Source: Patescibacteria group bacterium (GTDB taxonomy: Bacteria > Patescibacteriota > Patescibacteriia > 2-01-FULL-39-33). Taken from it: a DNA stretch of 64,000 nt. Numbering within the stretch: position 1 is the first letter of the stretch; each line of letters starts with the position of its first letter. The position numbers were made by a program, and so were the translations under genes. The notes below the pieces were generated by a model. The model was not told the origin of the DNA. It saw nothing but the letters and a program-made list of their open reading frames with translations, and made no database searches. This document shows, one piece after another, positions 1 through 64,000 of the stretch. The DNA lies in contig JBAZRV010000005.1 in assembly GCA_041662745.1 (NCBI GenBank), positions 6,605 through 70,604 on the forward strand, read 5' to 3'.

Positions 1-542
1 ATGCCGACTTCCCTGGCCCAGGCCCTTATCTCGGCCTCTGTTGTTGGCAGACAACCCAAAAATTCAACCGGATCTTCTACCCCCAAAGCAAGTCTTTTCT
101 GGCGAATCAATATGTAGAAGGCGTCTGCGTTTTCATTGTAATCCCTCTCATGCCTCGCTTGAGCTTTTTCGGCTTTGGCTCTCTTCTCTTTATCAGTCCT
201 GGCTTCGGCTGTTAACAGGCCGCAACATGAACATTCCCGTCCATCCTGATGGGCTGACTGACCAGTGCAATCAGTATGACGGCCGGCCGAACAGGGCTTG
301 CATCTTTTGCGTTGCTTCATTTGTCTCCCCCCTTTTGGCAGTTAACCCTTATAGTTACCGTAAACAACGGTAACACTAAGTTATAATTTGGTCAAATGCC
401 AGACATTAAAAACGAAACTCAAACGGAATATTCGGGGCTTTGTTCAATAAGCCAGAAATTATTCCTCCTTGAGGAAATATAAAAATTTTTCAAAAAATAT
501 CCTCATCAAAAACCAATTTGCCAAGATCCATTAATGCGATTA

Positions 543-827
543 TTAATCTTTTAGATATTTGCCAGCGACACTCAAAGCAAACGAAGGCAAGATAATAAAA
601 ACCGTGGCGAACATAAGCCTGATAAACACTTCGCTAAGCCATGAGTCGGCCTTATCCGGCCCGGAACCGGTCAAAACGACTAACATACCCACGATGCCGA
701 AGACGATTGAGGAGTAAATAAATACCTGAGTAGCGATTTTTTGCATATTTTTTATTTTTATTGTATCACGAATATGCGCAAATCGCCACCCGTGAAGGTG
801 GCGAACAAACTTGCAAAACAAGTCCAA
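543..827 (-). CDS. small hypothetical membrane protein; true start probably internal (around 746)
   Basis: ORF with hydrophobic segments (IYSSIVFGIVGMLVVL, FATVFIILPSFALSVAG). The N-terminal ~12 codons overlap a hairpin-plus-flank repeat copy at 790-838. Confidence 0.35.
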   Translation of the reverse strand: MDLFCKFVRHLHGWRFAHIRDTIKIKNMQKIATQVFIYSSIVFGIVGMLVVLTGSGPDKADSWLSEVFIRLMFATVFIILPSFALSVAGKYLKD

Positions 828-846
828 AGCTCACATGATTATTAAT

Positions 847-1593
847 TTATTCTTTATCAGCAAATATCACCAGCCTTTTAGGGTAACTTTTGACAGATTT
901 ATTCCAAGCCCCCTCACAAGTAATCAAATTAAGATGCGCTTTGCCATCACTTGAAATAAACACCTCCGGCACATCGGCTTTAGGATCGTAACTTCGGCTT
1001 TGACGAACTATAAAAACCGTAATTCTCCCTTTCTCGTCCTCAATATATAATCTATCGCCGGCAACCAGCTTAGACAAACCGTTAAATACGGTCGGTTTGC
1101 CGTTTTTCCAAATGCCGTAATGGCCGGTTATAATAGCATTGCCGCTATCTCCGGGACGAGGACTGAATTCAAACCAAGCGGCGTTACTTGGTCCTTTCGG
1201 CACATCAACTGCTCCTTGAGGCGTCAACCCAACTCTTTCAATAACGGTATCAACTTTGATTTTGGGAATTTTCAGGCGCACCGGTACGCCTATGCCGGTT
1301 GAATCGGCAAGTAAAGCTGTCGGCAATCTTGGCGCCATGGATTCAATTAGCTTATTCAAATCACTAAACCTGTCATCCATTATGTTTTGCCCCATTTGAC
1401 TGTTAAGCTTAATGCCGGTAGCTGACGGAGTGAATTCCGCGTATGAATTCTTTATTGATAAACCCAAAAACATCATAACCGAAGATGAAATAATAGCCAA
1501 AATACTGACAACCAATAATAATTTTACATACATTTTTGAATGCATACCTTCGTAACAACTATAGCATAATGGCCTCACCTGAGGCGAGGCCAT
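847..1593 (-). CDS. sortase (cysteine transpeptidase); likely true start at 1545 or 1533
   Basis: N-terminal membrane anchor (MYVKLLLVVSILAIISSSVMMF), conserved His (ITGHYG) and the TLxTC catalytic motif (HLNLITCEG). Lies immediately downstream of an LPXTG substrate gene. Confidence 0.8.
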   Translation of the reverse strand: MASPQVRPLCYSCYEGMHSKMYVKLLLVVSILAIISSSVMMFLGLSIKNSYAEFTPSATGIKLNSQMGQNIMDDRFSDLNKLIESMAPRLPTALLADSTGIGVPVRLKIPKIKVDTVIERVGLTPQGAVDVPKGPSNAAWFEFSPRPGDSGNAIITGHYGIWKNGKPTVFNGLSKLVAGDRLYIEDEKGRITVFIVRQSRSYDPKADVPEVFISSDGKAHLNLITCEGAWNKSVKSYPKRLVIFADKE

Positions 1594-1624
1594 TGCTTAG
1601 TAAAAATAAATACTAAAATTGTAA

Positions 1625-3439
1625 CTAAAAGGCCCGTCTTTTTAAAGCCACCCATAGAGAAACCAACGACACAACAATAATCCCAGCAATCGCAACAATA
1701 CTCCATGCCATATCTCCGATTACAGATGATGCGCCGGTATTCGGCAATTTCGGAACGGCAGCGGCAGCTACAACAACAGTCGCAATAGCATAATCTTTCG
1801 CTGTTAAACCATTAGCTTCGCCGATAGCTGTAGCCGTATTAACAGTCGTTTGCGTAAGTTTTGAAACGCAAGTAAAAGTCCAAATCTCATTATTTTCCAA
1901 TAAATTATTGTTGTTCAAATCACCCGGATGTCCGATGACGCGGCCCGGCAACCCGGTACATTTATCATCAGCAACTGTGACATTGCTCAGCGGTTCCGTA
2001 CCGGGATTAGTGATGGTATAAGTATACGTGACTGTTCCGCCGCCGGCACGAAGCGTCAACGGACTGGGAACTTTCACGATATGGATCAATGGAGGAATAA
2101 TCGGCTGGCCGACAACGACTGAAGCGCTGGCGATATCCGTAGCGCTAATGCCATTGGCCCAACCGGTCGCCACTACGGTATTGGTATGAGTAACTGAAAG
2201 CGTGCGGGAACAGGTATAGACCCAGGTCTCCGCCAAATCAAGCTTGGCATCATTATTTAAGTCTCCTGATATCAAATTTATCGGACCGCAGGAATCGCCG
2301 ACCATTGTAATATTAGACACCGGAACAACGCCAATATTGCGAAGCGTGTAAGTATAAGTCACTGAACCGGGTCCGGCTGGCAAAGAGAGAGGATTGGCCG
2401 TTTTTACTATATCAATAAGGGGCGGCACGGGCGGAACAATTACCGGCGCGCCAATATCATTGTTAGTGACAATACAAAATTTATTATCACCACCAATAAG
2501 GTTAAATTGGCCGTTAGCGTCGCAATCGCCGGAAAACACCCGAGTATAATTAGGATCGGCAGTTTCAGTTACAGTAAACGCGGCCGCAGGCGCCGTAAAA
2601 CTGTTAGTTTCTCCGGATATGACTGATGTGCCATTAACAAATAAAGGGAAATCTGCTACGGTCTTGGTTCTACCGTTATCATTAACAACTGTCTTAACGA
2701 CATTGATTGTTCCCTGAGTCGGTAAACTTCCAGCTATCGGCGCTGCCACACAGGTCGGACCGGAAATAGTGCTATTAGCACCATTCATAGCAATAAAGGT
2801 TCCGGTAAGCGATATAAGTCGGCCATTAATTGTTGCTCCAGAAGCGGAAGTAATGTTGTTTTGGGCAATAAGCGTTCCGACAAAAGTACTATCGGAAGCT
2901 ATGGTTGCATCTCTAACAACCTGGAAAAATACATTACAGGCTTGAGCATTGCCAGCTAAAACGATTGAGCCGGAAAAGGTAAAATCCCTTCCGATTTGGA
3001 AAACCCAAACATCACTATAATCCCCATCTAAAGTAAGAGTACCGGAGAAAGTCTGATCAGAAGCTATAGTCCAAACGCCAGGCGCCGGACTGTTGCTGGC
3101 CCAAACTCCGCTGGTAGTCTGGCTGGCCAAATTATTAAAGGCGGCCAAAGCGGCAATCTGTGCAGAGGCAGATAACCCGCCAGTGCCGAAATAATCAGCA
3201 CCGCCGGTATGAGTCCAAGTTCCAGTTTTTGAAGCCGCCAATCCCGGACTAAGACCTAAATCGCCTGAAATCGTGGTGATGTTAGCTGAGCTCATGGCTG
3301 CAGCGCCCAAGACCGAAAAGCTGGCTGCATCACCCAGCGACGGAGCAGTGGCTGTCGCCGCGGACACAGAAATTGGCCCGACCAAACCAAATGAAATGAT
3401 AGCAGTTAAAATAACTGCTGAGATATTAAATTTTTTCAT
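1625..3439 (-). CDS. LPXTG-anchored surface protein: N-terminal ice-binding-like (DUF3494) domain plus two tandem DUF11 repeat domains
   Basis: Signal peptide (MKKFNISAVILTAIISFGLVGPISVSA). DUF3494-type opening (LGDAASFSVLGAAAMSSANITTISGDLGLSPG). Two ~110-aa repeats with the DUF11 signature (GSVTYTYTLRNIG...SNITMVGD and GTVTYTYTITNPG...SNVTVADDKC). C-terminal KLPNTG, a hydrophobic helix and a KRR tail form a sortase sorting signal. Confidence 0.8.
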   Translation of the reverse strand: MKKFNISAVILTAIISFGLVGPISVSAATATAPSLGDAASFSVLGAAAMSSANITTISGDLGLSPGLAASKTGTWTHTGGADYFGTGGLSASAQIAALAAFNNLASQTTSGVWASNSPAPGVWTIASDQTFSGTLTLDGDYSDVWVFQIGRDFTFSGSIVLAGNAQACNVFFQVVRDATIASDSTFVGTLIAQNNITSASGATINGRLISLTGTFIAMNGANSTISGPTCVAAPIAGSLPTQGTINVVKTVVNDNGRTKTVADFPLFVNGTSVISGETNSFTAPAAAFTVTETADPNYTRVFSGDCDANGQFNLIGGDNKFCIVTNNDIGAPVIVPPVPPLIDIVKTANPLSLPAGPGSVTYTYTLRNIGVVPVSNITMVGDSCGPINLISGDLNNDAKLDLAETWVYTCSRTLSVTHTNTVVATGWANGISATDIASASVVVGQPIIPPLIHIVKVPSPLTLRAGGGTVTYTYTITNPGTEPLSNVTVADDKCTGLPGRVIGHPGDLNNNNLLENNEIWTFTCVSKLTQTTVNTATAIGEANGLTAKDYAIATVVVAAAAVPKLPNTGASSVIGDMAWSIVAIAGIIVVSLVSLWVALKRRAF

Positions 3440-3795
3440 TGTTGATTACTTAATTATTAAAAGAACTTAGCTCGCGTATATTTTAAACCTCCTTCATAAT
3501 AATTATTATACCACTTTTTTTACTTTATTCATAACTCAATACCCCCCTGTGGATAAGTGAAAATAATTATACTACGAAACGTTTCTAAATATTGCTATCA
3601 ATAGATCAGTTACCGTAAATTTACATAAAAAATACTTCCCTCACCCTCTTTTGATTCAAACCAAACTTTCCCGCCCAACTTATCAACTAACGATTTCAAA
3701 AGATAAAGGCCTAAACCCGTTCCAAGCGGCTCTTTCTCAATGACTGGAGGGTTTGGGGGGTAATTTTTGCCCTACGCCTCGCCACATCATACTGT

Positions 3796-4284
3796 TTATT
3801 TTAAATAACTGTCAAAATAAATCGCATGACAGGTATAACCGCCGGGATTTTTCTGTAAATAATCCTGATGATAGTCTTCGGCGAGATAAAACTTGGTAAG
3901 CGGTTCTAATGCGGTAACAACCTGATTTTTCCAACGCTGGGATTTGTTTACAATATCTATGAAATTTTCAGCCTCCCTCCTCTCGTCATCATTGCCATAA
4001 AAAATCGCCGAGCGATAAGAAGTGCCGACATCATTGCCTTGTTGATTGAGGGTAGTTGGATCGTGAATTTGGAAAAAAAAGTCCAATAATTTTTTATAAG
4101 AAGTTTTATTTTCATCGTATTCAATCTCCACTGCCTCAGCATGACCGTCATGATTTTCATAGGTCGGATTAGCAATCTTGCCGCCGGCATATCCGACTTG
4201 GGTATTTATCACTCCGGGCTGTTTTCTAATCAGTTCCTCCAAACCCCAAAAACACCCTCCGGCTAAGACTATTTTTTTAGCCAT
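3796..4284 (-). CDS. msrA: peptide methionine (S)-sulfoxide reductase MsrA
   Basis: GCFWG active-site motif at the N-terminus ([17 protein letters not shown]); full-length similarity to MsrA. Confidence 0.9.
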
Positions 4285-4288
4285 ATAA

Positions 4289-4645
4289 TTAATCTTTTGG
4301 AATGAATTTCATGGAAATGGAATTAACGCAATATCTTTTGTCTTTCTCTGTTAATTTTTCACCTATAAACAAATGGCCCAAATGCGCTCCGCACTTGGCG
4401 CAAGTTATTTCCGTACGCCGTCCATCAGCATCAAGGCTCTTATAAACGGCGCCCGGTATTTCATCGTCAAAACTCGGCCAACCGCAATCGGATTCAAATT
4501 TATCTTTAGAATCATACAGCGGCGCTCCGCATTGCCGGCAAACGTACACGCCGGTTTCTTTATTATTCACATATTCGCCCGAAAACGGCGCTTCCGTACC
4601 CTTATCGATTATCACTCTTTTTTCTTCAGGCGTTAGTTCGTTCAT
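4289..4645 (-). CDS. msrB: peptide methionine (R)-sulfoxide reductase MsrB
   Basis: SelR/MsrB fold with two CxxC zinc pairs ([20 protein letters not shown]) and catalytic region (CGWPSF). Only 4 bp downstream of msrA. Confidence 0.9.
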
Positions 4646-4650
4646 ATTAT

Positions 4651-5613
4651 TTATTGCGAGAATTTAGAACCGTTAAGATCTCCGTTATTATTATAACCGC
4701 GGCTTTCCCAAAATCCCTTGTAATCAGTGTCGCTTGATAATTCAATTTTAGTGATCCATTTTATCCATTTATAGCCCCATTTTTGTTCGGCCGCCAATTG
4801 GAAAGGAAATCCCCTTTCCGGCGGCAAAACAACGCCATTAAGCTTATCGGCCATGATGATATTATTCTGCATGACATATTCCAGGGGAAAGGAAGTGGAA
4901 TAGCCGTCAGCCGCATAAAAAATTATGGTTTTGGCTTCCGGTTTGATTGCCGTATCTTTCAATAAATCCCTTACTAATACTCCTTCCCATAAAGCCTTAA
5001 CGCTCCAGCCCTCCACGCAATTCAACTGAATAACTTTTTGATATATTGGAAGTTTCAATATGTCGTCATATTTATATGACATCGGCGTTTCAATCAAGCC
5101 GGAGATTTCCAGCCGATAGCTATCCTTATCAACTTGCTGGGGACCTTTGATGGAATTCTCGCGAAAATCATTAATTGATCCCAATTTCTCGCCCCGATAC
5201 TCCGTTATCTCTACGCCGGAAAGCGTGATCGGTTTGCTTTTTCCGAAGTAATTGCCATTAAAATATGCAACAACGCCGGCTAAAATAATAATACCGACGG
5301 CAACCGCAGTTATGATGTAAATAATATTAGCATTTCCTTTGGTCGATTTAAATTTGCCGACGATAGCTTCTTTTAATTCCCGCCTTTTCAAAATCAAATG
5401 GATAAGGATCAATAAAAATAAAATGATTCCGCTCCAGTCGTGGATCATTGAAATTTTCGAGGCCGGCAAAAAATCATACGCCAAAAGAAAATATCTTTGC
5501 CATTCGGGGAATTTAATTATTCCCGTTCCCGCCAAGAGAATAAAATCCAGAAACATAGCAATGATAATAAAGCGTTTAAATGCAGTCATATTATTGGCTT
5601 TATTATACCACAA
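4651..5613 (-). CDS. membrane-anchored molybdopterin-binding oxidoreductase (sulfite-oxidase family, MsrP/YedY-like catalytic domain fused to an N-terminal 3-TM domain)
   Basis: Oxidored_molyb signatures ([22 protein letters not shown] and [24 protein letters not shown]). N-terminal ~110 aa carry three TM helices with conserved His ([18 protein letters not shown]), possibly a heme-binding MsrQ-like module. Confidence 0.65.
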
Positions 5614-5663
5614 CCAAGCATAAAAATCTAAAATATAATAAGGTTTTCAATTTTTAAAATAGA

Positions 5664-5729
5664 ACGACCGGCATTCATGGCGAATACCGGTCGTTTGGAA
5701 AACAAATTCAAAGCTCAGCGGACTGGATT
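5664..5729. repeat. distal copy of a 66-bp direct repeat (attR-like) carrying the displaced 3' end of tRNA-Asn
   Basis: 62/66 identity with 20881-20946. Contains the hairpin acgaccggcattcatgGcgaataccggtcgt, the flank ggaaaacaaattcaaag, and the 16-nt tRNA 3' end ctcagcggactggatt, then diverges. Confidence 0.7.
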
Positions 5730-6098
5730 TCCGTCTCATCTTTTCTTCCGAAAAGATTGCGGTGTCGCGGTCAGAGCTGAATGCTCCCAGGGTCGCATCC
5801 AGCTACGCTCAACTGCGTTTTATTTTGACAGAATTCAAAATAAAACTTGTTTCGTTCCTGCCCTGTTCGAATCCAACTAAACTGAAAATAGTTTAAAATA
5901 AAACAGGGCATAAAGCCCCGTTTTATTTTAAACAAGTCCAAAGCTCCACGCTACGGTCTGGAACCATTTTTACCAAGGGTTCTTGGGGTCTTTATGAGCG
6001 TTTTCTACCGGGAATCGGTCGGGGTAAAATGCGACAAATGCGACAGTACTTTATGCTGGTTTTATTGGACAAAATGAAGATTTGATAGTCCAATATTA

Positions 6099-6647
6099 CT
6101 ATACATTAAAATTATACCCAACGGGAGGATTATCTAATAATTCTTTGTACTCATTATTATGTCTATCTATTTCCCCTCTATCTACGGAATAGATATTTCC
6201 AAGCGTGTCTAAAATATATATATAATCACAATTAACAAGGTTAACATCAATTAATTTCTGGGTATAAATAAAACCCTCCTCATTTAATCGTACGGGAGCA
6301 TCGGATAATGGCGTATTAATTTTTATTTGACCAAAACGTCCATATATTAGTCTGCTTGCAAATATTCCATCCTTGCCAGTTTTTATTATGTTTATAAAAG
6401 AAACAACTTTATTTTTTGAAATTATATCAAAACCCAATCGTAATTTTAAATTCGCTTTTTGTCTTGAATAATCATACAACTTCCAATAAGCATTTATAAA
6501 TAAGCCACCAATTGAAAAAACAAATGCGGCGATAGAAAGTATTAATGCCATTGGAATATCCAAATATATATTAATCAAAAAAATCAGAAGCAATACTATT
6601 GTTATACTTAACAATATTAACAATATTGGCAATCGAAATTTATCCAT
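6099..6647 (-). CDS. hypothetical membrane protein (2 N-terminal TM helices); third gene of the AlbA_2 operon
   Basis: ORF in a very AT-rich block. N-terminal TM helices (LPILLILLSITIVLLLIFLINIYL, ALILSIAAFVFSIGGLFINAY). Its start lies 3 bp after the upstream gene's stop. Confidence 0.5.
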   Translation of the reverse strand: MDKFRLPILLILLSITIVLLLIFLINIYLDIPMALILSIAAFVFSIGGLFINAYWKLYDYSRQKANLKLRLGFDIISKNKVVSFINIIKTGKDGIFASRLIYGRFGQIKINTPLSDAPVRLNEEGFIYTQKLIDVNLVNCDYIYILDTLGNIYSVDRGEIDRHNNEYKELLDNPPVGYNFNV

Positions 6648-6650
6648 ATT

Positions 6651-7373
6651 TTATAATCTTCTTTCCAAAAATTTTTTCTGATCTTCGACAAAAATCTTTT
6701 TATCTACATTATCCCAATCAAATTTCTTAAAAATTTCAATGGTTGTATCAAGAGCAATCTCATTTGTCAAATTACAAATTTGATCCCGCGAATATACTTT
6801 TTTAATCAGAATTTTATCCTCCTTAAATTTACATATATATGCTCGGTTTGTTTCTCTTAAAAATATATCCCAAAAAAATAACATTCTGTTATTGACTCCC
6901 ACTAATTCAATAATAATTTCCAGTGAGTCAATATTTTCTATATTAGTTAATAATCTTTTAGAGAATTCCAAAATTTCTGTTATAGAATAAAGTGCTCCAA
7001 TAATACTTAAAAATTTATCAACTTTTACCCCGTATTCGTCTTGATATTCCTTCACTTTTTGCGGGGATAATCTCAGATCTTCCCTCATGGAAAAATAATG
7101 TACAAATTGTCCGGTATTATAAAATCTCCAATATTCATAAACTGGCCCCTCAGGCCAATCACAAAATGAGTCAACGCTGTTATTACTACTAGATATAATA
7201 CCGGTTTGACGATCTACGTGCGGGTAATCCCATCCCCGCAACGATACTCTACTTTTTTCAATAATTTTTTTACAATCAGATAGAGATTCAATTAATTTAT
7301 CATCATATTTATTTGGTCTAATAATAACCCTCCAATATCCCTTTAATTTAATTTTGTCTAATAATTCACTCAT
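6651..7373 (-). CDS. hypothetical protein; middle gene of the AlbA_2 operon
   Basis: 240-aa ORF with no recognisable motif. Its start overlaps the stop of the AlbA_2 gene by 4 bp (ATGA). Confidence 0.5.
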   Translation of the reverse strand: MSELLDKIKLKGYWRVIIRPNKYDDKLIESLSDCKKIIEKSRVSLRGWDYPHVDRQTGIISSSNNSVDSFCDWPEGPVYEYWRFYNTGQFVHYFSMREDLRLSPQKVKEYQDEYGVKVDKFLSIIGALYSITEILEFSKRLLTNIENIDSLEIIIELVGVNNRMLFFWDIFLRETNRAYICKFKEDKILIKKVYSRDQICNLTNEIALDTTIEIFKKFDWDNVDKKIFVEDQKKFLERRL

Positions 7374-8014
7374 AAATTATCTTTTATTAAATCAGTATTA
7401 AATTTATCTGAATCTGTTTCAGTGTCCACATTTAATAAGTTAACACAAGGGAGTTTTTTTAATATATCTTCTTTTTTCTTTTGAACCATCCGATCTAATA
7501 ATTCGCGCCACTCATGAATACTGGATATTTCCCTAGACTCAATCGGGGCTTTCGATCTGATATATATCGCATTCTTTCTTAACGCAATATTTTCATAATG
7601 ATTGCCCCCTTGCTTTTTAAACAGAGCAAAATCTGTACATACAGTGGGTTCAATTGATTCATGAATCTGTAAAATGATAAAGTTTTTAGATTCATCATCA
7701 ATTATTAAATTATCAGAAAAAATAGTAAACTCAATAATTGGGTCACAAAATCTTTTTATGAACCTCGCGATATCATCATAATTAAAAGATTGAAAATCGC
7801 TATCAGTCATACCCGATAAACTAACGCTTCGGTCTTTTTCTTCTTTGACACCCAAAACAATCACGCCACCCTGATCATTATTAGCCATAGCCAACATAGC
7901 TTTTAAAACGTTTATTTTCGTTTCGTAAGCATTCCAATTCAGTGATCCTTTATATTCAATGCTTTGTTCCTCATGACGACGTATTATGTAATTCGAAAAT
8001 TCTTCATTAAACAT
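7370..8014 (-). CDS. AlbA_2 (Schlafen-like) putative DNA-binding domain protein
   Basis: N-terminal region fits the AlbA_2 pattern (EQSIEYKGSLNWNAYETKINVLKAMLAMANNDQGGVIVLGVKEE). The C-terminal half is uncharacterised. Confidence 0.55.
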   Translation of the reverse strand: MFNEEFSNYIIRRHEEQSIEYKGSLNWNAYETKINVLKAMLAMANNDQGGVIVLGVKEEKDRSVSLSGMTDSDFQSFNYDDIARFIKRFCDPIIEFTIFSDNLIIDDESKNFIILQIHESIEPTVCTDFALFKKQGGNHYENIALRKNAIYIRSKAPIESREISSIHEWRELLDRMVQKKKEDILKKLPCVNLLNVDTETDSDKFNTDLIKDNL

Positions 8015-8549
8015 CTGATTAATAAATTATTATTTTAATTAAACTTACATTATCACTCTACACCCAAATTGTTATCGAATCAAGATGATTGAACAGTATT
8101 TTCCTATTGCTAACCTCGCAAAAAATATTCAAAAAACCCAGCAAAAAAGCCCTTTTGACAGCCATATAACAAAAGAGTATATTGAAAATAGGCCAGTCAT
8201 AATTCAACCAATAACAAAACCCCCCGAAAAAATTTACTTGACAAATTGGTTTTTTAGGAGTATAGTGACGAAAGGATGAGGTGAAAACCACCGCCGAAAA
8301 ATGCTATTTCAACAATTCATTAAAATGCCACCCTTAATCGGGCAACGCAAGCTCCCTTCATAGAGCCTCTAGAGTTTTAATGCGCATAGCGGTAATATTT
8401 CTAAACCGCAAACCGGAGTAATCCTCTGGTTGGTCTCAATAACATATAGTGAGAGGCCCAGAAGCAGAATTTAACCATGAAAATGGTAAAGTTTTGCGTC
8501 TGGGCCTCTCTTTTATTTTTCAAATTTTTAACAAATTAACAATAAATCT

Positions 8550-8918
8550 ATGTCAAAGACAAAATTTATCAGCACGATCGACTCCGATAATATCGAAGTC
8601 ATCGATCGCGTTCAAAAAGTGGCTGAATTCATCGAATTCGTCAATTGGTCAGCCACTCCGAGCCGATTTCGGCAGCCTAAAAACCAGAAGGATTTAGCTG
8701 CCGAAATCGGAGTGAGTATCGATTCGCTTACTGACTGGAAAAAACATCCGAGCTTCTGGCCGCTAATGCAAATTGCCTTGCGGAAATGGTGCCAAGATCA
8801 AATCCCCGACATTGTCGGCGGATTATACAGCAATGCCTGCGGCAAAGGCAAAGCGGGCGATGTCAAGATGTTCCTGCAATTAGCGGGGCTGATTGAGAAT
8901 AATAAAACTAATAAATAA
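8550..8918 (+). CDS. small HTH protein, phage terminase-small-subunit-like
   Basis: HTH segment QKDLAAEIGVSIDSLTDWKKHPSFW resembles TerS N-termini. Its stop is 8 bp before the ParB-MTase start. Preceded by a large stem-loop. Confidence 0.4.
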   Translation: MSKTKFISTIDSDNIEVIDRVQKVAEFIEFVNWSATPSRFRQPKNQKDLAAEIGVSIDSLTDWKKHPSFWPLMQIALRKWCQDQIPDIVGGLYSNACGKGKAGDVKMFLQLAGLIENNKTNK

Positions 8919-8926
8919 CGAAAAAT

Positions 8927-10276
8927 ATGAATGAAAATTCAAACCAAGCCCCAACGGGCTTAAAAATCGTGGAAGTTCCGATCACTGAGCTTCATGCTTC
9001 CGAGTATAACGCTCGGAAGCATTCCAAAGAACAGGCTAATCAGCTCAGGGAGTCGATTGAGCGATTCGGGTTAGTCGATCCGATTATCTGCAATAATGCT
9101 CCAGAAAGGCAAAATATCGTCATTGGAGGCCACTTCAGGCTTGAGGTAGCCAAAGATCTCGGCTATGCCGAAGTTCCAGTCGTCTACGTTAATATCCCCA
9201 ACATTGAGAAGGAAAAGGAATTGAATTTGCGTTTAAACAAGAACACCGGCGAATTCGATTTGGATCTGCTCGCTCAATTCGATGAATCCTTTCTGGCTGA
9301 CATCGGGTTTGATAGCGAGGAATTGGATCAAATCTTCCCGACTGAAGAAAATATTGAAATGTTCGATTTGAAGAAAGAACTGGACAAATTAGGCATTGGC
9401 GAGATTAAAGTCCAGAAAGGCGATATTTATGAGCTGAACGGTTCGAGGCTAATGTGCGGAGATTCCACTCTAGAAGCCGATGTGCTTGCGCTAATGGGCG
9501 ATGAAAAAGCCACGATGTGCCTCACAGATCCGCCGTATATTTTAGATTATTTGAAAGGCAAGACAAAAAATCAAGATGGCATTACCGAAGGCTTTGGCGC
9601 TAAGAAAAATCGAGTGTATATCGGAACCGAGGTCTTGCCCGATAATTTCACGGAATTATGGATGAATAACGTCGCAAAAATTCAAAAGCCTGATTTTTCC
9701 ATTATCGTTTTTGAGAATCCCAAAAACCTCAGGATAATCTGGAATGAACTCGAGAAGCACTGGAAATACCGCAATACGATTGTCTGGCATCTGCCGAACC
9801 GAGTCCAGGGATTTTCTTCCAAGTACAAGTTTTTCAATAAATCAGACATTGCTTTAGTCGGCACTGGCGGTGAAGTGGAATTGAATTTAGAAGACGAAAC
9901 AGAGGAATTGTTCCAGCAGGAATACGAGAATGCCATCTATGCGACCTCAGGCAAGCCTCATTGGGAATCTTACGAAGCTGGCAAGAAAATCTGTCCGACT
10001 GATTTCATTGAGTTTAAAGCGGCTGATGAGAAGTCCTCTGGGCAAGGCATCATCTTCGGCACCAAGCCGATTGAGATCCTTATTCCCTACATCAAAGTTT
10101 TGACCAAACGAGGTGATTTGATTGTTGAAGTCTATGGTGGAAGCGGCAGTACCCTTATCGCGGCCATTAAGATGAACCGTCGCTGTTACCTGATGGAGAA
10201 ACAGCCGATTTATGCCGAGGTCATCTTGAACCGCTGGGAAAGAGAAACTGGCAAGAAGCCAGTGAAGATTAACTAG
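8927..10276 (+). CDS. ParB-like nuclease domain fused to a beta-class N6-adenine/N4-cytosine DNA methyltransferase
   Basis: N-terminal ParB/Srx-like signature (IVEVPITELHASEYNARKH...GGHFRLEVAKDLGYAEVPVVYV). C-terminal catalytic motif IV (CLTDPPYILDY) and AdoMet motif (VEVYGGSGSTLIAA), in the DPPY-then-FxGxG order typical of the beta class. Confidence 0.8.
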   Translation: MNENSNQAPTGLKIVEVPITELHASEYNARKHSKEQANQLRESIERFGLVDPIICNNAPERQNIVIGGHFRLEVAKDLGYAEVPVVYVNIPNIEKEKELNLRLNKNTGEFDLDLLAQFDESFLADIGFDSEELDQIFPTEENIEMFDLKKELDKLGIGEIKVQKGDIYELNGSRLMCGDSTLEADVLALMGDEKATMCLTDPPYILDYLKGKTKNQDGITEGFGAKKNRVYIGTEVLPDNFTELWMNNVAKIQKPDFSIIVFENPKNLRIIWNELEKHWKYRNTIVWHLPNRVQGFSSKYKFFNKSDIALVGTGGEVELNLEDETEELFQQEYENAIYATSGKPHWESYEAGKKICPTDFIEFKAADEKSSGQGIIFGTKPIEILIPYIKVLTKRGDLIVEVYGGSGSTLIAAIKMNRRCYLMEKQPIYAEVILNRWERETGKKPVKIN

Positions 10277-10292
10277 CACCTTTGTTAAACGT

Positions 10293-10877
10293 ATGATTAA
10301 GAGTCCCACCAAAAAAAAGTTGCTCGCTGAATTGGAAAAAAACGGCAATGTCACCATTGCCTGTTTAAAGTCCGGAGTCAACCGAGCGACTTTCTACCGG
10401 TGGAAGCAAGAGAGTAATGAGTTCAAGGAGAGAGCGGAACAAGCTGAACTATCCGGACGAGAAAATAACTGCGATATTGCCGAACAATCTTTGATGTTGA
10501 AAATCAAAGATAAAGATTTAGGAGCGATTAAATACCTGTTAAGCCATAACTCTCCAAGATATAAAGGCAAGGAAACTAGCATGGCGGTGATTATCCACAA
10601 GAAGGAAATGCCTGAATCAGAATTTATTAGCATAGAGCAACCTGAAGTATATAATAGAGTTTGTCATGAATATGCAATTGAGCTTCAAGAAAAATATAAG
10701 TATTTGGGAGAAAAATTACCAAACAAACCCAATGGATTACCGATAGAACTTGATGAACTGCCTCTTTATGAAACATACATTGAAGATTGGAAAGAAGAAA
10801 GAAGAAAGGAAAGGGTCGCAGCAGGACTGGAGCATGAACGACAGGTTATGCCATGGATCGCGCAGAAGGAAGATTAA
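10293..10877 (+). CDS. HTH-domain protein, terminase small subunit-like or excisionase-like
   Basis: N-terminal HTH (NVTIACLKSGVNRATFYRWKQE). Lies 16 bp after the ParB-MTase gene. The charged C-terminal half is uncharacterised. Confidence 0.4.
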   Translation: MIKSPTKKKLLAELEKNGNVTIACLKSGVNRATFYRWKQESNEFKERAEQAELSGRENNCDIAEQSLMLKIKDKDLGAIKYLLSHNSPRYKGKETSMAVIIHKKEMPESEFISIEQPEVYNRVCHEYAIELQEKYKYLGEKLPNKPNGLPIELDELPLYETYIEDWKEERRKERVAAGLEHERQVMPWIAQKED

Positions 10878-10880
10878 TGA

Positions 10881-11963
10881 TTATTCCAAATGGGTGCTGG
10901 CTTTTATAACCAGCAATATGTCATCGTAATTTTGCAAAAATTCCTGCGGTTCTATTTTGTAAGTATTTTCCAATAATTCATCTGCTGTCGGTTTAAGCTT
11001 TGATTTGGATATTTCGTTATAAAAAGCATTGAAATATTTGTCAAACACTTCTTTATCGGTATGATTCTTGAGCCAGCCGAATTTAATCAAAAATGTGCCG
11101 TCGGAATAGATTGAGAATGGCGAAATAGTCGAACTAAGCTTTTTGATTATTGGCGCAAACGAACCATTGGCATTACCAGTACCCCATTTTATCTTGTCAG
11201 TATTCGCTTTGAGATATTCATAAAGCTTAAATACTTTCTCTGCTTCCGCACCTAATTTTTCTTTCGCTTGAATAAAAAAACTTTCTTCATCCCAGATTCT
11301 CCTTTGGTTAATAGTAGAAACAGACATGCCCTTTTTTACCTCTACGCCAAACAACTTGGGAATCATTATCTCGTACTGCTCGTACTTGTAATATTCCATT
11401 TGAACGGCATAGATATCGAAATGGCTATTCTGGTTGATATAGACAATCAGGTCTTTCAACCTGTCTTCAATCGAATCCATCAGAATAACGAATTTGATAT
11501 TGCCTTGCTGGAGGTTATTTTTAATGGCTTCCAGCATGTCAACTACCTGCTCATCGTCAATATTAAAAAATGCCTTGGCTTTCTCTTCAAAACTGACTTT
11601 AAATTTATTACTAACCTCACTATTTATCTTAGCGATGAATTCGCTAAAGTCGCTATGGCGCCAAAGCGAAGCTCCGTAATCAAGGGCTTGGGCCACGACT
11701 GTTCTTTTGTCGGGATTCTTGTAAAGCTTAGTTTCCACGACATAGATGTCGCCATCCTTGTCGATAGCCAAAGCATCGATGGGGCCAGACTCGGTCGAGA
11801 ATTCCCTGGCGACAACAAATAGCTTCTTGTCTTCTTCGATTTCATAGACAGGAATGGACTCGGGGTTCTCATGGATATAATTCTGCAAATAGCCTTCTTT
11901 CTCAAAGATAGACTTATCAATCCTCTGAGCCTTTTTGCCGTCTTGAGAAATAATTATGGACAT
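10881..11963 (-). CDS. hypothetical protein with putative N-terminal PD-(D/E)xK nuclease-like motif (NucS/DUF91-like)
   Basis: D-x(n)-E-x-K arrangement (GPIDALAIDKDGDIYVVETKLYK) resembling the NucS/DUF91 endonuclease core. The rest is uncharacterised. Confidence 0.35.
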   Translation of the reverse strand: MSIIISQDGKKAQRIDKSIFEKEGYLQNYIHENPESIPVYEIEEDKKLFVVAREFSTESGPIDALAIDKDGDIYVVETKLYKNPDKRTVVAQALDYGASLWRHSDFSEFIAKINSEVSNKFKVSFEEKAKAFFNIDDEQVVDMLEAIKNNLQQGNIKFVILMDSIEDRLKDLIVYINQNSHFDIYAVQMEYYKYEQYEIMIPKLFGVEVKKGMSVSTINQRRIWDEESFFIQAKEKLGAEAEKVFKLYEYLKANTDKIKWGTGNANGSFAPIIKKLSSTISPFSIYSDGTFLIKFGWLKNHTDKEVFDKYFNAFYNEISKSKLKPTADELLENTYKIEPQEFLQNYDDILLVIKASTHLE

Positions 11964-11967
11964 AGGA

Positions 11968-12297
11968 TTATGATTGGCCTACCTTAATACGGGATTGGAT
12001 AAAGTCGCTATATAGCTTTTGACCCTCAGGATCGCCTGAAGCGACTACCCCGTCTTTGTTAAGTAGGATGGTTAAATTCAGTGTCTTGGCCGGCTTATTG
12101 GCAAAATACAGATAAAGGATGCCGGGGATAATAGCGCAACATAATAGCAATAAGGCTAAGAGGCAGCTGCCTTTCTTGGCAGGAATCTGCTTCTGGTAAT
12201 TGACCACTTTGTCAGAGTGGCTGATTAGAAGCCAGCCTGAGCCGTTAACGGCCATATAGTCGATGAAGTCATTTAATACTTCGTTTGATTCGCTCAT
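11968..12297 (-). CDS. small membrane protein
   Basis: One TM helix (CLLALLLLCCAIIPGILYLYF). Its stop is 4 bp upstream of the 10881-11963 gene. Confidence 0.4.
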   Translation of the reverse strand: MSESNEVLNDFIDYMAVNGSGWLLISHSDKVVNYQKQIPAKKGSCLLALLLLCCAIIPGILYLYFANKPAKTLNLTILLNKDGVVASGDPEGQKLYSDFIQSRIKVGQS

Positions 12298-12682
12298 AGA
12301 GTTTTTGGGTTAATAATAAAGCCAGCTAAGTGGTTTTAGCTGGCTTGAGAGAATTTGCATAAACACAAAGCCCCACGCCAGCTGAGCCTTACGGCCCCAT
12401 ACCCGTTTCCAGGCATGACCCAACAAAGAGTCGCTGATCGTGGGGATCAGTATCTTTGTTGGGTATTTTGAGCCATGCCCGCCAAATGACGGGTTTAGGC
12501 TCTGCTTTCGCTATAAATTGTACTTTTATTGTACTATAAAAGGTTCGACTTTGTCCACCATACTAGCTTAAATAACAGAATCCGCGAAGTCGAGTTATCA
12601 ACAGGTTGCCTACTGCCGGGGTCTGGACTCCCAGCCGCCAGTCCGGCATCATGTCCCTTACATAAGAAATAACTTCAAATTT

Positions 12683-14008
12683 ATGGGACTAATAAGTGAC
12701 AAGGAAATGGCGGTTTTAGGGCATACCAGGACGTTTGAGGCGGTCTTACCGGTAAAGTACTGTCTTTATGCGAGAAAGTCGACCGAGGACGACGAGAGGC
12801 AGGCTTTGAGCATCGAATCTCAGGTTAAAGAGATGCTGGAGCAAGCCCAAAAAGACAAACTGAATATTGCGGAAATAAAGAGAGAATCCCACTCAGCCAA
12901 AGACTCAGGTGAAAGGCCAGTATTCAATAAACTGATGAGGGAGATTAAGGAGGGAAAATTCGACGGCATCCTGACCTGGGCTCCAGATAGATTGAGCCGT
13001 AACGCTGGCGACTTGGGCAGTATCGTCGATTTGATGGACAGAGGCATGATCAAGGAGATAAGAACGCACGGCCAAACATTCATCAACTCCCCTAATGAGA
13101 AATTCCTGCTGATGATTCTGTGTTCCCAAGCCAAATTAGAAAATGATAATAAGGGCGAGAATGTTAAAAGAGGATTGAGAGCCAAAGTGGAAATGGGCTG
13201 GAGGCCGGGCATGCCACCGCTCGGTTATCTTCACGACAAGAATGGCGACAAAGGCAAAAGAAGAGCTTTTACTGATCCCAAAAGAGCGCCGATCATGAAG
13301 CAATTGTTTGATAAAGTTGCCTATGAGGGCTGGAGCGGTCGAGCCATATTCAAATGGCTCGATGAAATGGATTTCAGAACTAGATCGGGCAAGAAGATGA
13401 CCTTAAGCTCAATCTACCTCGTACTCAAAAATACTTACTACTATGGCTACTTTGAATATCCAGTGGGCAGCGGCAATTGGTATAAAGGCGGACACGAGCC
13501 GATTATAACAAAAGAAACTTTCGATGAAGCTCAAATACAACTCACGGTAGCGCCAAAATCCAAACCAGGCACCAAAGAATTCAGCTTCACTAAAATGATA
13601 AAATGCGGAGCTTGCGGATCAGGTGTAACGGCAGAAGAGAAATACAAAAAACTGAGCGATGGCTCAGTCAAAAAATATATCTATTACCACTGCAGCAGAT
13701 TCAATGATCTTAAATGCAAAGAATCCTACATCAGGGAAGAAAACTTAACTATTCAGCTAGTCAAATTAATAGATAAAATCGACATTAATCTTTTGAAAAC
13801 CCAAAAGAGAATTAAGGATGAGATAGACCGCTATCAAAAATTCACTAAAAATATCCTAGGTGTAGATAACAAAATAAAGATGCCGGAGATAAATATGAAA
13901 GACTATGCCAGATATGTTTTGACGGATGGCACTAGAGAAGAAAAAAGAGAACTGCTTAATTGCCTGGATTCTGAATTAAAATTGATGGGGCAGAAGATTT
14001 ATATTTAA
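12683..14008 (+). CDS. large serine recombinase (resolvase/invertase catalytic domain, recombinase domain and zinc ribbon)
   Basis: N-terminal catalytic domain with the nucleophile-Ser context (YCLYARKSTEDDERQALSIESQ) and resolvase motifs (GILTWAPDRLSRN). Central recombinase domain, then C-terminal Cys cluster (CGACGSG...YYHCSRF). Confidence 0.85.
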   Translation: MGLISDKEMAVLGHTRTFEAVLPVKYCLYARKSTEDDERQALSIESQVKEMLEQAQKDKLNIAEIKRESHSAKDSGERPVFNKLMREIKEGKFDGILTWAPDRLSRNAGDLGSIVDLMDRGMIKEIRTHGQTFINSPNEKFLLMILCSQAKLENDNKGENVKRGLRAKVEMGWRPGMPPLGYLHDKNGDKGKRRAFTDPKRAPIMKQLFDKVAYEGWSGRAIFKWLDEMDFRTRSGKKMTLSSIYLVLKNTYYYGYFEYPVGSGNWYKGGHEPIITKETFDEAQIQLTVAPKSKPGTKEFSFTKMIKCGACGSGVTAEEKYKKLSDGSVKKYIYYHCSRFNDLKCKESYIREENLTIQLVKLIDKIDINLLKTQKRIKDEIDRYQKFTKNILGVDNKIKMPEINMKDYARYVLTDGTREEKRELLNCLDSELKLMGQKIYI

Positions 14009-14095
14009 CGCATAATTGCAATATCTCATTCCAATTAATAATACATCTGGTTAATATATTGCCACAGGTAGCGCTGAAAATCTTAAAAAGCTAAA

Positions 14096-15565
14096 TTATG
14101 ACGCTTTTAAAAAAATATATGTATTCCTCAATGCAGGAAAAATTCTTAACAGCTTATTAGAATTTTTGTCAAAATCAGGCAAATTTTTAATTGCAATCAA
14201 AAAATACCTAGCAATTTTCTCTTCGTTAGAGAATAATTGATAAAAATCATTTTTTATGGACATCTTTGAACCATAAGAGCCAAACTTAGCAATAAAAATT
14301 AAATAATATCCAATAAACATAAAATTAGATGTGCCATAAACCTTTTCCTTTTCTAATGACAAAACTAATTCCATGTCAATTTCATTTGCTTTTAATAATG
14401 CTCTTAAAATAAAAATTTTCTGGTATAAGTAAGGCGACGATTTCAGAACGCTTATTAATAATCGTTGAATATCAACCCTATCTATGTAATCCTCTAGATA
14501 ATAACAAATTTCTTTTGAGTAGCATGGATCGAAAAGATTATTTTTTAAAATGCTTTCCAACGGGTGGCTTAAATGTAATCTTTTGAATTTATAGATGCAA
14601 AACTTAAAAACGGTCTTATTAATTTTGTCAACTGCTCTATTTATTACAGCATCGTCCCACATTTCTTTCAGTTGATCATCAACGAAATCGCAATTATCAT
14701 CATCAAAATCGGACATTAAATAATTAACAAAATCCATAGTGTCAGAATAATTATTTTTATTGGTTGTATGTTTCGAATAATTAATTATCTCAGTTTTACC
14801 GCCATTGAGATGCAGATTTAATGGCCTCAGTAATTCCGTCAATTTGCTTAATGCCCTTCTAACGCCGATTTCATCATCCGAAAATACCCTTATATCATCC
14901 ACAAATCTATAATAATTAAATCCAGACTCGATCATGGACTGATCAACCTCGTATAAATATACATTTGCCAAAAATGAAGCACAATCATTGCCCTGGCATA
15001 ATCCAATCTCATCTTCACACCAAGTATTTAAAAGATGGCTTAACTTATCTGAGATTTCTTTTTCTGTTCCTAAATATTTTAATATCTCGATGATTTTTTT
15101 GATTTTGATATGTTCAAAAAATGCGTTGATATCGGTTTTTAAAAGAAACCCATTCGGATTATTAATAAAATTATCATTTGATTTCTTTATAAAACTTTTC
15201 CAACTTTCAATATTTTCATTCCTATTCAAAAAATAATTTTTCTTTTTTGATATCCTATAACCGAAACTGATTTGGCTTGAAACTAGCAACTTATCAATAT
15301 CTTTGCTAAATCTGTTTAGTATTAATTGAAAATACAACCTATCTAGGATAGAAATGAAATATCCTGGCCTCAATATTAAATTCGGCTTCGGTATGTCTAA
15401 TATCAATAAGCTATGAGGAGTATAATTATCAAAATCAATTTCATAAAAAATTGATGGATTATTAATATAATCACGATAATTAATGACATCAGGCCAAAAA
15501 TCATCGTTTTCATCCTTACTGATATTGCTTACGGCTACATTAATTTCTTCCCTAGTGAAATTCAT
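14096..15565 (-). CDS. reverse transcriptase (standalone, defence/Abi-like) with alpha-helical C-terminal domain
   Basis: RT motifs: TDINAFFEHI (motif 2-like), GLCQGNDCASFLANVYLYEVD (motif 4/QG), YYRFVDDIRVF (YxDD catalytic motif), LHLNGGKTEI (motif 6-like). The ~200-aa C-terminal region has no identifiable domain. The gene is very AT-rich. Confidence 0.8.
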   Translation of the reverse strand: MNFTREEINVAVSNISKDENDDFWPDVINYRDYINNPSIFYEIDFDNYTPHSLLILDIPKPNLILRPGYFISILDRLYFQLILNRFSKDIDKLLVSSQISFGYRISKKKNYFLNRNENIESWKSFIKKSNDNFINNPNGFLLKTDINAFFEHIKIKKIIEILKYLGTEKEISDKLSHLLNTWCEDEIGLCQGNDCASFLANVYLYEVDQSMIESGFNYYRFVDDIRVFSDDEIGVRRALSKLTELLRPLNLHLNGGKTEIINYSKHTTNKNNYSDTMDFVNYLMSDFDDDNCDFVDDQLKEMWDDAVINRAVDKINKTVFKFCIYKFKRLHLSHPLESILKNNLFDPCYSKEICYYLEDYIDRVDIQRLLISVLKSSPYLYQKIFILRALLKANEIDMELVLSLEKEKVYGTSNFMFIGYYLIFIAKFGSYGSKMSIKNDFYQLFSNEEKIARYFLIAIKNLPDFDKNSNKLLRIFPALRNTYIFLKAS

Positions 15566-15630
15566 ATAAACATATTCATTAAAACTGACTAATCCTTATG
15601 ATTATTCATCTTAAATTTTCGAACATACAA

Positions 15631-16047
15631 TTACAATTTCGATACTAGCTTATTTTCGATTTTAGACATAGACTTATTAAAATTTCTTTGAGTTAATTGG
15701 TGTTCCCAAATCCTCAGAACCTTCCATCCCATTCTTTTTAATTTTCTTCTATTCTTAACATCCCGATGAATATTAGCTTCAATTTTAGCGCGCCAATACT
15801 TCTTTGGCAAGCGTTTTTTCGTATTGCTAAAATTGTAACCGTGCCAAAAATCGCCATCAATAAACACGGCGATTTTTTTGCGTGGCAGGGCGATATCCGG
15901 CTTGCCCGGCGCCCTTTTATAATGCTTTTGGAAATATACGCCTCTTTTCCTTAATTCACCGAAAACTAAAAGCTCCACTTTGGTGTTCTTGCCCCTGATC
16001 TTAGACATTATCTCGCTTCTTTTCTCTTTTGAAAACACGTCTGCCAT
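15631..16047 (-). CDS. vsr: very-short-patch-repair endonuclease Vsr
   Basis: Close match to E. coli Vsr along its length (MADV...KRSEIMSKIRGKNTKVE...PGKPDIAL...IAVFIDGDFWHG...GWKVLRIWEHQL). Confidence 0.85.
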   Translation of the reverse strand: MADVFSKEKRSEIMSKIRGKNTKVELLVFGELRKRGVYFQKHYKRAPGKPDIALPRKKIAVFIDGDFWHGYNFSNTKKRLPKKYWRAKIEANIHRDVKNRRKLKRMGWKVLRIWEHQLTQRNFNKSMSKIENKLVSKL

Positions 16048-16085
16048 AATTCACTGTTGGGATTATTTTCTATTCATTTTCTAAT

Positions 16086-16125
16086 ATGATATAATATTGT
16101 CATACATGTGGATAACTCCACAGGA
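16086..16125 (+). promoter_or_regulatory. putative promoter plus palindromic operator upstream of the LexA-Dcm gene
   Basis: Extended -10 (tgatataat) at 16086-16094, followed by a perfect 16-bp palindrome TGTGGATAACTCCACA (16107-16122) ~23 bp upstream of the ATG. Read directly from the sequence. Confidence 0.4.
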
Positions 16126-16145
16126 ATAAAAAATAACTAGAAAAT

Positions 16146-17696
16146 ATGCCCACACTTACTAAGAAACAAAAAAACGTTCTTGATTTTATTGAGGGCTATC
16201 GCGATAGGAAGCACTATTCCCCCTCCCATGAAGAGATCAAGAATCACTTCAAGCTATCTTCCGTTTCAACTGCGCATCATTATATCTCCAAGTTGCAGAA
16301 GGCCGGATATCTGAAAAAAGAAGATAACCAGCCGAGATCAATAAACCTCTGCTTCGAACCGGTAATCCAGATTGATCTATTGGGCAATATTACTGCCGGC
16401 CAGCCAATCGAAGCGATTGAATTAGGCAAGGAAACAATCGCTATTCCTAGCTATGGACTTAATAGGAATAGTAGCTATTACGCTCTCAAAGTCAAGGGCG
16501 ACAGCATGATCGATGAAGGGATATTCGACGGCAGCATCGTAGTCATCAAGAAGCAATCAACTGCTGAAAACGGCCAGACCGTAGTCGCCGTGATAGATGA
16601 TAACGAGGCAACACTGAAAATGATATACCGCGAAAAGAATAAATTCCGCTTGCAGCCAGCCAACCAAAGCATGCTTCCCTTTTACCGCAAAGAAGTGGAA
16701 ATCCGCGGGGTAGTGATAAAAATCATCAGGGATTTATATAAAGAAGAGCAGAAATTCAGAACTCTTGATCTATTCGCAGGCGTAGGTGGCATCAGGCTGG
16801 GATTTGAAAAAGCCGGTTTCGAGACCGTATTCGCTAATGACTTTGAAAAAGCCTGCGCAGATACTTATAACAAGAACTTCAAGACTTCAAAATTAGTAGT
16901 AGAGGATATTAGGAGAATCGGAATCGATGATCTGCCTGAATTCGACTTCCTGCTCGGCGGCTTTCCTTGCCAGGCATTCTCAATAGCTGGCTACCGCAAA
17001 GGATTCGAAGATGACAAAGGGCGGGGCAACCTATTCTTTGATGTCGCAAGGATAATAGAAACCAGAAGGCCGACAGGATTCCTAATGGAAAACGTCAAGA
17101 ACCTTAAAAGCCATGATAACGGACGGACATTCAAAATCATCAAAGAAACCCTGGAAAACCTCGGCTATCATATCAAAGCCAGGGTTTTGAATAGCGTGGA
17201 GTACGGCAATATCCCCCAGAACCGTGAAAGGATTTACATCGCCGGATTCAGGGACAAAAGGCATTGCGATAATTTCGAATTCCCAAAGCCGGTGAAACTG
17301 ACAAACAAGGTTGCAGATCTTCTCGAAAAAAAAGTTGATGAAAAATATTATTACAATGGAAAGCCTCTTTACCAAAAGCTTAAGGATTTCGTGAAAGAAA
17401 AAAATAAAGTCTACCAATGGCGCCGCCAATACGTCCGTGAAAATAAAAAAGGCGTCTGTCCGACGCTGACTGCGAATATGGGGATGGGCGGCCATAATGT
17501 TCCGATTATCAAGGATGACAAAGGCATTAGGAAGCTTACGCCGTTAGAATGTTTTAGGCTCCAGGGATTTCCAAAGAGCTTCGAGCTTCCAGCTAATTTG
17601 GCTGATTCAGCTCTTTACAAGCAGGCCGGCAATTCAGTTACAGTTACAGTATTGGAAGCGGTAGGCAAGCAAATGATGCAGGCTGTCAGCGACTAA
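16146..17696 (+). CDS. fusion protein: full-length LexA-type repressor (wHTH plus S24 autopeptidase) fused to a C5-cytosine DNA methyltransferase (Dcm-type)
   Basis: aa 1-~195 align with LexA: wHTH (LTKKQKNVLDFIEGY...SKLQKAGYL), Ala-Gly cleavage site (ITAGQP), Ser nucleophile (KVKGDSMIDEG) and Lys (EATLKMI). aa ~200-516 carry C5-MTase motifs I (LDLFAGVGGIRLGF), IV (GGFPCQAFSIAG), VI (ENVKNL), VIII (QNRERIYIAGF) and X (RKLTPLECFRLQGFP). Confidence 0.85.
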   Translation: MPTLTKKQKNVLDFIEGYRDRKHYSPSHEEIKNHFKLSSVSTAHHYISKLQKAGYLKKEDNQPRSINLCFEPVIQIDLLGNITAGQPIEAIELGKETIAIPSYGLNRNSSYYALKVKGDSMIDEGIFDGSIVVIKKQSTAENGQTVVAVIDDNEATLKMIYREKNKFRLQPANQSMLPFYRKEVEIRGVVIKIIRDLYKEEQKFRTLDLFAGVGGIRLGFEKAGFETVFANDFEKACADTYNKNFKTSKLVVEDIRRIGIDDLPEFDFLLGGFPCQAFSIAGYRKGFEDDKGRGNLFFDVARIIETRRPTGFLMENVKNLKSHDNGRTFKIIKETLENLGYHIKARVLNSVEYGNIPQNRERIYIAGFRDKRHCDNFEFPKPVKLTNKVADLLEKKVDEKYYYNGKPLYQKLKDFVKEKNKVYQWRRQYVRENKKGVCPTLTANMGMGGHNVPIIKDDKGIRKLTPLECFRLQGFPKSFELPANLADSALYKQAGNSVTVTVLEAVGKQMMQAVSD

Positions 17697-18877
17697 TCAT
17701 CCTCGGATTCCCCAGACCTATCTTCCTTTACCTCCCCCGCAAATTCTTCATAAGATCCGACTTTAGTGAAGTCAATGTCATATTTTCCTTCTCCAATTTT
17801 GTATATTACGACTGAGTCCAAGCCGATCTCCTCTAATTTGCCATAAGTCAAAAGATCTCTTTCTTTCAGATCCAGTATGTCTCGAAGAAGCCACTGGCCC
17901 AGTGCCGAATTAGGATTGCTCATCAACGCCTTTGATCCGTCCTGGCATACCTTGGCTGACATTTCAGCGCCATTCGGCAGGAGCAGGGTGAATGAAGTGT
18001 CGCGCGGAGGGAAAAATCCCGGATATTCAGAATGTATCAATGCCGGGATCGGAATATACACTTCATCAGGATTTCTCGGCCTGCCTAAGGCATTCCATTG
18101 ATTGAGTCCGCTCCTGGCCGGCACTTCTTTAATTCCTTTTTTTGATGAATAAAGCGGAAGAAAAACATGAGTAAGAGCCTTAATGGGCGCAAAAACAACT
18201 TCCCGTTCAACTTTCCTGAAAACATTTTCAAGCGCATCAAAGGGATTCTCCAGTATTTTTACCGGAAAATCCAATAATGCATCGGATAAATTAAACCTTT
18301 TGTATAATGTGCTCTTGGTCACATTGAAGGAGTACTCATTGCTGCCGTCGCTGAATGAAATCGCATTCGCATTCTTTCCTGATTTGATATTCCTTATTTT
18401 TGATAAATTTACCAGATCCATTCCTGATTCATAAACCAAAATACCGCCCTTTTTCCGAGTAACGCAGTGATACATCATTTTTTCCAAACCGAATATTCTT
18501 TTTGTCGCGTTAATCCGCTCATTCCTCAGCCCGGCTATCTTAATGACTTTTCCCTTATCATCCAAATTTCGGAATAAATTATGCTCGCTATTGAATTCAG
18601 CGATCTTCTGCATAGTCGCTCCATTGCCTTCAAGGAAAGTTTTGATTCCGATTCCAACTTTATTCTTAGCCGCATCAGCTGAACAGTCGGTTCTGGATAA
18701 ATTGTCGGCATTAAAAGACTTGCAAAATAAATTTTCTGCAATCCTGTATTGGATATACGGCTCCTGGCTTTCTGAAAACAAACGGGACAACGATCCGATC
18801 GTACGGAGCATCTCCTGATAATATGATATGCTTTTCTTGTCCTGCTTATTCAGAAACATATAATGATATTTTCTCAC
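17693..18877 (-). CDS. putative type II restriction endonuclease, cognate to the adjacent C5-MTase (function inferred from context)
   Basis: 394-aa ORF convergent with the MTase gene, 3' ends overlapping by 4 bp. No known motif recognised; the call rests on the dcm-vsr neighbourhood. Confidence 0.35.
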   Translation of the reverse strand: MRKYHYMFLNKQDKKSISYYQEMLRTIGSLSRLFSESQEPYIQYRIAENLFCKSFNADNLSRTDCSADAAKNKVGIGIKTFLEGNGATMQKIAEFNSEHNLFRNLDDKGKVIKIAGLRNERINATKRIFGLEKMMYHCVTRKKGGILVYESGMDLVNLSKIRNIKSGKNANAISFSDGSNEYSFNVTKSTLYKRFNLSDALLDFPVKILENPFDALENVFRKVEREVVFAPIKALTHVFLPLYSSKKGIKEVPARSGLNQWNALGRPRNPDEVYIPIPALIHSEYPGFFPPRDTSFTLLLPNGAEMSAKVCQDGSKALMSNPNSALGQWLLRDILDLKERDLLTYGKLEEIGLDSVVIYKIGEGKYDIDFTKVGSYEEFAGEVKEDRSGESEDD

Positions 18878-18920
18878 TTTACCGCTATTGTGTCAATTCG
18901 AATATAAACTGCCGAAAGCC

Positions 18921-18985
18921 AGTCTAGAACCAAAACGACCGGTTCGCCAGTGGCGGATCGGTCGCGCAGGAAAACAAGTTCTTGG
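18921..18985. repeat. third copy of the hairpin-plus-flank repeat (lacks the tRNA segment)
   Basis: gtctagaaccaaaacgaccgg is identical to 20869-20889. Followed by a different hairpin (ttcgccagtggcggat...cggtcg) and ggaaaacaagttc. Confidence 0.55.
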
Positions 18986-19018
18986 TTTTTATATTTGGAT
19001 ATAATAATGAAATTTAAT

Positions 19019-20050
19019 TTAGGTGGTAATCTCACCAACAATACTAGTATTAATCGCTCGTGATAAAGCTTTCGCTGATTTTAGTCCTTGTGCCAAAACC
19101 CACATAAATTTAACTTGAGCCATAACATCAGTTAAATCGCCAGCTGGAATAGCCCCCGCATCCAATGCTAATTTTCCTGGTTCATAAATATCCATATGGG
19201 TTTGACCGCCGACAAATTTAGTCGAAACAATAACTGGAATTTTAAGAACATTGACGGATTCACTGATAACTGGAAGAAGTGAGTACTCATTTTCACTCGG
19301 AACATTACCTGCACCCAATGATTTTAGTAACAAACCTTCGACCCCCCCCAATCGCAAAATTTTCGTAAGAATTTTTGGCTCTAGCCCTGGCACTAAATCA
19401 ATTGCAAGAATTCCTCGCTGGAATTCTGCATTAACTTTTAATGGTGTTTTTCTTTCCACCCTGAATGCTTCTGGAATAAAATGAACACCTACGGCGTCTA
19501 TCCTGGCTAAATGTGGAAAGGCTGGCGAATCAAATGCAGGGAATCTTGCTTCGCTGGTTTTTATAGCTCTGACGGCTCGCAGGACGCTATCGCTAAAACA
19601 AATCATTACTTCCGCAATTTTCTCATCGCAAGCTTGAAGAGCTGTCTTCATTGAATTTTCTAAATTGAAGCGTGCGTCTGTACCATAGGCAACTAAGGGA
19701 AGTTGTGAGCCCGTAAAGACAATAGGAATTTTTAACCCTCTACCAAGCGCAAGAGCAACACCGCCAGCTGTATATGTCATAGTGTCAGTACCATGCGTAA
19801 TAATAATAGCGTCCGCTTGATTATGGATTTCTTTGATTTTAAGGGCTAATTTTTTCCAATGGGTCGGGTTAATATTTGTGCTATCCAGACGTTCAAGCTC
19901 TAAGAAAGAAACATCTGCCATTTCTTGTAATGATGGAACTATAGCAAGAATCTCCTTTATGCTTTTAGCGGGCTTCAAAACTCCCGATGGGTCTGGAACC
20001 ATTGCAATAGTTCCGCCAAATCCTAGTATTACAATTTTTCGTTTCTTCAT
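19019..20050 (-). CDS. ansA: L-asparaginase, type I family
   Basis: Asparaginase signatures (ILGFGGTIAM and ITHGTDTMTYTAGGVALAL); full-length match of ~340 aa. Confidence 0.8.
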   Translation of the reverse strand: MKKRKIVILGFGGTIAMVPDPSGVLKPAKSIKEILAIVPSLQEMADVSFLELERLDSTNINPTHWKKLALKIKEIHNQADAIIITHGTDTMTYTAGGVALALGRGLKIPIVFTGSQLPLVAYGTDARFNLENSMKTALQACDEKIAEVMICFSDSVLRAVRAIKTSEARFPAFDSPAFPHLARIDAVGVHFIPEAFRVERKTPLKVNAEFQRGILAIDLVPGLEPKILTKILRLGGVEGLLLKSLGAGNVPSENEYSLLPVISESVNVLKIPVIVSTKFVGGQTHMDIYEPGKLALDAGAIPAGDLTDVMAQVKFMWVLAQGLKSAKALSRAINTSIVGEITT

Positions 20051-20053
20051 AAG

Positions 20054-20569
20054 TTATTTTTCGTTTATTTCTTTTGAGGCAATTATCTCACCGTCTTTTC
20101 TTTCATCAATAGTATAACCGACTTTGGCATGCCCTTGTTTTAATAATTCAGTTTCTGCTGGTTCTTCAGCGATTAATTTGCCAAAAACTAAGCTGCAATC
20201 ATTTGCCCGAGCGACAGAGTCAGCGATTCCAAGCAGCTGCTCGCCGATTTTTTTACCTCGCAAATCAGGCCTGACGTATCTATCCGCAATATACAAATAA
20301 TTAGCCGAACTGCCATCTTTTTTATTATAAATTTTAAACAGTTTTAGATTTATAAAATAACGTTGATCTTCGCCTGTAAGATTGATTCTGTAGGCGGTCG
20401 ATTTCGCTAAATCAACATCCAATAACTTTACGCCAACGGTTATAAGTTCGGAATAATTGTTTATCTTGCCTAATCTGGTTTCCAGAGCTTGAATTTGGCC
20501 ATCGACTCTGATTCGATATTCATCATCAACAATTAAGCTGTAATCCCTAGTTACGGCAGAATCATACAA
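20054..20569 (-). CDS. putative GNAT-family N-acetyltransferase
   Basis: Acetyl-CoA-binding motif-A-like segment (YVRPDLRGKKIGEQLLGIA). Its stop is 4 bp upstream of ansA. Confidence 0.4.
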   Translation of the reverse strand: MYDSAVTRDYSLIVDDEYRIRVDGQIQALETRLGKINNYSELITVGVKLLDVDLAKSTAYRINLTGEDQRYFINLKLFKIYNKKDGSSANYLYIADRYVRPDLRGKKIGEQLLGIADSVARANDCSLVFGKLIAEEPAETELLKQGHAKVGYTIDERKDGEIIASKEINEK

Positions 20570-20880
20570 GGTGCTGTCTTTAGCCGCCTGGATAAATTTA
20601 ATATATATTTGTTTAGTGGCTCCAATAGTTTATCGCGCCATGCCTTCAGCCGATGACAAAAGACGTTCTCTTTCAGCCAAAGACAACTCGGACAACCTTT
20701 CTGGATTGTGCAAATAATCGGCTAATTGGGGCTCGCCTTCATACTGTTCCCGATCCTCGTAACGTCCAAATTTTTCCATAAATATCATTCATTTATATGT
20801 GTATTATACACTATTTTAACTAAAAACAAAAGTCGAACGAACTAACTTCGAACTTTGCCCCCAATCGGTCTAGAACCAAA

Positions 20881-20946
20881 ACGACCGGCATTCATGACGA
20901 ATGTCGGTCGTTTGGAAAACAAGTTCAAAGCTCAGCGGACTGGATT
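20881..20946. repeat. proximal copy of the 66-bp direct repeat (attL-like), overlapping the 3' end of tRNA-Asn
   Basis: Matches 5664-5729 at 62/66 positions. Positions 20931-20946 are the tRNA 3' end. Confidence 0.7.
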
Positions 20947-21002
20947 CGAACCAGTAACCTACCGGTTAACAGCCGGTTGCTCTACCATTGAGCTACCGCT
21001 GA
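20931..21002 (-). tRNA. tRNA-Asn (anticodon GTT)
   Basis: Manual fold: TCAGCGG/CCGCTGA acceptor stem, GCTC-AATGGTA-GAGC D arm, ACCGG-CTGTTAA-CCGGT anticodon arm (GTT), ACTGG-TTCGAAT-CCAGT T arm, discriminator G. CCA is not encoded. Confidence 0.85.
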
Positions 21003-21039
21003 ACCTTGAACTTGTTTTATTTTTTTAAGTTCATCCAAT

Positions 21040-21215
21040 TTAACAGCCGGCGAGCCGGTTGCTCTTCCTGGGCAGCGCTGAACGCTCCCATTGGTCGCGT
21101 TCATCGACACTCGACTTCGCCTTGAGGCTCGTCTTGTTTCTGCCCGTCCATCCGCTAAAGCGGATCGGACCCATTTCGCTACCGCTGAACCTTGGACTTG
21201 TTTTATCGATCAAAA
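21040..21215 (-). other. tRNA-like structured leader or pseudo-tRNA fragment between the promoter and tRNA-Asn
   Basis: Repeats the tRNA 5' end plus 17-nt upstream flank (ataaaacaagtccaaggttcagcggtagc, 28/29 identical) and an anticodon-arm-like element (gagcaaccggctCGCCGGctgttaa). No T arm. GC-rich with several hairpins. Confidence 0.5.
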
Positions 21216-21225
21216 ATAACTTAAT

Positions 21226-21254
21226 TATATTAGCAAAAAAATCGCCGTTTGTCA
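21226..21254 (-). promoter_or_regulatory. sigma-70-type promoter driving the leader and tRNA-Asn
   Basis: On the minus strand: TTGACA, a 17-nt spacer, TAATAT, immediately upstream of the tRNA-like leader. Confidence 0.55.
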
Positions 21255-21277
21255 ATAATTTACCGGCTGTGGAAAAC

Positions 21278-22537
21278 TTAGTAATCCCTTAATTTTTCTA
21301 TTCCTTGGATTTTTTCAATCTTCTCCAGCGCCTTGGCTTCAATCTGGCGGATGCGCTCGCGGGTAACGTCAAACTCCTTGCCCACCTCTTCCAGCGTATG
21401 CGCCACGCCGTCGCGCAGACCGAAACGCATTTCCAACACCTTTTGTTCGCGCGGCGTCAACTCGCTGATCACCTGCCGGACATAATCGCTCAAGATGCGC
21501 AAAGCGGCGGCGCGATCCGGCGTCAGCGTCTTCTGGTCTTCAATAAAATCCTCCAGCACCGAATCTTCACTGTCGTCGCCCACGGGCGTGCCCAGCGATA
21601 TCGTCTCTTGCGAAATCTTTAAAATATGCAAAACCTTTTCCAGCTCCTCGCCCATTTCCGCGGCGATCTCTTCGGGCATGGGTTCGCGCCCCAGATCCTG
21701 CACCAAGCGCCGTTCCACTTGCTGAAAACGATTGATGTTCTCCACCATATGGACGGGAATGCGGATAGTGCGCGACTGATCGGCCAGCGACCGGGTAATG
21801 GCCTGGCGAATCCACCAAGTGGCGTAAGTGGAAAACTTATAGCCCTTATGATAGTCAAACTTTTCTACGGCGCGGAACAAGCCGATGTTGCCTTCCTGAA
21901 TCAGATCCAACAGCGACAGATTCTTGCCGGTGAACTTTTTGGCAATGGAAACCACCAGGCGCAGATTGGCCTTGATCAGTTTTTGTTTGGCTTCCACATC
22001 GCCCCGTTCAATCCGTTTGGCCAAAGAGATTTCTTCTTCGGTGTGCAACAAGGGCACCTTGCCGATTTCGCGCAGATACATCTGAATGGAATCGGCGGAA
22101 ATGTCGCCCAAATCAATATTCTCCCCCAAAGTAATCTTGGCGGCTTTCTTTTCCTTGGCGGTCAGTGGCGGTGGCGGTACGCCGGTCGGCGGTTTGCCCA
22201 GCAAGGACGGCGTTTCCACGACGGCGATATTGGCATAATCCAAATCATCCAGTATGCCTTCGTACTGGTCAACGTATTCCTCTATCTCCGGGTAGAGCAA
22301 CGCCAATTCCTGCTCGGTTACAAAACCGCGGATCCTGCCCTTCTTCATTACCGCTTCAATCTCCAGCGGATTGGGCAGAACTGCCTGATGCGCCGTTTCT
22401 TTGGCTCGCGCTTTGGCCTGGTGCGGTTTCTTGCCCCTGGCCGGCTTGCGCGCTTTGCTCGGCTTGCGCGCCGGCTTCTTCTTGGCCTTGGCTTTGACCG
22501 GCTTCTTGGCCGGTTTTTTCTTTTTTATTTTTGGCAT
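21278..22537 (-). CDS. rpoD: RNA polymerase sigma factor RpoD (sigma-70) with lysine-rich N-terminal extension
   Basis: Regions 2-4 conserved ([32 protein letters not shown]; region 4.2 [24 protein letters not shown]). N-terminal ~50 aa are K/A/P-rich. Confidence 0.9.
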
Positions 22538-22561
22538 GACGAATTGTTTTTAGAATAAAAA

Positions 22562-24487
22562 CTAAACCGCTGATTTCTTTTTGATCAGCTCGGACAGCTC
22601 CAAATAAATATTCTCGGCTGACGCAGTGTCGCCGGTTTTCTCCGCTTCATCCAACTTTAGCTTGAGGCGGGAAATCATGACGTTAAAATAGTTGCTTTTA
22701 AGCAACCTGATAAGGGTATCAAGTTCATTTTTCGCTTCTTTGGCGTCCAGACCGGCAAAATCCTTCTGCGCCAAAAGATACGATTGTTCGAGTGTTTTAA
22801 GCGCCAGCTCGCTCACGGCTTGGGTTTTGACCCAGTCATAAAACAGGTCAAATATGGTTTGTTCCTCCCGTTCGGCGGCGCTGATGGAAAACAGTTCGTT
22901 ATTTACAGTATAAAATAAAATAATTTTTTTGTAAAGATCTTCGGCCAACGGATCAATCCAAAGTTCCGGTTCAAGGTAATCGCCCAATTTGGCCAAAAAG
23001 TCGGGAAACATCCAAATTAACGCCAAAACCCTCATAAACATCAACAAATCCCGGTCATTTATCGTATTCTGAGGCGCGGCTTGCCTAACGGCATCCTGGG
23101 GCCTGACAGGGGCCTTGGACGGGGCTTTTTGGACATTCTTAAGCTGGGAAACGCGATCCCGAAAATCATCCTCCCGAATGTTGAGCCGATTGCCGATTTC
23201 ATGGATCCAGTAGCCTCTTTCAACGGGGTCATCAATTTTGGCTATCTTTTCGCCGAGAAAAGAAGCGATTTGTTTTTTTACCGCCAGATCATTCGGGTCT
23301 TTGTCCTTGACCGTTGACTGCCAAAAATATTCCAGCGCCGGTTGCGCTTTATTAATCGCCTCCGCCCAATCCGCCGGATTATTCTTCAGGCACTCATCGG
23401 GATCTTTGCCGCTGGGAATGGTAATGACTTTGGAATTATAATTCAGGGCCGGATCAATGAACTGCGACAGCTTGCCGTGCCTGTCAAGGGAACTGACAAT
23501 CCTGTCTTCCTTCTCAATATCCCGAACCAGCTCTTCGCCGCGATCGGTGGCTTTCTGGCCGGCCGAATCGGCGTCCAAAGCGAAATAAATATTATTAGTG
23601 TAACGCTTGAGCAATTGCAACTGATCTTTGGTCAAAGCCGTACCCGAAGAAGCGACCGTGTTTTTGAAACCGTATTGATGGCAACTGACCGCATCCATTT
23701 GGCCCTCCACCACCACGGCGCAGTCCTGTTTTCTGATTTCATTCTTGGCTTGATACAAGGCAAAGACGATGGCGCTTTTGTTGTAAATATCGGTCTGAGG
23801 CGTATTGACGTATTTGGCCGGCTCGTCTTTGGACAATGTCCGGCCGGTGAAACCGCAGACTCGGCCGTTGTGGTCAACGATGGGAAACATGATGCGATTC
23901 CGGAAACGGTCATAATACCCGCTTCCCCGATCCTTCCTGATGGTAAACCCGGCGGAAAATATTTCCTGTTCGGCGAACCCCCGCTTCCTCAAAAACTCAA
24001 ACAGATTGCTCCAGTCGTCAATGGCATAACCGATTTTAAAATTCTCCATCGTTTCTTCACTGACGCTCCGGCCGGCCAGATAATCGCGCGCCGTTTGCGC
24101 CCGCGGAGATTCTTGCAACACTTTCTGCCAATACCGGGCGGCCAAATCGCAAACATCGTACAGATTGTTTTTTCTGCTGGCGATTTCCGGCCGATGGCGC
24201 GACAAAGTAACGCCGGCTTTCTGCGCTAAGATTTTCAAGGCTTCGGGAAAATCCATGTTTTCCAGCTTCATCAGGAATTCAAAAATATCTCCGCCCGCAC
24301 CGCAACCGAAGCAATGCCAACTGCCCCGGGCCGGCGAGACCATTAGCGACGGCGTCTTCTCATTATGGAAGGGGCAGAGCGCTTTGTACGCTCCCGCGCC
24401 GGCCGGCACCAATTTCAAGTATTCGCCGAGGAGCTCGGCGACGTCAATCTTGGCTTTGATTTGTTCTATTTCGGGACTGGAAGACAT
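22562..24487 (-). CDS. dnaG: DNA primase DnaG
   Basis: Zinc-ribbon (CPFHNEKTPSLMVSPARGSWHCFGCGAGGD), TOPRIM region (VVVEGQMDAV, DADSAGQKA). The dnaG-rpoD arrangement is typical. Confidence 0.9.
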   Translation of the reverse strand: MSSSPEIEQIKAKIDVAELLGEYLKLVPAGAGAYKALCPFHNEKTPSLMVSPARGSWHCFGCGAGGDIFEFLMKLENMDFPEALKILAQKAGVTLSRHRPEIASRKNNLYDVCDLAARYWQKVLQESPRAQTARDYLAGRSVSEETMENFKIGYAIDDWSNLFEFLRKRGFAEQEIFSAGFTIRKDRGSGYYDRFRNRIMFPIVDHNGRVCGFTGRTLSKDEPAKYVNTPQTDIYNKSAIVFALYQAKNEIRKQDCAVVVEGQMDAVSCHQYGFKNTVASSGTALTKDQLQLLKRYTNNIYFALDADSAGQKATDRGEELVRDIEKEDRIVSSLDRHGKLSQFIDPALNYNSKVITIPSGKDPDECLKNNPADWAEAINKAQPALEYFWQSTVKDKDPNDLAVKKQIASFLGEKIAKIDDPVERGYWIHEIGNRLNIREDDFRDRVSQLKNVQKAPSKAPVRPQDAVRQAAPQNTINDRDLLMFMRVLALIWMFPDFLAKLGDYLEPELWIDPLAEDLYKKIILFYTVNNELFSISAAEREEQTIFDLFYDWVKTQAVSELALKTLEQSYLLAQKDFAGLDAKEAKNELDTLIRLLKSNYFNVMISRLKLKLDEAEKTGDTASAENIYLELSELIKKKSAV

Positions 24488-24636
24488 ATTATTACTTAGA
24501 TATCATACAATAAATACGCCGGTTTAAGCAATATTGACAAGAGGCGCTTAAAAATGATAATATCCGACATTAGAGTTCTTTACAACTGAACAGAAAAACA
24601 TAAACAAAACCGCCCACGGGCAAGAAGGAGAAAAAC

Positions 24637-25203
24637 ATGGATTTAATGTGTAACGACGCAATCAGGGCGACGCTTGGGTCTTTTGCGGATGTGAGATATA
24701 AATATTTGGACTGGGGCTTGTTCCTTATCAGTGGTCCAAACAGTGCTGAAAGAGCTGAGATTCTGGCCAAGATAAAACGCCAGCTTCAATTTAATTTGGA
24801 TCAAACCTTGATAATTACCGCCATGACGCAATTTTCAAACGGTCAACTGTTAGTCAATTTTGATTCTGTTACCGCTCCAGCCAACCCCTCCATCAATCTT
24901 TCTGCCGATCCTCCGGCCGGTCCTTCCGTTGATCTTCCCGCCTGTCCTTCCACCAATCTTCCCGCCGAAAATAAAAAAAGGATTTTTCTTTACCACGCCT
25001 ATGATAGCAGTGGCAGAAAACCGGAACAAGGGACGATAATGGTTATCGCTACCGATGTAAACGCGGCTGATGAAACTTTAGCCGCCGCCGGGAAAAAATT
25101 AGCACTCTCTACGAATAGTATCTGCTGGGGTTGCGAGCTTAATGGCGTTGCCCTGCAAGAAACAAACGGCAATATCATCGCCTTGTTACCGCCATCGTAT
25201 TAA
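24637..25203 (+). CDS. hypothetical protein (proline-rich central repeat)
   Basis: RBS gaaggag 7 nt before the ATG. Internal repeat PANPSINLSADPPAGPSVDLPACPSTNLPA. No known domain. Confidence 0.45.
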   Translation: MDLMCNDAIRATLGSFADVRYKYLDWGLFLISGPNSAERAEILAKIKRQLQFNLDQTLIITAMTQFSNGQLLVNFDSVTAPANPSINLSADPPAGPSVDLPACPSTNLPAENKKRIFLYHAYDSSGRKPEQGTIMVIATDVNAADETLAAAGKKLALSTNSICWGCELNGVALQETNGNIIALLPPSY

Positions 25204-25233
25204 GTTGAGGCAAAAAAACGAAGGGAGGAAGAA

Positions 25234-25689
25234 ATGAAAAACCATACAAGCGAAGCCAAGGATGAGCAGGGTACTCTCGGACAATTGTTGCGGGAAAAAG
25301 TCAAAGCCGGCAAACAAGCAAGGGAAGCTAAGGAACAAGAAGAACAACGCAAACGACTGGAACCGTTTATTAGCCGAGCTAACGATCTGATCAAGGAATT
25401 GCCCCGGATACTGGCAGAACGGGCGGATGAAGGAGCAACCAGTCACAACTTTCAATTCATTATCTTGCGTGATTTATTAAAAGATGAAATTAGCAGACTC
25501 GGCGATGAACGCCACCAACCGCCCATAGATCAACGAATTATTGATTTATTCCGAAATGCTTATCTAACGCGATTTGTGCCTACTGCCGGAAAATTGCTTG
25601 GGGATTTCTGCAAGGATAATGATTTGGAGTACGATGATACATTACAAGAAACCCTCGGTCAAATCAGCGTTATCATCAGTTGGAAATAA
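25234..25689 (+). CDS. hypothetical protein
   Basis: RBS gggaggaag before the ATG; charged helical protein; no known domain. Confidence 0.45.
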   Translation: MKNHTSEAKDEQGTLGQLLREKVKAGKQAREAKEQEEQRKRLEPFISRANDLIKELPRILAERADEGATSHNFQFIILRDLLKDEISRLGDERHQPPIDQRIIDLFRNAYLTRFVPTAGKLLGDFCKDNDLEYDDTLQETLGQISVIISWK

Positions 25690-25719
25690 AAACCCGCCAA
25701 AGCGGCAGGAGAATAAACT

Positions 25720-26328
25720 ATGCCTGAAGAAACGCCGAAGAACAAGCTTTATGAATTCCGTTGCTTCAGCCAAGTAACGGCCACCCAGGTAATAGCAATT
25801 GTGGCCGTTAATCTACAAACAGCTGTGGCAACCATGCTGAAGCACGGCTACCAAGTCGGTGGCGCTGACTTCTGGCTGGAACGAATCTATGACAAGGTTT
25901 TTGATCAAATCATCGTTACCGCTGAATCGGCGGAGTTATCCCCCGAGGACGCGGGATTGTCATCGCGGATTGAAAAAAACATCATCGAGCGATTGGAAGA
26001 ATACCAAATAGAAAATCTAAAAAAAGAATTGCAAGCGCAGACGCTTAAACAGTTCGCCGATTTCTTGGCTGGCGCGAAAAACAAAACACTGAAATGCCAT
26101 CCAGGGCTTTTGATGTTTGTCAGCCATCTAAAAACAAAGTCTGCTAATTGTTTCCCCGTCACCCTGGAACAAGTGCTGGCCTTGCCCCAATACAAAGAAC
26201 TTGATTCGTTTTGCCAAAATAACGGCTATCGGTTAGAGGTTGATTTAAGGAATGAGCCGCTGATTAACGAGGGATTGGATTTTCAAATTCTCTATGTTGG
26301 CGTAAAACGGAAAACACTGATAGACTAA
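25720..26328 (+). CDS. hypothetical protein
   Basis: RBS ggcaggag before the ATG; followed by a terminator hairpin; no known domain. Confidence 0.45.
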   Translation: MPEETPKNKLYEFRCFSQVTATQVIAIVAVNLQTAVATMLKHGYQVGGADFWLERIYDKVFDQIIVTAESAELSPEDAGLSSRIEKNIIERLEEYQIENLKKELQAQTLKQFADFLAGAKNKTLKCHPGLLMFVSHLKTKSANCFPVTLEQVLALPQYKELDSFCQNNGYRLEVDLRNEPLINEGLDFQILYVGVKRKTLID

Positions 26329-26356
26329 AAAAAATCTTTGTTAGCACCTTAAACAA

Positions 26357-26390
26357 AACCGCCACCCGGAAAGGGAGGCGGTGTTTTTAT
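26357..26390. terminator. bidirectional rho-independent terminator
   Basis: Hairpin ccgccacccggaaagggaggcgg followed by tgttttta. Lies between the 3' ends of the 25720-26328 (+) and dfx (-) genes. Confidence 0.65.
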
Positions 26391-26409
26391 TATTTTGCGC
26401 GACAGGAAA

Positions 26410-26811
26410 TCATTTCTTCCACAAGCCGTGCAGATTGCAATAAGCGCGGGCGGTAATGTTTTCTCCGCTACGATTGAACTCCGCTTCGGGAGCATCGCCC
26501 GGCTTCAAATACCGGCGATCAACCCGACCACCTGCCTGCGCTGAAGCTCCGGTAGGCGGGTCAACAATAATCTCAATCCACTCAATATAGTGAACTTCTT
26601 CCATGGGGTGGAGCGTGGCGCCGATTTTGACTTTTACTCCTGTTTCGGTTTTTTCAATCACCGGCACATGTTTCTCCAAGGAAGCATCAACCGAGTTTTC
26701 CGTTTGCAAAATCATGTCTTGGCCGCAACAGACCAATACTCCTCCGCCGACATGAACGACTTCCACGATATTGCCGCAAACCGAACATTTATAAATTTCG
26801 TTTAGTTTCAT
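26410..26811 (-). CDS. dfx: desulfoferrodoxin (2Fe superoxide reductase)
   Basis: N-terminal desulforedoxin Cys4 (CSVCGNIV...VCCGQDM) and C-terminal neelaredoxin centre ([26 protein letters not shown]). Confidence 0.85.
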
Positions 26812-26860
26812 AGTTGTTAGTAATTAGTTATTAGTTGATAGTTTTGAAGTCATTTATTAA

Positions 26861-27445
26861 CTAGTAACTTTCGCACTTTAATTGATAAAACGCTTGAGCG
26901 TGGTTGCAGGATGGACATTCCTTAGGCGCTTCTTTGCCGAAATGCACATAACCGCATTCGCGGCATACCCACCAAACATCTACGTCTTTCTTGAATATGG
27001 CGCCATCTTCCACCTGTTTTAACAATTTAATATACCTTTCTTCGTGATGCTCTTCGGCCCTGGCTATGGCTTTAAGCCGCGTGGCAATCTTATCATAACC
27101 CTCTTCCTCGGCTTTGGCGGCAAACTCGGGATACATGGTAACATGCTCCCAATTCTCGCCGGCAATGGCCGCCTTAAGATTGTCCGCGGTCGCACCGTAA
27201 GCCGTCGGCGCCTCGGCTTCAACTTTAATCGCCGCCAAATCCTCTTTGGAATGCTTTTTCAGCTTTTGGATTTCCTCAAACAGCTTGGCGGCATGCTCGC
27301 GTTCATTGTCCGCCGTAATCAAGAATATTTCAGCGATCTGCTCAAAACCCTCCTTTTTGGCGACTTTGCTATACATGGTATAGCGGTTTCTGGCCTGCGA
27401 TTCGCCGATGAACGCTTTGGCCAGATTCTTAATGGTTTCCGACAT
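26861..27445 (-). CDS. rbr: rubrerythrin
   Basis: Ferritin-like diiron domain with ExxH motifs (ADNEREHAAK, RAEEHHEERY) plus C-terminal rubredoxin (WVCRECGY...CPSCNH). Confidence 0.9.
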   Translation of the reverse strand: MSETIKNLAKAFIGESQARNRYTMYSKVAKKEGFEQIAEIFLITADNEREHAAKLFEEIQKLKKHSKEDLAAIKVEAEAPTAYGATADNLKAAIAGENWEHVTMYPEFAAKAEEEGYDKIATRLKAIARAEEHHEERYIKLLKQVEDGAIFKKDVDVWWVCRECGYVHFGKEAPKECPSCNHAQAFYQLKCESY

Positions 27446-27492
27446 AAAATTTAGCTTATGGCTTATAGCATATAGCTTATAGCCGATTAAAA

Positions 27493-29535
27493 TTATCTGC
27501 TTTGCCTTATACTCATAATATCTTCCACCTCTTCATCAGCCGGCGGATTGTCCGGCAGAGCGGCAGAAAGAGTGTCCAATCCCCCACTTAAATCCGGCGG
27601 CGGAATCAATGGCTGGCGCGGTTCCAGTGATGACAAACTCAAAGGCGGGACGCTATCGTCCTCGTGGCGCACCAATTGCTCCAGCATCCTAATCGCCGGT
27701 TCGCGCGCCGGCGCCGGCTTGCGTCGTTCGTCTTTGACTTTCTTAAAACAATCATTGCAATATACCGGCCGGCCCTTTTCCGGCTGAAAATTCAACTTGA
27801 ACATCTTGCCGCACATGGAGCATTTGGCGTCAAACTTGCCGAACTCGCGACGTTCTCCCTGATCTTTTCTGGCGGGCGGGTCAGCAGCATACCGCGGCTC
27901 ATCAACGCGCCTGTCATCCCGGCGTTCCGCCCTGCTTTCTGTACCGGCGGATCCGGCATCATCGCGCAGATCGCGATCGTCGCGTCGGGGCGGCCGGTCA
28001 TCGCGTCGGGGCGGGCGGCTGTCCGGCCGGTCATCGCGACTGAAAGAACGGCTTTCGCGTCGGGGCGGTCGATCATCGCGCTTGGGCCAAACCATCGGCC
28101 GAGGCGGGGTCGGCAGCAAAGTGCCGGTGCCCAAAGCCGACAAAGAAATGGTCGGGCCGGCTACCGGCTCTTTCATCGGCACCACTTCACCCATTCTTAA
28201 TTCGCCCTTTTCAGCATGAGCGGCGATATCGCCCATGCGCGTACTTAAATCAGCGGAGCTCCAACGATTGATCTTGTCTTCCACCACGGCGCGCGGATTG
28301 GCGTATCTCTCGCGGGAAACATAAGTTACTTTTTCGCTGTTGTTAGTGCGGTATTCTTCAAATAACGGTGGCAGAGTGGCGGCGGAAAAAGGATCGGAAG
28401 AAACGCCGTCAATCATCAGTTTAAGGTAAACGGCAAAGGCCGGCAAGTTGACCAGATCTTCTTCGGTAAAAAACGGCGCGAATTCCAAAACCAGTTTCTC
28501 GGCATCAGCGGCGCCGACACGGAAACAAATCAATGTGCCGACGTTGCCGAATACGGCTGCCGCTACCTCTTCCGGCAACTGTTCAATATATTGATGCGCC
28601 ACAATCAGATTGAGACGGTATTTTCTGGCTTCGGACAGGATATTGGCAAAACTTTCCGTAGCGAAGTTCTGAAATTCATCCACATAAAGATAAAAATCGG
28701 GGCGGTCTTTCTCTAATATGTCCACCCGGCTCATGGCCGCCAAGTACAGCTTGGTCACGATCATGGAACCCAAAAGCTTCATGGTATCTTCGCCGATCTT
28801 GCCTTTGGCCAAATTCAAAATCAAAATCTTCTTGTTATCCATGATTTCCCGCAAATCAATGGTGGAAGTCACCTGGCCGACGATATTGCGGATCAGAAAA
28901 TTAGACAAGAATTGGCCGACTTTATTCTGGATGGGCGAAATGACTTCTTGCAAGGTCTTTTCATTCCATTTGGAATATTCATTAACCCAAAAACTGCGCA
29001 CCACCGGGTCCTTGATTTTGGCCACGACTTTTTCGCGATAGTCCTTTTCCACCAGAATGCGCATGATGCCCAAAAGCGTGGAGCCGGGATAATCCAACAA
29101 CGACAAGATCGTATTGCGTAAAATATATTCCAAACGCGGGCCCCAGGAATCGGCCCAAAGTTTTTTGAAAACGGAAATAAGGCCGGAAGCGACGAAATTC
29201 TTGTTGATTTCATCCACCGCTTCCAAAACGTTAAAGGCGATGGGAAACTCGGCATCGGCCGGATTAAGGTAAATCACGTCATTAATGCGGTGAGGCGGAA
29301 TAAAGTCCAGCAATTTTTCGGCCGTATCGCCGTGCGGATCAATATAGCAACAGCCTTCGCCGTTTAAAATATCAGAAATAATAAGATTTTCCAGCAGGGT
29401 GGTTTTTCCCATGCCGGTTTTACCGATGACATACATGTGGCGGCGACGATCATCGCGCTTAATGCCAAAAGACCTGCGCGCATTGCGGTAGTTGGTTTCG
29501 CCAAAGATTGTTACGTTATTGTTTGGTTCGGGCAT
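27493..29535 (-). CDS. TraD/VirD4-like (type IV coupling-protein-like) P-loop ATPase with Arg/Asp-rich low-complexity region and C-terminal zinc ribbon
   Basis: Walker A (YVIGKTGMGKTTLLENLI), Walker-B/DE box (FYLYVDEFQNF), TraD/TraG-like architecture. Repeats RDDRPPRRDDRDLRDD. C-terminal CSMCGK...YCNDCF. Confidence 0.55.
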   Translation of the reverse strand: MPEPNNNVTIFGETNYRNARRSFGIKRDDRRRHMYVIGKTGMGKTTLLENLIISDILNGEGCCYIDPHGDTAEKLLDFIPPHRINDVIYLNPADAEFPIAFNVLEAVDEINKNFVASGLISVFKKLWADSWGPRLEYILRNTILSLLDYPGSTLLGIMRILVEKDYREKVVAKIKDPVVRSFWVNEYSKWNEKTLQEVISPIQNKVGQFLSNFLIRNIVGQVTSTIDLREIMDNKKILILNLAKGKIGEDTMKLLGSMIVTKLYLAAMSRVDILEKDRPDFYLYVDEFQNFATESFANILSEARKYRLNLIVAHQYIEQLPEEVAAAVFGNVGTLICFRVGAADAEKLVLEFAPFFTEEDLVNLPAFAVYLKLMIDGVSSDPFSAATLPPLFEEYRTNNSEKVTYVSRERYANPRAVVEDKINRWSSADLSTRMGDIAAHAEKGELRMGEVVPMKEPVAGPTISLSALGTGTLLPTPPRPMVWPKRDDRPPRRESRSFSRDDRPDSRPPRRDDRPPRRDDRDLRDDAGSAGTESRAERRDDRRVDEPRYAADPPARKDQGERREFGKFDAKCSMCGKMFKLNFQPEKGRPVYCNDCFKKVKDERRKPAPAREPAIRMLEQLVRHEDDSVPPLSLSSLEPRQPLIPPPDLSGGLDTLSAALPDNPPADEEVEDIMSIRQSR

Positions 29536-29540
29536 ATGGA

Positions 29541-31316
29541 TTAAGCGAAAGGCAAATTGGGCGGCGGAGCGCCTTTTCTTGAGGGCACAGTTCCTGGGCC
29601 CGAATTATCGGGTGGCGCATAAGCCGGCTGGGACGGCGGGTATTGCGATGGCGGCCGATAAGCGGGTTCTGCCGGCAATGAAGAAGGCATTGCCATATCA
29701 GGCAAAGGCGGAGCCAGCGGAGGCACGCCTGTCGCCGGTTCATAAGACGGTTCTTCAATAGGTGATTGATAAGCGGGCATTACAGGCGGAGGAGCGAACA
29801 TTTGATCGGGAGAAACCGGAGCGGCGGGAGCAATGGGACGGCTATAAACCGAACGATCTTCTCTTTTAGCCGGACCGACACGCTGTTCATAGGGCAGGCG
29901 CGTGGGCGGAGCCGCTTTTTTGCTTTGAATCATGCCGACTTCCGTCGCCTTAACCGTCATTACCGGGAAGTGCCAAATAGTGGCCAACTCTTCGGGATTA
30001 AGATAGGTGATCTTTTCGTTCACATTGCTCTCGCCGTACCAGGCATGGCGTTTGGAAAACCAACGCAGGATGCGATTCTGCTTCTCAGCGATGCGATGAT
30101 TGACAAAAAAATAATCAGCGGCGGTTTTGGTGTAAGAACCGGGCTTGAAACCGTTGGCATTTGTGGTATTGAATTGGTTAATGGCGCCAGTGATGCCGGT
30201 AACGCCGCGGCCCTTGGCAAAAACTTCCTTCTTGGCCAGATAAATCATGCGATACTTGACCTTGAATTGATGCTTGGAAAGTTTCTTTTCCACCATTTCC
30301 AGAACCGTACGCTCGCCGGGCGACATCTTGAACATTTTCCATTGGTCTTCTTCCTTCTTCTTATCGGCGACCGCGCCAAGTTCCAAACCGATGGCGTGCC
30401 CGACTAAGCCCATGCCCCAATCAAGAGCGCCACCCAAGGGCTTGTTGATGATGTCGGCGGGATTAAAGCTTTCCGGCGCTTTATAAACCTCTTTCTTAAG
30501 TTCGGTCAAAACCTTTTTCACCGTTTCCGATTTCCAATAAGGAGCACCCTGCGGTTGGACAATGACCTGAATCCAAGTCTGTTCGCCCGGGCCAAGCCGG
30601 CTCATATTCTCTAACAGATTGGACATCGGATCCAAAAAGGCCTGGCTCAAACGATGTTCAAATTCTTCATAAGTTTTAATGGGGAAAGGATACTTTCTGG
30701 TCAAAACAAATTCCGCGCCCCACATGTTATACAGCTTATTGGGAAAATGCAATTTTGAAAACGGGATGGGCTGACCGGTTTTGGGATCAACATCTTCCGA
30801 ATCGTAATTGGTGTAATCGTCAACCTCGGTGATTTCCGCGTCCGGATACTGGGAATAAAGCGCGGCTTGGATAAAATCAAGAAAATGCGCCGGGGTGCGG
30901 ATAAAAAATCTAGTGTGGCCCTCAATGGACACCAATTCAAACGAAAAGCTCTCGGTCACCTTACCGTTCCAATACTTGTCAACTAAATTGGAGGAAGTAA
31001 AAACACCGGCTAAAGCGGCAAAAATATTCTCCACGGCTTTGGGCGTTTGTTCGTTGTTCTTGGGGATGTCTATCGCCAGAAAACGCCATTTCCATTTGCT
31101 CTGGAACCGGCCGGACTGATTCTCCAAAAAAATATCCTTGTAAGAACGCCACATGAACATCAAAACAAAAAGCACCCAGCCACCGTGCCAGAAGAAATAC
31201 CAGCCGATTTGCGCCGGATCCATTTGGCTGAATTGCAAAAACCAAGCTAAAAACCCCTCCCACAGATTGTTGTTGGCCAAGGAATACAAAATATTGTCGT
31301 AAATGTTCGGTTGCAT
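29541..31316 (-). CDS. hypothetical membrane protein with proline-rich C-terminus (partner of the TraD-like ATPase)
   Basis: N-terminal TM helices (WYFFWHGGWVLFVLMFMW). C-terminal ~120 aa are Pro-rich low complexity. Its stop is 5 bp upstream of the ATPase start. Confidence 0.5.
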   Translation of the reverse strand: MQPNIYDNILYSLANNNLWEGFLAWFLQFSQMDPAQIGWYFFWHGGWVLFVLMFMWRSYKDIFLENQSGRFQSKWKWRFLAIDIPKNNEQTPKAVENIFAALAGVFTSSNLVDKYWNGKVTESFSFELVSIEGHTRFFIRTPAHFLDFIQAALYSQYPDAEITEVDDYTNYDSEDVDPKTGQPIPFSKLHFPNKLYNMWGAEFVLTRKYPFPIKTYEEFEHRLSQAFLDPMSNLLENMSRLGPGEQTWIQVIVQPQGAPYWKSETVKKVLTELKKEVYKAPESFNPADIINKPLGGALDWGMGLVGHAIGLELGAVADKKKEEDQWKMFKMSPGERTVLEMVEKKLSKHQFKVKYRMIYLAKKEVFAKGRGVTGITGAINQFNTTNANGFKPGSYTKTAADYFFVNHRIAEKQNRILRWFSKRHAWYGESNVNEKITYLNPEELATIWHFPVMTVKATEVGMIQSKKAAPPTRLPYEQRVGPAKREDRSVYSRPIAPAAPVSPDQMFAPPPVMPAYQSPIEEPSYEPATGVPPLAPPLPDMAMPSSLPAEPAYRPPSQYPPSQPAYAPPDNSGPGTVPSRKGAPPPNLPFA

Positions 31317-31394
31317 GTTGTTGTCTGTCCGATTATGGCAATCGGATATGAATTAATTATAACATAATTCAGTCGGCGGCGCCAAATCAAAAAA

Positions 31395-31432
31395 AATAAA
31401 TACCCGCCCTAAGCAGGTATTTATTTAATGGA
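31395..31432 (-). terminator. rho-independent terminator after the HARE-HTH gene
   Basis: Minus-strand hairpin (aaatacctgcttagggcgggtattt) followed by a T-run. Confidence 0.5.
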
Positions 31433-31525
31433 TAATTTCCTTATCCCGTCATTCTCGAAAATTCGCAACGAGCAAATGCGAGCTGGAATTTATCGGGAAT
31501 CACACGCCTGAATTGTAATTAATGT

Positions 31526-32758
31526 TTATTCCGCGTCAGCCACTTTTTCCAGAATCTCTTCGGCCTTGGCTTCAACAGCGCTTCCATCGGCCAAGAAATA
31601 CTTGCCCTTGTCGTTGCGCTTGATATTGTCATGATTCATTAAGGCCAAATAAACGGTGGAGCGTTTGACATTGCGGCGTTCCAAAACCTTATCAATGACT
31701 TGATCCTTGGCCAGGGGGCCTTCTTCTTTTAAAATATCAATAATAACGTCAGCTACATTGCCCGGGCGGTAACCCCATTCAGACAGGGCATAAATGCCGC
31801 GGCCGACCAAAACGTATTTCGGATCAAGGATTAATTCATTGTGAACGGTCGGAGCGTAAGCGATTTTGCCGTCAAAAGCATTCTTGTTTATTTCTGAAGC
31901 GATTTCAGTGAAATGCATAGGACGACCGGCCTTCTTCAGGGTCAAATAAATCTTATCGTTGATCTTCTTCGGCTTGACAATGCCCCAAGAGATCAAGCCC
32001 CAATTGTCAAAAATATCCTGTTGGATTTTTCTGGAAGCGCGCAAATAGCTTTCCAAAATCTTGTCAATATCCTCATCGGTAGCCTCTAACATGGTAGTCA
32101 AAGACAAAATCCGATCCTTGTTTTCATTATAGAAGCCGGAGTTCTTAAAACGATTCAAGAGTTCGATCAAACTGACGGGTTCTCCGTTTTTCTCAATAAT
32201 GCCGACCAGCTCGCTGATAACGCGTTTTAAAAAGTCGGTATCGGCAGAGCCTAAACGCCATAAATGATTGAATTCTTTATCCTGACCGACTTTATTAATG
32301 CGATCGGAAAAGATATGTTCAGCCAAAAACAACAAAGAATTCTCACTCTCCGGATGGGCGTTTAAATAATTAAGGACGTTTTCCAAGAAAAAAGCTTCTT
32401 CCATGACACCGCCGTATTGTTCCAAAAGCTGGGAAACTACGCCTTCGGCCTCGCGAATCTCATCCTTAAGATCGCGCAAATCCTTGAGCTTTTTGATAGA
32501 CAGGTTTTCAATCTGTCTGACGCGCTCGCGGGTAATGCCGTAAACCTGGCCGATTTCTTCCAGGGTATGCTTTTTATCAACGCCTAAGCCAAAGCGCTTT
32601 CTAACAACGTCCCGTTCCTTTTCGGACAGGTTATTGAATAAGGTGTTGATCACATCGACCGGATTAAAGGCGGATAAACCGTCCTTAAACTTGTTTTTTC
32701 TGACTTGATCCAAGATGGACATATGATAATTAATATTGAATATTAAACTAATCGCCAA
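31526..32758 (-). CDS. sigma-70 region-4-like HTH protein with C-terminal HARE-HTH domain; start may be the internal Met at 32722
   Basis: N-terminal region 4.2-like HTH (TLEEIGQVYGITRERVRQIENLSIKKL). C-terminal HARE-HTH pattern (MHFTEIASEI...VLVGRGIYALSEWGY). Confidence 0.55.
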   Translation of the reverse strand: MAISLIFNINYHMSILDQVRKNKFKDGLSAFNPVDVINTLFNNLSEKERDVVRKRFGLGVDKKHTLEEIGQVYGITRERVRQIENLSIKKLKDLRDLKDEIREAEGVVSQLLEQYGGVMEEAFFLENVLNYLNAHPESENSLLFLAEHIFSDRINKVGQDKEFNHLWRLGSADTDFLKRVISELVGIIEKNGEPVSLIELLNRFKNSGFYNENKDRILSLTTMLEATDEDIDKILESYLRASRKIQQDIFDNWGLISWGIVKPKKINDKIYLTLKKAGRPMHFTEIASEINKNAFDGKIAYAPTVHNELILDPKYVLVGRGIYALSEWGYRPGNVADVIIDILKEEGPLAKDQVIDKVLERRNVKRSTVYLALMNHDNIKRNDKGKYFLADGSAVEAKAEEILEKVADAE

Positions 32759-32958
32759 TTATTGTCAATGGGAGTAATTTGATTAATTACTTTATTTTAG
32801 CGAAAATTCAATCATTTGTTTTTACCTAAAATTAGCTAAAATTTGACTATAACTGATTCTTATGCCTTAATTATATCAAAAATATTGGTAATTGTCAATA
32901 GTGTAAAAAAATAAACCCCGAAAACCAACTTCGGGGTTTATATCCAGCTCTCTTCCGC

Positions 32959-33957
32959 TTAATTCTCCAAATACTTGACAATATTCTGCTGATGCTCGGC
33001 GTAAGTCCGGCCGAAATGCGCGCGACCTTCGCTGTCAGTCAAAAAATAATAGTACTGATTGGGTTGGGAATAAATCACGGCGTTAAGAGAAGCCAAACCG
33101 GGATTAGAAATCGGTCCGGGCGGCAAACCGCGGTACTTATACGTATTATAAGGGCTGTTGATTTGCAAATCGGCGTAAGTCGGGCGCGGAGATTTTTTGC
33201 CGGTAGCGTAATTAACGGTGGCGTCAGACTGCAAACCGATTCCCTGTTTCAAACGATTAAGAAAGATCGCGGCAATAACCCGGCGATCATCGTCAAACAA
33301 CGCTTCACGCTCCACAATTGATGCCAAAATCAAAGCGTCATAAAAACTGGCATTATCCTTGGGCGCGTCAAAGCGCATCTGCGCCGTGACCTGGCGGTCA
33401 AAGTTATCCAGCATTTTCTTAATGGCATCTTCCGGCTTGGCATCGCTAAAAATCCGATAAGTATCGGGAAACAAAAATCCTTCCAACGACTTGATGCGCT
33501 TATCCTGCAGAAAAACATATTGGTCGCGCCAATTGTCTATGGCGCTGGCAGAAGCAAACGCCTGTTCATCGGCGATCCCCCGCTCCTTAAAATAGGCGGC
33601 GATGTCCTTAATTTTCCAACCCTCAATAATGGTAATGGTAAGTTCGCGGTCAATATTAGTGTTACTGGTCAATTGGCGAATAATGGATTTGATGGAGGAA
33701 TGCGCTTCAACTTGATGCGTGCCGGCCACCAAACGGCTGTCCGCTTTGGTCAACTTGGCATACAGCCTAAAAGTAAAAATGCTGGCTATCAATCCCCGAC
33801 TCCGAAGCGTTTGAGCGATTTCACCAGCGCCGACGCCGGATTCAATTTTAACGGTCGTTGCCTGCGCCAAGTCATTATGACGGCTAAAGGAATAGAAAAA
33901 CCATGAAACCGTTAAGACAATAACAACCAAAAAAGCAACGATTGCCTTCTTTAACAT
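32959..33957 (-). CDS. mltG: endolytic murein transglycosylase MltG (YceG family)
   Basis: N-terminal TM anchor. YceG signatures (FLFPDTYRI, LILASIVEREA, LQSDATVNYA, YNTYKYRGLPPGPISNPG). Confidence 0.85.
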   Translation of the reverse strand: MLKKAIVAFLVVIVLTVSWFFYSFSRHNDLAQATTVKIESGVGAGEIAQTLRSRGLIASIFTFRLYAKLTKADSRLVAGTHQVEAHSSIKSIIRQLTSNTNIDRELTITIIEGWKIKDIAAYFKERGIADEQAFASASAIDNWRDQYVFLQDKRIKSLEGFLFPDTYRIFSDAKPEDAIKKMLDNFDRQVTAQMRFDAPKDNASFYDALILASIVEREALFDDDRRVIAAIFLNRLKQGIGLQSDATVNYATGKKSPRPTYADLQINSPYNTYKYRGLPPGPISNPGLASLNAVIYSQPNQYYYFLTDSEGRAHFGRTYAEHQQNIVKYLEN

Positions 33958-34056
33958 AATAAATAATTGATTAATAATATTTGATATTGTAACAAAAACA
34001 ACGGCTTAAGTCCATGCCTTTAGTCTTGAACCGGCAATTATGATATAATTATCTTA

Positions 34057-34944
34057 ATGAAGGCGAACAAAAAACAATTAATCTTGCTTGGAGCGGCGAT
34101 AGCTATCGGCGTCGGTTATTTGGCTTTAAGCGGCGTCATGCGGCTGGGCAAAGCCGTCCAGGCCGAAGAAAACCCGGCGGCGGCCCAAGAGATAGTCCAG
34201 CTGACCAATACTTATCGCCAGAGCTTGGAGCTTAACGATCTCAGCGTCAATCCCCGCTTGACCCAAGCGGCCATTGATCGCGCCAAAGACATTCTGGCCA
34301 AACAATACTTCGGCCATATTTCGCCGGACGGAAAAAAATTCTCCGATTGGGTCAAGGATACGGGCTACAAATATTTTTATGTCGGTGAAAACTTAGCGAT
34401 TGACTTCAATAACAGCCAGGAGGTGTTTGAAGCTTGGCTCAAAAGCGACGGCCATCGCCAGAATCTGGAACGCGGAGAATACCAAGAAATCGGAGTGGCC
34501 AGCCTGCGGGGCGAGTTCAAGAACCAACCGACCTCGGTAGTCGTTCAGCTGTTCGGTTCGCGCGTGCTGGGAGCTAATGAACTGAATTTGCCCAATACTG
34601 CCGGCGCGGACAATTATTTTCCCGTAGCGCGCAGCTGGTCCATTGAACGGGTCCTGATGGCGATTGATTTTTTCCGCTGGTGGCTTAACTGCCTGATTGT
34701 CATTATTGTTTTATTGTTGCTTTTGACTTTTTTGCAAACTCCGCCAAAAGACAAAAAAATTATTCAAAAAAAGATTATCCAAAAACCCTCGGCCAACTTG
34801 GATCGGCCGAAGGCGAGAATAATCAAGGCCAAAAAAATTACGGCTAAAAAACCAGCCAAAGCAAAATCAAACCGGCCAAAATCACCCGGTACCAAGCGAA
34901 AACACCAAGCGAATGGTCAAGCAGATACTTCAATAAGAATTTAA
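34057..34944 (+). CDS. secreted/membrane CAP-domain (SCP/PR-1, YkwD-like) protein with Lys-rich tail
   Basis: CAP motifs (GHISPDG..., YVGENLA, HRQNLERGEYQEIGVA). Signal/TM at the N-terminus, TM helix near the C-terminus, K-rich tail. The 3' end overlaps uppP convergently by ~100 bp. Confidence 0.65.
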   Translation: MKANKKQLILLGAAIAIGVGYLALSGVMRLGKAVQAEENPAAAQEIVQLTNTYRQSLELNDLSVNPRLTQAAIDRAKDILAKQYFGHISPDGKKFSDWVKDTGYKYFYVGENLAIDFNNSQEVFEAWLKSDGHRQNLERGEYQEIGVASLRGEFKNQPTSVVVQLFGSRVLGANELNLPNTAGADNYFPVARSWSIERVLMAIDFFRWWLNCLIVIIVLLLLLTFLQTPPKDKKIIQKKIIQKPSANLDRPKARIIKAKKITAKKPAKAKSNRPKSPGTKRKHQANGQADTSIRI

Positions 34945-35662
34945 CGGCAAAATAACCGCTAACGGCGGCGGTAACAAATCCGACGGCCAGCAAGGGCCAC
35001 TCCGCAACAGTCAATGATTCAATTTGTAACAATGATTTGACGCCGGCGCCCAAAACTACGGGCAAAGACAACAAAAAAGAAAATTTCGCCGCCTGTTCCC
35101 GGGTTAACTTCAACATCAGACCGGCGCAGATGGTAATGCCTGAGCGGGAAGTGCCGGGGATCAAAGCTGTGGCCTGAGCCGCGCCGATAATCAATGACTC
35201 CCACCACTTTAGCGACTCAGCCGCCCGCAAGCGTTTGGCGTATTTCTCCAGCAACCAAAACAAAACAGCGACGACTATCAGCATAATAGCCACGACTAAG
35301 GCGGCGGATCTGCCCTCATGAAACACTTGCTCAATAAAATCATTAAAAAAATAACCGGCCAGCACGGCGGGAATCGTACCGATGATAATCAACCAAGCTA
35401 AGCGCTGATTGCTGTCGCCGTTTAAATTCCATTTAACCAAGCTGGAGAAAAACCCCTTGATCAAGCGAATGATATCGCGCCAAAAAAATACCAACAGCGA
35501 CGAAAATGTTCCCAAATGAAGCACGACGTCAAAAGTCAGATTGTCCGGCAGATTAAACCGCAAAATTTCATGCAGTAAAACCAAGTGGCCGGAACTGGAA
35601 ATGGGCAAAAATTCCGCCACGCCCTGAATCAAGCCGGCCAAAATCGCTAATAAATAATTCAT
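34844..35662 (-). CDS. uppP: undecaprenyl-diphosphatase UppP (BacA)
   Basis: Conserved N-terminus (LLAILAGLIQGVAEFLPISSSGHLVL) and PGxSRSG motif (LIPGTSRSGITI). Confidence 0.9.
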   Translation of the reverse strand: MNYLLAILAGLIQGVAEFLPISSSGHLVLLHEILRFNLPDNLTFDVVLHLGTFSSLLVFFWRDIIRLIKGFFSSLVKWNLNGDSNQRLAWLIIIGTIPAVLAGYFFNDFIEQVFHEGRSAALVVAIMLIVVAVLFWLLEKYAKRLRAAESLKWWESLIIGAAQATALIPGTSRSGITICAGLMLKLTREQAAKFSFLLSLPVVLGAGVKSLLQIESLTVAEWPLLAVGFVTAAVSGYFAVKFLLKYLLDHSLGVFAWYRVILAGLILLWLVF

Positions 35663-35702
35663 AAAACAAAAAACCTAATAATAATTTATTAATAATAATT
35701 TT

Positions 35703-36134
35703 ATGTACCTGCTAATCATTATCCCCGTACTGGCCGCGCTTATCGCCCAAGTTGTCAAATTAAGCATTGACGGCATCAACCGCAATCTTAATTGGCGCCA
35801 CATGTTTGCCGATTACGGCGGTATGCCCTCTTCCCATGCGGCTTTTGTTTCCGCCCTGGCTACGGTGATAGCGCTTCGCGAGGGTTTGGATTCCGCCGTT
35901 TTTGCCGTGGCTCTGGTTTTAACGGTTATAGTATTGCGCGATGCCATCGGCTTTAGGCGGGAAATCGGCAAAAACGCCACCCTGACCAACACCATCGCCA
36001 AAGAAATTTTTCCGGAAAATCCGGAAGTGCTGATACGTGAACGCATCGGCCATACCGCACTGGAAGCGGCTGTCGGTCTGATTTTCGGCGTTATCTTGGC
36101 GCTGATTCTTTATGCTCTTCTCGCTACGGCTTAA
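35703..36134 (+). CDS. divergent PAP2-family membrane protein (DUF212)
   Basis: PSSHAAF motif and a 4-TM profile typical of DUF212 acid-phosphatase-related proteins. Confidence 0.65.
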   Translation: MYLLIIIPVLAALIAQVVKLSIDGINRNLNWRHMFADYGGMPSSHAAFVSALATVIALREGLDSAVFAVALVLTVIVLRDAIGFRREIGKNATLTNTIAKEIFPENPEVLIRERIGHTALEAAVGLIFGVILALILYALLATA

Positions 36135-36235
36135 TTTCGTCGCGCCAGCTTGACATTATTAAAATACCATATTAATATGAGTCGAGCAAACCGCCGGAAC
36201 ATTCAAACTTAAAAAACCAAACAGGAGGACAAATC

Positions 36236-36520
36236 ATGGCTTTAGTGCGAGAGTGCAGTTTCTGCAATATGGATAAGGTGATTATGGATCATGAACTGAA
36301 CCTTTGCAGTGCTTGCTGTGAGCTGGTAAGCAAACGAAAGAAAGCTGAACTGGCAGTATATCTATATTGTTTTTGCCGTCTCTGCAGAAAATCCATCACC
36401 AAGGAGGACAAGCACTTCGCTGTTTGCAAGTCCTGCGCCAAAAAAATCAGAAAAAACCGGAAAAAGATATTGCGCCGGGCAGCTAAAGACAAAAAACAAG
36501 GTAGAATGAGATTCGCCTAA
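36236..36520 (+). CDS. small Cys-rich (zinc-ribbon-like) basic protein
   Basis: RBS aggagga before the ATG. Multiple CxxC pairs (CSFC, CSACC, CRLC, CKSC); K/R-rich tail. Confidence 0.45.
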   Translation: MALVRECSFCNMDKVIMDHELNLCSACCELVSKRKKAELAVYLYCFCRLCRKSITKEDKHFAVCKSCAKKIRKNRKKILRRAAKDKKQGRMRFA

Positions 36521-36641
36521 AACAAAAACTTGAAACGGGAAGAAGGCCCGGAGATGAGTAAAGAAAAATACGTTCAGCCGGAACAACCCCCGATCAATAA
36601 CACACACCATCGCACCTTTACACATCCTGACGGGATGTGTT

Positions 36642-37502
36642 TTATTTTTGGCAACCGGGGCAGAAATGCGTGCCGCGGCCGCCCAACCTAATCTTATGAA
36701 CCGTTCCGCCGCAACGCCGGCATTTCTTCCCGGCTCGCCCGTAAACTTTCAAAAACTTCATCATGCCACCCTCTGCGCCGGAAGTCGTCACGTAAGTATC
36801 GGCAGAAGTGCCCTTTTTACTAATGGATAATTTGAGGATGCGGGGTATGGCCTTAAATAAATCCTTGATTTCTTTTTCCGTCAATTTGTTGGCCGGACGA
36901 GTCGGCAACACCTTAGCCGCAAAACACACTTCATCAGCATAAATATTGCCTATGCCGGCAATAAGCGCCTGATCCATCAGCAATTGTTTGATTTTGCGAT
37001 TAGGATAACGTTTTAGTTTTTCCTTAAAAGCCGAGAAAGTAAAATCCTTAGACAACGGTTCCAGTCCATACTTGCCTGTTTCACTTTCATACAATTTTTT
37101 GTCAGCAAACTTAATCCAGCCGAAGCGACGGATATCATTAAAAAACAAATGGCTTTTATCGGTGAACTCAAACATCGCCCGGGTAAACTTGGTAGGCAAT
37201 TCGCCCCGAAAAGCAATGGGATGACCGCCGGCCAAACCCTTGCCGCGACGATCGCGAAACACCAGTTGTCCGGTCATCTTAAGATGGATCAGCAGATGCT
37301 TATCGCCGCTAAGATTGATGATGATCATTTTGGCGCGGCGAGCCACGCCTAAAATTTTCTTGCCTTTAACCGACTGAACAAATTTTTTGTTCATCGGCCG
37401 GACCGACTTGTATTTAAACACTTGGACGCTTTTAATCGTCTTGCGTTTTATCTTCTCATTCAGTTCGCTGACAATGGTTTGCACCTCGGGCAATTCGGGC
37501 AT
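36642..37502 (-). CDS. mutM: formamidopyrimidine-DNA glycosylase Fpg/MutM
   Basis: N-terminal MPELPEV, H2TH region, C-terminal zinc finger (CRRCGG...FCPGCQ). Confidence 0.9.
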   Translation of the reverse strand: MPELPEVQTIVSELNEKIKRKTIKSVQVFKYKSVRPMNKKFVQSVKGKKILGVARRAKMIIINLSGDKHLLIHLKMTGQLVFRDRRGKGLAGGHPIAFRGELPTKFTRAMFEFTDKSHLFFNDIRRFGWIKFADKKLYESETGKYGLEPLSKDFTFSAFKEKLKRYPNRKIKQLLMDQALIAGIGNIYADEVCFAAKVLPTRPANKLTEKEIKDLFKAIPRILKLSISKKGTSADTYVTTSGAEGGMMKFLKVYGRAGKKCRRCGGTVHKIRLGGRGTHFCPGCQK

Positions 37503-37592
37503 AAAATTATTTTATATCGTCAGTTTAACATTTTTCAACTAAAAACAAAAGTCGCTTGCTACTGTGGAAGCGACTGTATTGTACGATTATTT

Positions 37593-38069
37593 CTAACTCA
37601 GCAACCTGCGTTGCCAGACTTCCTGAAGGCACTCCGCCTCATCCGGCACCAAGTCGGAACGCTTCAAGGCATCTGCTACCGGCAGCCAACGCCACTCCGT
37701 ATGTTCGCGTTGATTAAGCAGTGGAAGCGGAGATTCCTGATCCTTGGGCCATTCGGCAGAAAACGTAAAATACAAAAAATCATAATCCGGATACCGGACG
37801 AAACGCGGTCCCAAGCAATACATCCGACTGCTTATGTCCGCTGGAAGAACTATGCCGGTCTCTTCTGCCAATTCCCGATTAAGCGCTTGAATAATGCTTT
37901 CACCGGAATCCATCTTGCCGCCGGGCACGCACCACAAACCTCCATAAGGTTTAAGGGGGTGGCGTTTAAGCATCAAGACAAGCTTGCCATAAAACAAATA
38001 ACAACCGACGACTGCGAACTTGGGCTTGAAATTGAAAAGATCTTCCAAGGACTTAATAATCATGGACAC
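37593..38069 (-). CDS. NUDIX hydrolase
   Basis: Nudix box (GGKMDSGESIIQALNRELAEETGI). Confidence 0.8.
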   Translation of the reverse strand: MSMIIKSLEDLFNFKPKFAVVGCYLFYGKLVLMLKRHPLKPYGGLWCVPGGKMDSGESIIQALNRELAEETGIVLPADISSRMYCLGPRFVRYPDYDFLYFTFSAEWPKDQESPLPLLNQREHTEWRWLPVADALKRSDLVPDEAECLQEVWQRRLLS

Positions 38070-38281
38070 TCTCCTTCTTGCCTTATTGCTATATTTAAAA
38101 TCCTATTAGTTTTAATACCTTAATCAAATCTCGGCCGGATGTCAACAAAATTAAGCTATAATTGCAATTACATTTTATTTATTGACAAAAGTCTTACGGC
38201 ATGCTATAATACTATGAATAGTTTAATACCAAATGCAGAATATGGCAGAATTAGCTGAAAAATGAACAAAAGGAGAAAGCG

Positions 38282-38782
38282 ATGCTCTTTAAAATCGACC
38301 AGTGGCTATTAGGACTCTTTGAACGCAACAGTAATGCCCTAACCCGATTAACGGGGAAAAATAATTACTTCTGGGCGCGGGTCGTGCTATTTTTATCGAC
38401 CGTAATGGTCTTTTTCGCTGTCAATAACAGCGACTACGAGAAATTCTCGTTAATTTTTATTGTATCTTTTTCCGCATCAATAATTGAGATTTATTGGCTA
38501 GAGCGGATAGCCTTGAGTAAGATTTCACCGAATATTGCCAACCCCCTAAAGATCGGCGACTTTGCCTGCTTAAGGATTGTGGCCGGATTGTTATTACTAT
38601 TGACGCTGTTTATGGCTCTAGTGGAGATGTCGTCAACTAACCGTTTGGATGACCCGATACTAACCTGCGGTCTTTGGCTGTTTCTATGCTCTCTGTGGGT
38701 TTTTCTCTACCTCGTTTCCTGCGACTGCGACGCCGCAGTAAGCGCCATTTCCCCCGAATCCGAACAAACGGAAAGGAAATAA
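38282..38782 (+). CDS. hypothetical membrane protein
   Basis: Four predicted TM helices; no known domain. Confidence 0.4.
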   Translation: MLFKIDQWLLGLFERNSNALTRLTGKNNYFWARVVLFLSTVMVFFAVNNSDYEKFSLIFIVSFSASIIEIYWLERIALSKISPNIANPLKIGDFACLRIVAGLLLLLTLFMALVEMSSTNRLDDPILTCGLWLFLCSLWVFLYLVSCDCDAAVSAISPESEQTERK

Positions 38783-38796
38783 CAGTTATGAAAAAT

Positions 38797-39045
38797 CGGC
38801 TGGTAATTTGGCTGGGTGTGTGGATCGCGTTCATGGTCTTGTTGTTTACAATCATGAAATTGGATCTTTGGTCCAATCCTTGGCTCTACGAGATAGTAGA
38901 TCAATGGAAGTGGTATAATTTTATTACTTCGCACCACGGCCTAACAGCGCTTTATATCCAGCACAATTCAGTCTGGCTGGTAGTGTTCCCTGCATCAACA
39001 CTGCTATTCTCGGGACTGGCAATACTGGATTGCCAGAGAAAATAA
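38797..39045 (+). CDS. small hypothetical membrane protein (start chosen at internal Met with RBS)
   Basis: ggaaagga RBS before ATG 38797. Two TM helices. Followed by a hairpin and T-run near 39066-39100. Confidence 0.35.
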   Translation, partial: RLVIWLGVWIAFMVLLFTIMKLDLWSNPWLYEIVDQWKWYNFITSHHGLTALYIQHNSVWLVVFPASTLLFSGLAILDCQRK

Positions 39046-39172
39046 ACGCACAAACAAACAAACAACCGCCCGGCTTAAGGCCGTGGCGGTTTTCATTTTC
39101 CATACAATTTCTTCGTTACTGGGACATCCCAATCAGACTTTTTAAAATTTTTGAAAAAATATTGTATCCGCA

Positions 39173-41914
39173 TTATTTACCGTGGCAGTCCTTATACTTC
39201 TTTGGCTTGCCATCCGGATAGGTTGCGCCGCAAGGACAAGGATCATTACGGCCGATTTTATCGCCGTTATAATGCGCGCTGTCTTTTAGTATTTTATCAA
39301 CTTGGCGTTCGGTCAATCCGGAATCTGATTCCATGGGCGACTTCAAAGACGATTGATCGCTGGCGCCCTTAAGCTGAATATTTTTCGGTTTATTTCCCGC
39401 CTGGTCCATTTCTTCCGGCGACACAAAACCGATTTTATAAATACTGTAAGCCAGCTGATGATCAATCATTGCCACCAGCTCCTTAAACATGCGCAGGGAT
39501 TCTTTTTTGTATTCCACTAACGGATCGCGTTGGCCATAGCCGCGCAAACCGATGCCGGTGCGCAGGTACTGCATCGTATCCAAGTGTTCAATCCATAAAG
39601 TGTCAATGACGCGCAGAAACATGCCGCGTTCCACTTGGCGCATGGCCGGCAACCGGCCTTCATCCGTCGGCAACATGTTTATCTTAGCCTCCAATTCATT
39701 ATATTCTTCCACGGCGAGCTTTTTCAGATAACCGGAAATCATTTCGCGCGACATCTGATCTTCCTGATTATTCCCCGCCTCTTGCCTTAATTCTTCCAAA
39801 GTCTTGCGCGCTTCCGGCTTAATCCGGAAAATCAAACTGACTGCCTCATAAATTTCTTCCAGTTTCCACTGGCTTTCGTCATTATCCTGAGTCGCCAGCA
39901 TTACGGCTGCATCAACCTCTTTTTCAATGGCGCCAAGGGCCGACTCCTTGGTTCCTTCACCGGCCAAAATCTGCCGGCGTTTGCGATAAATCGTTTCGCG
40001 CTGTTTATTCATGACATCGTCATATTCCACTAAATGCTTGCGTATATCAAAATTGTGAGTTTCCACTTTTTTCTGCGCCTGTTCAATAGACTTGCTGATC
40101 ATGCCGTTTTCAATCGGCATATCATCCGGTACGCCCAAAGTCGTCATCATTTTCTTCATTCGTTCCGACCCGAAAATACGCATCAAATCGTCGTCCATGG
40201 AAATAAAAAACAACGATGAGCCGGGATCACCTTGGCGTCCGGCGCGGCCGCGCAACTGATTATCAATACGGCGGGACTCATGGCGCTCCGTACCGATCAC
40301 GCATAAGCCTCCGGCGGCAACCACCTTTTCATACTCTTCTTGATTAAACGGATAACCGCCCAAAATAATATCCACGCCGCGGCCGGCCATATTGGTGGCA
40401 ATGGTCACGGCGCCGACTCGGCCGGCCTGCGCGATAATATGCGCTTCCTTTTCATGATGTTTGGCATTCAAAATTTGGCACGGGATGCCGGCGCGATCAA
40501 ACAATTCGGACAGCAGTTCGTTCTTTTCAATGGAGACGGTGCCGATTAAAACCGGTTGGCCGTTTTTGTACCTAACCCTGACTTCCTCAATCAAAGCGTT
40601 GTACTTGCCCTGCTCGTTTTTATAAATGCGATCATTCAAATCCTTCCTGACCATCGGCCGATTAGTCGGTATGGTGGTAACTTCTAAACTGTAAATCTTG
40701 GAAAATTCTTCGGCTTCAGTGGCGGCCGTACCGGTCATACCGGATAACTTGGCATACAAACGGAAATAATTCTGAAAGGAAATCGTGGCCAGCGTAACGC
40801 TTTCCTTTTGAACCTTAACGCCTTCCTTGGCTTCAATAGCTTGATGCAAACCTTCGCTGTAACGACGGCCGAACATCATGCGGCCGGTAAATTCATCAAT
40901 AATAATGATCTCGCCATCCTTAACCACGTAGTCCTTATCGCGTTTGAACAACGCCTGGGCTTTCAAGGCCTGTTCAATATGATGGACATCGGCAATGCCG
41001 CGGTCAGTATAAATATTTTCCACGCCCAGCGCCTTCTCCACTTTAGCGATGCCCGCCTCGGTCAAGGTGGCGGCGCGTTGTTTCTCATCAATAGTGTAAT
41101 CATCAGTCTCCGCCAGCGTCTTAACGATTTGCGAAAATTGGAAATACTTGTCTGTCGATTCCATATCCGGCGCGGAGATAATCAACGGCGTTCTGGCTTC
41201 ATCAATCAAAATGGAATCAACCTCATCCACGATAGCATAAAACAAATCGCGTTGAACCATGTCTTCCGCCCGCGTCACCATGTTATCGCGCAAGTAATCA
41301 AAACCGAATTCATTATTTGTGCCGTACAGAATATCGCAAGCATAAGCCTCGCGGCGAGTGCAAGGAATCAGATTCTGCACGTCCAAAACCGGATCGCCTT
41401 CTTGGCGCTGATGTTGCTTATCAAATTTATAAGAGGTGTTCTGTTGCTGGATGCAACTGACCGAGAGTCCCAAAAAATCATAAATCTGCCCCATCCAATC
41501 GGCGTGAATGCGCGCCAAATAATCGTTAACGGTAACCAAGTGCGCGCCCCGGCCGGCTAAAGCGTTCAAATACATCGGCGCAGTGGCAGTCAAAGTTTTG
41601 CCTTCACCGGTCCGCATTTCCGCGATATGCCCCTGATGGAGGGCAATGCCGCCCATCAATTGAACGTCAAAATGCCGCTGGCCGATGACGCGTTTGGCCG
41701 CTTCGCGAATAGTGGCGAACGCTTCAGGCAGAATATCGTCCAAAGTTTTATCCTTAGCCAGTTCGGCTTTCAGTTTGGCGGTCTGGGCCTTTAAATCCTC
41801 ATCGGATAAGGCCGAGATCTTCGGCTCAAAAGCGTTGATGGCATCAATTGTTTGTTGGAATCCGGCTAATACTTTTTTATTGGGATCGCCGAATATTTTG
41901 GTAAAAAATGACAT
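39173..41914 (-). CDS. secA: preprotein translocase ATPase SecA
   Basis: Full-length 913-aa match with DEAD-motor motifs and the C-terminal zinc-binding tail (CPCGATYPDGKPKKYKDCHGK). Confidence 0.95.
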   Translation of the reverse strand: MSFFTKIFGDPNKKVLAGFQQTIDAINAFEPKISALSDEDLKAQTAKLKAELAKDKTLDDILPEAFATIREAAKRVIGQRHFDVQLMGGIALHQGHIAEMRTGEGKTLTATAPMYLNALAGRGAHLVTVNDYLARIHADWMGQIYDFLGLSVSCIQQQNTSYKFDKQHQRQEGDPVLDVQNLIPCTRREAYACDILYGTNNEFGFDYLRDNMVTRAEDMVQRDLFYAIVDEVDSILIDEARTPLIISAPDMESTDKYFQFSQIVKTLAETDDYTIDEKQRAATLTEAGIAKVEKALGVENIYTDRGIADVHHIEQALKAQALFKRDKDYVVKDGEIIIIDEFTGRMMFGRRYSEGLHQAIEAKEGVKVQKESVTLATISFQNYFRLYAKLSGMTGTAATEAEEFSKIYSLEVTTIPTNRPMVRKDLNDRIYKNEQGKYNALIEEVRVRYKNGQPVLIGTVSIEKNELLSELFDRAGIPCQILNAKHHEKEAHIIAQAGRVGAVTIATNMAGRGVDIILGGYPFNQEEYEKVVAAGGLCVIGTERHESRRIDNQLRGRAGRQGDPGSSLFFISMDDDLMRIFGSERMKKMMTTLGVPDDMPIENGMISKSIEQAQKKVETHNFDIRKHLVEYDDVMNKQRETIYRKRRQILAGEGTKESALGAIEKEVDAAVMLATQDNDESQWKLEEIYEAVSLIFRIKPEARKTLEELRQEAGNNQEDQMSREMISGYLKKLAVEEYNELEAKINMLPTDEGRLPAMRQVERGMFLRVIDTLWIEHLDTMQYLRTGIGLRGYGQRDPLVEYKKESLRMFKELVAMIDHQLAYSIYKIGFVSPEEMDQAGNKPKNIQLKGASDQSSLKSPMESDSGLTERQVDKILKDSAHYNGDKIGRNDPCPCGATYPDGKPKKYKDCHGK

Positions 41915-42018
41915 AAGTTATAGTTTAAATCAAGATTGGATTAGTTTACAGTATTTTATGGTTTTTGGCAATCCGCCATCAATCAGCCGGCGGATCAAAC
42001 CAATCCTGCAATATTCAG

Positions 42019-42321
42019 CTAATCACGCAGGGTTTCTTTGTATTTCATGATTTCCACTTTCATTTTATCCTTGGCTTCATTAATTGATTTGTATAAATCA
42101 TCAGACTCGGCCTCGGCGCGAATGACTTTCTTCGGCACCTCCAAATTTACCTCGGCCCGAAAAATGTCGCCTTTATGGTGATGCTCGGTGGTTTTGGCCA
42201 CTTCCACCTCGCAACCGATAATATTATCAAAATATTTGGACAAGCCGCCGATTTTTTCATTAATTGCCGCTTCAATGCCCGGCGTAAGTTCGATTTTGGT
42301 TCCCTTGATTGAGATGTTCAT
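42019..42321 (-). CDS. hpf: ribosome hibernation promoting factor (HPF/RaiA family)
   Basis: Typical start (MNISIKGTKIELTPGIEAAINEKIGGLSKYF) and size (100 aa). Confidence 0.8.
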   Translation of the reverse strand: MNISIKGTKIELTPGIEAAINEKIGGLSKYFDNIIGCEVEVAKTTEHHHKGDIFRAEVNLEVPKKVIRAEAESDDLYKSINEAKDKMKVEIMKYKETLRD

Positions 42322-42491
42322 AAATTATAATTTAGATAATAACAATATCCTGTTATTCCTGAAAATTTGCAGCGAGCCTTAGCGGGCTAAAATTTATCAG
42401 GAAACCAGGTTAATTAATAATTATAAAATAACAAAATAAATATAACTGCCACACCTGGATTCCTGCTTTCGCAGGAATGACAAAACAAAAA

Positions 42492-43460
42492 TTAAAATCC
42501 CAAATATTGGACTTCCTCCATTAATTGCAAGCTGAATTTGCTTCTGACCTTCTGCTTGATTGCTGATGCTAACATTAGCACATCGCTGGCCGTCGCGCCA
42601 CCGGCATTGATGATTATTCCGGCGTGCCGGTCGCTGACTTTGGCGCCGCCGATCTGCCGGCCGCGCAAACCGCATTCATCAATCAGCCAGGCGGCGGGAA
42701 TTTTCTGCCAAGCGATGAATTGTTCGGGGATTTCCGGCTGCCGGCTTTTAAGTTCCGCGGTCTCTGCCGACGTTAACGCGATATTGCGAAAAAAACTGCC
42801 GGCGGACGGCCCCTCGCTGAATTTAACGCCGCGCTCCGCCGTAATCTTTGCTATTTTTTCTTTGGCCGCGGCAATTTCTTCCGGCGTACCAATTTTCAAT
42901 TTCAAGGCAACCGACAAAATAATATCCTTATTGCCGTCTTTTTTAAACCGACTCTTGCGATAGCCGAAATCGCAAGCGCTGCTCGGTAATTCAATAACGG
43001 CATTTTGCTTCAAAATTTTTACGCTGGACACGTTTTGAGACATCTCTCCGCCGTAAGCGCCGGCATTGCCGCAAACGGCTCCGCCAATCGTCCCGGGTAT
43101 GCCCATGGCCCACTCCAAACCAATTAACCCGGCTTTCAATGATTGCGCCAGCGTCAAAGCCAAGGAAGCGCCGGCATCAACAATCAACTGATCGCCGTTG
43201 ATTTTTATTTCGCCACCGTTTATTTTTATCACCAGACCATCAAAACCGTCATCGCTGGCCAAAATATTACTGCCTCCGCCCAGCACCGCATAATCAATGC
43301 TCTCCGCTTGCGCTTCAGCAATCAGTTGTTTTATTTCCTCGGCGTCTTTGGCCAAAGCTAAAAACCTGGCCGGACCGCCGATCCGCAAGGTGGTATGATT
43401 AGCCAATGACTCATTTTCCTTGAACCTTTTACCGAGATTTTTTCTGGCTTGCTCTAACAT
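42492..43460 (-). CDS. murB: UDP-N-acetylenolpyruvoylglucosamine reductase MurB
   Basis: FAD-binding N-terminus (NHTTLRIGGPARF), conserved (LGGGSNIL), C-terminal MurB domain. Confidence 0.9.
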   Translation of the reverse strand: MLEQARKNLGKRFKENESLANHTTLRIGGPARFLALAKDAEEIKQLIAEAQAESIDYAVLGGGSNILASDDGFDGLVIKINGGEIKINGDQLIVDAGASLALTLAQSLKAGLIGLEWAMGIPGTIGGAVCGNAGAYGGEMSQNVSSVKILKQNAVIELPSSACDFGYRKSRFKKDGNKDIILSVALKLKIGTPEEIAAAKEKIAKITAERGVKFSEGPSAGSFFRNIALTSAETAELKSRQPEIPEQFIAWQKIPAAWLIDECGLRGRQIGGAKVSDRHAGIIINAGGATASDVLMLASAIKQKVRSKFSLQLMEEVQYLGF

Positions 43461-43685
43461 AATATTTGCTTAATTCTAAAGCTTTCTTTTGCGCCGCAAA
43501 ACCGGGTGTCTTTTTAACCCTTTTCCGCTTGCGCGGCTGTTCGGCTTTTTGTTGAATTTTATATAAATCTACCGGCATATTGACAAGGCTGATTAGCTGT
43601 GATATGTTAATAAATCAATTAAGTTCTTTTAACAACCAGATGTTTTAGTAAATCAATATTCAACCAAGAAAGAAAGGGAAAGGCA

Positions 43686-43904
43686 ATGAAATACTGGTTT
43701 GTTTCTTACGCTATATTCCGGGAACATTTTGACCAAGACTTCAATAACACATTTCTGGCATCTGAAAAAGAATACTTTCCAATAGTTGAAGCAACAAGGG
43801 AAATCGGTAACTCTCATAATGGCGGCATACGTAATAACAGCACGCGGATAGTTATTTTGTTTTTTCAGGAAATATCTGAAGAAAGCTTTAAGGAGGGATT
43901 ATAA
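43686..43904 (+). CDS. small hypothetical protein
   Basis: RBS aaagggaaagg before the ATG. Its stop overlaps the next gene's start. Confidence 0.3.
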   Translation: MKYWFVSYAIFREHFDQDFNNTFLASEKEYFPIVEATREIGNSHNGGIRNNSTRIVILFFQEISEESFKEGL

Positions 43905-44354
43905 ATGTCTAAACCAGTACAATTTCCTGATGGTTCAAAAGAACCTAAAACGACAAAGAAGCAAGCGATGACTGAATACAAGTGCCCCTTAACGGCCGAG
44001 CAATATGAAGCAGCCATGAAGCCCTTTCCCTACGAGTCACTCCAGCGGTTAACAGAGTTAGTGCTTAATCTGCGCGCCGCAATGAGAGAATCGGGCGATC
44101 TAATGACTACCCTTATGGCAGTCTTGTGGGGCAGCAACTCCGCATACGAAGAACATAAAACCCTCTCCGCTCCCCGACTGCCGGAAATTGTCGCAGAAAT
44201 CCGTTCCCTGCTTTGGCTGGAAGTTAACCATAGCGCTCCTCCGACAAATAAAAGCGAGATCAAGAATAAGATTCAATTCCTTTATGAATATCTGGAACAT
44301 CCCGAACGATTTTCTTTTGCATGTAACGTCGCAATCGGCAGGAAACCTTCCTGA
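43905..44354 (+). CDS. hypothetical protein
   Basis: Strong RBS aaggaggg before the ATG; no known domain. Inserted between murB and murC. Confidence 0.45.
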   Translation: MSKPVQFPDGSKEPKTTKKQAMTEYKCPLTAEQYEAAMKPFPYESLQRLTELVLNLRAAMRESGDLMTTLMAVLWGSNSAYEEHKTLSAPRLPEIVAEIRSLLWLEVNHSAPPTNKSEIKNKIQFLYEYLEHPERFSFACNVAIGRKPS

Positions 44355-44403
44355 TTTATGATTTTAAAAGTTCTTTACCAACACCGGCAATTCGTCGGTG
44401 TTT

Positions 44404-45849
44404 TCATTTCACTAAATTTTTCGCCAATTCATAAACATCACCGGCACCCAATATCAGAATCACATCAAAATCATCAGCTAACATTCTTATCAATTTTTCA
44501 CTCTCCGCCAGCGAACCGCCATAGAGCGTCCTAACTCCCTGAGCTGCAATCGCTTCAGCCAGTATCTTGGAGTCAACAGCAAAATCCTCGGGCTTCTCCC
44601 GGCCGGCGACATAAAAGATATCGGGAATGATCACCTGCTCCGCCGAGCCGAAGGCCGTCACAAACTTATTGAACAAATTTTTTGTTCGGGAGTATTGATG
44701 CGGTTGAAACACGATCAAGATCTTTTTACCCGGATAGAATTCCTTAGTCGCGCTGATAACTTGAGCGACGGCATCAGGCGTATGGGCGTAATCGGCAATG
44801 ACTTCGGCTTGGCCCAGTCGGCCGAGCCGTTCAAAACGACGCCAGGTGCCGGTAAAGCCGGCCAAAGACTGTCGAATAATTTCGACATCAATTCCCAAGG
44901 TACGGCAAACGGCAATAGCGCATAGGGCGTTATAGACATTATAACGGCCGGGCAGAAGCAAAGAGAATTGACCTAAACTCCGGCCTCGTTCAGTAACGGA
45001 AAAAGTTTGCCTGTTTTTGTCATCCTGAGGCAGAGCCGAAGGATCTAAAGTTAAAACTTGAGATTCTTCACTACGTCCGTCAGTCAGCGGACTTCCGTTC
45101 AGAATGACAGCTTTATAGTCAGCTTCTCCGGTAATGCCGAAAGTTACTTTGTTCGCCTTAAGCTTCGGCGCGAGTTCCATTGAATTGGGATCGTCGGCAT
45201 TAAGCACCGCATACCCTTCCGCCGGCACATGCGACAAATAATTGCCAAAGGCCGATTTGATTTCGGCCAAATCTTTATAATAATCTAAGTGGTCCTCACC
45301 GATGTAGGTGACGGCGGCAATCTGCGGGTAATAATTATCAAAAGCTCGGCGATACTCGTCGCTCTCAAAAACAAAATATTCGCCCCGGCCGGATCGGGCG
45401 TTACCGGACAAAAAATCAGCTTTAGCGCCCAAAACCACGCTTGGATCCTTATCCGCATCAATTAGAATCTTGGCGATCATGGCCGTAGTGGTAGTCTTGC
45501 CATTAGTGCCGGACACGCTGATGCCGAATTTATCAGCCAGCAATAATTGCAAAAACTGCGGGTAGGTCATCTGCTCTATGCCCAATTCCTTTACGCGCAT
45601 CCGCTCCGGGTTAGCCTCCGGCGCGGCCACGGTATAGACCGCCAGATCAGCGTCAGTCGGCACGTTTTCCGCCCGTTGAGGCACTTTGACATCCAGACCC
45701 AGCGACCGCAAATCATCAACCACTTCACTGATCTGCGCATCACTGCCGGAAACGATTATCCCCCGATCCCGCGCCAAGCGAGCTGTGGCCGAAATGCCGA
45801 TGCCGCCGATGCCGATAAAATGGATTTTTTTTATTTCCAGTAAATTCAT
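44404..45849 (-). CDS. murC: UDP-N-acetylmuramate--L-alanine ligase MurC
   Basis: N-terminal Rossmann motif (IHFIGIGGIGISA), Mur ligase P-loop (GTNGKTTTT), full length. Confidence 0.9.
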   Translation of the reverse strand: MNLLEIKKIHFIGIGGIGISATARLARDRGIIVSGSDAQISEVVDDLRSLGLDVKVPQRAENVPTDADLAVYTVAAPEANPERMRVKELGIEQMTYPQFLQLLLADKFGISVSGTNGKTTTTAMIAKILIDADKDPSVVLGAKADFLSGNARSGRGEYFVFESDEYRRAFDNYYPQIAAVTYIGEDHLDYYKDLAEIKSAFGNYLSHVPAEGYAVLNADDPNSMELAPKLKANKVTFGITGEADYKAVILNGSPLTDGRSEESQVLTLDPSALPQDDKNRQTFSVTERGRSLGQFSLLLPGRYNVYNALCAIAVCRTLGIDVEIIRQSLAGFTGTWRRFERLGRLGQAEVIADYAHTPDAVAQVISATKEFYPGKKILIVFQPHQYSRTKNLFNKFVTAFGSAEQVIIPDIFYVAGREKPEDFAVDSKILAEAIAAQGVRTLYGGSLAESEKLIRMLADDFDVILILGAGDVYELAKNLVK

Positions 45850-46919
45850 TTTTTCTTTTTAATTAATTGCAAAATAATATCCGCCACTGCTCCAGCGCCG
45901 TTTTGCGGCATCATTTTTCTAATATTCTTTGACAGCTTATCAAGTTTGTCGTCGCTTTTGATCAATTCGCTAATAACGTCGGCCAACATCTTTTTATTCA
46001 ACGAGACTTCGGATAAAACCACGGCGGCGTTATGCTTCTGGAAATAATTGGCGTTGTCCTCTTGGTGCGTCCGATACATCGGAATAATGATTGACGGTTT
46101 GCCACAGTAAGATAACTCCGACAAAGTGGACAGTCCGGCACGCGTTACCACCAAATCGGCTACGCACAAGGCCTCGGGCATCTCATGGGTTATGAATTCA
46201 AATTGGCGGTAATTATCAGCGGAAAAATTTATCTTTTTGCCCTTGCCGGTAACATGAATCACTTGGATGAATTTCATCAGGTCAGGCAGAGCTTGATCCA
46301 GTATTTTATTGACCGTGGCCGCGCCCGTACCGCCTCCGGTAAAAAACACTATTGGCACGTCCTTCTTCAGACCGAATAATTCACGGCTTTTCTCCTTATC
46401 GCAATGGCTGAATTCTTCCCGAATGGGATTGCCGGTTAGAGTTGCTCGGCCGCGCTTGAAATCGCGCAGAGAAATATCAAAGGATACGGTGATTTTTCTG
46501 GCCACCGGCGACATTAAACGATTGGCCAAGCCGACTTCAATATCTTGCTGATGGATTAGGATGGGAATGCGCAACAGCCCTGCCGCCCAAGCTAAAGGCA
46601 CACCAACATAAGCGCCGGCCACCATCACTAACTGTGGACGAAAAGCAAGCAAGATTTTCAGGGATTGCAAAAATCCCCAGATAATTTTAAACGGATCAAT
46701 AAAGTTCTGCCAAGAAAAATAACGGCGGAACTTTCCTGAAGTAACGGCTAAGAAGGGTATCTTATAGCTTTCCACCGCTGATCGTTCCGGACCGTTAGCG
46801 GTGCCGACAAACAAAAACTCCGCTTCGGACTGACGTTTTTTGATTTCCTGATAAACGGCGATAAGCGGACTGACCGAACCCATGGTACCGCCGCCGGATA
46901 ATAATATTTTATATTTCAT
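45846..46919 (-). CDS. murG: UDP-N-acetylglucosamine--N-acetylmuramyl-(pentapeptide) pyrophosphoryl-undecaprenol N-acetylglucosamine transferase MurG
   Basis: GT28 N-terminus (LLSGGGTMGSVSPLIAV). Overlaps the murC start by 4 bp. Confidence 0.9.
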   Translation of the reverse strand: MKYKILLSGGGTMGSVSPLIAVYQEIKKRQSEAEFLFVGTANGPERSAVESYKIPFLAVTSGKFRRYFSWQNFIDPFKIIWGFLQSLKILLAFRPQLVMVAGAYVGVPLAWAAGLLRIPILIHQQDIEVGLANRLMSPVARKITVSFDISLRDFKRGRATLTGNPIREEFSHCDKEKSRELFGLKKDVPIVFFTGGGTGAATVNKILDQALPDLMKFIQVIHVTGKGKKINFSADNYRQFEFITHEMPEALCVADLVVTRAGLSTLSELSYCGKPSIIIPMYRTHQEDNANYFQKHNAAVVLSEVSLNKKMLADVISELIKSDDKLDKLSKNIRKMMPQNGAGAVADIILQLIKKKK

Positions 46920-48003
46920 AACTTATTCCTGCTGCTTGATTTAACTTATCCGCCGCCTCTGTTAAAGTCAGCGAATCCAGCAAAATACCGGTTGTTCGGG
47001 CAAAACCGATGGTTTTTTCCGCCTCATCCAATACCGCCAAAAAATCCTTAACAGTTTTCTTGGCTTCTTCTGCATCAGCTACTTTATATTTTTTTAAGTA
47101 ACCTTTTATATGATCATTAATGAACTCCCGGAATCTGTCACGCAGTTTTTTTCTGTTTTTCGGCAAATCCATTTGGCCGTCAAAACGAAAAGCAATGACT
47201 TCCGTCAAGATAGAATCAACGCCGCGCCGTTTGGATTTTAAAAAATCAATTTGATGGATGACTTCGTGTCTGCTGGAATTTGTTATGTCCTTTTTAGTCC
47301 TTTCCAAAAAGTAGCTTAAGCCCAAATAATGCAAGGGGTTATTTTCTCCCTGAAAGTACTCCTTATATATACTGGATCCTGTCATCAGCATACAAAAACT
47401 TTCTCCGGCTTCATCAAAACCCTCCTCCTTCCAATCAGGATTCATTCTAGACCAAGCTTCTTCGCTGAAAACAAAAGCGCCGGAGAGCATCGCCGGCACG
47501 CCCAGCTCTTCCGCCTTCCAATATTTATTCTCCTCCCCCGCCTCGGGTCTGGACTGCCGTAAAAAATACATTTCATCGAATTCATTGACTACGGCTGAGG
47601 AGTCCGTGCCGACAGACTCCAGGCAATGCATCAAATAATTTTTAGCAATTTGCAATTGCCTGATTTGCTCTAACTCTTTCGGCTTAATGTGACACTCTCG
47701 ACTGATTTCTTCCATCTCAGCCAAAGGATGCGATCGGAGATACTCGCTAATGCGATTAACAAAATTTTTCAGCCGCCGGCGATAAGCGGGATCGGCGCGG
47801 GGATGGTCGGGAGTATCAATCAGCGGTTCAATTTTTTCCAATAAAAACTTTTCCGCCGCCAAGGCGTTTTTCAGCGCCAACCAGTACTCCGGCCGGACAA
47901 TATCGGGGTAAGCTGATTTCAATTTTTCTATCTTAGCGGCAATCTCTTGATCAGATCGGCTTTCTTGATTATCCGGTATGATATTTGCTTCGCGTTTATT
48001 CAT
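46909..48003 (-). CDS. hypothetical soluble protein embedded in the dcw cluster between ftsW and murG
   Basis: 364-aa ORF overlapping murG by 11 bp and separated from ftsW by 3 bp. No TM helices and no recognisable motif. Confidence 0.5.
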   Translation of the reverse strand: MNKREANIIPDNQESRSDQEIAAKIEKLKSAYPDIVRPEYWLALKNALAAEKFLLEKIEPLIDTPDHPRADPAYRRRLKNFVNRISEYLRSHPLAEMEEISRECHIKPKELEQIRQLQIAKNYLMHCLESVGTDSSAVVNEFDEMYFLRQSRPEAGEENKYWKAEELGVPAMLSGAFVFSEEAWSRMNPDWKEEGFDEAGESFCMLMTGSSIYKEYFQGENNPLHYLGLSYFLERTKKDITNSSRHEVIHQIDFLKSKRRGVDSILTEVIAFRFDGQMDLPKNRKKLRDRFREFINDHIKGYLKKYKVADAEEAKKTVKDFLAVLDEAEKTIGFARTTGILLDSLTLTEAADKLNQAAGISYEI

Positions 48004-48006
48004 AAA

Positions 48007-49131
48007 TTAATTATTAACCTGTTTGGAAATATTAGCCAGAATGCCGGCCGCCGCCAGCGACATCATCAGCGCCGTACCGCCGTAAGAAATGAAAGGCAAA
48101 GGAATGCCGGTTAAAGGCATGACGCCGAGCATAGCGCCGATATTTACAAAAGCCTGGGTGATAAACCAAGTAATAATGCCGACAACCAATAAGCGACCGA
48201 AGGCATCCGGACATTTGGCGGCCAGCTTGAAACCGCGCACGGCGATAAAAATATAAACGGCGACAATGGCTACGGTCAAAATAAATCCTAACTCTTCAGC
48301 GACAACGGCAAAAATAGAATCGCCGGTAACTTCGGGCAGATAAGCAAACTTCTGCCGGCTATGGTTATAACCTCGGCCGAATAAACCGCCGGAACCGATT
48401 GCTAAAAGCGCTTGGTTGGCTTGATAGCCGATACCCTGAGGATCGAGCTCGGGATGCAGGAAAGTAGTAAAGCGAGCGGCGCGATAAGGAGAAACTTTTA
48501 CGATCGCCCAAAGGCCGGCTAAACCGGCGGCAGTCAGCCAACTCAGATGCAACCATCGGCCACCGGCCGTAAAATATACGGCCAAGGACATGACTACAAT
48601 AATAATCATCGTACCCGTATCCGGCTCTAAAACCAACAAGGCGGTAATAACGGCCAGAATAAAAACAAAAGGCAAAAAACCGGCGGATAAATCCTGCAAA
48701 TGATGATCCTCCTTGGAGGACAGCCAGGCAGCCAAGTAAATCAAAAAAGTCAATTTGACTATTTCCGACGGCTGAAGCGAATAGCCGAAAATATTAATCC
48801 AGCTGTGGCTGGTGCCCCAGGCCGCGCCGATGCCGGGAATAAATACCAGCACTAAAAGCAAAATGGAAATAAACAGCAGGGGTGCGGCGTATTTTTCCCA
48901 GCGATGATAATCAATTTTAGCCAGAATCAAAAACAGTATGCCACCGGGCAGAACGCCGAATAACAGCTGATGCTTCAAATGCCAATAAACATCCTGATAC
49001 TTCTGCCAGCCGATAGCCACGCCGGCGGAAGAAACCATCACCAAGCCGAAAATCACCAGCAACCAGATGGCGCCGATCAAATACCAATCAATGCCGGCTG
49101 ACTCTTTGTATTTTTTGGGCGATTGATTCAT
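48007..49131 (-). CDS. ftsW: SEDS-family peptidoglycan polymerase FtsW/RodA
   Basis: 10-TM profile and conserved SEDS C-terminal region (PEVTGDSIFAVVAEELGF, PLPFISYGGT). Confidence 0.9.
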   Translation of the reverse strand: MNQSPKKYKESAGIDWYLIGAIWLLVIFGLVMVSSAGVAIGWQKYQDVYWHLKHQLLFGVLPGGILFLILAKIDYHRWEKYAAPLLFISILLLVLVFIPGIGAAWGTSHSWINIFGYSLQPSEIVKLTFLIYLAAWLSSKEDHHLQDLSAGFLPFVFILAVITALLVLEPDTGTMIIIVVMSLAVYFTAGGRWLHLSWLTAAGLAGLWAIVKVSPYRAARFTTFLHPELDPQGIGYQANQALLAIGSGGLFGRGYNHSRQKFAYLPEVTGDSIFAVVAEELGFILTVAIVAVYIFIAVRGFKLAAKCPDAFGRLLVVGIITWFITQAFVNIGAMLGVMPLTGIPLPFISYGGTALMMSLAAAGILANISKQVNN

Positions 49132-49134
49132 GGC

Positions 49135-50517
49135 TTATTTTATTTTTTTAACCAATTGGCGAAACTGCTTGCCACGATCAAATTCATTGACGAACAGGCC
49201 AAAGGAAGCGCAGGCCGGAGACAATAAAACCATATCGCCTGTCTTAGCGAATGATTTGGCCACGCCAACGGCATCAGGCAAAGACCCGACAACGGTTAAA
49301 TCCTCAATTAATTTTTTTAATCTGTCCGTTCCCGTGCCCGGCAATAACACTACTGCTCGGCAATGCTTTTTTATTTCCTTCGCCAGCTCCTTAAAATCCA
49401 ATCCCTTATCCGAACCGCCGGCGATCAATACTATATTCTTTTTACCGCTCAGCGCTTTTAGCGCGGCAATCGTCGCTTCCGGCGTGGTGGAAGTGGTATC
49501 GTTATAGTATTTTACTCCCCTGACCTCCTTTAATAATTCCAAACGATCGGGTATGCCATAAAAATGGCTTAGCACGAGCTTAACTTTTTGAGGATTAAGG
49601 CCGATAATTCCCGCCACGGCAATCGCCGCCAGAACATTAGACAGATTGTGTTCGCCTAAAAGCTTAACCTCCTTGATTGAACACATTATTTGTTCAACGC
49701 CGTTTTGGCGAAAAACAATCTTGCCGTTTTTGACAAAAGCGCCATTCTCTTCGCTAAAAAGCTTGAGAGAAAACCAATACCTCTGAGCCTTGACTTCCCG
49801 GCCGGCAAGCAGGGTTTTTTTATTGTCACGATTCAGGACCGCATAGTCTTGCGGCATTTGGAATTTAAAAATATTTTTCTTGGCTTCAATATAATCGGCC
49901 ATGGTTTTGTAAGTGTTCAAATGATCGGGGTAAATATTGGTAAGGACGGCGATATGCGGCGACTCCTTGATATCAGCCAAACTTTCCGTCATCCAAGACG
50001 ATAATTCTAAAATTACTCGGCCGCCCCGATTCACTAACGGCATCTGCGCCAAAGGAGATTTAGTGATATTGCCGGCCAGAACCGCTGACCTATCCAAAGT
50101 CTTTAGCAATTCGTAAATCAGGGTAGCGGTGGTGCTTTTGCCGCGCGTGCCGGTAACGCCCACCAAACGCTGGCGATCAATCAACTGAAAAAATAAAGAG
50201 ACATCGGTATAAATCGGGATCTTATTGGCGCGAGCGATTTTCAAAAAACGCGAAGACTGAGGCACGCCGGGGTTTCTTAGGATCAAGTCCTGACGCTTGA
50301 AATCCTGCTCGCGGTGCCGGCCCAAAACCCATTCTATTTTCTCAGCTGATTGTCCCAAACGTTTTATTTGATCATTGAGTTGTTTTCTGGTTTTTAAATC
50401 CGTTACCGTGACCTTGGCGCCATGGGATAACAAAAACTTGGTAGCGGCTATTCCGCTGCCATCCTCATATAATCCCAAACCCATCACTAGGGCTTTTTTG
50501 TTTTTTAAATTAAGCAT
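49135..50517 (-). CDS. murD: UDP-N-acetylmuramoylalanine--D-glutamate ligase MurD
   Basis: Mur ligase P-loop (GVTGTRGKSTT) and N-terminal MurD Rossmann domain. Confidence 0.9.
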   Translation of the reverse strand: MLNLKNKKALVMGLGLYEDGSGIAATKFLLSHGAKVTVTDLKTRKQLNDQIKRLGQSAEKIEWVLGRHREQDFKRQDLILRNPGVPQSSRFLKIARANKIPIYTDVSLFFQLIDRQRLVGVTGTRGKSTTATLIYELLKTLDRSAVLAGNITKSPLAQMPLVNRGGRVILELSSWMTESLADIKESPHIAVLTNIYPDHLNTYKTMADYIEAKKNIFKFQMPQDYAVLNRDNKKTLLAGREVKAQRYWFSLKLFSEENGAFVKNGKIVFRQNGVEQIMCSIKEVKLLGEHNLSNVLAAIAVAGIIGLNPQKVKLVLSHFYGIPDRLELLKEVRGVKYYNDTTSTTPEATIAALKALSGKKNIVLIAGGSDKGLDFKELAKEIKKHCRAVVLLPGTGTDRLKKLIEDLTVVGSLPDAVGVAKSFAKTGDMVLLSPACASFGLFVNEFDRGKQFRQLVKKIK

Positions 50518-50545
50518 CGCTGTTTTTTATAAACAATGATTTCGT

Positions 50546-51598
50546 TTAATGCCAGGCGCCTTTATCCAATAAAAATAAAACCAATCCAATGATGGCAAAA
50601 ACGCCGGAGATCACCCAAAACCTCATCACCACCTTAGCTTCCGGCCAGCCCTTGGCTTCAAAATGATGATGGATGGGCGCGGATAAAAAAACTTTCTTGC
50701 CTCGTAATTTTTTAGATAAAACTTGGATGATAACCGATAGAGCTTCAATCACGAACAAACAACCGATGATCGGTAATAATAAAACGGATTTGGTCAAAAT
50801 GGAAATAACCGCCAAAGTAACGCCTAACGACATGGCGCCGGTATCGCCCATAAAAAACCTTGCCGGCGTAATATTGAACCACAAAAAAGCGGTCAAAGCG
50901 CCGACGATCACGCCGCAAAAGGCCGCCAAATCGTATTTGCCCTGGGCAAAAGCAATAACGCCGAAAGCCGTATAAGCAATCAATAGCGTACCGCCGGCCA
51001 AACCGTCCAAACCGTCAATCTCATTAACCGAGAAGGCCGTACCGACAATTACAAAAATGACCAAGGGTATGAACCACCAGCCCAAATTGAAATTACCCAT
51101 GAAGGGTACGCGGATTAAATCCCAATCAAGACGGAAATAAAACCAGAAAGCGGCCGCCATGGCAATTAGGGTATAAACCGCTAAACGATGCTTAACTGAC
51201 AATCCGCCGCCGTAAGGGCCGATTTTTCTGACATTCAGATAATCATCAAGCAATCCCACCAAGGCGGCCGACACCAAACATCCCAAAGGCAAAAGAGTTT
51301 GCGGCCGGGTTAAAAAATTCAAAAATGAAAAAAAACTGTCAAACCATAATGACAGATAAAAGATTATCAGGGATAAGACCAAAACCGTCATCCAAACCAA
51401 GATCCCGCCCATGGTCGGCGTACCGGATTTCTTCTGGTGCAAAGCGGAAAAAATCGGCGCTTCGGAACTGCTTCTGATTTGCTTGCCTAATTTATATTTG
51501 TATAAAAAATGCGTCAGTAGCGGCGTCCAGGCCATAGCCAAAGCAAAGGAAATAAAGGTGAGGGAGAAAATCTTAACGACGATAAAATCAAAACTCAT
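50546..51598 (-). CDS. mraY: phospho-N-acetylmuramoyl-pentapeptide transferase MraY
   Basis: Conserved motifs (GLLDDY, NEIDGLDGLA, PIHHHFE) with a 10-TM profile. Confidence 0.9.
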   Translation of the reverse strand: MSFDFIVVKIFSLTFISFALAMAWTPLLTHFLYKYKLGKQIRSSSEAPIFSALHQKKSGTPTMGGILVWMTVLVLSLIIFYLSLWFDSFFSFLNFLTRPQTLLPLGCLVSAALVGLLDDYLNVRKIGPYGGGLSVKHRLAVYTLIAMAAAFWFYFRLDWDLIRVPFMGNFNLGWWFIPLVIFVIVGTAFSVNEIDGLDGLAGGTLLIAYTAFGVIAFAQGKYDLAAFCGVIVGALTAFLWFNITPARFFMGDTGAMSLGVTLAVISILTKSVLLLPIIGCLFVIEALSVIIQVLSKKLRGKKVFLSAPIHHHFEAKGWPEAKVVMRFWVISGVFAIIGLVLFLLDKGAWH

Positions 51599-51699
51599 AA
51601 TTTATAAAGCTTATTTTTATTTTTACTGTCTTGAGATTTTTAAAAAATCTAAAAACTTATAATCAATTTACGCCAATCGACGCGTTTCGAAATGATCAT

Positions 51700-52080
51700 C
51701 TATAAATTCATATAGACCAATAATCCGATCTGCGCAGCGATAATCAAAGCCGAGGCCAAGGCGGCAAAGGATAGAAAATAACTTAGATTCCTATCGCGCA
51801 AGTAAACCTTGAATGCCAACAGAAAATTCACCAGGCAAATCAGCCAGCCCGCTAACGGCAAAAGCAATAAATATTGCCAAGGACCGAAGGAAGAAATACC
51901 AAAATAAATATTGTATTGCAAAACCACAAACTCTTGAAAATGCCAAAAATACAAAAGCACGGCCGCCAAAGCCAGCAAATCAAAAAGCGCAGCCGCTGAG
52001 AATACGCCGGAAATCAGACGATCCCTTTTGGCCGGGCTTTCTTCAATCAATTGCCGTAATTTCAAAAAAATGATATTCAT
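51700..52080 (-). CDS. hypothetical membrane protein
   Basis: Four TM helices; no known domain. Confidence 0.35.
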   Translation of the reverse strand: MNIIFLKLRQLIEESPAKRDRLISGVFSAAALFDLLALAAVLLYFWHFQEFVVLQYNIYFGISSFGPWQYLLLLPLAGWLICLVNFLLAFKVYLRDRNLSYFLSFAALASALIIAAQIGLLVYMNL

Positions 52081-52291
52081 TAAAAAATATCAAGGTATGT
52101 AAATTATCCCCAATAAGTGCTAACTTAATTATAGCGGTTATGGCGCTTAAAGTCCATGTTGCCAAAACATAAACAATCTGTCATTGTCAATCTGCAAAAA
52201 TCGTTTGCTATTGACAAATTATTGACTAAGTGATATAATTAGATATTAACCAAAAGTAATTACCAAAAATTATCCAATTTTAGCAAAAATT

Positions 52292-53113
52292 ATGTCTAAT
52301 TACAAGCTTTTACAGCTGAAAAACATTTTAACCGTCGGTTTGCTGGCTGTTTTAGCCGGCCTAATCGCCTTTTCGGTCAGCATTTGGACTACACCCAGAT
52401 ATAAATCAACTTTTAAATTGCTGACTGTTTTTAATCAAGCCAATATTGATACCTACACTGCCAGCAAGACTGCCAATTATATCACCGGCATTATGGGCGA
52501 AGTCATCTATTCCGATTCTTTTATTGGCACTGTTTATGTTTCTTCGGGCATCAAGGATGATCTGGGTTATGGCAGTGAAAACCGTTCACATCAATGGCAA
52601 AAGACCGTCAAGACCAAAGTCTTGGATAATAAGGGCATGATGATTATTGATGTCTACGGCAACGATAAAATAAAAACCAATGCCTTGGCCAATGCTATTG
52701 CTGCGGTAATTATCAACAACCATAGCAACTACGACGGTTCCGCTGACCGCGCCATCATTAAGATGATTGACCAGCCGGCTATTTTTGAAAGCTGGTCTTT
52801 AACTAAAATCATTGAAGATTCCATTTTGGGAATTATTGTCGGCTTACTTTTGGGTTTTACTTTCATTGTTATTTTCCCCAATCACCGTTTATTTGAAGCT
52901 GCCCCAAAGAAAAAGTATTCCTACTCTCCGGCCACCGAACCGGTTAATGCGGCGCAACCGTTAGTCACGCCGAAAGAAAGACCCTTGCCGCCGACAATAG
53001 AACCGGCCAAAGAACAAGGGAACGATTTGCCGCAACGAGCCGAAAATTCTTTTACTCCTCCCGCCACCAATAACGAATGGCTGAAGGATTACTACCATAA
53101 CAATCAATTATAA
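52292..53113 (+). CDS. Wzz-like polysaccharide chain-length determinant (two TM helices flanking a periplasmic domain)
   Basis: N-terminal TM (ILTVGLLAVLAGLIAFSV) and C-terminal TM (ILGIIVGLLLGFTFIVIF), a Wzz/PCP-like topology. Lies beside an O-antigen ligase-like gene. Confidence 0.45.
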   Translation: MSNYKLLQLKNILTVGLLAVLAGLIAFSVSIWTTPRYKSTFKLLTVFNQANIDTYTASKTANYITGIMGEVIYSDSFIGTVYVSSGIKDDLGYGSENRSHQWQKTVKTKVLDNKGMMIIDVYGNDKIKTNALANAIAAVIINNHSNYDGSADRAIIKMIDQPAIFESWSLTKIIEDSILGIIVGLLLGFTFIVIFPNHRLFEAAPKKKYSYSPATEPVNAAQPLVTPKERPLPPTIEPAKEQGNDLPQRAENSFTPPATNNEWLKDYYHNNQL

Positions 53114-53157
53114 CATTAAGGCCGTTTACTTTTGGTAAGCGGCCTTTTGCCAGTATC

Positions 53158-54654
53158 ATGATTAAAGATAAAATCAAAAACCAAATTGGCAAATACTCGC
53201 AAACCAGAAAATCAGCGATTAATCTTCTGGCGTATATTTATTTGGGCGCGCTGATTGTCGCCATTATCGTCTACGGCCCTGCGCCCTTGTTTTATCTGCT
53301 GTTCGCCGTTGTCGCAACGCTTTTTATCCTGCCCAACCATTACTTTCTAGGCTTCTGCTTGCTTATTACTTTGACCATGTTGTTTGAGCGCTTCTTTACC
53401 CTGACCGGACTGGTTATTGATCGCGATGTCTATAAATTTTACTTGTTAGACATTGTCATAGTATTATCTTTCGCCGCCCTGGCCGTCCGGCATTTTATCC
53501 TGCAAAAAAAGCGCCAATTGATCTGGGGCTGGCCGGAGACTATTCTCGCCTGCTTTATGCTATTAGTCGCGATCTATCTCTTCCGCTCATTGTTTGATAT
53601 TAACGCAAAATTTGAAGTGGCTTTCAGTTCGTTTAAGAATTATTTTTTCTATCCCTTATTATATTTTTTCACTGTCTTAGTGGTACAGTCGCCCAAAAGA
53701 TTAAAACAAGTCAGCCAACTGATAATGCTTAACGGCGTTTTCCTGATCGCTTTCTTATTGATCGGTTTTGTCCGTGGTGCTGGCCTATGGACCGAATTCA
53801 CTCCTCTGTCTACGGCCGGCGTACGCTACTTAGCCGGCACTCACGCCTTCTATCTGTTAATCGCTATAATGATCGGCGTACCGCTTTTAGCCTTTAACCG
53901 CTTGCGCAACCAGGGATTGGGGCTTTTGGTTTTCGCCTTATGGTCTCTGGGCGTGACAGTTTCCTTGATGCGCCATTTATGGCTGGCTGCAGTTATCGGC
54001 ATCGCCGCCTTATTCATCTTAATGCCTTACCAAAACAAAAAATTCATTTCCCGCCAAGCGGTCAAAGCCGGATTATTAGTGGTGTCGCTGGCTTTAGTCG
54101 CCATATTGGCGGCCAATCTCGCTTACTTTAATCCGGCCACAGAAACCGCCGCCGACAACGTTCGCCATGTCAGCGAAAGGCTGCTGTCGTTGGGAAACCT
54201 AAGTGAGGACACTTCTGCTTCTTGGCGTTTGGATCTCTGGAACGACGCCCGACAAGTCTGGCAAGCCAATCCGGTTGGGGGTATTGGTTTCGGCCACACG
54301 ATCTTAATCGACATCGGCGACTATCAAAATTTTGAAGAAATCAGAAATATCCATAATTCGCCCCTGGCCATTATGGTGCAAATGGGCCTAGCGGGTCTGA
54401 TTGTTTTTGTCCTGTTTATTGTGGCGGTTTTCAGTTCTGCTTGGCGTCCGGTTTACGCCAATTTCGATCTGATTCCCTACTATTTGGGCATTGCCGTCGC
54501 CGCTTTGATTTTTCTTTTCGCCAGCTGTTTTCAACCATACCTGGAAACCAACTTGATGGGTATTTGGTTTTGGATATTATTAGGTTTATTGCGTTCCGCG
54601 GCAATCATCAATAAGCCATTCAAGCACTCCGAACAAACAGTAACCGCCAAATAA
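53158..54654 (+). CDS. O-antigen ligase / Wzy-like polymerase family membrane protein
   Basis: ~12 TM helices. Wzy_C-like region (HNSPLAIMVQMGLAGLIVFVLFIV) near the C-terminus. Confidence 0.6.
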   Translation: MIKDKIKNQIGKYSQTRKSAINLLAYIYLGALIVAIIVYGPAPLFYLLFAVVATLFILPNHYFLGFCLLITLTMLFERFFTLTGLVIDRDVYKFYLLDIVIVLSFAALAVRHFILQKKRQLIWGWPETILACFMLLVAIYLFRSLFDINAKFEVAFSSFKNYFFYPLLYFFTVLVVQSPKRLKQVSQLIMLNGVFLIAFLLIGFVRGAGLWTEFTPLSTAGVRYLAGTHAFYLLIAIMIGVPLLAFNRLRNQGLGLLVFALWSLGVTVSLMRHLWLAAVIGIAALFILMPYQNKKFISRQAVKAGLLVVSLALVAILAANLAYFNPATETAADNVRHVSERLLSLGNLSEDTSASWRLDLWNDARQVWQANPVGGIGFGHTILIDIGDYQNFEEIRNIHNSPLAIMVQMGLAGLIVFVLFIVAVFSSAWRPVYANFDLIPYYLGIAVAALIFLFASCFQPYLETNLMGIWFWILLGLLRSAAIINKPFKHSEQTVTAK

Positions 54655-57600
54655 TGACTATGAAAATCCTGCAAGTCAATAAATTCTTATATCCCAAAGG
54701 CGGAGCGGAGACCTATCTTTTCGCCCTGTCCAACTTACTGATGGCTAATGGCCATGAGGTGATTTATTTTTCCCAAAAAAATCCTAAGAATATTAAAAAC
54801 GATCAAGAAAAATATTTTGTCACTGATCTGGATCTGGGCCGATTCAATTTTAAGGCCCTGATGCTGATTTTCAGGATTTTCTGGTCTCCGCTGTCCCGCT
54901 ACAAAATAAAAAAACTGATCAAAAAAGAACGGCCGGAATTAGCTCATATCCATAATATCTACCATCAATTATCGCCGGCTGTTTTAACCGGCCTTAAAGA
55001 ATACGGCCTGCCGACGGTGATGACCGTGCATGATTTCAAGCTGGTAACCCCGGGCTATACCTTGCGAGCCGACGGCATCAAAAAACGCCATAAAGATTCG
55101 TTTATTATTGACTGGCTGTTAAAACTGGAATTCGCTTTTCACCGCCTGATCAAAGTTTATGACCGGTGCATTGATATCTTTATCGCTCCCTCGCAGTTCG
55201 TCAAAAATGAACTGGTCAAGGCCGGCTATAAAACGGAAAAAATAGTCGTTATCCCCCACTTCATCAAAATGAACACTTTTAGTGTTCAGAGAAACACTGG
55301 CAAATATTTTTTTACTTTCGGCCGGCTGGATGAAAGCAAGGGCCTGGATGATATCATTCGCGCTTTTGCCGCCCTGCCGGAAAACGGTTTAAAACTGAAA
55401 ATCGCCGGCACCGGTCCGGAAGAAGAAAACTTGCGCCGATTGATTAAAGAATTCAAGGCGGAAAACCGCATTGAACTGCTGGGATTCAAGCAGGGGCAGG
55501 AATTATTGGATTTAATCGGCAACTCCTTAGCCGTGGTTTTTGCTTCCCGCGTCCATGAAACTTTCGGCCTGACCGTATTGGAGTCACTGGCGCTGGGCAA
55601 AGCCGTCATCGCTGCCAAAGTCGGAGCGATTCCTGAATTGATAAAAGACGGCCAAACCGGCTTACTGTTTGCCGTGGCTGATATCGGCGAGCTTAAAGAA
55701 AAAATGTCGCTAGTTCTAAATGACGACCAGTTGCGCCAAAAACTGGAGCGGGCGGGCCAAGCCCAAGCCAAGGAGTATTCGCCGGAAAGACACTACGAAC
55801 AATTGGCTGAGATTTATGACCGCTTAACCGCGCCGGGCAGCGCCGCCAAACGTAAAATCAAAAAAATCGCCCTCTCGATAATTCTGGCTATTTGCGCCCT
55901 GCTGATTATCTGGCCGATTTACTACATCGATGTCAATCGCAGTCGGGCTTTTATTGCGCCTCAACATGATTATCCCCGTCTGGCTAACCTATACTGGAAG
56001 AATCCGATTACTCTGGATGACGCCAAACAATTGGCCAAGTGGGACATAATCGTTTTGGACATGCAAACGCAAACCAACAGCGCCTCGGCGATCAAAGAAA
56101 TCAAACGACTCAATCCTAAAGCGGTCATACTGGCTTACACCACAGCCAATGAAATGCCGGTGGAACGATTAAACCAGGTAGAGCCGTCAGGCTCGGGCCT
56201 ATGGCACGAACTGACTCAAGGCGATAAATCAGCCTGGCGACTTAAAACCATATCCGGCGATAGCCTTGTTTTTTGGCCGGGCAATGTCATGATGAACTTA
56301 GGCGCTAAAGATGAGACCGGCAAAACTTACGCCGATTTCCTGGCTGATTTCTATCAGAATAAAGTCCTGTCCACCGGCCTCTGGGATGGCCTTTTCTTTG
56401 ATAACGTCTGGCAAAATGTGACTTGGTTCAATAAAAACGTTGATATTGATAATAACGGCCGGCAACGGCCGGCGGCGGAAATAGATTGGCAATGGCAAAA
56501 CTACTATCGGGACTTTTTCCAAAAATTACGCGACCGCTTCGGTTCGCAATATTTAATCATCGGCAACGGCGACGGCGCTTACCACCAAGCAATCAACGGC
56601 CGAATGTTTGAGTCATTTCCCGATTACTGGCAGGGTGGCTGGTCCGGCTCGCTTAAGAGCTATAACGAAACTAACGATAACGGCTACGCTCCTCGCCTGA
56701 ACATTATTGAATCCAATACGGCTAACACCGGCAACCGCTACGATTACCAATCCCTGCGTTACGGCTTGACCTCAACTTTAATGTTTGACGGCTACTACGC
56801 CTTCGGCTACGGCACCAATCTGCGCGAACAACTGTGGTGGTACGATGAATATGATGCCCAAATCGGCCAGCCCGTTTCCGATTCCTACAATCTGTTGGAT
56901 CGCGATTCCAAACAATGGAAAACCGGCGTCTGGCAGAGAGATTTTGAATTCGGCACGGTAGTCGTTAATTCTACGGACCGACCGCAAACAATCTCATTTG
57001 AAGGCGAATATGAAAAACTGCGAGGCACTCAAGACAAGCAGATTAATGACGGCGCCATCATTAACCGTCTGACCTTGGCCGCCAATGACGGCATAATTAT
57101 GATGCGACCGCTTAACACTATCGCCGATGCCGCGTATATCAACGGCTCGTTCGCCAGAATCTTTGACGGGCAAGGGAAAATAAAACGTAACGGCTTCTTC
57201 TCTTATGACAGTAATTTCAAGGGCAGCAATAAAATCCTTAAACTGGATATAAATAATGACGGTGAAAGGGAAACCGTGGTTGCCGGACTGAATTCCATTA
57301 CTTTATATGACAAGCACGGATTGGGAGTCAAGACTGTTTATCCCTACGGCGATCGCTTTGTCGGCGGACTAAGCCTGGCGCCGATTAAAATGGAAGATAA
57401 TAAATTTTGGCTGGCGGTCAGCCCGGAAAAAGGGGGCTCTAACTTGATTAAAATCTATGATTGGAATTTAGGCGATGCGGGCAAATCGTTCAACGCCTAC
57501 GGCAGCCGGTGGCCCGCTTTAGGCGCCAATGTGGCGTCCGGCGATATTGACGGCGATGGCCGCAGCGAACTAATTGTCGGCGCCGGATTCGGCGGCGGAC

Positions 57601-57914
57601 CGCACGTCAAAATATTTGATCTAAACGGCAACCTGAAAAGTGAATTCTTCGCCTATGCCAATAATTTCAGGGGCGGCGTCAATGTGGCCGCCGGAGACAC
57701 TAATGGCGACGGCCAAGATGAAATCATTACCGGCGCCGGGCAAACCGGCGGACCGCACATCAGAGTCTGGAATAATAATAAACTCATTGGCCAATGGTTC
57801 GGTTTTGACTCAAATAAACGCACCGGCGTCAAAGTAACCGCCACCGATGTTGACGGCGACGGCCGGGATGAGGTCATCGCCCTAACCACTAACGTATTCA
57901 TGACTAATAAATAA
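54654..57914 (+). CDS. multidomain protein: N-terminal GT4 glycosyltransferase, a TM helix, a TIM-barrel glycoside-hydrolase-like domain and C-terminal FG-GAP/VCBS repeats
   Basis: GT4 motifs (FGRLDESKGLDD, ETFGLTVLESLALGKAVIA). TM at ~aa 405-425. The middle region (KWDIIVLDMQTQ..., GLWDGLFFDNV) resembles polysaccharide-hydrolase GH-like TIM-barrel domains. Repeats DIDGDGRSELIVGAGFGGGPHVKIF, GDTNGDGQDEIITGAGQTGGPHIRVW, DVDGDGRDEVIAL. Confidence 0.7.
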   Translation: MTMKILQVNKFLYPKGGAETYLFALSNLLMANGHEVIYFSQKNPKNIKNDQEKYFVTDLDLGRFNFKALMLIFRIFWSPLSRYKIKKLIKKERPELAHIHNIYHQLSPAVLTGLKEYGLPTVMTVHDFKLVTPGYTLRADGIKKRHKDSFIIDWLLKLEFAFHRLIKVYDRCIDIFIAPSQFVKNELVKAGYKTEKIVVIPHFIKMNTFSVQRNTGKYFFTFGRLDESKGLDDIIRAFAALPENGLKLKIAGTGPEEENLRRLIKEFKAENRIELLGFKQGQELLDLIGNSLAVVFASRVHETFGLTVLESLALGKAVIAAKVGAIPELIKDGQTGLLFAVADIGELKEKMSLVLNDDQLRQKLERAGQAQAKEYSPERHYEQLAEIYDRLTAPGSAAKRKIKKIALSIILAICALLIIWPIYYIDVNRSRAFIAPQHDYPRLANLYWKNPITLDDAKQLAKWDIIVLDMQTQTNSASAIKEIKRLNPKAVILAYTTANEMPVERLNQVEPSGSGLWHELTQGDKSAWRLKTISGDSLVFWPGNVMMNLGAKDETGKTYADFLADFYQNKVLSTGLWDGLFFDNVWQNVTWFNKNVDIDNNGRQRPAAEIDWQWQNYYRDFFQKLRDRFGSQYLIIGNGDGAYHQAINGRMFESFPDYWQGGWSGSLKSYNETNDNGYAPRLNIIESNTANTGNRYDYQSLRYGLTSTLMFDGYYAFGYGTNLREQLWWYDEYDAQIGQPVSDSYNLLDRDSKQWKTGVWQRDFEFGTVVVNSTDRPQTISFEGEYEKLRGTQDKQINDGAIINRLTLAANDGIIMMRPLNTIADAAYINGSFARIFDGQGKIKRNGFFSYDSNFKGSNKILKLDINNDGERETVVAGLNSITLYDKHGLGVKTVYPYGDRFVGGLSLAPIKMEDNKFWLAVSPEKGGSNLIKIYDWNLGDAGKSFNAYGSRWPALGANVASGDIDGDGRSELIVGAGFGGGPHVKIFDLNGNLKSEFFAYANNFRGGVNVAAGDTNGDGQDEIITGAGQTGGPHIRVWNNNKLIGQWFGFDSNKRTGVKVTATDVDGDGRDEVIALTTNVFMTNK

Positions 57915-57915
57915 T

Positions 57916-59067
57916 ATGCCAGAAGAAATAATCAAAGTTGAACCAAAGCCGATTGAAAAGAACCGCCGGCCGATCGCCCGAATCACTATCGGCACGCTTA
58001 ATATCTTCCTGGTGCCGGCCAAAAAAAGATTCCATAAATTTTACCATCCGCAAAAAAACAGCAACTGGCTCTGGCATATTGCCGTAGACGGCTTGTTAGC
58101 TTTAGCGATCATTCTTATCACTGTCTTTAATATTTATATCTGGCTTAATCCGCCCCGATATGCCAATGATATTTCCAGTCTTCTGACTGCGGCTTTCTCT
58201 CAGCCGAGATTAGCGGTCGCCTTAAAAACCGGTGACAGCATTGTCAGCCCCGGCGGAAAACTGGTTTATCGCATTAAAGTCAAAAACGTCGGCCGCGCCT
58301 CCGCCAAAGATGTTACCGTCAATCTGCATATTGACAGCGAACTTTATGGCGGCGATAAAAAAATCATTTTTACCTCCGAGCAGGCTCCGGCTTTAGCAGA
58401 ATTAAAACCTAACGCCGAACAGGAAGTCACTTACTCTTTCACGCTGAACAAAAATTTTGTTCAGCAAACCTCCGATCAAACCCAACCGGTTATTGTCTCC
58501 TATACTGAAGTATTATTTTACCCTGAGAACAATCTCAAAAAGCAGGTTATCGTCAGCGAGAAGTCAATCCAAAAAATCAGAAGCGTTATCGGACTGGAAG
58601 CTTTTAGCCGCTATCAATCTGCCGAGGGCGAACAGCTTGGCATCGGACCGAATCCTCCGCTGGCCGGATCAGCCACCCGCTATTGGATCTTCTTCGTTGC
58701 TAATACTAATTATAATGACGCTGAAAATTTCATAGCTACCGGCCATCTGCCGGATAATGTCCGCTTTACCGGACGCTCCAGCGCCTTAAGCGAAGAAGGC
58801 ATCAGCTACAATCCTAACAATAGGATGATTGCTTGGCGACTTGATCGCGTAACCGCGCCCACTGATTTTTATTCAATTGTCGGCGCTTCATTAGAGGTGG
58901 AAATCATTCCCTGGCAAAGCCAATCCGGCCAAACAGCAACCCTGATTGATAACATAAAACTGACTGCTACCGATTCATTCACGGGAGAAGGGATAGAAAA
59001 AACCATAAAAGACATCACCACGGCCACTGCCGAGGAACCCGACGGCGGTCTGGTAAAAAGCAAGTAA
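57916..59067 (+). CDS. membrane-anchored protein with DUF11/CARDB-like extracellular domain
   Basis: Start is 2 bp after the previous stop. TM helix (LLALAIILITVFNIYIWL). DUF11-like segment (GGKLVYRIKVKNVGRASAKDVTVNLHID). Confidence 0.45.
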   Translation: MPEEIIKVEPKPIEKNRRPIARITIGTLNIFLVPAKKRFHKFYHPQKNSNWLWHIAVDGLLALAIILITVFNIYIWLNPPRYANDISSLLTAAFSQPRLAVALKTGDSIVSPGGKLVYRIKVKNVGRASAKDVTVNLHIDSELYGGDKKIIFTSEQAPALAELKPNAEQEVTYSFTLNKNFVQQTSDQTQPVIVSYTEVLFYPENNLKKQVIVSEKSIQKIRSVIGLEAFSRYQSAEGEQLGIGPNPPLAGSATRYWIFFVANTNYNDAENFIATGHLPDNVRFTGRSSALSEEGISYNPNNRMIAWRLDRVTAPTDFYSIVGASLEVEIIPWQSQSGQTATLIDNIKLTATDSFTGEGIEKTIKDITTATAEEPDGGLVKSK

Positions 59068-59091
59068 ATTCCGATGTTTTAGACCAAACTA

Positions 59092-59120
59092 TTGACATTT
59101 GTACCATTGTTTGCTATACT
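59092..59120 (+). promoter_or_regulatory. sigma-70-type promoter preceding a ~170-nt structured 5' UTR
   Basis: TTGACA, a 17-nt spacer, TATACT. Downstream hairpins (gttgggatgttcccaac; ggcggc...gccgcc) precede the RBS aaggag of the 59295 gene. Confidence 0.45.
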
Positions 59121-59294
59121 GATATATCAAGTTGGGATGTTCCCAACTGATGATAAGAACATTAAAAAAAGCTTAAAAAGGAGGAAGCGGCGCTGTGTGC
59201 CGCCAACTCAGGATGGGTAAGCGGCAATGTTGTCGCCCCCAATTTTAGGGCAAATTCGTACCGCTAAGGCGGGAAAACAAAAGGAGTTAAGCCC

Positions 59295-60656
59295 ATGCGT
59301 AAGGTATCGTTGTTGCTGGTTGGTTTGCTGGCCCTGTCGGCCATCGGTCTTGTCGGTTGCATGCCGGAGAAATTTATCGTTTCCGGCGACTTCTACGTCC
59401 AAGCGGATGATCCGCGGGACGATGACTACTACCTGGGATCCGTTGACTTGACTGATGAGGCCAATATGCCCGTCGATTATTCGGACGCGGATTACGTCGT
59501 GTGGAACGTGGACACCGTTTTTAGTAGCGGTCGAACCATTCCGTTCGATTGGACAATTAGCAAGACCGGCGCCGATCCCGAAACTTCGGCCCCGCGAATC
59601 TGGCAAAAGGGTTCCAATCGCGCCGGCGTTAAAATGTCCCTGGACGGATCACGCTTCGGCCTGATCTTTGATGCCGCTGTCGGCTACAGCAATAGCGAGG
59701 GCGTCGGCATCACTACCTGGACGGCGCAAAAGTCCTGCCTGATGGCAACCGATTGGTCCGGCGAAGGCGAGGGTGAAGGTGAAGCGGTTCCCGTTATCAC
59801 CAATCAGCCCGATTCTTTGACGGCTAACGTCGGCCAGCAAGTACAATTCACGGTCGGCGCCACCGGCGGCAACCTGAAATACTGTTGGCAGGACAACGGC
59901 ATTGACATTACGCCCAATCAGTATTCGGGCGGAGTCAATTCGGCAACCCTCACGATTTACTCCATTGGAGAGATCAATGAGGGCGCCTATCGTTGTCGGG
60001 TCTGGAATAGCCAGGGATCGGTTTACTCCGATCCGGCCATTCTAACCATTACCAATGGTTCAACCGGTGATACTACTCCGCCGGTCATTACGCTTAACGG
60101 CGCCTCCACGATTTATCTGTCAGTCGGCGGTTCCTGGGTTGACCCGGGCGCCACAGCCACAGATAATGTGGATGGCAATTTGACGTCAAAGATCAATGTG
60201 ACTGGCACCGTCAACACGGCAATCGCCGGAACATACCACCTAACCTACACAGCCAGCGACAACAGTGGCAATCAGGCCTCGGTAACGCGGACAGTCATCG
60301 TTGGCAGTATCGCTCCCACGAGTGATCTGACGATCGCGTTGACATGGAACGGCAGTTACTTGTACCTTTCGGCCACGAACGCGCCGGCCAGCGGGATTAT
60401 TGGACTGGAACTATACCAGCCCAGCTACCCGTGGATTGAACGGGAAACCTACAATGTCTCGTCCGCCGGACTAGCTAATGGAACTGTCACCAAGTTCCGC
60501 TTCAATGTCAGCCGAACGATACGGTTCTCGGTGGTTACCAACGCCTCCAGCGGCGGTTATGTCGCCAATGATGCGGTAACGATTACCTTGAACGGAGCGA
60601 CCGTACCGCTCGTCAATGACGGCAATGGTAACTGGGCCTTCCAAGCCGCCGTCTAA
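59295..60656 (+). CDS. lipoprotein with Ig-like (I-set-like) and DUF5011-type Ig domains
   Basis: Lipobox (LVGC). Ig-like segment (GAYRCRVWNSQGSVYSDPAILTI). DUF5011-like segment (TTPPVITLNGAST...ATDNVDGNLTSKINVTG...GTYHLTYTASDNSGNQASVTRTVIV). The gene is GC-richer than its neighbours. Confidence 0.6.
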   Translation: MRKVSLLLVGLLALSAIGLVGCMPEKFIVSGDFYVQADDPRDDDYYLGSVDLTDEANMPVDYSDADYVVWNVDTVFSSGRTIPFDWTISKTGADPETSAPRIWQKGSNRAGVKMSLDGSRFGLIFDAAVGYSNSEGVGITTWTAQKSCLMATDWSGEGEGEGEAVPVITNQPDSLTANVGQQVQFTVGATGGNLKYCWQDNGIDITPNQYSGGVNSATLTIYSIGEINEGAYRCRVWNSQGSVYSDPAILTITNGSTGDTTPPVITLNGASTIYLSVGGSWVDPGATATDNVDGNLTSKINVTGTVNTAIAGTYHLTYTASDNSGNQASVTRTVIVGSIAPTSDLTIALTWNGSYLYLSATNAPASGIIGLELYQPSYPWIERETYNVSSAGLANGTVTKFRFNVSRTIRFSVVTNASSGGYVANDAVTITLNGATVPLVNDGNGNWAFQAAV

Positions 60657-60803
60657 AAGTAAATAGCACTTTCCACCGTAGAGTGGCGACGATTAAACCC
60701 GTTGCCACTCTTTTTTAATTTAAAATTAGATAAAACTATTATTATTCACGGCTATTGACAAAAAACTTTATATTTGATATAATGACATATCCTAAAGAAA
60801 CTT

Positions 60804-61964
60804 ATGCGCATAGCGTTTATCGGCCAAAAAGGCATTCCTACTAGCCAGGGCGGAATCGAAAAACACGTTGAGGAACTCTCCACCAGACTGGTTGAGCAGG
60901 GTTTTGACGTTACCGTTTATGGCCGGCCGAATTATACCGGCGACAGTCGCAAAGAATATGAGTACCGCGGAGTCAAAATCATCCAACTCCCCTCTTTGGC
61001 GACCAAGCATTTAGACGCCATCACCCACACCTTTGTTGCTACCATCCACGCCTTATTCCAAAATTATGACATCATCCATTACCATGGCGTCGGCCCCTCG
61101 CTTTTATCTTTCATCCCGCGCTTATTAAAACCGCACGCCAAAGTAGTCGTCACCTTCCATTGCATTGACCGCACCCATCAGAAATGGGGTCGCTTTGCCC
61201 GTTTGGCTTTAGCTATCGGCGAATGGACTGCTGTTACCTTCCCTCATGAAACCATTGTCATTTCCAATATTTTAAAAAAGTACTGCCTTTACCGTTTTGA
61301 CAAGGAATGCCGATACATTCCCAACGGCGTAGCCGTAAACCAGTCGGAAGAGGAGGAATACAGCCTAATCAAAAACGGTTTAATCGCCGGCGAATATATT
61401 ATTGCCGTTTCTCGCTTAGTGCCGCACAAGGGTATCCATACCCTGATCAAAGCTTACAGCTCTATCGCGACTGACAAAAAATTAGTCATTATCGGCGACG
61501 GCGCCAACACTGACGCTTATGTGGCTCAAATTAAAAGCTTGGCCAAGAGTAACCCCAGTATTATTTTAGCCGGACTGAAATCGGGTAACGAATTAGCGGC
61601 CCTATTTAAAAATGCCTACTTATTCGTTCAACCTTCGGAAGCCGAGGGCTTGTCTATCGCCTTACTGGAAGCCATGGCTTATGGCGTTCCGGCTATTATC
61701 TCCAATATTGAAGAGAACCAAGAACCGGCCGAGGGTTTGGCCTTGGAGTTCATTAATAAATCCTGGGAGAGCTTGGCTAAAAAAATAGAATTCGCTTTAG
61801 CTAACTCAGTAGAAATAAAACGCTTGGCTGACTTGGCCCAAAAACGCGTGGCCACCGAATACGATTGGCAAGACATCGCGCAACAAACTTCCGCTCTGTA
61901 TCGCGAACTGACCAAAGAAAAACAACTTGGAGTATTAACTGCCAAATATAAGCATAACGGCTAA
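60804..61964 (+). CDS. GT4-family glycosyltransferase
   Basis: GT4 motifs (RLVPHKGIHTLI, SEAEGLSIALLEAMAYGVPAIIS). Confidence 0.8.
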   Translation: MRIAFIGQKGIPTSQGGIEKHVEELSTRLVEQGFDVTVYGRPNYTGDSRKEYEYRGVKIIQLPSLATKHLDAITHTFVATIHALFQNYDIIHYHGVGPSLLSFIPRLLKPHAKVVVTFHCIDRTHQKWGRFARLALAIGEWTAVTFPHETIVISNILKKYCLYRFDKECRYIPNGVAVNQSEEEEYSLIKNGLIAGEYIIAVSRLVPHKGIHTLIKAYSSIATDKKLVIIGDGANTDAYVAQIKSLAKSNPSIILAGLKSGNELAALFKNAYLFVQPSEAEGLSIALLEAMAYGVPAIISNIEENQEPAEGLALEFINKSWESLAKKIEFALANSVEIKRLADLAQKRVATEYDWQDIAQQTSALYRELTKEKQLGVLTAKYKHNG

Positions 61965-61991
61965 AACCAAAGTCGTTCTGTTTGTTTTGAG

Positions 61992-62447
61992 ATGGATAAT
62001 CTAAGTTTTCGGACATTACAATGCAATCAAACCGTCTACGCCAAAAACATGGCGAGACAAAAAGGAGAAAACATGCATATTTTACTTAGTTGGTTTATTG
62101 GATTATCGCTTTTAGGCACAGCAATCGGATGTGTTTATATGAAAAAATATAAAAGCAGGTTTTATATCATAACGCTCATAATATTGACGGCGTTTGTTTT
62201 CTTTGCTATCGGCTTAATGACTTTTATCGGCAATCCAGTATCATTATCTAAGCTTAAAACCGATACCGTCTATCAGGTTGTAGGCCAGCATCGCGACGCG
62301 GATAACGGCTTTATTACTACAGTCAAAGCGCCGAATGGCGCTTTCAGATTGATTAAATGCAAAGAACAAGTACCTGAATTGTTCATTGTCAAGCACTCGT
62401 TTTGGGATGGCAAGATAACGATCGAAGAGTTTATGATAAAGCACTAA
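61992..62447 (+). CDS. small hypothetical membrane protein (possible start at 62077)
   Basis: Two TM helices (ILLSWFIGLSLLGTAIGCVY, ITLIILTAFVFFAIGLMTFI). Confidence 0.35.
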   Translation: MDNLSFRTLQCNQTVYAKNMARQKGENMHILLSWFIGLSLLGTAIGCVYMKKYKSRFYIITLIILTAFVFFAIGLMTFIGNPVSLSKLKTDTVYQVVGQHRDADNGFITTVKAPNGAFRLIKCKEQVPELFIVKHSFWDGKITIEEFMIKH

Positions 62448-62568
62448 TCCACAATCAAGAACCTTATCCGCCCCGCGCAGCGATTTGCTGACGCGGGGTT
62501 TTATTTTGTTCTTCTCCTGTTTTTGTGTTATAATAATATCAATTAATCCACCCGGAAGGTGACAAACT

Positions 62569-64000
62569 ATGCTTAACCAAAAAGATTTGGAAGAGATTTT
62601 GCTCCAAAGCAAAATTTTAGAAACCAAACAAATCAAAGAATACTCCGACAAGGCCCGTCAGGCCAATAAAAAGCTGGAGGATTTTTTGGTTGACAAAAAA
62701 ATCATCGCCCCCAATTTGCTGTACGAATCGGCGGCCAAATATTACGATCTGCCCTATATTGATCTCAAAAATCAAACTATCCGCAAGGATATCCTATTCA
62801 CCATCCCCGAAGTAACGGCCAGCGCCCACAAAACCATAGCTTTTGACAAAACCACCAAGGAACTCAAAGTCGCCACACTGGATATCTCCAATATTGAACT
62901 GTTTGATTTCTTAGCCAAAAAAACCGGCTTAGAGGTCCTGCTTCATTTGACTTCTCCGGATAATATCAAAGACGCGCTCAAACAATATCATAAAGGATTG
63001 TCAGCCGACATCAAAACGATTGAAGAAGAAGAGAGCGAAGAAAAACCGGAAAACCTCAAATCCCTGGCTCAAGATCTGCCGGTGGTGCGCATCGTGGACA
63101 CCCTGTTAGAGTACGCCATTCTGGAAAAGGCCTCGGACATCCATATTGAGCCCTCCGACCAGGACGTAGCCGTACGCTACCGTATTGACGGCATGTTGCG
63201 TAAAGTCATGACTCTGCCCAAAACCGCTCATGCCGGCATTATCGCCAGAATCAAAATCCTGTCTAACTTAAAATTAGACGAACACCGCCTGCCCCAAGAC
63301 GGGCGCTTCAAAATAAAAAGCCAAGACTACCAGGTCTCTTTTCGCGTTTCCATCATCCCGACTTTTGACGGCGAGAAAGCGGTTTTGCGCCTTCTGCCCG
63401 ATACGGCCCAACAAATGACTTTGGAACAACTGGGCTTTCAACCTCAGGCGCTGGACGTGGTTAAACGCAACATCGTCAAGCCGCACGGCATGATTCTGGT
63501 TACCGGTCCGACCGGCTCCGGCAAAACCACCACCCTGTACACCATGTTGCAAGTCCTTAACAAACCGGAAGTAAATATTTCCACGGTTGAAGATCCGATT
63601 GAATACAAAATGCCCGGCATCAACCAATGCCAAGTCCAACCGAAAATAGGCTTTACTTTTGCCGCGGCCCTGCGCTCCTTTTTGCGCCAAGATCCCAACA
63701 TTATCCTGGTCGGAGAAATCCGCGACAATGAAACCGCCGACATTGCCATAAACGCCGCCATGACCGGCCACTTGGTCTTATCCACCTTGCACACTAACGA
63801 CGCGGCCACCTCCATCCCCCGTTTGACCGACATGAATGTGCCGACTTTCTTAATCTCCTCAACCCTTAACTTGATTATCGCCCAACGCTTGGTCAGGAAA
63901 ATCTGCAAAAATTGCATTGAAAGTTATAATCTAGACAAAAAGGGCGTCATGGAATTGGAAAAAGAATTCAACCTAAGCGCGGTAGAAAAAAGCCTGTCAG
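62569..64000 (+). CDS. pilB: type IV pilus assembly / type II secretion ATPase PilB/GspE (3' end truncated by the window edge)
   Basis: Own translation from ATG 62569 (RBS ggaaggtga): GspE N-terminal region (LPVVRIVDTLLEYAILEKASDIHIEP...AVRYRIDGML), Walker A (LVTGPTGSGKTTTL), Asp/His boxes, zinc CxxC (CKNC). The ORF track misses it because there is no stop inside the window. Confidence 0.85.
   Translation, partial: MLNQKDLEEILLQSKILETKQIKEYSDKARQANKKLEDFLVDKKIIAPNLLYESAAKYYDLPYIDLKNQTIRKDILFTIPEVTASAHKTIAFDKTTKELKVATLDISNIELFDFLAKKTGLEVLLHLTSPDNIKDALKQYHKGLSADIKTIEEEESEEKPENLKSLAQDLPVVRIVDTLLEYAILEKASDIHIEPSDQDVAVRYRIDGMLRKVMTLPKTAHAGIIARIKILSNLKLDEHRLPQDGRFKIKSQDYQVSFRVSIIPTFDGEKAVLRLLPDTAQQMTLEQLGFQPQALDVVKRNIVKPHGMILVTGPTGSGKTTTLYTMLQVLNKPEVNISTVEDPIEYKMPGINQCQVQPKIGFTFAAALRSFLRQDPNIILVGEIRDNETADIAINAAMTGHLVLSTLHTNDAATSIPRLTDMNVPTFLISSTLNLIIAQRLVRKICKNCIESYNLDKKGVMELEKEFNLSAVEKSLS

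Follow-up and report, generated by a model that had tools for sequence, protein, structure and literature searches.

Why would a DNA methyltransferase carry an entire LexA, together with the residues for its self-cleavage, at its own N-terminus? The question is raised by a gene in the window (the whole 64-kb stretch of DNA that was analysed), which an initial annotation had described as a LexA repressor fused in frame to a C5-cytosine methyltransferase, a description that we could confirm in part. The 516-aa protein is encoded by a single unbroken ORF on the plus strand (16146-17696), in which a full LexA comes first and a complete HhaI-like C5 methyltransferase last, with a short linker of variable sequence between them:

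16146-16337, + strand: LexA winged-helix DNA-binding domain, aa 1-64 (Pfam LexA_DNA_bind, 50 bits)
16377-16733, + strand: LexA S24 autopeptidase and dimerisation domain, aa 78-196 (Pfam Peptidase_S24, 97.6 bits)
16395-16400, + strand: codons of the scissile Ala84-Gly85 (read from sequence)
16503-16505, + strand: Ser120 codon (read from sequence)
16617-16619, + strand: Lys158 codon (read from sequence)
16734-16754, + strand: variable S24-methyltransferase junction, aa 197-203 (identity 0.22, low pLDDT)
16755-17696, + strand: HhaI-like C5-cytosine methyltransferase domain, aa 204-516 (Pfam DNA_methylase, E 5e-94)
16968-16970, + strand: codon of the catalytic Cys275 in PCQ (read from sequence)

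The claim of one uninterrupted fusion ORF holds, with matches to Pfam (LexA_DNA_bind at aa 1-64, Peptidase_S24 at aa 78-191, DNA_methylase at aa 204-511) and NCBIfam profiles. With 167 bits the head clears the 111-bit cut-off of the lexA equivalog model TIGR00498, matching profile positions 1-201 of 203. Over its full length the LexA half can also be aligned with the LexA proteins of T. maritima (3K2Z, E 1e-33) and E. coli. In these alignments to crystal-structure sequences the AG site, the serine of G-x-S-M and the lysine of T-x-K fall in register, and the N-terminal LexA (winged HTH, AG, Ser and Lys) is intact as proposed. The recognition helix of this head reads S-T-A-H-H-Y. The second half is likewise the complete C5 methyltransferase that had been reported: motifs I, IV (with PCQ), VI, VIII, IX and X are all present and invariant in 53 relatives, among solved structures M.HhaI comes closest (E 6e-62, residues 203-507) and PADLOC assigns the fusion to MTase_II (E 1e-125). 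The label "Dcm-type" is correct at the level of the dcm superfamily (TIGR00675, 344 bits) but not for the E. coli Dcm subfamily, whose model gives 182 bits against a cut-off of 710. Nor do the halves meet without a linker, since a short junction of low conservation (residues 197-203) separates them, with pLDDT below 50 at residues 197-200 of the AlphaFold model; the S24 domain is modelled with moderate confidence only (pLDDT 50-70). A frameshift or sequencing error can be excluded, because the same fusion recurs in more than 120 protein clusters, in at least 80 species-level genomes and in 80 out of 80 best genome loci.

Conservation among these relatives is uneven. Among the fusion homologues, Ala84, Ser120 and Lys158 are each found in 81 out of 81 sequences and Gly85 in 80 out of 81; the Gly, Ser and Lys show no exception in a further 72 fusions that are more distant. 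Mean pairwise identity is 0.70 in S24 and 0.78 in the methyltransferase, falling to 0.37 in the hinge and 0.22 in the junction (residues 197-203). Judged from these alignments, purifying selection acts strongly on the cleavage apparatus, and the invariance of the latter across about 150 diverged sequences with a drifting hinge and junction points to selection on catalysis itself. LexA heads are also carried by N4/N6, Dam, Eco57I, MmeI and TaqI methyltransferases in addition to C5 enzymes, and no partner other than a methyltransferase was found among the partner families surveyed. On this survey the design recurs on all DNA methyltransferase classes in the Patescibacteria lineage of the window, and the gene belongs to a large and so far unrecognised family of LexA-headed methyltransferases. 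In the literature that could be searched, no account of such a fusion came up, in line with the earlier remark that none was known, but with so many relatives the gene is not unique. The occurrence of the same head on many methyltransferase classes, together with one locus (L083) in which an M-R-Vsr operon has an M gene without LexA, supports a regulatory role of the head that would be independent of methyltransferase chemistry.

The fusion gene shares a 98-bp control region with the divergent vsr gene, and four elements were located in it:

16065-16083, + strand: candidate operator O1, ATTTTCTA-TTC-ATTTTCTA direct repeat with an 11-bp period (exact pattern match)
16087-16095, + strand: extended -10 of the LexA-methyltransferase gene, TGaTATAAT (read from sequence)
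16107-16116, + strand: DnaA-box-like 10-mer TGTGGATAAC, reverse complement of the DnaA-box consensus TTATCCACA (sequence match)
16127-16145, - strand: candidate operator O2, ATTTTCTA-GTT-ATTTTTTA, an inverted copy with one mismatch (repeat match)

The extended -10 (TGATATAAT) had been noted before and was borne out. O1 lies in the -35/spacer region, with its end 3 bp short of this element, O2 abuts the start codon, and the two are 62 bp apart centre to centre; the same region was also detected as an inverted repeat (I1) with 26-nt arms. Two copies of the general pattern ATTTTCTA-N3-ATTTTCTA in the control region compare with 0.11 matches expected per 64 kb at up to 2 mismatches. Elsewhere in the 64-kb window the scan returned one 2-mismatch site and no sign of a regulon of this protein beyond its own gene. 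The O1-type repeat is kept in the subgroup of the window (L001-L005, L007, L009, L010, L018 and L082); L001 has a perfect O2 equivalent, TAGAAAATAATTAGAAAAT, and L009 one half-site. Across the related loci a direct repeat abuts the -10 in about 75 of 80, and a TATAAT-like hexamer directly follows the repeat at the same position in nearly all 80. Most LexA heads use TTCGG-N6-TTCGG, which occurs 60 times at fusion promoters versus 0 times elsewhere in 854 kb. The repeat co-varies with the recognition helix, TTCGG with S-T-[IV]-H-[EQ]-H and TTTCTA with S-T-A-H-[HY]-Y, with intermediates in L032, L054 and L062 and independent cases in L081 and L082; since the sequences compared are related, this covariation represents few independent events. 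The 11-bp-period direct repeats O1 and O2 are thus the likely operators. A direct repeat is unusual for a symmetric LexA dimer, with a precedent in the alphaproteobacterial LexA box GTTC-N7-GTTC.

A different operator had been proposed, a 16-bp perfect palindrome TGTGGATAACTCCACA at 16107-16122. This sequence consists of 6-bp arms flanking a non-palindromic TAAC, and its right arm is unconserved in relatives; the conserved part is the DnaA-box-like 10-mer. The exact 9-mer is present in the 160 nt preceding the fusion in 47 out of 80 loci (58 out of 80 with one mismatch), whereas the remaining ~828 kb contain only 19 copies. In 48 TTCGG-type loci its start lies 36-40 nt upstream of the -10, and standalone lexA promoters have it as well. 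Because it accompanies both operator classes it does not co-vary with the recognition helix as the direct repeats do, and TGTGGATAACTCCACA was therefore rejected as the LexA operator. One may speculate that the DnaA-box-like element provides a second input, namely regulation by the replication initiator.

The remainder of the cassette and its neighbours are:

12683-14008, + strand: large serine recombinase (Pfam Resolvase, Recombinase and Zn_ribbon_recom)
14096-15565, - strand: UG21/UG32-type defence reverse transcriptase (Pfam RVT_1; PADLOC RT_UG21, E 5e-61)
15631-16047, - strand: vsr, very-short-patch T/G mismatch endonuclease, divergent (Pfam Vsr, E 6e-23)
17693-18877, - strand: type II REase ORF, convergent, with a 4-bp overlap with the M gene (PADLOC, fold)

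The recombinase and reverse transcriptase (12683-15565) form a mobile/defence context outside the switch. The divergent vsr and the overlapping convergent REase stand as first described: Vsr passes TIGR00632 (109.7 bits, cut-off 97.85), and the REase, whose likely start is the ATG at 18859 (388 aa), matches PADLOC REase_II (E 9e-104) and has an N-terminal PD-(D/E)XK nuclease domain, with ThaI, NaeI and HinP1I as best fold matches, followed by a C-terminal B3-like DNA-binding domain. This supports a type II restriction-modification (R-M) plus Vsr module whose methyltransferase bears an intact LexA. From family names, the M/R specificity might be guessed as GCNGC or GCSGC. Vsr and the particular, NgoFVII-like REase of the window are not integral to the LexA-methyltransferase design, because a Vsr homologue lies beside the fusion in only 11 out of 81 loci and an NgoFVII-like REase in 10 out of 81. 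The partner REase is exchangeable across loci and nearly always tail-to-tail with M: the ORF downstream of the fusion is convergent in 78 out of 80 loci with a median gap of 0 bp, and 76 out of 78 M-R gaps are at most 20 bp or overlapping. The same recombinase, ParB-MTase and HTH module also adjoins the fusion in L004, L031, L035, L057 and L060. In 13 related loci with a LexA-headed M, a 73-aa HTH_3 C-protein-like gene is present upstream of the REase; no C gene was found in the window.

We propose, with a probability of roughly 60%, that the gene encodes a methyltransferase acting as its own SOS-type repressor, self-repressed and derepressible by RecA*. Such a switch is well supported by the sequence evidence, and the fusion probably ties methylation levels to DNA damage. 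The protein would dimerise, probably through the LexA S24 domain, and its winged helix would bind O1, which overlaps the core promoter, and O2 in the 5' UTR, turning off methyltransferase synthesis once the enzyme is sufficient; since repressor and enzyme are one molecule, the repressor would report the methyltransferase level directly. The operator evidence strongly supports this autorepression. A link to the SOS system is given by the TTCGG repeat, which with its -10 is also found at standalone lexA and translesion-polymerase genes. Upon damage, RecA filaments on single-stranded DNA (RecA was not found within the 64-kb window) would lead the Ser120/Lys158 dyad to cut Ala84-Gly85, a step that we infer from the invariant catalytic residues. 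The DNA-binding head would be lost and the promoter derepressed, leaving the S24-methyltransferase fragment whole, so that more methyltransferase is expected and not less. The increased methylation capacity may protect the unmethylated tracts that recombinational repair leaves, and any cut of the chromosome by the REase would, as a double-strand break, trigger further methyltransferase synthesis, a feedback on self-restriction. Unbalanced R-M activity is known to induce SOS (PMC3874152). The physiological role could then be a type II analogue of restriction alleviation. Since the tail-to-tail arrangement of M and R leaves no space for a terminator, the derepressed M promoter would read antisense into R and might dampen the REase; the same antisense logic could let methyltransferase be made ahead of the REase when the cassette arrives in a new host. 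The initial interpretation is thus supported in part: damage derepression of an autoregulated operator fits the conserved operators, which lie across the core promoter and vary together with the recognition helix, and an abortive-infection or post-segregational-killing role is disfavoured, because cleavage would spare the methyltransferase and remove the repressor head.

In that disfavoured suicide reading, RecA* raised by damage or phage would cleave the fusion, the methyltransferase would be inactivated or degraded, methylation would lapse and the REase would kill the cell. The conserved cleavage apparatus would suit such a trigger, and the cassette lies in a defence island beside the UG21-type reverse transcriptase. 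Expression of the REase would continue, as its gene has a separate promoter-like site, where no LexA operator was found. In E. coli the pieces of cleaved LexA are broken down by the proteases ClpXP and Lon, and if the S24-methyltransferase fragment shared this fate, net methyltransferase could dip transiently. We nevertheless consider the trigger very unlikely, since the scissile bond precedes S24 and the entire methyltransferase would still be joined to a folded dimerisation domain; with operators overlapping the promoter, loss of the head should raise M transcription, which, running tail-to-tail, would lower REase expression. Existing methylation also lasts generations, making a methyltransferase lapse a slow trigger ill-suited to abortive infection.

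The operator evidence would support autorepression whether or not cleavage occurs, and many methyltransferases autoregulate with simple HTH heads (PMC3874152). The head could hence be a dimeric DNA-binding module of a constitutive autoregulator, with no damage input and with self-cleavage very slow or without a role. This is unlikely in our view: a plain HTH would suffice for it, yet the AG, Ser and Lys are invariant in about 150 sequences, including heads on unrelated methyltransferases, against a drifting hinge and junction. It is also highly doubtful that the fusion is the main LexA or a paralogue acting on host SOS boxes, with the methyltransferase as a passenger or as a tie between R-M and SOS. 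NCBI names these proteins "transcriptional repressor LexA", and the TTCGG-N6-TTCGG repeat of most heads is shared with standalone lexA and translesion-polymerase genes; repeat and -10 together precede 13 standalone lexA genes as well as genes for a Y-family and a PHP/DnaE-like polymerase, making cross-binding likely in those lineages. Against this, the fusions occur in non-syntenic mobile contexts with swappable REases and recombinases nearby, their partners are exclusively DNA methyltransferases, 53 out of 56 fused heads fall in their own clade of 67, largely apart from most standalone LexAs, and the window head has a diverged helix and a private ATTTTCTA-repeat operator.

The self-repressed, damage-derepressible methyltransferase has partial counterparts among known systems. 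The EcoRII, SsoII and ScrFI methyltransferases bind their own promoters and so regulate their own synthesis, and enzymes of the SsoII/Ecl18kI/EcoRII/MspI/ScrFIA type resemble the window protein in having an N-terminal DNA-binding head and an own-promoter operator (PMC3874152). The logic that enzyme level sets its own transcription is shared, but the window head is a complete LexA of ~200 aa (winged HTH, hinge and S24) in place of a short HTH extension, its operators are 11-bp-period direct repeats, and LexA heads are also found on non-C5 methyltransferases; with M and R tail-to-tail and not divergent, R is unlikely to be activated directly from an intergenic region shared with M, as in SsoII. 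Compared with LexA itself (TIGR00498; 1JHH, 3JSO, 3K2Z), homology is full-length and collinear, with catalytic residues at 84-85, 120 and 158 versus 84-85, 119 and 156 in E. coli, and related heads use the operator of standalone lexA and translesion-polymerase genes; the window protein differs by its fusion to a 313-aa enzyme, its separate clade, its diverged helix and its private operator. C-protein R-M systems (PvuII, BamHI, Esp1396I) likewise use a dedicated transcription factor to time M versus R at establishment, whereas here the regulator resides within the methyltransferase, would act on M and not on C/R, and is a potential damage-sensing switch. The NgoFVII/NgoAVII and Bsp6I systems have Dcm-Vsr-type repair; the NgoAVII nuclease is of the PLD type, and that of the window REase has a PD-(D/E)XK fold. 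In type I restriction alleviation, HsdR is lost after DNA damage in a ClpXP-dependent manner. The proposed outcome would be the same, a shift from restriction to modification upon damage that leaves unmodified repair tracts uncut, but it would be reached here by repressor self-cleavage and transcriptional derepression instead of proteolysis of the restriction subunit.

The cassette at 15631-18877 consists of three genes:

15631-16047, minus strand: vsr, the Vsr gene
16146-17696, plus strand: LexA-methyltransferase fusion ORF, 516 aa
17693-18877, minus strand: convergent REase ORF, 394 aa, tail to tail with the 516-aa ORF and overlapping it by 4 bp

Pfam places a LexA_DNA_bind winged helix at aa 1-64 of the fusion (50 bits, cut-off 23.7), a Peptidase_S24 domain at aa 78-191 and DNA_methylase PF00145 at aa 204-511 (E 5e-94, profile positions 1-323 of 324). 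The protein passes the NCBI lexA equivalog TIGR00498 (167 bits, cut-off 111, profile positions 1-201 of 203), and residues 1-196 are collinear with the LexA proteins of T. maritima (3K2Z, E 1e-33) and E. coli, with the Ala84-Gly85 scissile bond, Ser120 of G-x-S-M and Lys158 of T-x-K in register with both. The remainder is nearest to M.HhaI (E 6e-62), and its C5-MTase motifs I (FxGxG), IV (PCQ), VI (ENV), VIII (QxRxR), IX and X are present, their residues being invariant in 53 sequences. The dcm superfamily model TIGR00675 is also passed, and the E. coli Dcm subfamily model NF007772 is not matched (181.8 bits against a cut-off of 710), so the "Dcm-type" of the initial annotation is true at the superfamily level only. 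An AlphaFold model of the fusion (pLDDT 74) was weak in the S24 domain because the alignment was shallow, and it was left out of inference.

A protein search found at least 120 protein clusters at 68-100% identity to the fusion. The three Pfam domains are present in nearly every one; an N-terminally shorter member has no LexA_DNA_bind match. Publicly these relatives are named either "transcriptional repressor LexA" or "DNA (cytosine-5)-methyltransferase 1". When one genome per species was scanned, 554 stretches were confirmed, and the best 80 (L001-L080) were studied; every one of these encodes a full-length fusion, at 64-76% identity. The labels of most name Patescibacteria-group lineages, and those MAG labels that give other taxa look mistaken. 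For the window, an RpoD with 96% identity to that of a Candidatus Buchananbacteria MAG assigns the host to this Patescibacteria group. This recurrence in at least 120 clusters and 80 genome loci rules out a frameshift or assembly artefact, and the single uninterrupted ORF read initially is thus confirmed. The cleavage residues, also recognized at that stage, are near-invariant when the window sequence is aligned with its 80 relatives: Ala84 in 81/81, Gly85 in 80/81, and Ser120 and Lys158 each in 81/81. Conservation along the protein is as follows.

Mean pairwise identity by region of the fusion
aa 1-64, wHTH: 0.57
aa 65-78, hinge: 0.37
aa 79-196, S24 domain: 0.70
aa 197-203, junction: 0.22
aa 204-516, MTase: 0.78

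The autopeptidase is therefore constrained nearly as strongly as the enzyme. The head had been described as running into the MTase without a linker; the variable junction is a short linker.

An alignment of 80 upstream regions has two conserved elements, a direct repeat and a 10-mer. In the window, the 98-bp region between vsr and the fusion gene holds these control elements:

16065-16083: candidate operator O1, exact, ending 3 bp before the extended -10
16087-16095: extended -10 TGATATAAT, promoter of the fusion gene
16107-16116: 10-mer TGTGGATAAC, reverse complement of the DnaA-box consensus TTATCCACA
16127-16145: candidate operator O2, inverted, one mismatch, abutting the start codon

The repeat has an 11-bp period and abuts the -10. 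Its sequence is TTCGG-N6-TTCGG at 64 loci, and the window's subgroup has TTTCTA-N5-TTTCTA. Fusion promoters hold 60 copies of TTCGG-N6-TTCGG, and no other copy was found in the 854 kb of flanking sequence. That the LexA winged helix reads the repeat is argued chiefly from covariation: the TTCGG repeat pairs with the recognition helix S-T-[IV]-H-[EQ]-H, the TTTCTA repeat pairs with S-T-A-H-[HY]-Y, and intermediate helices pair with intermediate repeats. The window-type operator, ATTTTCTA-N3-ATTTTCTA, is expected at 0.11 sites per window at up to two mismatches, and within the 64 kb it lies only at the fusion's own promoter, one 2-mismatch site aside. Neither the REase gene nor the rest of the flanks showed a LexA operator, and the canonical LexA boxes GAAC-N4-GTTC and CTGT-N8-ACAG are both absent from the window. 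In the window, tblastn also detected no second lexA, S24 or MTase gene, and no RecA Walker-A motif was found. The operator originally proposed, a 16-bp perfect palindrome at 16107-16122, was discarded: a non-palindromic TAAC separates two 6-bp arms, relatives do not keep the right arm, and the part that they do keep shows no covariation with the helix.

The exact 9-mer of the DnaA-box-like element lies upstream of the fusion in 47/80 loci (58/80 allowing one mismatch), with only 19 copies in the remaining ~828 kb. The 10-mer sits at a fixed distance just 5' of the -35 region in 48 loci, is sometimes inverted against the -35, and in the window lies 3' of the -10. Since it accompanies both operator classes, its reader is probably not the LexA helix; DnaA would be the obvious candidate. 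Standalone lexA promoters have the element too. Its pattern suggests that the replication initiator feeds into the expression of lexA and of the methyltransferases, which seem to have acquired lexA along with the promoter native to it. We also observed that the DnaA-box consensus (TGTGGATAAC / GTTATCCACA) is kept at Patescibacteria lexA-type promoters, fused and standalone, across L001-L080, L081, L082 and L095-L174. A second exact 9-mer, TTATCCACA, closely follows a TATAAT at 3548-3556 (minus strand) of the window, within the promoter region that serves the gene for a 604-aa ice-binding-like / DUF7507 secreted protein (1625-3439, minus strand).

The repeat also occurs away from the fusions. 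In L091, a standalone lexA with helix STVHEH carries TTTCGGC-N5-TTACGGTATAAT at its promoter (5960-5995). A metagenome scan for TTCGG-N6-TTCGG-N0-1-TATAAT returned 120 stretches, of which 80 loci (L095-L174) were analysed. Of 58 ORFs downstream of the repeat in these 80, a LexA head is present in 34. Thirteen of the 34 are standalone, with a length of 197-205 aa in 12 and 125 aa in the other; a further 16 have the length of a fusion, and 5 are partial. Other ORFs behind the repeat encode a Y-family polymerase (L164) and a PHP/DnaE-like polymerase (L142). With lexA and polymerase genes behind it, the TTCGG repeat therefore behaves as the SOS box of this lineage, and it precedes most of the genes for LexA-headed methyltransferases. 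The diverged helix and operator of the window's subgroup look like insulation from the host LexA. An MTase gene adjoins the standalone lexA in 4 of the 13 loci. Several further arrangements were noted in these contigs. The methyltransferase gene is divergent beside standalone lexA in L096, L150 and L156. Two similar 82-aa proteins of no assigned function lie behind the TTCGG repeat in L133 and L174. In L088 (1-1481, a viral contig), L150 and L151, lexA stands alone and its product is of the MTase-head type (199-201 aa, helix STVHEH or STIHEH); a 271-aa ORF follows each time, and the likeness of the three ORFs consists of exact length and similar spacing.

LexA heads are not confined to C5 methyltransferases. 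A search with the LexA part (aa 1-203) covered 1.84 billion representative proteins, and its ~60 closest clusters were mostly proteins of 295-890 aa with an N-terminal LexA. Both LexA domains were found in 72/72 scanned proteins, in which Gly84, Ser119 and Lys157 are invariant across these more distant fusions. The partners were N6_N4_Mtase (31), Eco57I-type (7), D12/Dam (5), N6_Mtase (5), MmeI-type (4), C5 (3) and TaqI-type (2), and no non-methyltransferase enzyme class was found among the partners of the 72 heads. Two further loci have the same promoter cassette, with a helix matching the repeat: L081 encodes a LexA-Eco57I-type methyltransferase followed by a C5 methyltransferase and a convergent Alw26I-family REase, and L082 a LexA-N4/N6 methyltransferase followed by a second methyltransferase and a convergent ORF. 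In a neighbour-joining tree of 146 heads, a single clade of 67 gathers 53 of the 56 fused heads and also holds 10 standalone proteins. The window head shares 63% identity with one that sits on an N4/N6 MTase, whereas between its wHTH and the TTCGG-class heads of its own MTase family the figure is only 47%; this indicates that heads and bodies have been shuffled.

The gene 3' of the fusion is convergent in 78/80 loci, with a median gap of 0 bp and a gap of at most 20 bp or an overlap in 76 of the 78. This convergent partner belongs to about nine unrelated families among the best 80 loci, including Bsp6I-family REases (27 loci), the window-type REase (10 loci), one PD-(D/E)XK family and several without a Pfam match. 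The window REase matches the REBASE-derived PADLOC model REase_II end to end (E 9e-104), which, with the MTase gene adjoining tail to tail, upholds the assignment to a type II R-M module. A sequence search gave no match for it in PDB, so a fold search was needed; its AlphaFold model (pLDDT 82) has a PD-(D/E)XK + B3 fold. The variable target-recognition region of the MTase is 0.80 conserved whatever the REase partner across the nine families, and this suggests one broad target that may be common to several of them. GCNGC or GCSGC would be a guess at that target, made from the Bsp6I/NgoFVII family names and the sites of those families; raw counts in the window showed no depletion of either and are uninformative. 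At least five partner families without a Pfam match (clusters c5, c10, c11, c12 and c25 of L001-L080; 280-360 aa) hold the REase position beside a methyltransferase with a conserved target region, and are thus candidate new REase families with one shared target. Vsr lies beside the fusion in only 11/81 loci, and a 73-aa HTH_3 C-protein-like gene, absent from the window, lies 5' of the REase in 13. L083, an IMG/VR viral contig of higher GC, carries at 4986-7734 a co-directional M-R-Vsr operon in which the methyltransferase is headless and 62% identical and the REase is of the same family as that of the window. The LexA head therefore appears as an addition to a pre-existing R-M-Vsr system, and the L083 operon looks like the ancestral headless layout.

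The cassette lies among other mobile and defence genes:

7370-8014, minus strand: Schlafen/AlbA_2-domain protein, 214 aa
8927-10276, plus strand: ParB_N-N6/N4 methyltransferase
10293-10877, plus strand: HTH gene, terminase-small or transposase-like
10881-11963, minus strand: 360-aa protein, PADLOC candidate system PDC-S11 (E 1.5e-17)
12683-14008, plus strand: large serine recombinase
14096-15565, minus strand: reverse transcriptase, 489 aa, best matches defence DRT UG21/UG32 (PADLOC E 5e-61, 4e-60)

The ParB-MTase/HTH/recombinase module recurs beside the fusion in L004, L031, L035, L057 and L060; it is probably a mobile element that integrates and brings the R-M system with it. The reverse transcriptase is placed between the serine recombinase and vsr, and no homologue was seen in the 80 related loci. 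One low-GC stretch (GC 0.30 at 6-8 kb) holds both the Schlafen/AlbA_2 and the PDC-S11-like gene, and with them nearby the R-M cassette seems to belong to a larger defence island. In the intergenic region just upstream of the serine recombinase gene, at 12384-12501 (minus strand), there is also a full-length LOOT RNA (Rfam RF03000, 90.9 bits against a gathering score of 46.4).

Autorepression through candidate operators that overlap the promoter is well supported as a prediction from sequence: the fusion would repress its own gene through O1 and O2. The invariant catalytic residues suggest that RecA* would trigger self-cleavage at Ala84-Gly85, freeing the DNA-binding head and leaving the S24-MTase fragment intact. 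Because LexA works that way, damage would then lead to derepression and more methyltransferase. The near-universal tail-to-tail layout leaves no room for a terminator, so the derepressed methyltransferase promoter could also lower the REase by convergent transcription. The physiological role may be type II restriction alleviation with negative feedback on self-restriction, a reading consistent with the induction of SOS by unbalanced R-M activity (PMC3874152).

Other accounts were weighed against this one. The initial annotation had raised a suicide trigger, in which damage uncouples modification from restriction; it shares the predicted cleavage, the predicted products include an intact MTase fragment, and we consider it improbable. 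Autoregulation with no damage input would use the same operators and promoter overlap; the cleavage residues are kept even in the distant fusions, and this account is unlikely too, if slightly less so. The third account is that the fusion is the host's main LexA, or an SOS hijacker. By its sequence the head fits the definition of LexA, not that of a free-standing regulon-wide repressor: at 516 aa and fused to an MTase, the protein is unlike the free-standing ~200-aa LexA with a multi-gene regulon, and we regard this account as no more credible than the suicide trigger.

A broader and more novel reading, with a probability of roughly 0.4, is that LexA-headed methyltransferases are a general, unrecognized form of R-M control among the Patescibacteria. 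In it, every DNA methyltransferase class would have received a portable cassette that consists of the DnaA-box-like element, the SOS-box operator, the promoter and the cleavable head. Modification would then be under RecA*/SOS, and possibly DnaA, control; type II systems would gain restriction alleviation, and the methyltransferase would be established first with no need of a C protein. Mobile R-M elements could also read, and perhaps perturb, the host SOS regulon, since its SOS box is the one that most heads use, and window-like sub-lineages would have evolved orthogonal helix-operator pairs as insulation.

R-M systems are toxic unless methylation outpaces restriction. To our knowledge, the known safeguards are C proteins, simple-HTH-headed methyltransferases, antisense RNAs and damage-induced restriction alleviation, the last for type I only. 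If the proposed control is real, a methyltransferase that is itself the SOS repressor would be a new safeguard, in which the RecA-on-ssDNA signal from self-restriction or repair synthesis directly raises the protective enzyme. Patescibacteria genomes are small, and CRISPR is often absent. The design is common, with at least 80 species-level genomes for this C5 family and about 55 further 50%-identity clusters with LexA heads on other methyltransferase classes, and public records label such proteins only "LexA" or "cytosine methyltransferase". LexA-headed methyltransferases are thus widespread and mechanistically suggestive. Three by-products come from the comparison: an SOS box that is a direct repeat in this lineage, naturally co-varying pairs of helix and operator with which LexA specificity can be studied or engineered, and an unexpected DnaA-box-like element at lexA-type promoters. 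We found no published description of a LexA-MTase fusion; an earlier mention of it, and likewise of the TTCGG repeat, is possible in the work of Sanchez-Osuna et al. 2017 on the SOS network of Patescibacteria (Environ Microbiol 19:3465).

Among known boxes, the alphaproteobacterial GTTC-N7-GTTC is, like TTCGG-N6-TTCGG, a direct repeat and not a palindrome. The nearest functional precedent is the SsoII/EcoRII/ScrFI group of methyltransferases, which repress their own promoters (PMC3874152); the fusion's N-terminal head and its candidate promoter operators fit such an arrangement. The N-terminal region of SsoII/EcoRII is non-homologous to the LexA wHTH and S24 of the fusion head, and SsoII-like M and R genes are divergent and share an operator, whereas those of the fusion loci are convergent in 78/80. 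Relative to the SsoII group, the fusion would add a cleavable switch, direct-repeat operators and a convergent M/R layout.

Follow-up and report, generated by a model that had tools for sequence, protein, structure and literature searches.

The window, i.e., the whole 64,000-nucleotide stretch of DNA analysed here, carries on its minus strand the gene order dnaG (24487-22562), rpoD (22537-21278), a leader (21271-21040), tRNA-Asn(GUU), a trailer and a terminator hairpin, and the best matches of its RpoD are named Buchananbacteria or Parcubacteria (Patescibacteria, CPR). The tRNA-Asn(GUU), detected by ARAGORN and Rfam (75.7 bits), is the single tRNA in the 64 kb; promoter, leader and tRNA all share the minus strand, and an insert of ~190 bases, made of copies of tRNA pieces around a folded RNA core, separates the promoter from the tRNA. 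The features of the locus are listed below in the order of transcription:

21227-21255, minus strand: native tRNA-Asn promoter, with the -35 box TTGACA (21255-21250), a 17-nt spacer and the TG-extended -10 box TAATAT (21232-21227)
21171-21206, minus strand: 5' duplicate (repeat D1), consisting of a 17-nt flank copy (F') and tRNA nt 1-12, followed by GAAATGG, which replaces the D-loop sequence TCAATGG
21146-21170, minus strand: hairpin P2, GUCC-GAUCCGC-UUUA-GCGGAU-GGAC, from folding
21070-21145, minus strand: three-way-junction core, with P3 GGGCAG/CUGCCC (21145-21140 with 21075-21070), hairpin P4 with a GA/GAA internal loop (21133-21113) and hairpin P5 (21106-21076), from RNAalifold, covariation and covariance-model matches
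21040-21069, minus strand: linker and 3' duplicate (repeats D3 and D4), with AGGAA, GAGCAACCGGCT (21064-21053), the insert CGCCGG (21052-21047) and the anticodon-loop copy CTGTTAA (21046-21040)
21003-21039, minus strand: A/U-rich spacer, containing the tRNA-proximal flank copy F (21020-21004)
20930-21002, minus strand: intact tRNA-Asn (GUU), with no intron and CCA not encoded
20879-20930, minus strand: 3' trailer (20930-20916) and terminator hairpin (20913-20879), from inverted-repeat matches

For comparison, we used 179 loci around rpoD/tRNA-Asn (designated by L numbers) from species-representative genomes, JGI metagenomes and assemblies with close RpoD homologues, in which clade rpoD followed by tRNA-Asn is a common arrangement. 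The original prediction had placed a TTGACA-17-TAATAT promoter ahead of the leader, and a promoter scan found it at 21255-21227 on the minus strand (a strand that the prediction had left unnamed), with 10 of 12 matches plus the TG extension. This is the tRNA-Asn's own promoter, and the arrangement TTGAC-N17-(TTTTTTTGC)TAATAT is found directly 5' of tRNA-Asn in L088, L165, L166, L164 and L002. Lying between the tRNA's own promoter and the tRNA, the leader must be co-transcribed with tRNA-Asn, and its position thereby supports the co-transcription that had been proposed; a scan for terminator-like sites inside the leader detected none. Furthermore, the 3' trailer is complementary to both flank copies, F and F', and lengthens the acceptor stem by 13-15 bp. 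Window positions 21020-21004 pair with 20930-20916, a comparable complementarity of tRNA-Asn flank and trailer is present in L088, L165, L003 and L167, and the pairing of flank F with the trailer covaries in L088, L165 and L003. Given this covariation among relatives, the extension of the acceptor stem appears to be a conserved feature of the tRNA-Asn precursor, possibly a processing signal.

Both ends of the leader are duplicates of the adjoining tRNA gene. The 5' duplicate is identical to 20985-21020 at 33 of 36 positions (repeat D1), and at 28 of 29 over ATAAAACAAGTYCAAGGTTCAGCGGTAGC, which agrees with the near-exact copy of the tRNA 5' end and its 17-nt flank reported initially; a 28/29 match at a distance of 186 nt cannot be chance. 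At the opposite end, GAGCAACCGGCT, CGCCGG and CTGTTAA together reproduce tRNA nt 22-38, interrupted by 6 extra nt (repeat D3, AGCCGGTTGCTCT, 15/16; repeat D4, TTAACAGCCGG, 11/11), and these two repeats (21064-21040) account for the anticodon-arm-like piece that had been noticed; the CTGTTAA copy is not clearly retained in L088. The genuine tRNA begins 37 nt past this copy, in line with an earlier estimate of ~40 nt. No second tRNA was matched by the Rfam tRNA model in 20800-21350, even at E<=10, nor by ARAGORN, which likewise reported only 20930-21002; the leader is therefore without a T arm, as had been stated, and a whole-window annotation check (Rfam/ARAGORN) yielded one tRNA and left the leader unmatched by any known family.

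Conversely, the middle of the leader is of a different nature. GC content is 0.55-0.62 across 21050-21199 vs 0.28-0.42 in the flanks (60% GC in the core), and the GC-rich hairpins expected by the original prediction were recovered in the computed folds. However, its description of the whole leader as tRNA-like holds for the ends, which are true tRNA-Asn duplicates, and fails for the middle ~105 nt, a GC-rich core formed by hairpin P2 and the three-way junction P3/P4/P5 that is neither tRNA-like nor tRNA-derived. The leader segment is identical in two further contigs, L081 (ENA ERZ27249449) and L082 (JGI 3300014208), which makes an assembly artefact unlikely.

The consensus fold of the window and L088 shows that the two duplicated ends pair with each other: CGGUAGC, copied from tRNA nt 5-11, pairs with GCAACCG, copied from tRNA nt 24-30, closing the module. 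GUUCAG of the 5' duplicate would also pair with UUGGAU (21038-21033; UUGAAU in L088, consensus GUUCAG/UUGRAU), a predicted pairing taken from the same consensus, and both pairings together would give a ~13-bp interrupted helix from which P2 and the three-way junction project. For the full precursor, both the minimum-free-energy and the centroid fold keep leader and tRNA as separate domains; the leader has a folding z of -3.6 on the tRNA strand vs -2.8 on the opposite strand, and G-U pairs are present on the tRNA strand. Between the window and L088, 5 compensatory pairs were counted (e.g., A-U to G-C in P4 and C-G to U-A in P5), one G-C turned G-U on the tRNA strand, and the apical part of P2 is replaced in L088 (ACC-GAAA-GGG) with its base GUCC/GGAC retained. 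A protein-coding reading was rejected: a 48-aa ORF (ATG 21186 to TAA 21040) runs through the core, and the sequence of L088 stops after 11 codons, placing the conservation at the RNA level.

The distribution of this module among relatives is uneven. Loci L164, L165 and L166, with RpoD 95-97% identical to that of the window, have promoter, flank and tRNA with nothing between, and the same plain promoter-tRNA arrangement is found in L167 (RpoD 85%) and L163; rpoD four-fold sites are 79% identical between the window and L165. Since the closest relatives do without the module, it is accessory, and any function it has must be dispensable. It is absent from L163-L167 and L171-L179, and L088 carries the whole module at the same place, with an RpoD that is 88% identical over its conserved part and nearer to other lineages (the intron-bearing L001/L002). 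The RpoD relatives closest to L088 have no module on their contigs, several of which stop right after rpoD. The module is thus patchily distributed and accessory, not a conserved leader of the lineage. A plain promoter-tRNA order in relatives, which the original prediction had named as the observation that would speak against it, is present in L163-L167 and not in L088, where the segment is retained.

Within the module, however, conservation between the window and L088 exceeds that of the surroundings: identity reaches 70% in the core and 36/36 in the tRNA-like ends, vs 37% at rpoD four-fold sites and 30% in the A/U spacer. The retention of the segment in L088 with compensatory changes indicates that it is not junk, and these identities of core and ends, set against a saturated background, contradict the suggestion that the leader is a decayed paralogous tRNA. 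Part of the similarity between the window and L088 could stem from recent horizontal transfer instead of purifying selection.

Further copies of the core were identified with a covariance model (R1) built from the window leader and L088 copies only and searched against 640 kb, with E-values that are rough. Beyond its parents, R1 matched L013 5131-5256 (35 bits, E ~1e-6) and window 5769-5863 on the minus strand (30.9 bits, E ~1e-5), and both sites are flanked by copies of the tRNA-Asn T-loop and 3' end, sequences that lie outside the model; the rebuilt model R2 scores the window 5.8-kb copy at 59.9 bits. The second copy in the window is composed as follows:

5663-5966, minus strand: window sister copy, 3'-linked, found by R1, R2 and blastn
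5966-5930, minus strand: decayed tRNA 3' end and trailer
5929-5895, minus strand: terminator 1
5876-5865, minus strand: T-arm 5' mimic UUGGAUUCGAAC
5863-5769, minus strand: three-way-junction core
5757-5738, minus strand: extra hairpin
5729-5713, minus strand: exact copy of tRNA-Asn nt 58-end
5712-5699, minus strand: trailer
5696-5663, minus strand: terminator 2

The sister copy thus runs from a decayed tRNA 3' end and terminator through TTGGATTCGAAC, the core, AATCCAGTCCGCTGAGC and the trailer to a second terminator, and L013 has an intact tRNA-Asn and terminator, followed by GGTGTGGTTCGAAC, the core, ATCCCACCCCCGGAGCC and a second terminator. The copied 3' ends are close to their sources, with 17/17 positions identical in L013 and 63/67 (blastn) between window 5729-5663 and the true tRNA 3' end, trailer and terminator. 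These 3'-linked layouts place the core in the T-loop of a tRNA 3' fragment, and in the leader it occupies the D-loop position of a 5' fragment. Accordingly, the known copies are 5'-linked in the window leader and L088, and 3'-linked in L013 and at window 5.7-5.9 kb, in both cases with a terminator on either side; all four distinct copies of the core family lie inside truncated tRNA-Asn copies adjoining tRNA-Asn loci. The 3'-linked copies, standing behind terminators, may be poorly transcribed. The leader itself, judged by R1 and R2, has the traits of the family, namely P2 with the P3/P4/P5 junction, covariation and nesting in a tRNA-Asn fragment. Both 3'-linked copies are adjoined by msrA and msrB (L013:5491-6608, upstream of the tRNA; window 3796-4645, downstream of the element), which is either remnant synteny or coincidence.

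The common fold was assessed on all four copies. Single-sequence folds beat shuffles in 4/4 copies, with the tRNA strand slightly more stable in each. In the four-copy alignment, 97% of the cells are in standard pairs and double-sided changes occur in 17 of 37 pairs, figures that derive from only four sequences in an alignment fitted to the covariance model; 0 of 500 shuffles equal it, and sliding the partners by 1-3 columns lowers pairing to 24-41%. Because of that fitting, the analysis was repeated with plain MAFFT and RNAalifold, which independently recovered P3/P4/P5; compensatory changes affect 10 of its 24 pairs. The family is genuine, though rare within the sequences searched: among the 179 loci R2 found only L088 and L013, in addition to the two copies of the window; blastn with the core detected no other copy within the window, two pattern scans of viral contigs returned no real match and R2 recognised no member among their hits, and blastn against phage records returned none. 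With its filters off, R2 reported the same two window copies and an 11.5-bit match at 18829-18937, probably due to chance. This match adjoins a tRNA-Asn trailer copy at 18.9 kb, on its 3' side.

Comparison with known RNA classes gave no direct assignment of the core. At the gathering threshold no Rfam family matched it. Relaxing the cutoff to E<=10 for the leader, L013 and the copy at 5.8 kb brought up only chance-level matches and a weak RtT match in L013, and no relevant riboswitch, T-box or leader family. Hammerhead, T-box, SRP, tmRNA and archaeal BHB-intron patterns were compared by eye, and none fitted the junction. tRNA-linked repeats (TLRs) have been known from E. coli since 1978, and to our knowledge most of them are still without an assigned function. 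These repeats, corresponding to the RtT/RttR RNA (Rfam RF00391) and including the RrA/B/F sRNAs of rrn operons, are the closest known kind. They are short ORF-less elements within tRNA/rRNA transcription units; each closes with 18-19 bp identical to the 3' end of the gene before it, and three such elements (rrA/B/F) have a terminator on both sides, their expression coming from read-through (PMC8144298).

The resemblance is closest for the 3'-linked copies. The TLRs of the E. coli tyrT locus, as read here, consist of a T-stem 5' mimic, a ~75-nt multi-hairpin core and tRNA-Tyr nt 58-76; L013 and the window 5.8-kb copy share this layout, with tRNA identity beginning at the same T-loop position (AATCC...), carry the 3'-end copy typical of TLRs (17/17 in the former, 63/67 at window 5729-5663 in the latter) and lie between two terminators, as rrA/B/F do. 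Like a TLR, the leader belongs to a tRNA transcription unit and adjoins the gene, but it stands upstream of the tRNA, its core occupies the D-loop instead of the T-loop position, and what it duplicates is the 5' flank plus 5' end of the tRNA that follows (first 28/29 nt), not the 3' end of a preceding gene. The host phylum also differs (Patescibacteria vs E. coli). L013 aligns to the complete Rfam RtT model (positions 1-130, right strand) with 13.9 bits and E = 2.4 (4227 families), far short of the 45 bits set for gathering; L013 also shares a 16-nt identical block, AGGAGCGAAGCGACGA, with the tyrT-tyrV TLR, and its pairwise comparison with one E. coli TLR copy reached z = 6 against shuffles, the sole significant pair. 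No RtT match at E<=10 was obtained for the leader or the window 5.8-kb copy, and the reciprocal search with R2 missed the E. coli TLRs. In view of the sub-gathering score, the lack of an RtT match to the leader and the failed reciprocal search, we did not file the leader in RF00391; by analogy, it is filed as an element that would work like a TLR, in a 5'-linked, mirror-image variant. A limited literature search found no description of a 5'-linked form of TLR-like element, which to that extent is new. A more speculative reading, to which we give rather little credence, is that the core class is ancient and scattered and has colonised tRNA genes via the D- or T-loop of duplicated ends, the E. 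coli TLRs being its enterobacterial branch; it would then be either a new sort of mobile RNA or DNA element or a conserved tRNA-coupled regulatory RNA common to groups from Proteobacteria to Patescibacteria.

With moderate confidence, we favor the explanation that the leader is an accessory tRNA-linked structured RNA module, co-transcribed with tRNA-Asn and released by tRNA processing as a small RNA. The module would be transcribed with every tRNA-Asn precursor and fold as an autonomous domain, and a stable RNA of ~150-190 nt would be freed by tRNA-processing nucleases. RNase P would cut the true tRNA 5' end and possibly the duplicated 5' site too, where the predicted ~13-bp closing helix would resemble an acceptor/T-arm minihelix; the borrowed tRNA ends would in this way let the RNA be expressed and matured free of cost. 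A role in trans, if modelled on the RrA/B/F RNAs that derive from TLRs, could consist in binding or titrating a protein or an RNA. Spacer-derived sRNAs of tRNA transcripts, such as 3'ETS-leuZ, are pre-tRNA processing by-products able to act in trans (PMC8144298). The module would resemble these sRNAs in being such a by-product, but they are short unstructured spacers, whereas the module folds autonomously over ~150 nt and carries duplicated ends of the tRNA. A structurally conserved counterpart of TLRs in the ultra-small genomes of Patescibacteria would suggest that the hijacking of tRNA ends for sRNA expression and maturation is general and old, and the core family offers a compact, covariation-supported RNA fold that is open to experiment.

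The main rival, which we hold to be unlikely although not negligible, takes the segment for a selfish or mobile element, or else for the scar of an integration, i.e., a miniature non-autonomous unit of ~186 nt (the core and one copy of the tRNA 5' part) that would have entered tRNA-Asn loci by site-specific or homologous (Campbell-type) recombination, duplicating the tRNA part otherwise destroyed; its conserved fold would aid the element's own propagation, or be a relic thereof, and not serve the host. Its patchy occurrence, in the window lineage and L088 and not in L163-L167 or L171-L179, is consistent with this, as are the flank copies, which match within a genome (a single mismatch over 29 nt in the window and over 25 nt in L088) and differ between genomes (71%), a pattern expected from recent local duplication at insertion. 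The locus is also an integration hot spot, with extra trailer/terminator copies and an island of ~13 kb between the tRNA and the distal 3' copy. On the other hand, neither a recombinase nor any other ORF lies in or beside the 186-nt unit, it is the 5' end of the tRNA that is duplicated, the core sits at the D-/T-loop position and not between two att copies, the viral contigs and phage records searched hold no copies, and empty and filled alleles were not seen within one population. The module resembles the att repeats of tRNA-integrated islands in that a tRNA segment is duplicated and the tRNA stays intact, but its repeats are 186 nt apart with no gene, and no conserved ORF, between them, the duplicated part is the 5' one, and the core is inside the tRNA fragment, not beside it. 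A mobile origin and an RNA function are, in any case, compatible and not mutually exclusive.

The mobile/defence island downstream of tRNA-Asn (window 5900-19000), which includes restriction-modification genes and a serine recombinase and separates the tRNA from the distal 3' copy at 5.7 kb, has the following features:

7370-8014: Schlafen/AlbA_2 protein
8927-10276: ParB-methylase
12683-14008: large serine recombinase
14096-15565: reverse transcriptase
15631-16047: Vsr
16146-17696: LexA-like/Dcm fusion
17693-18877: NgoFVII-like endonuclease

A LOOT RNA (RF03000, 90.9 bits) lies at window 12384-12501 on the minus strand, just upstream of the serine recombinase gene and divergent from it; it was considered as a relative of the core and rejected, its fold being unrelated. 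Further copies of the tRNA-Asn trailer and/or terminator occur at window 18981-18924, 5966-5895 and 833-815 (all on the minus strand), one with a 19-nt CGTTTTGGTTCTAGAC extension and one with a decayed T-arm/acceptor, and this scatter suggests repeated insertion or duplication at the locus.

The favored reading, an accessory module released as a small RNA, has also to be weighed against a role in cis, which we consider quite improbable. F' (21206-21182) would here compete with the true 5' strand for the trailer/acceptor strand, gating the folding and maturation of tRNA-Asn, with the junction as sensor. Along 23 nt the upstream arm indeed shows 87% complementarity to the 3' acceptor strand plus trailer, and in the window as in L088 the sequence of F' follows that of the trailer; nevertheless, the minimum-free-energy and centroid folds of the precursor keep leader and tRNA apart, F' has a mismatch (C-A) and is hence the poorer partner, and there is neither a terminator/anti-terminator nor a riboswitch or T-box match. 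Moreover, the same core lies downstream of tRNAs behind terminators, where it is unable to gate 5' maturation, and the nearest relatives manage without the leader module. It is very improbable that the segment is a neutral wreck, that is, a decayed tandem tRNA-Asn paralogue with a random insertion: tRNA copies at both ends with the 3' half gone, and a CGCCGG insertion resembling slippage, would agree with it, but the core and the tRNA-like ends have been conserved over a distance that saturates neutral DNA, compensatory changes are seen, and the core recurs in unrelated tRNA-fragment contexts.

Group I introns at position 35/36 of Patescibacteria tRNA-Asn/Asp are a published class (Nakagawa et al. 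2026, PMC13011429), and among our loci tRNA-Asn is split by such an intron between 35 and 36 (CUGU|...G|UAACCGG) in L001:4198-4824, L002:4801-5145, L083:4333-4631 and L086:4211-4537. RF00028 scores 101 bits in L001 and 92.7 bits in L002, and ARAGORN misses all these intron-split genes; the L001 intron carries an HNH-type ORF. These introns share with the module the gene, the clade, the patchy occurrence and the nature of an accessory structured RNA, but the core has no group I features, leaves the functional tRNA uninterrupted and measures ~105 nt vs >250 nt. That the leader is a relic of a group I intron at 35/36, left after intron loss, is hardly credible, for although L001, L002, L083 and L086 carry such introns and the window's upstream copy goes no further than the anticodon loop, RF00028 has no match in the window, blastn of the core against the intron-bearing loci gives a tRNA-derived 13-mer only and the intron sequences, when read, do not resemble it, its place is the D-loop position and not 35/36, and the CTGTTAA copy has the spliced, intron-less junction.

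In practice, modules of this kind mislead the annotation of tRNAs and may interrupt assembly at tRNA-Asn loci, as do the 35/36 group I introns. Among the RpoD relatives closest to L088, the short-read contigs of L171-L174 stop within ~30-270 nt of the end of rpoD, at the place expected for the tRNA-Asn locus, and repeats or introns at that locus may be what breaks such assemblies. At L164:3960-4030, a tRNA-Asn 3' end and trailer (GAGCCTATAACTCGTTTT) precede a hairpin, behind which stands another copy (GAGCTTATAACTCGTTT); this constitutes a minimal tRNA-linked repeat in a nearest relative that has no leader.
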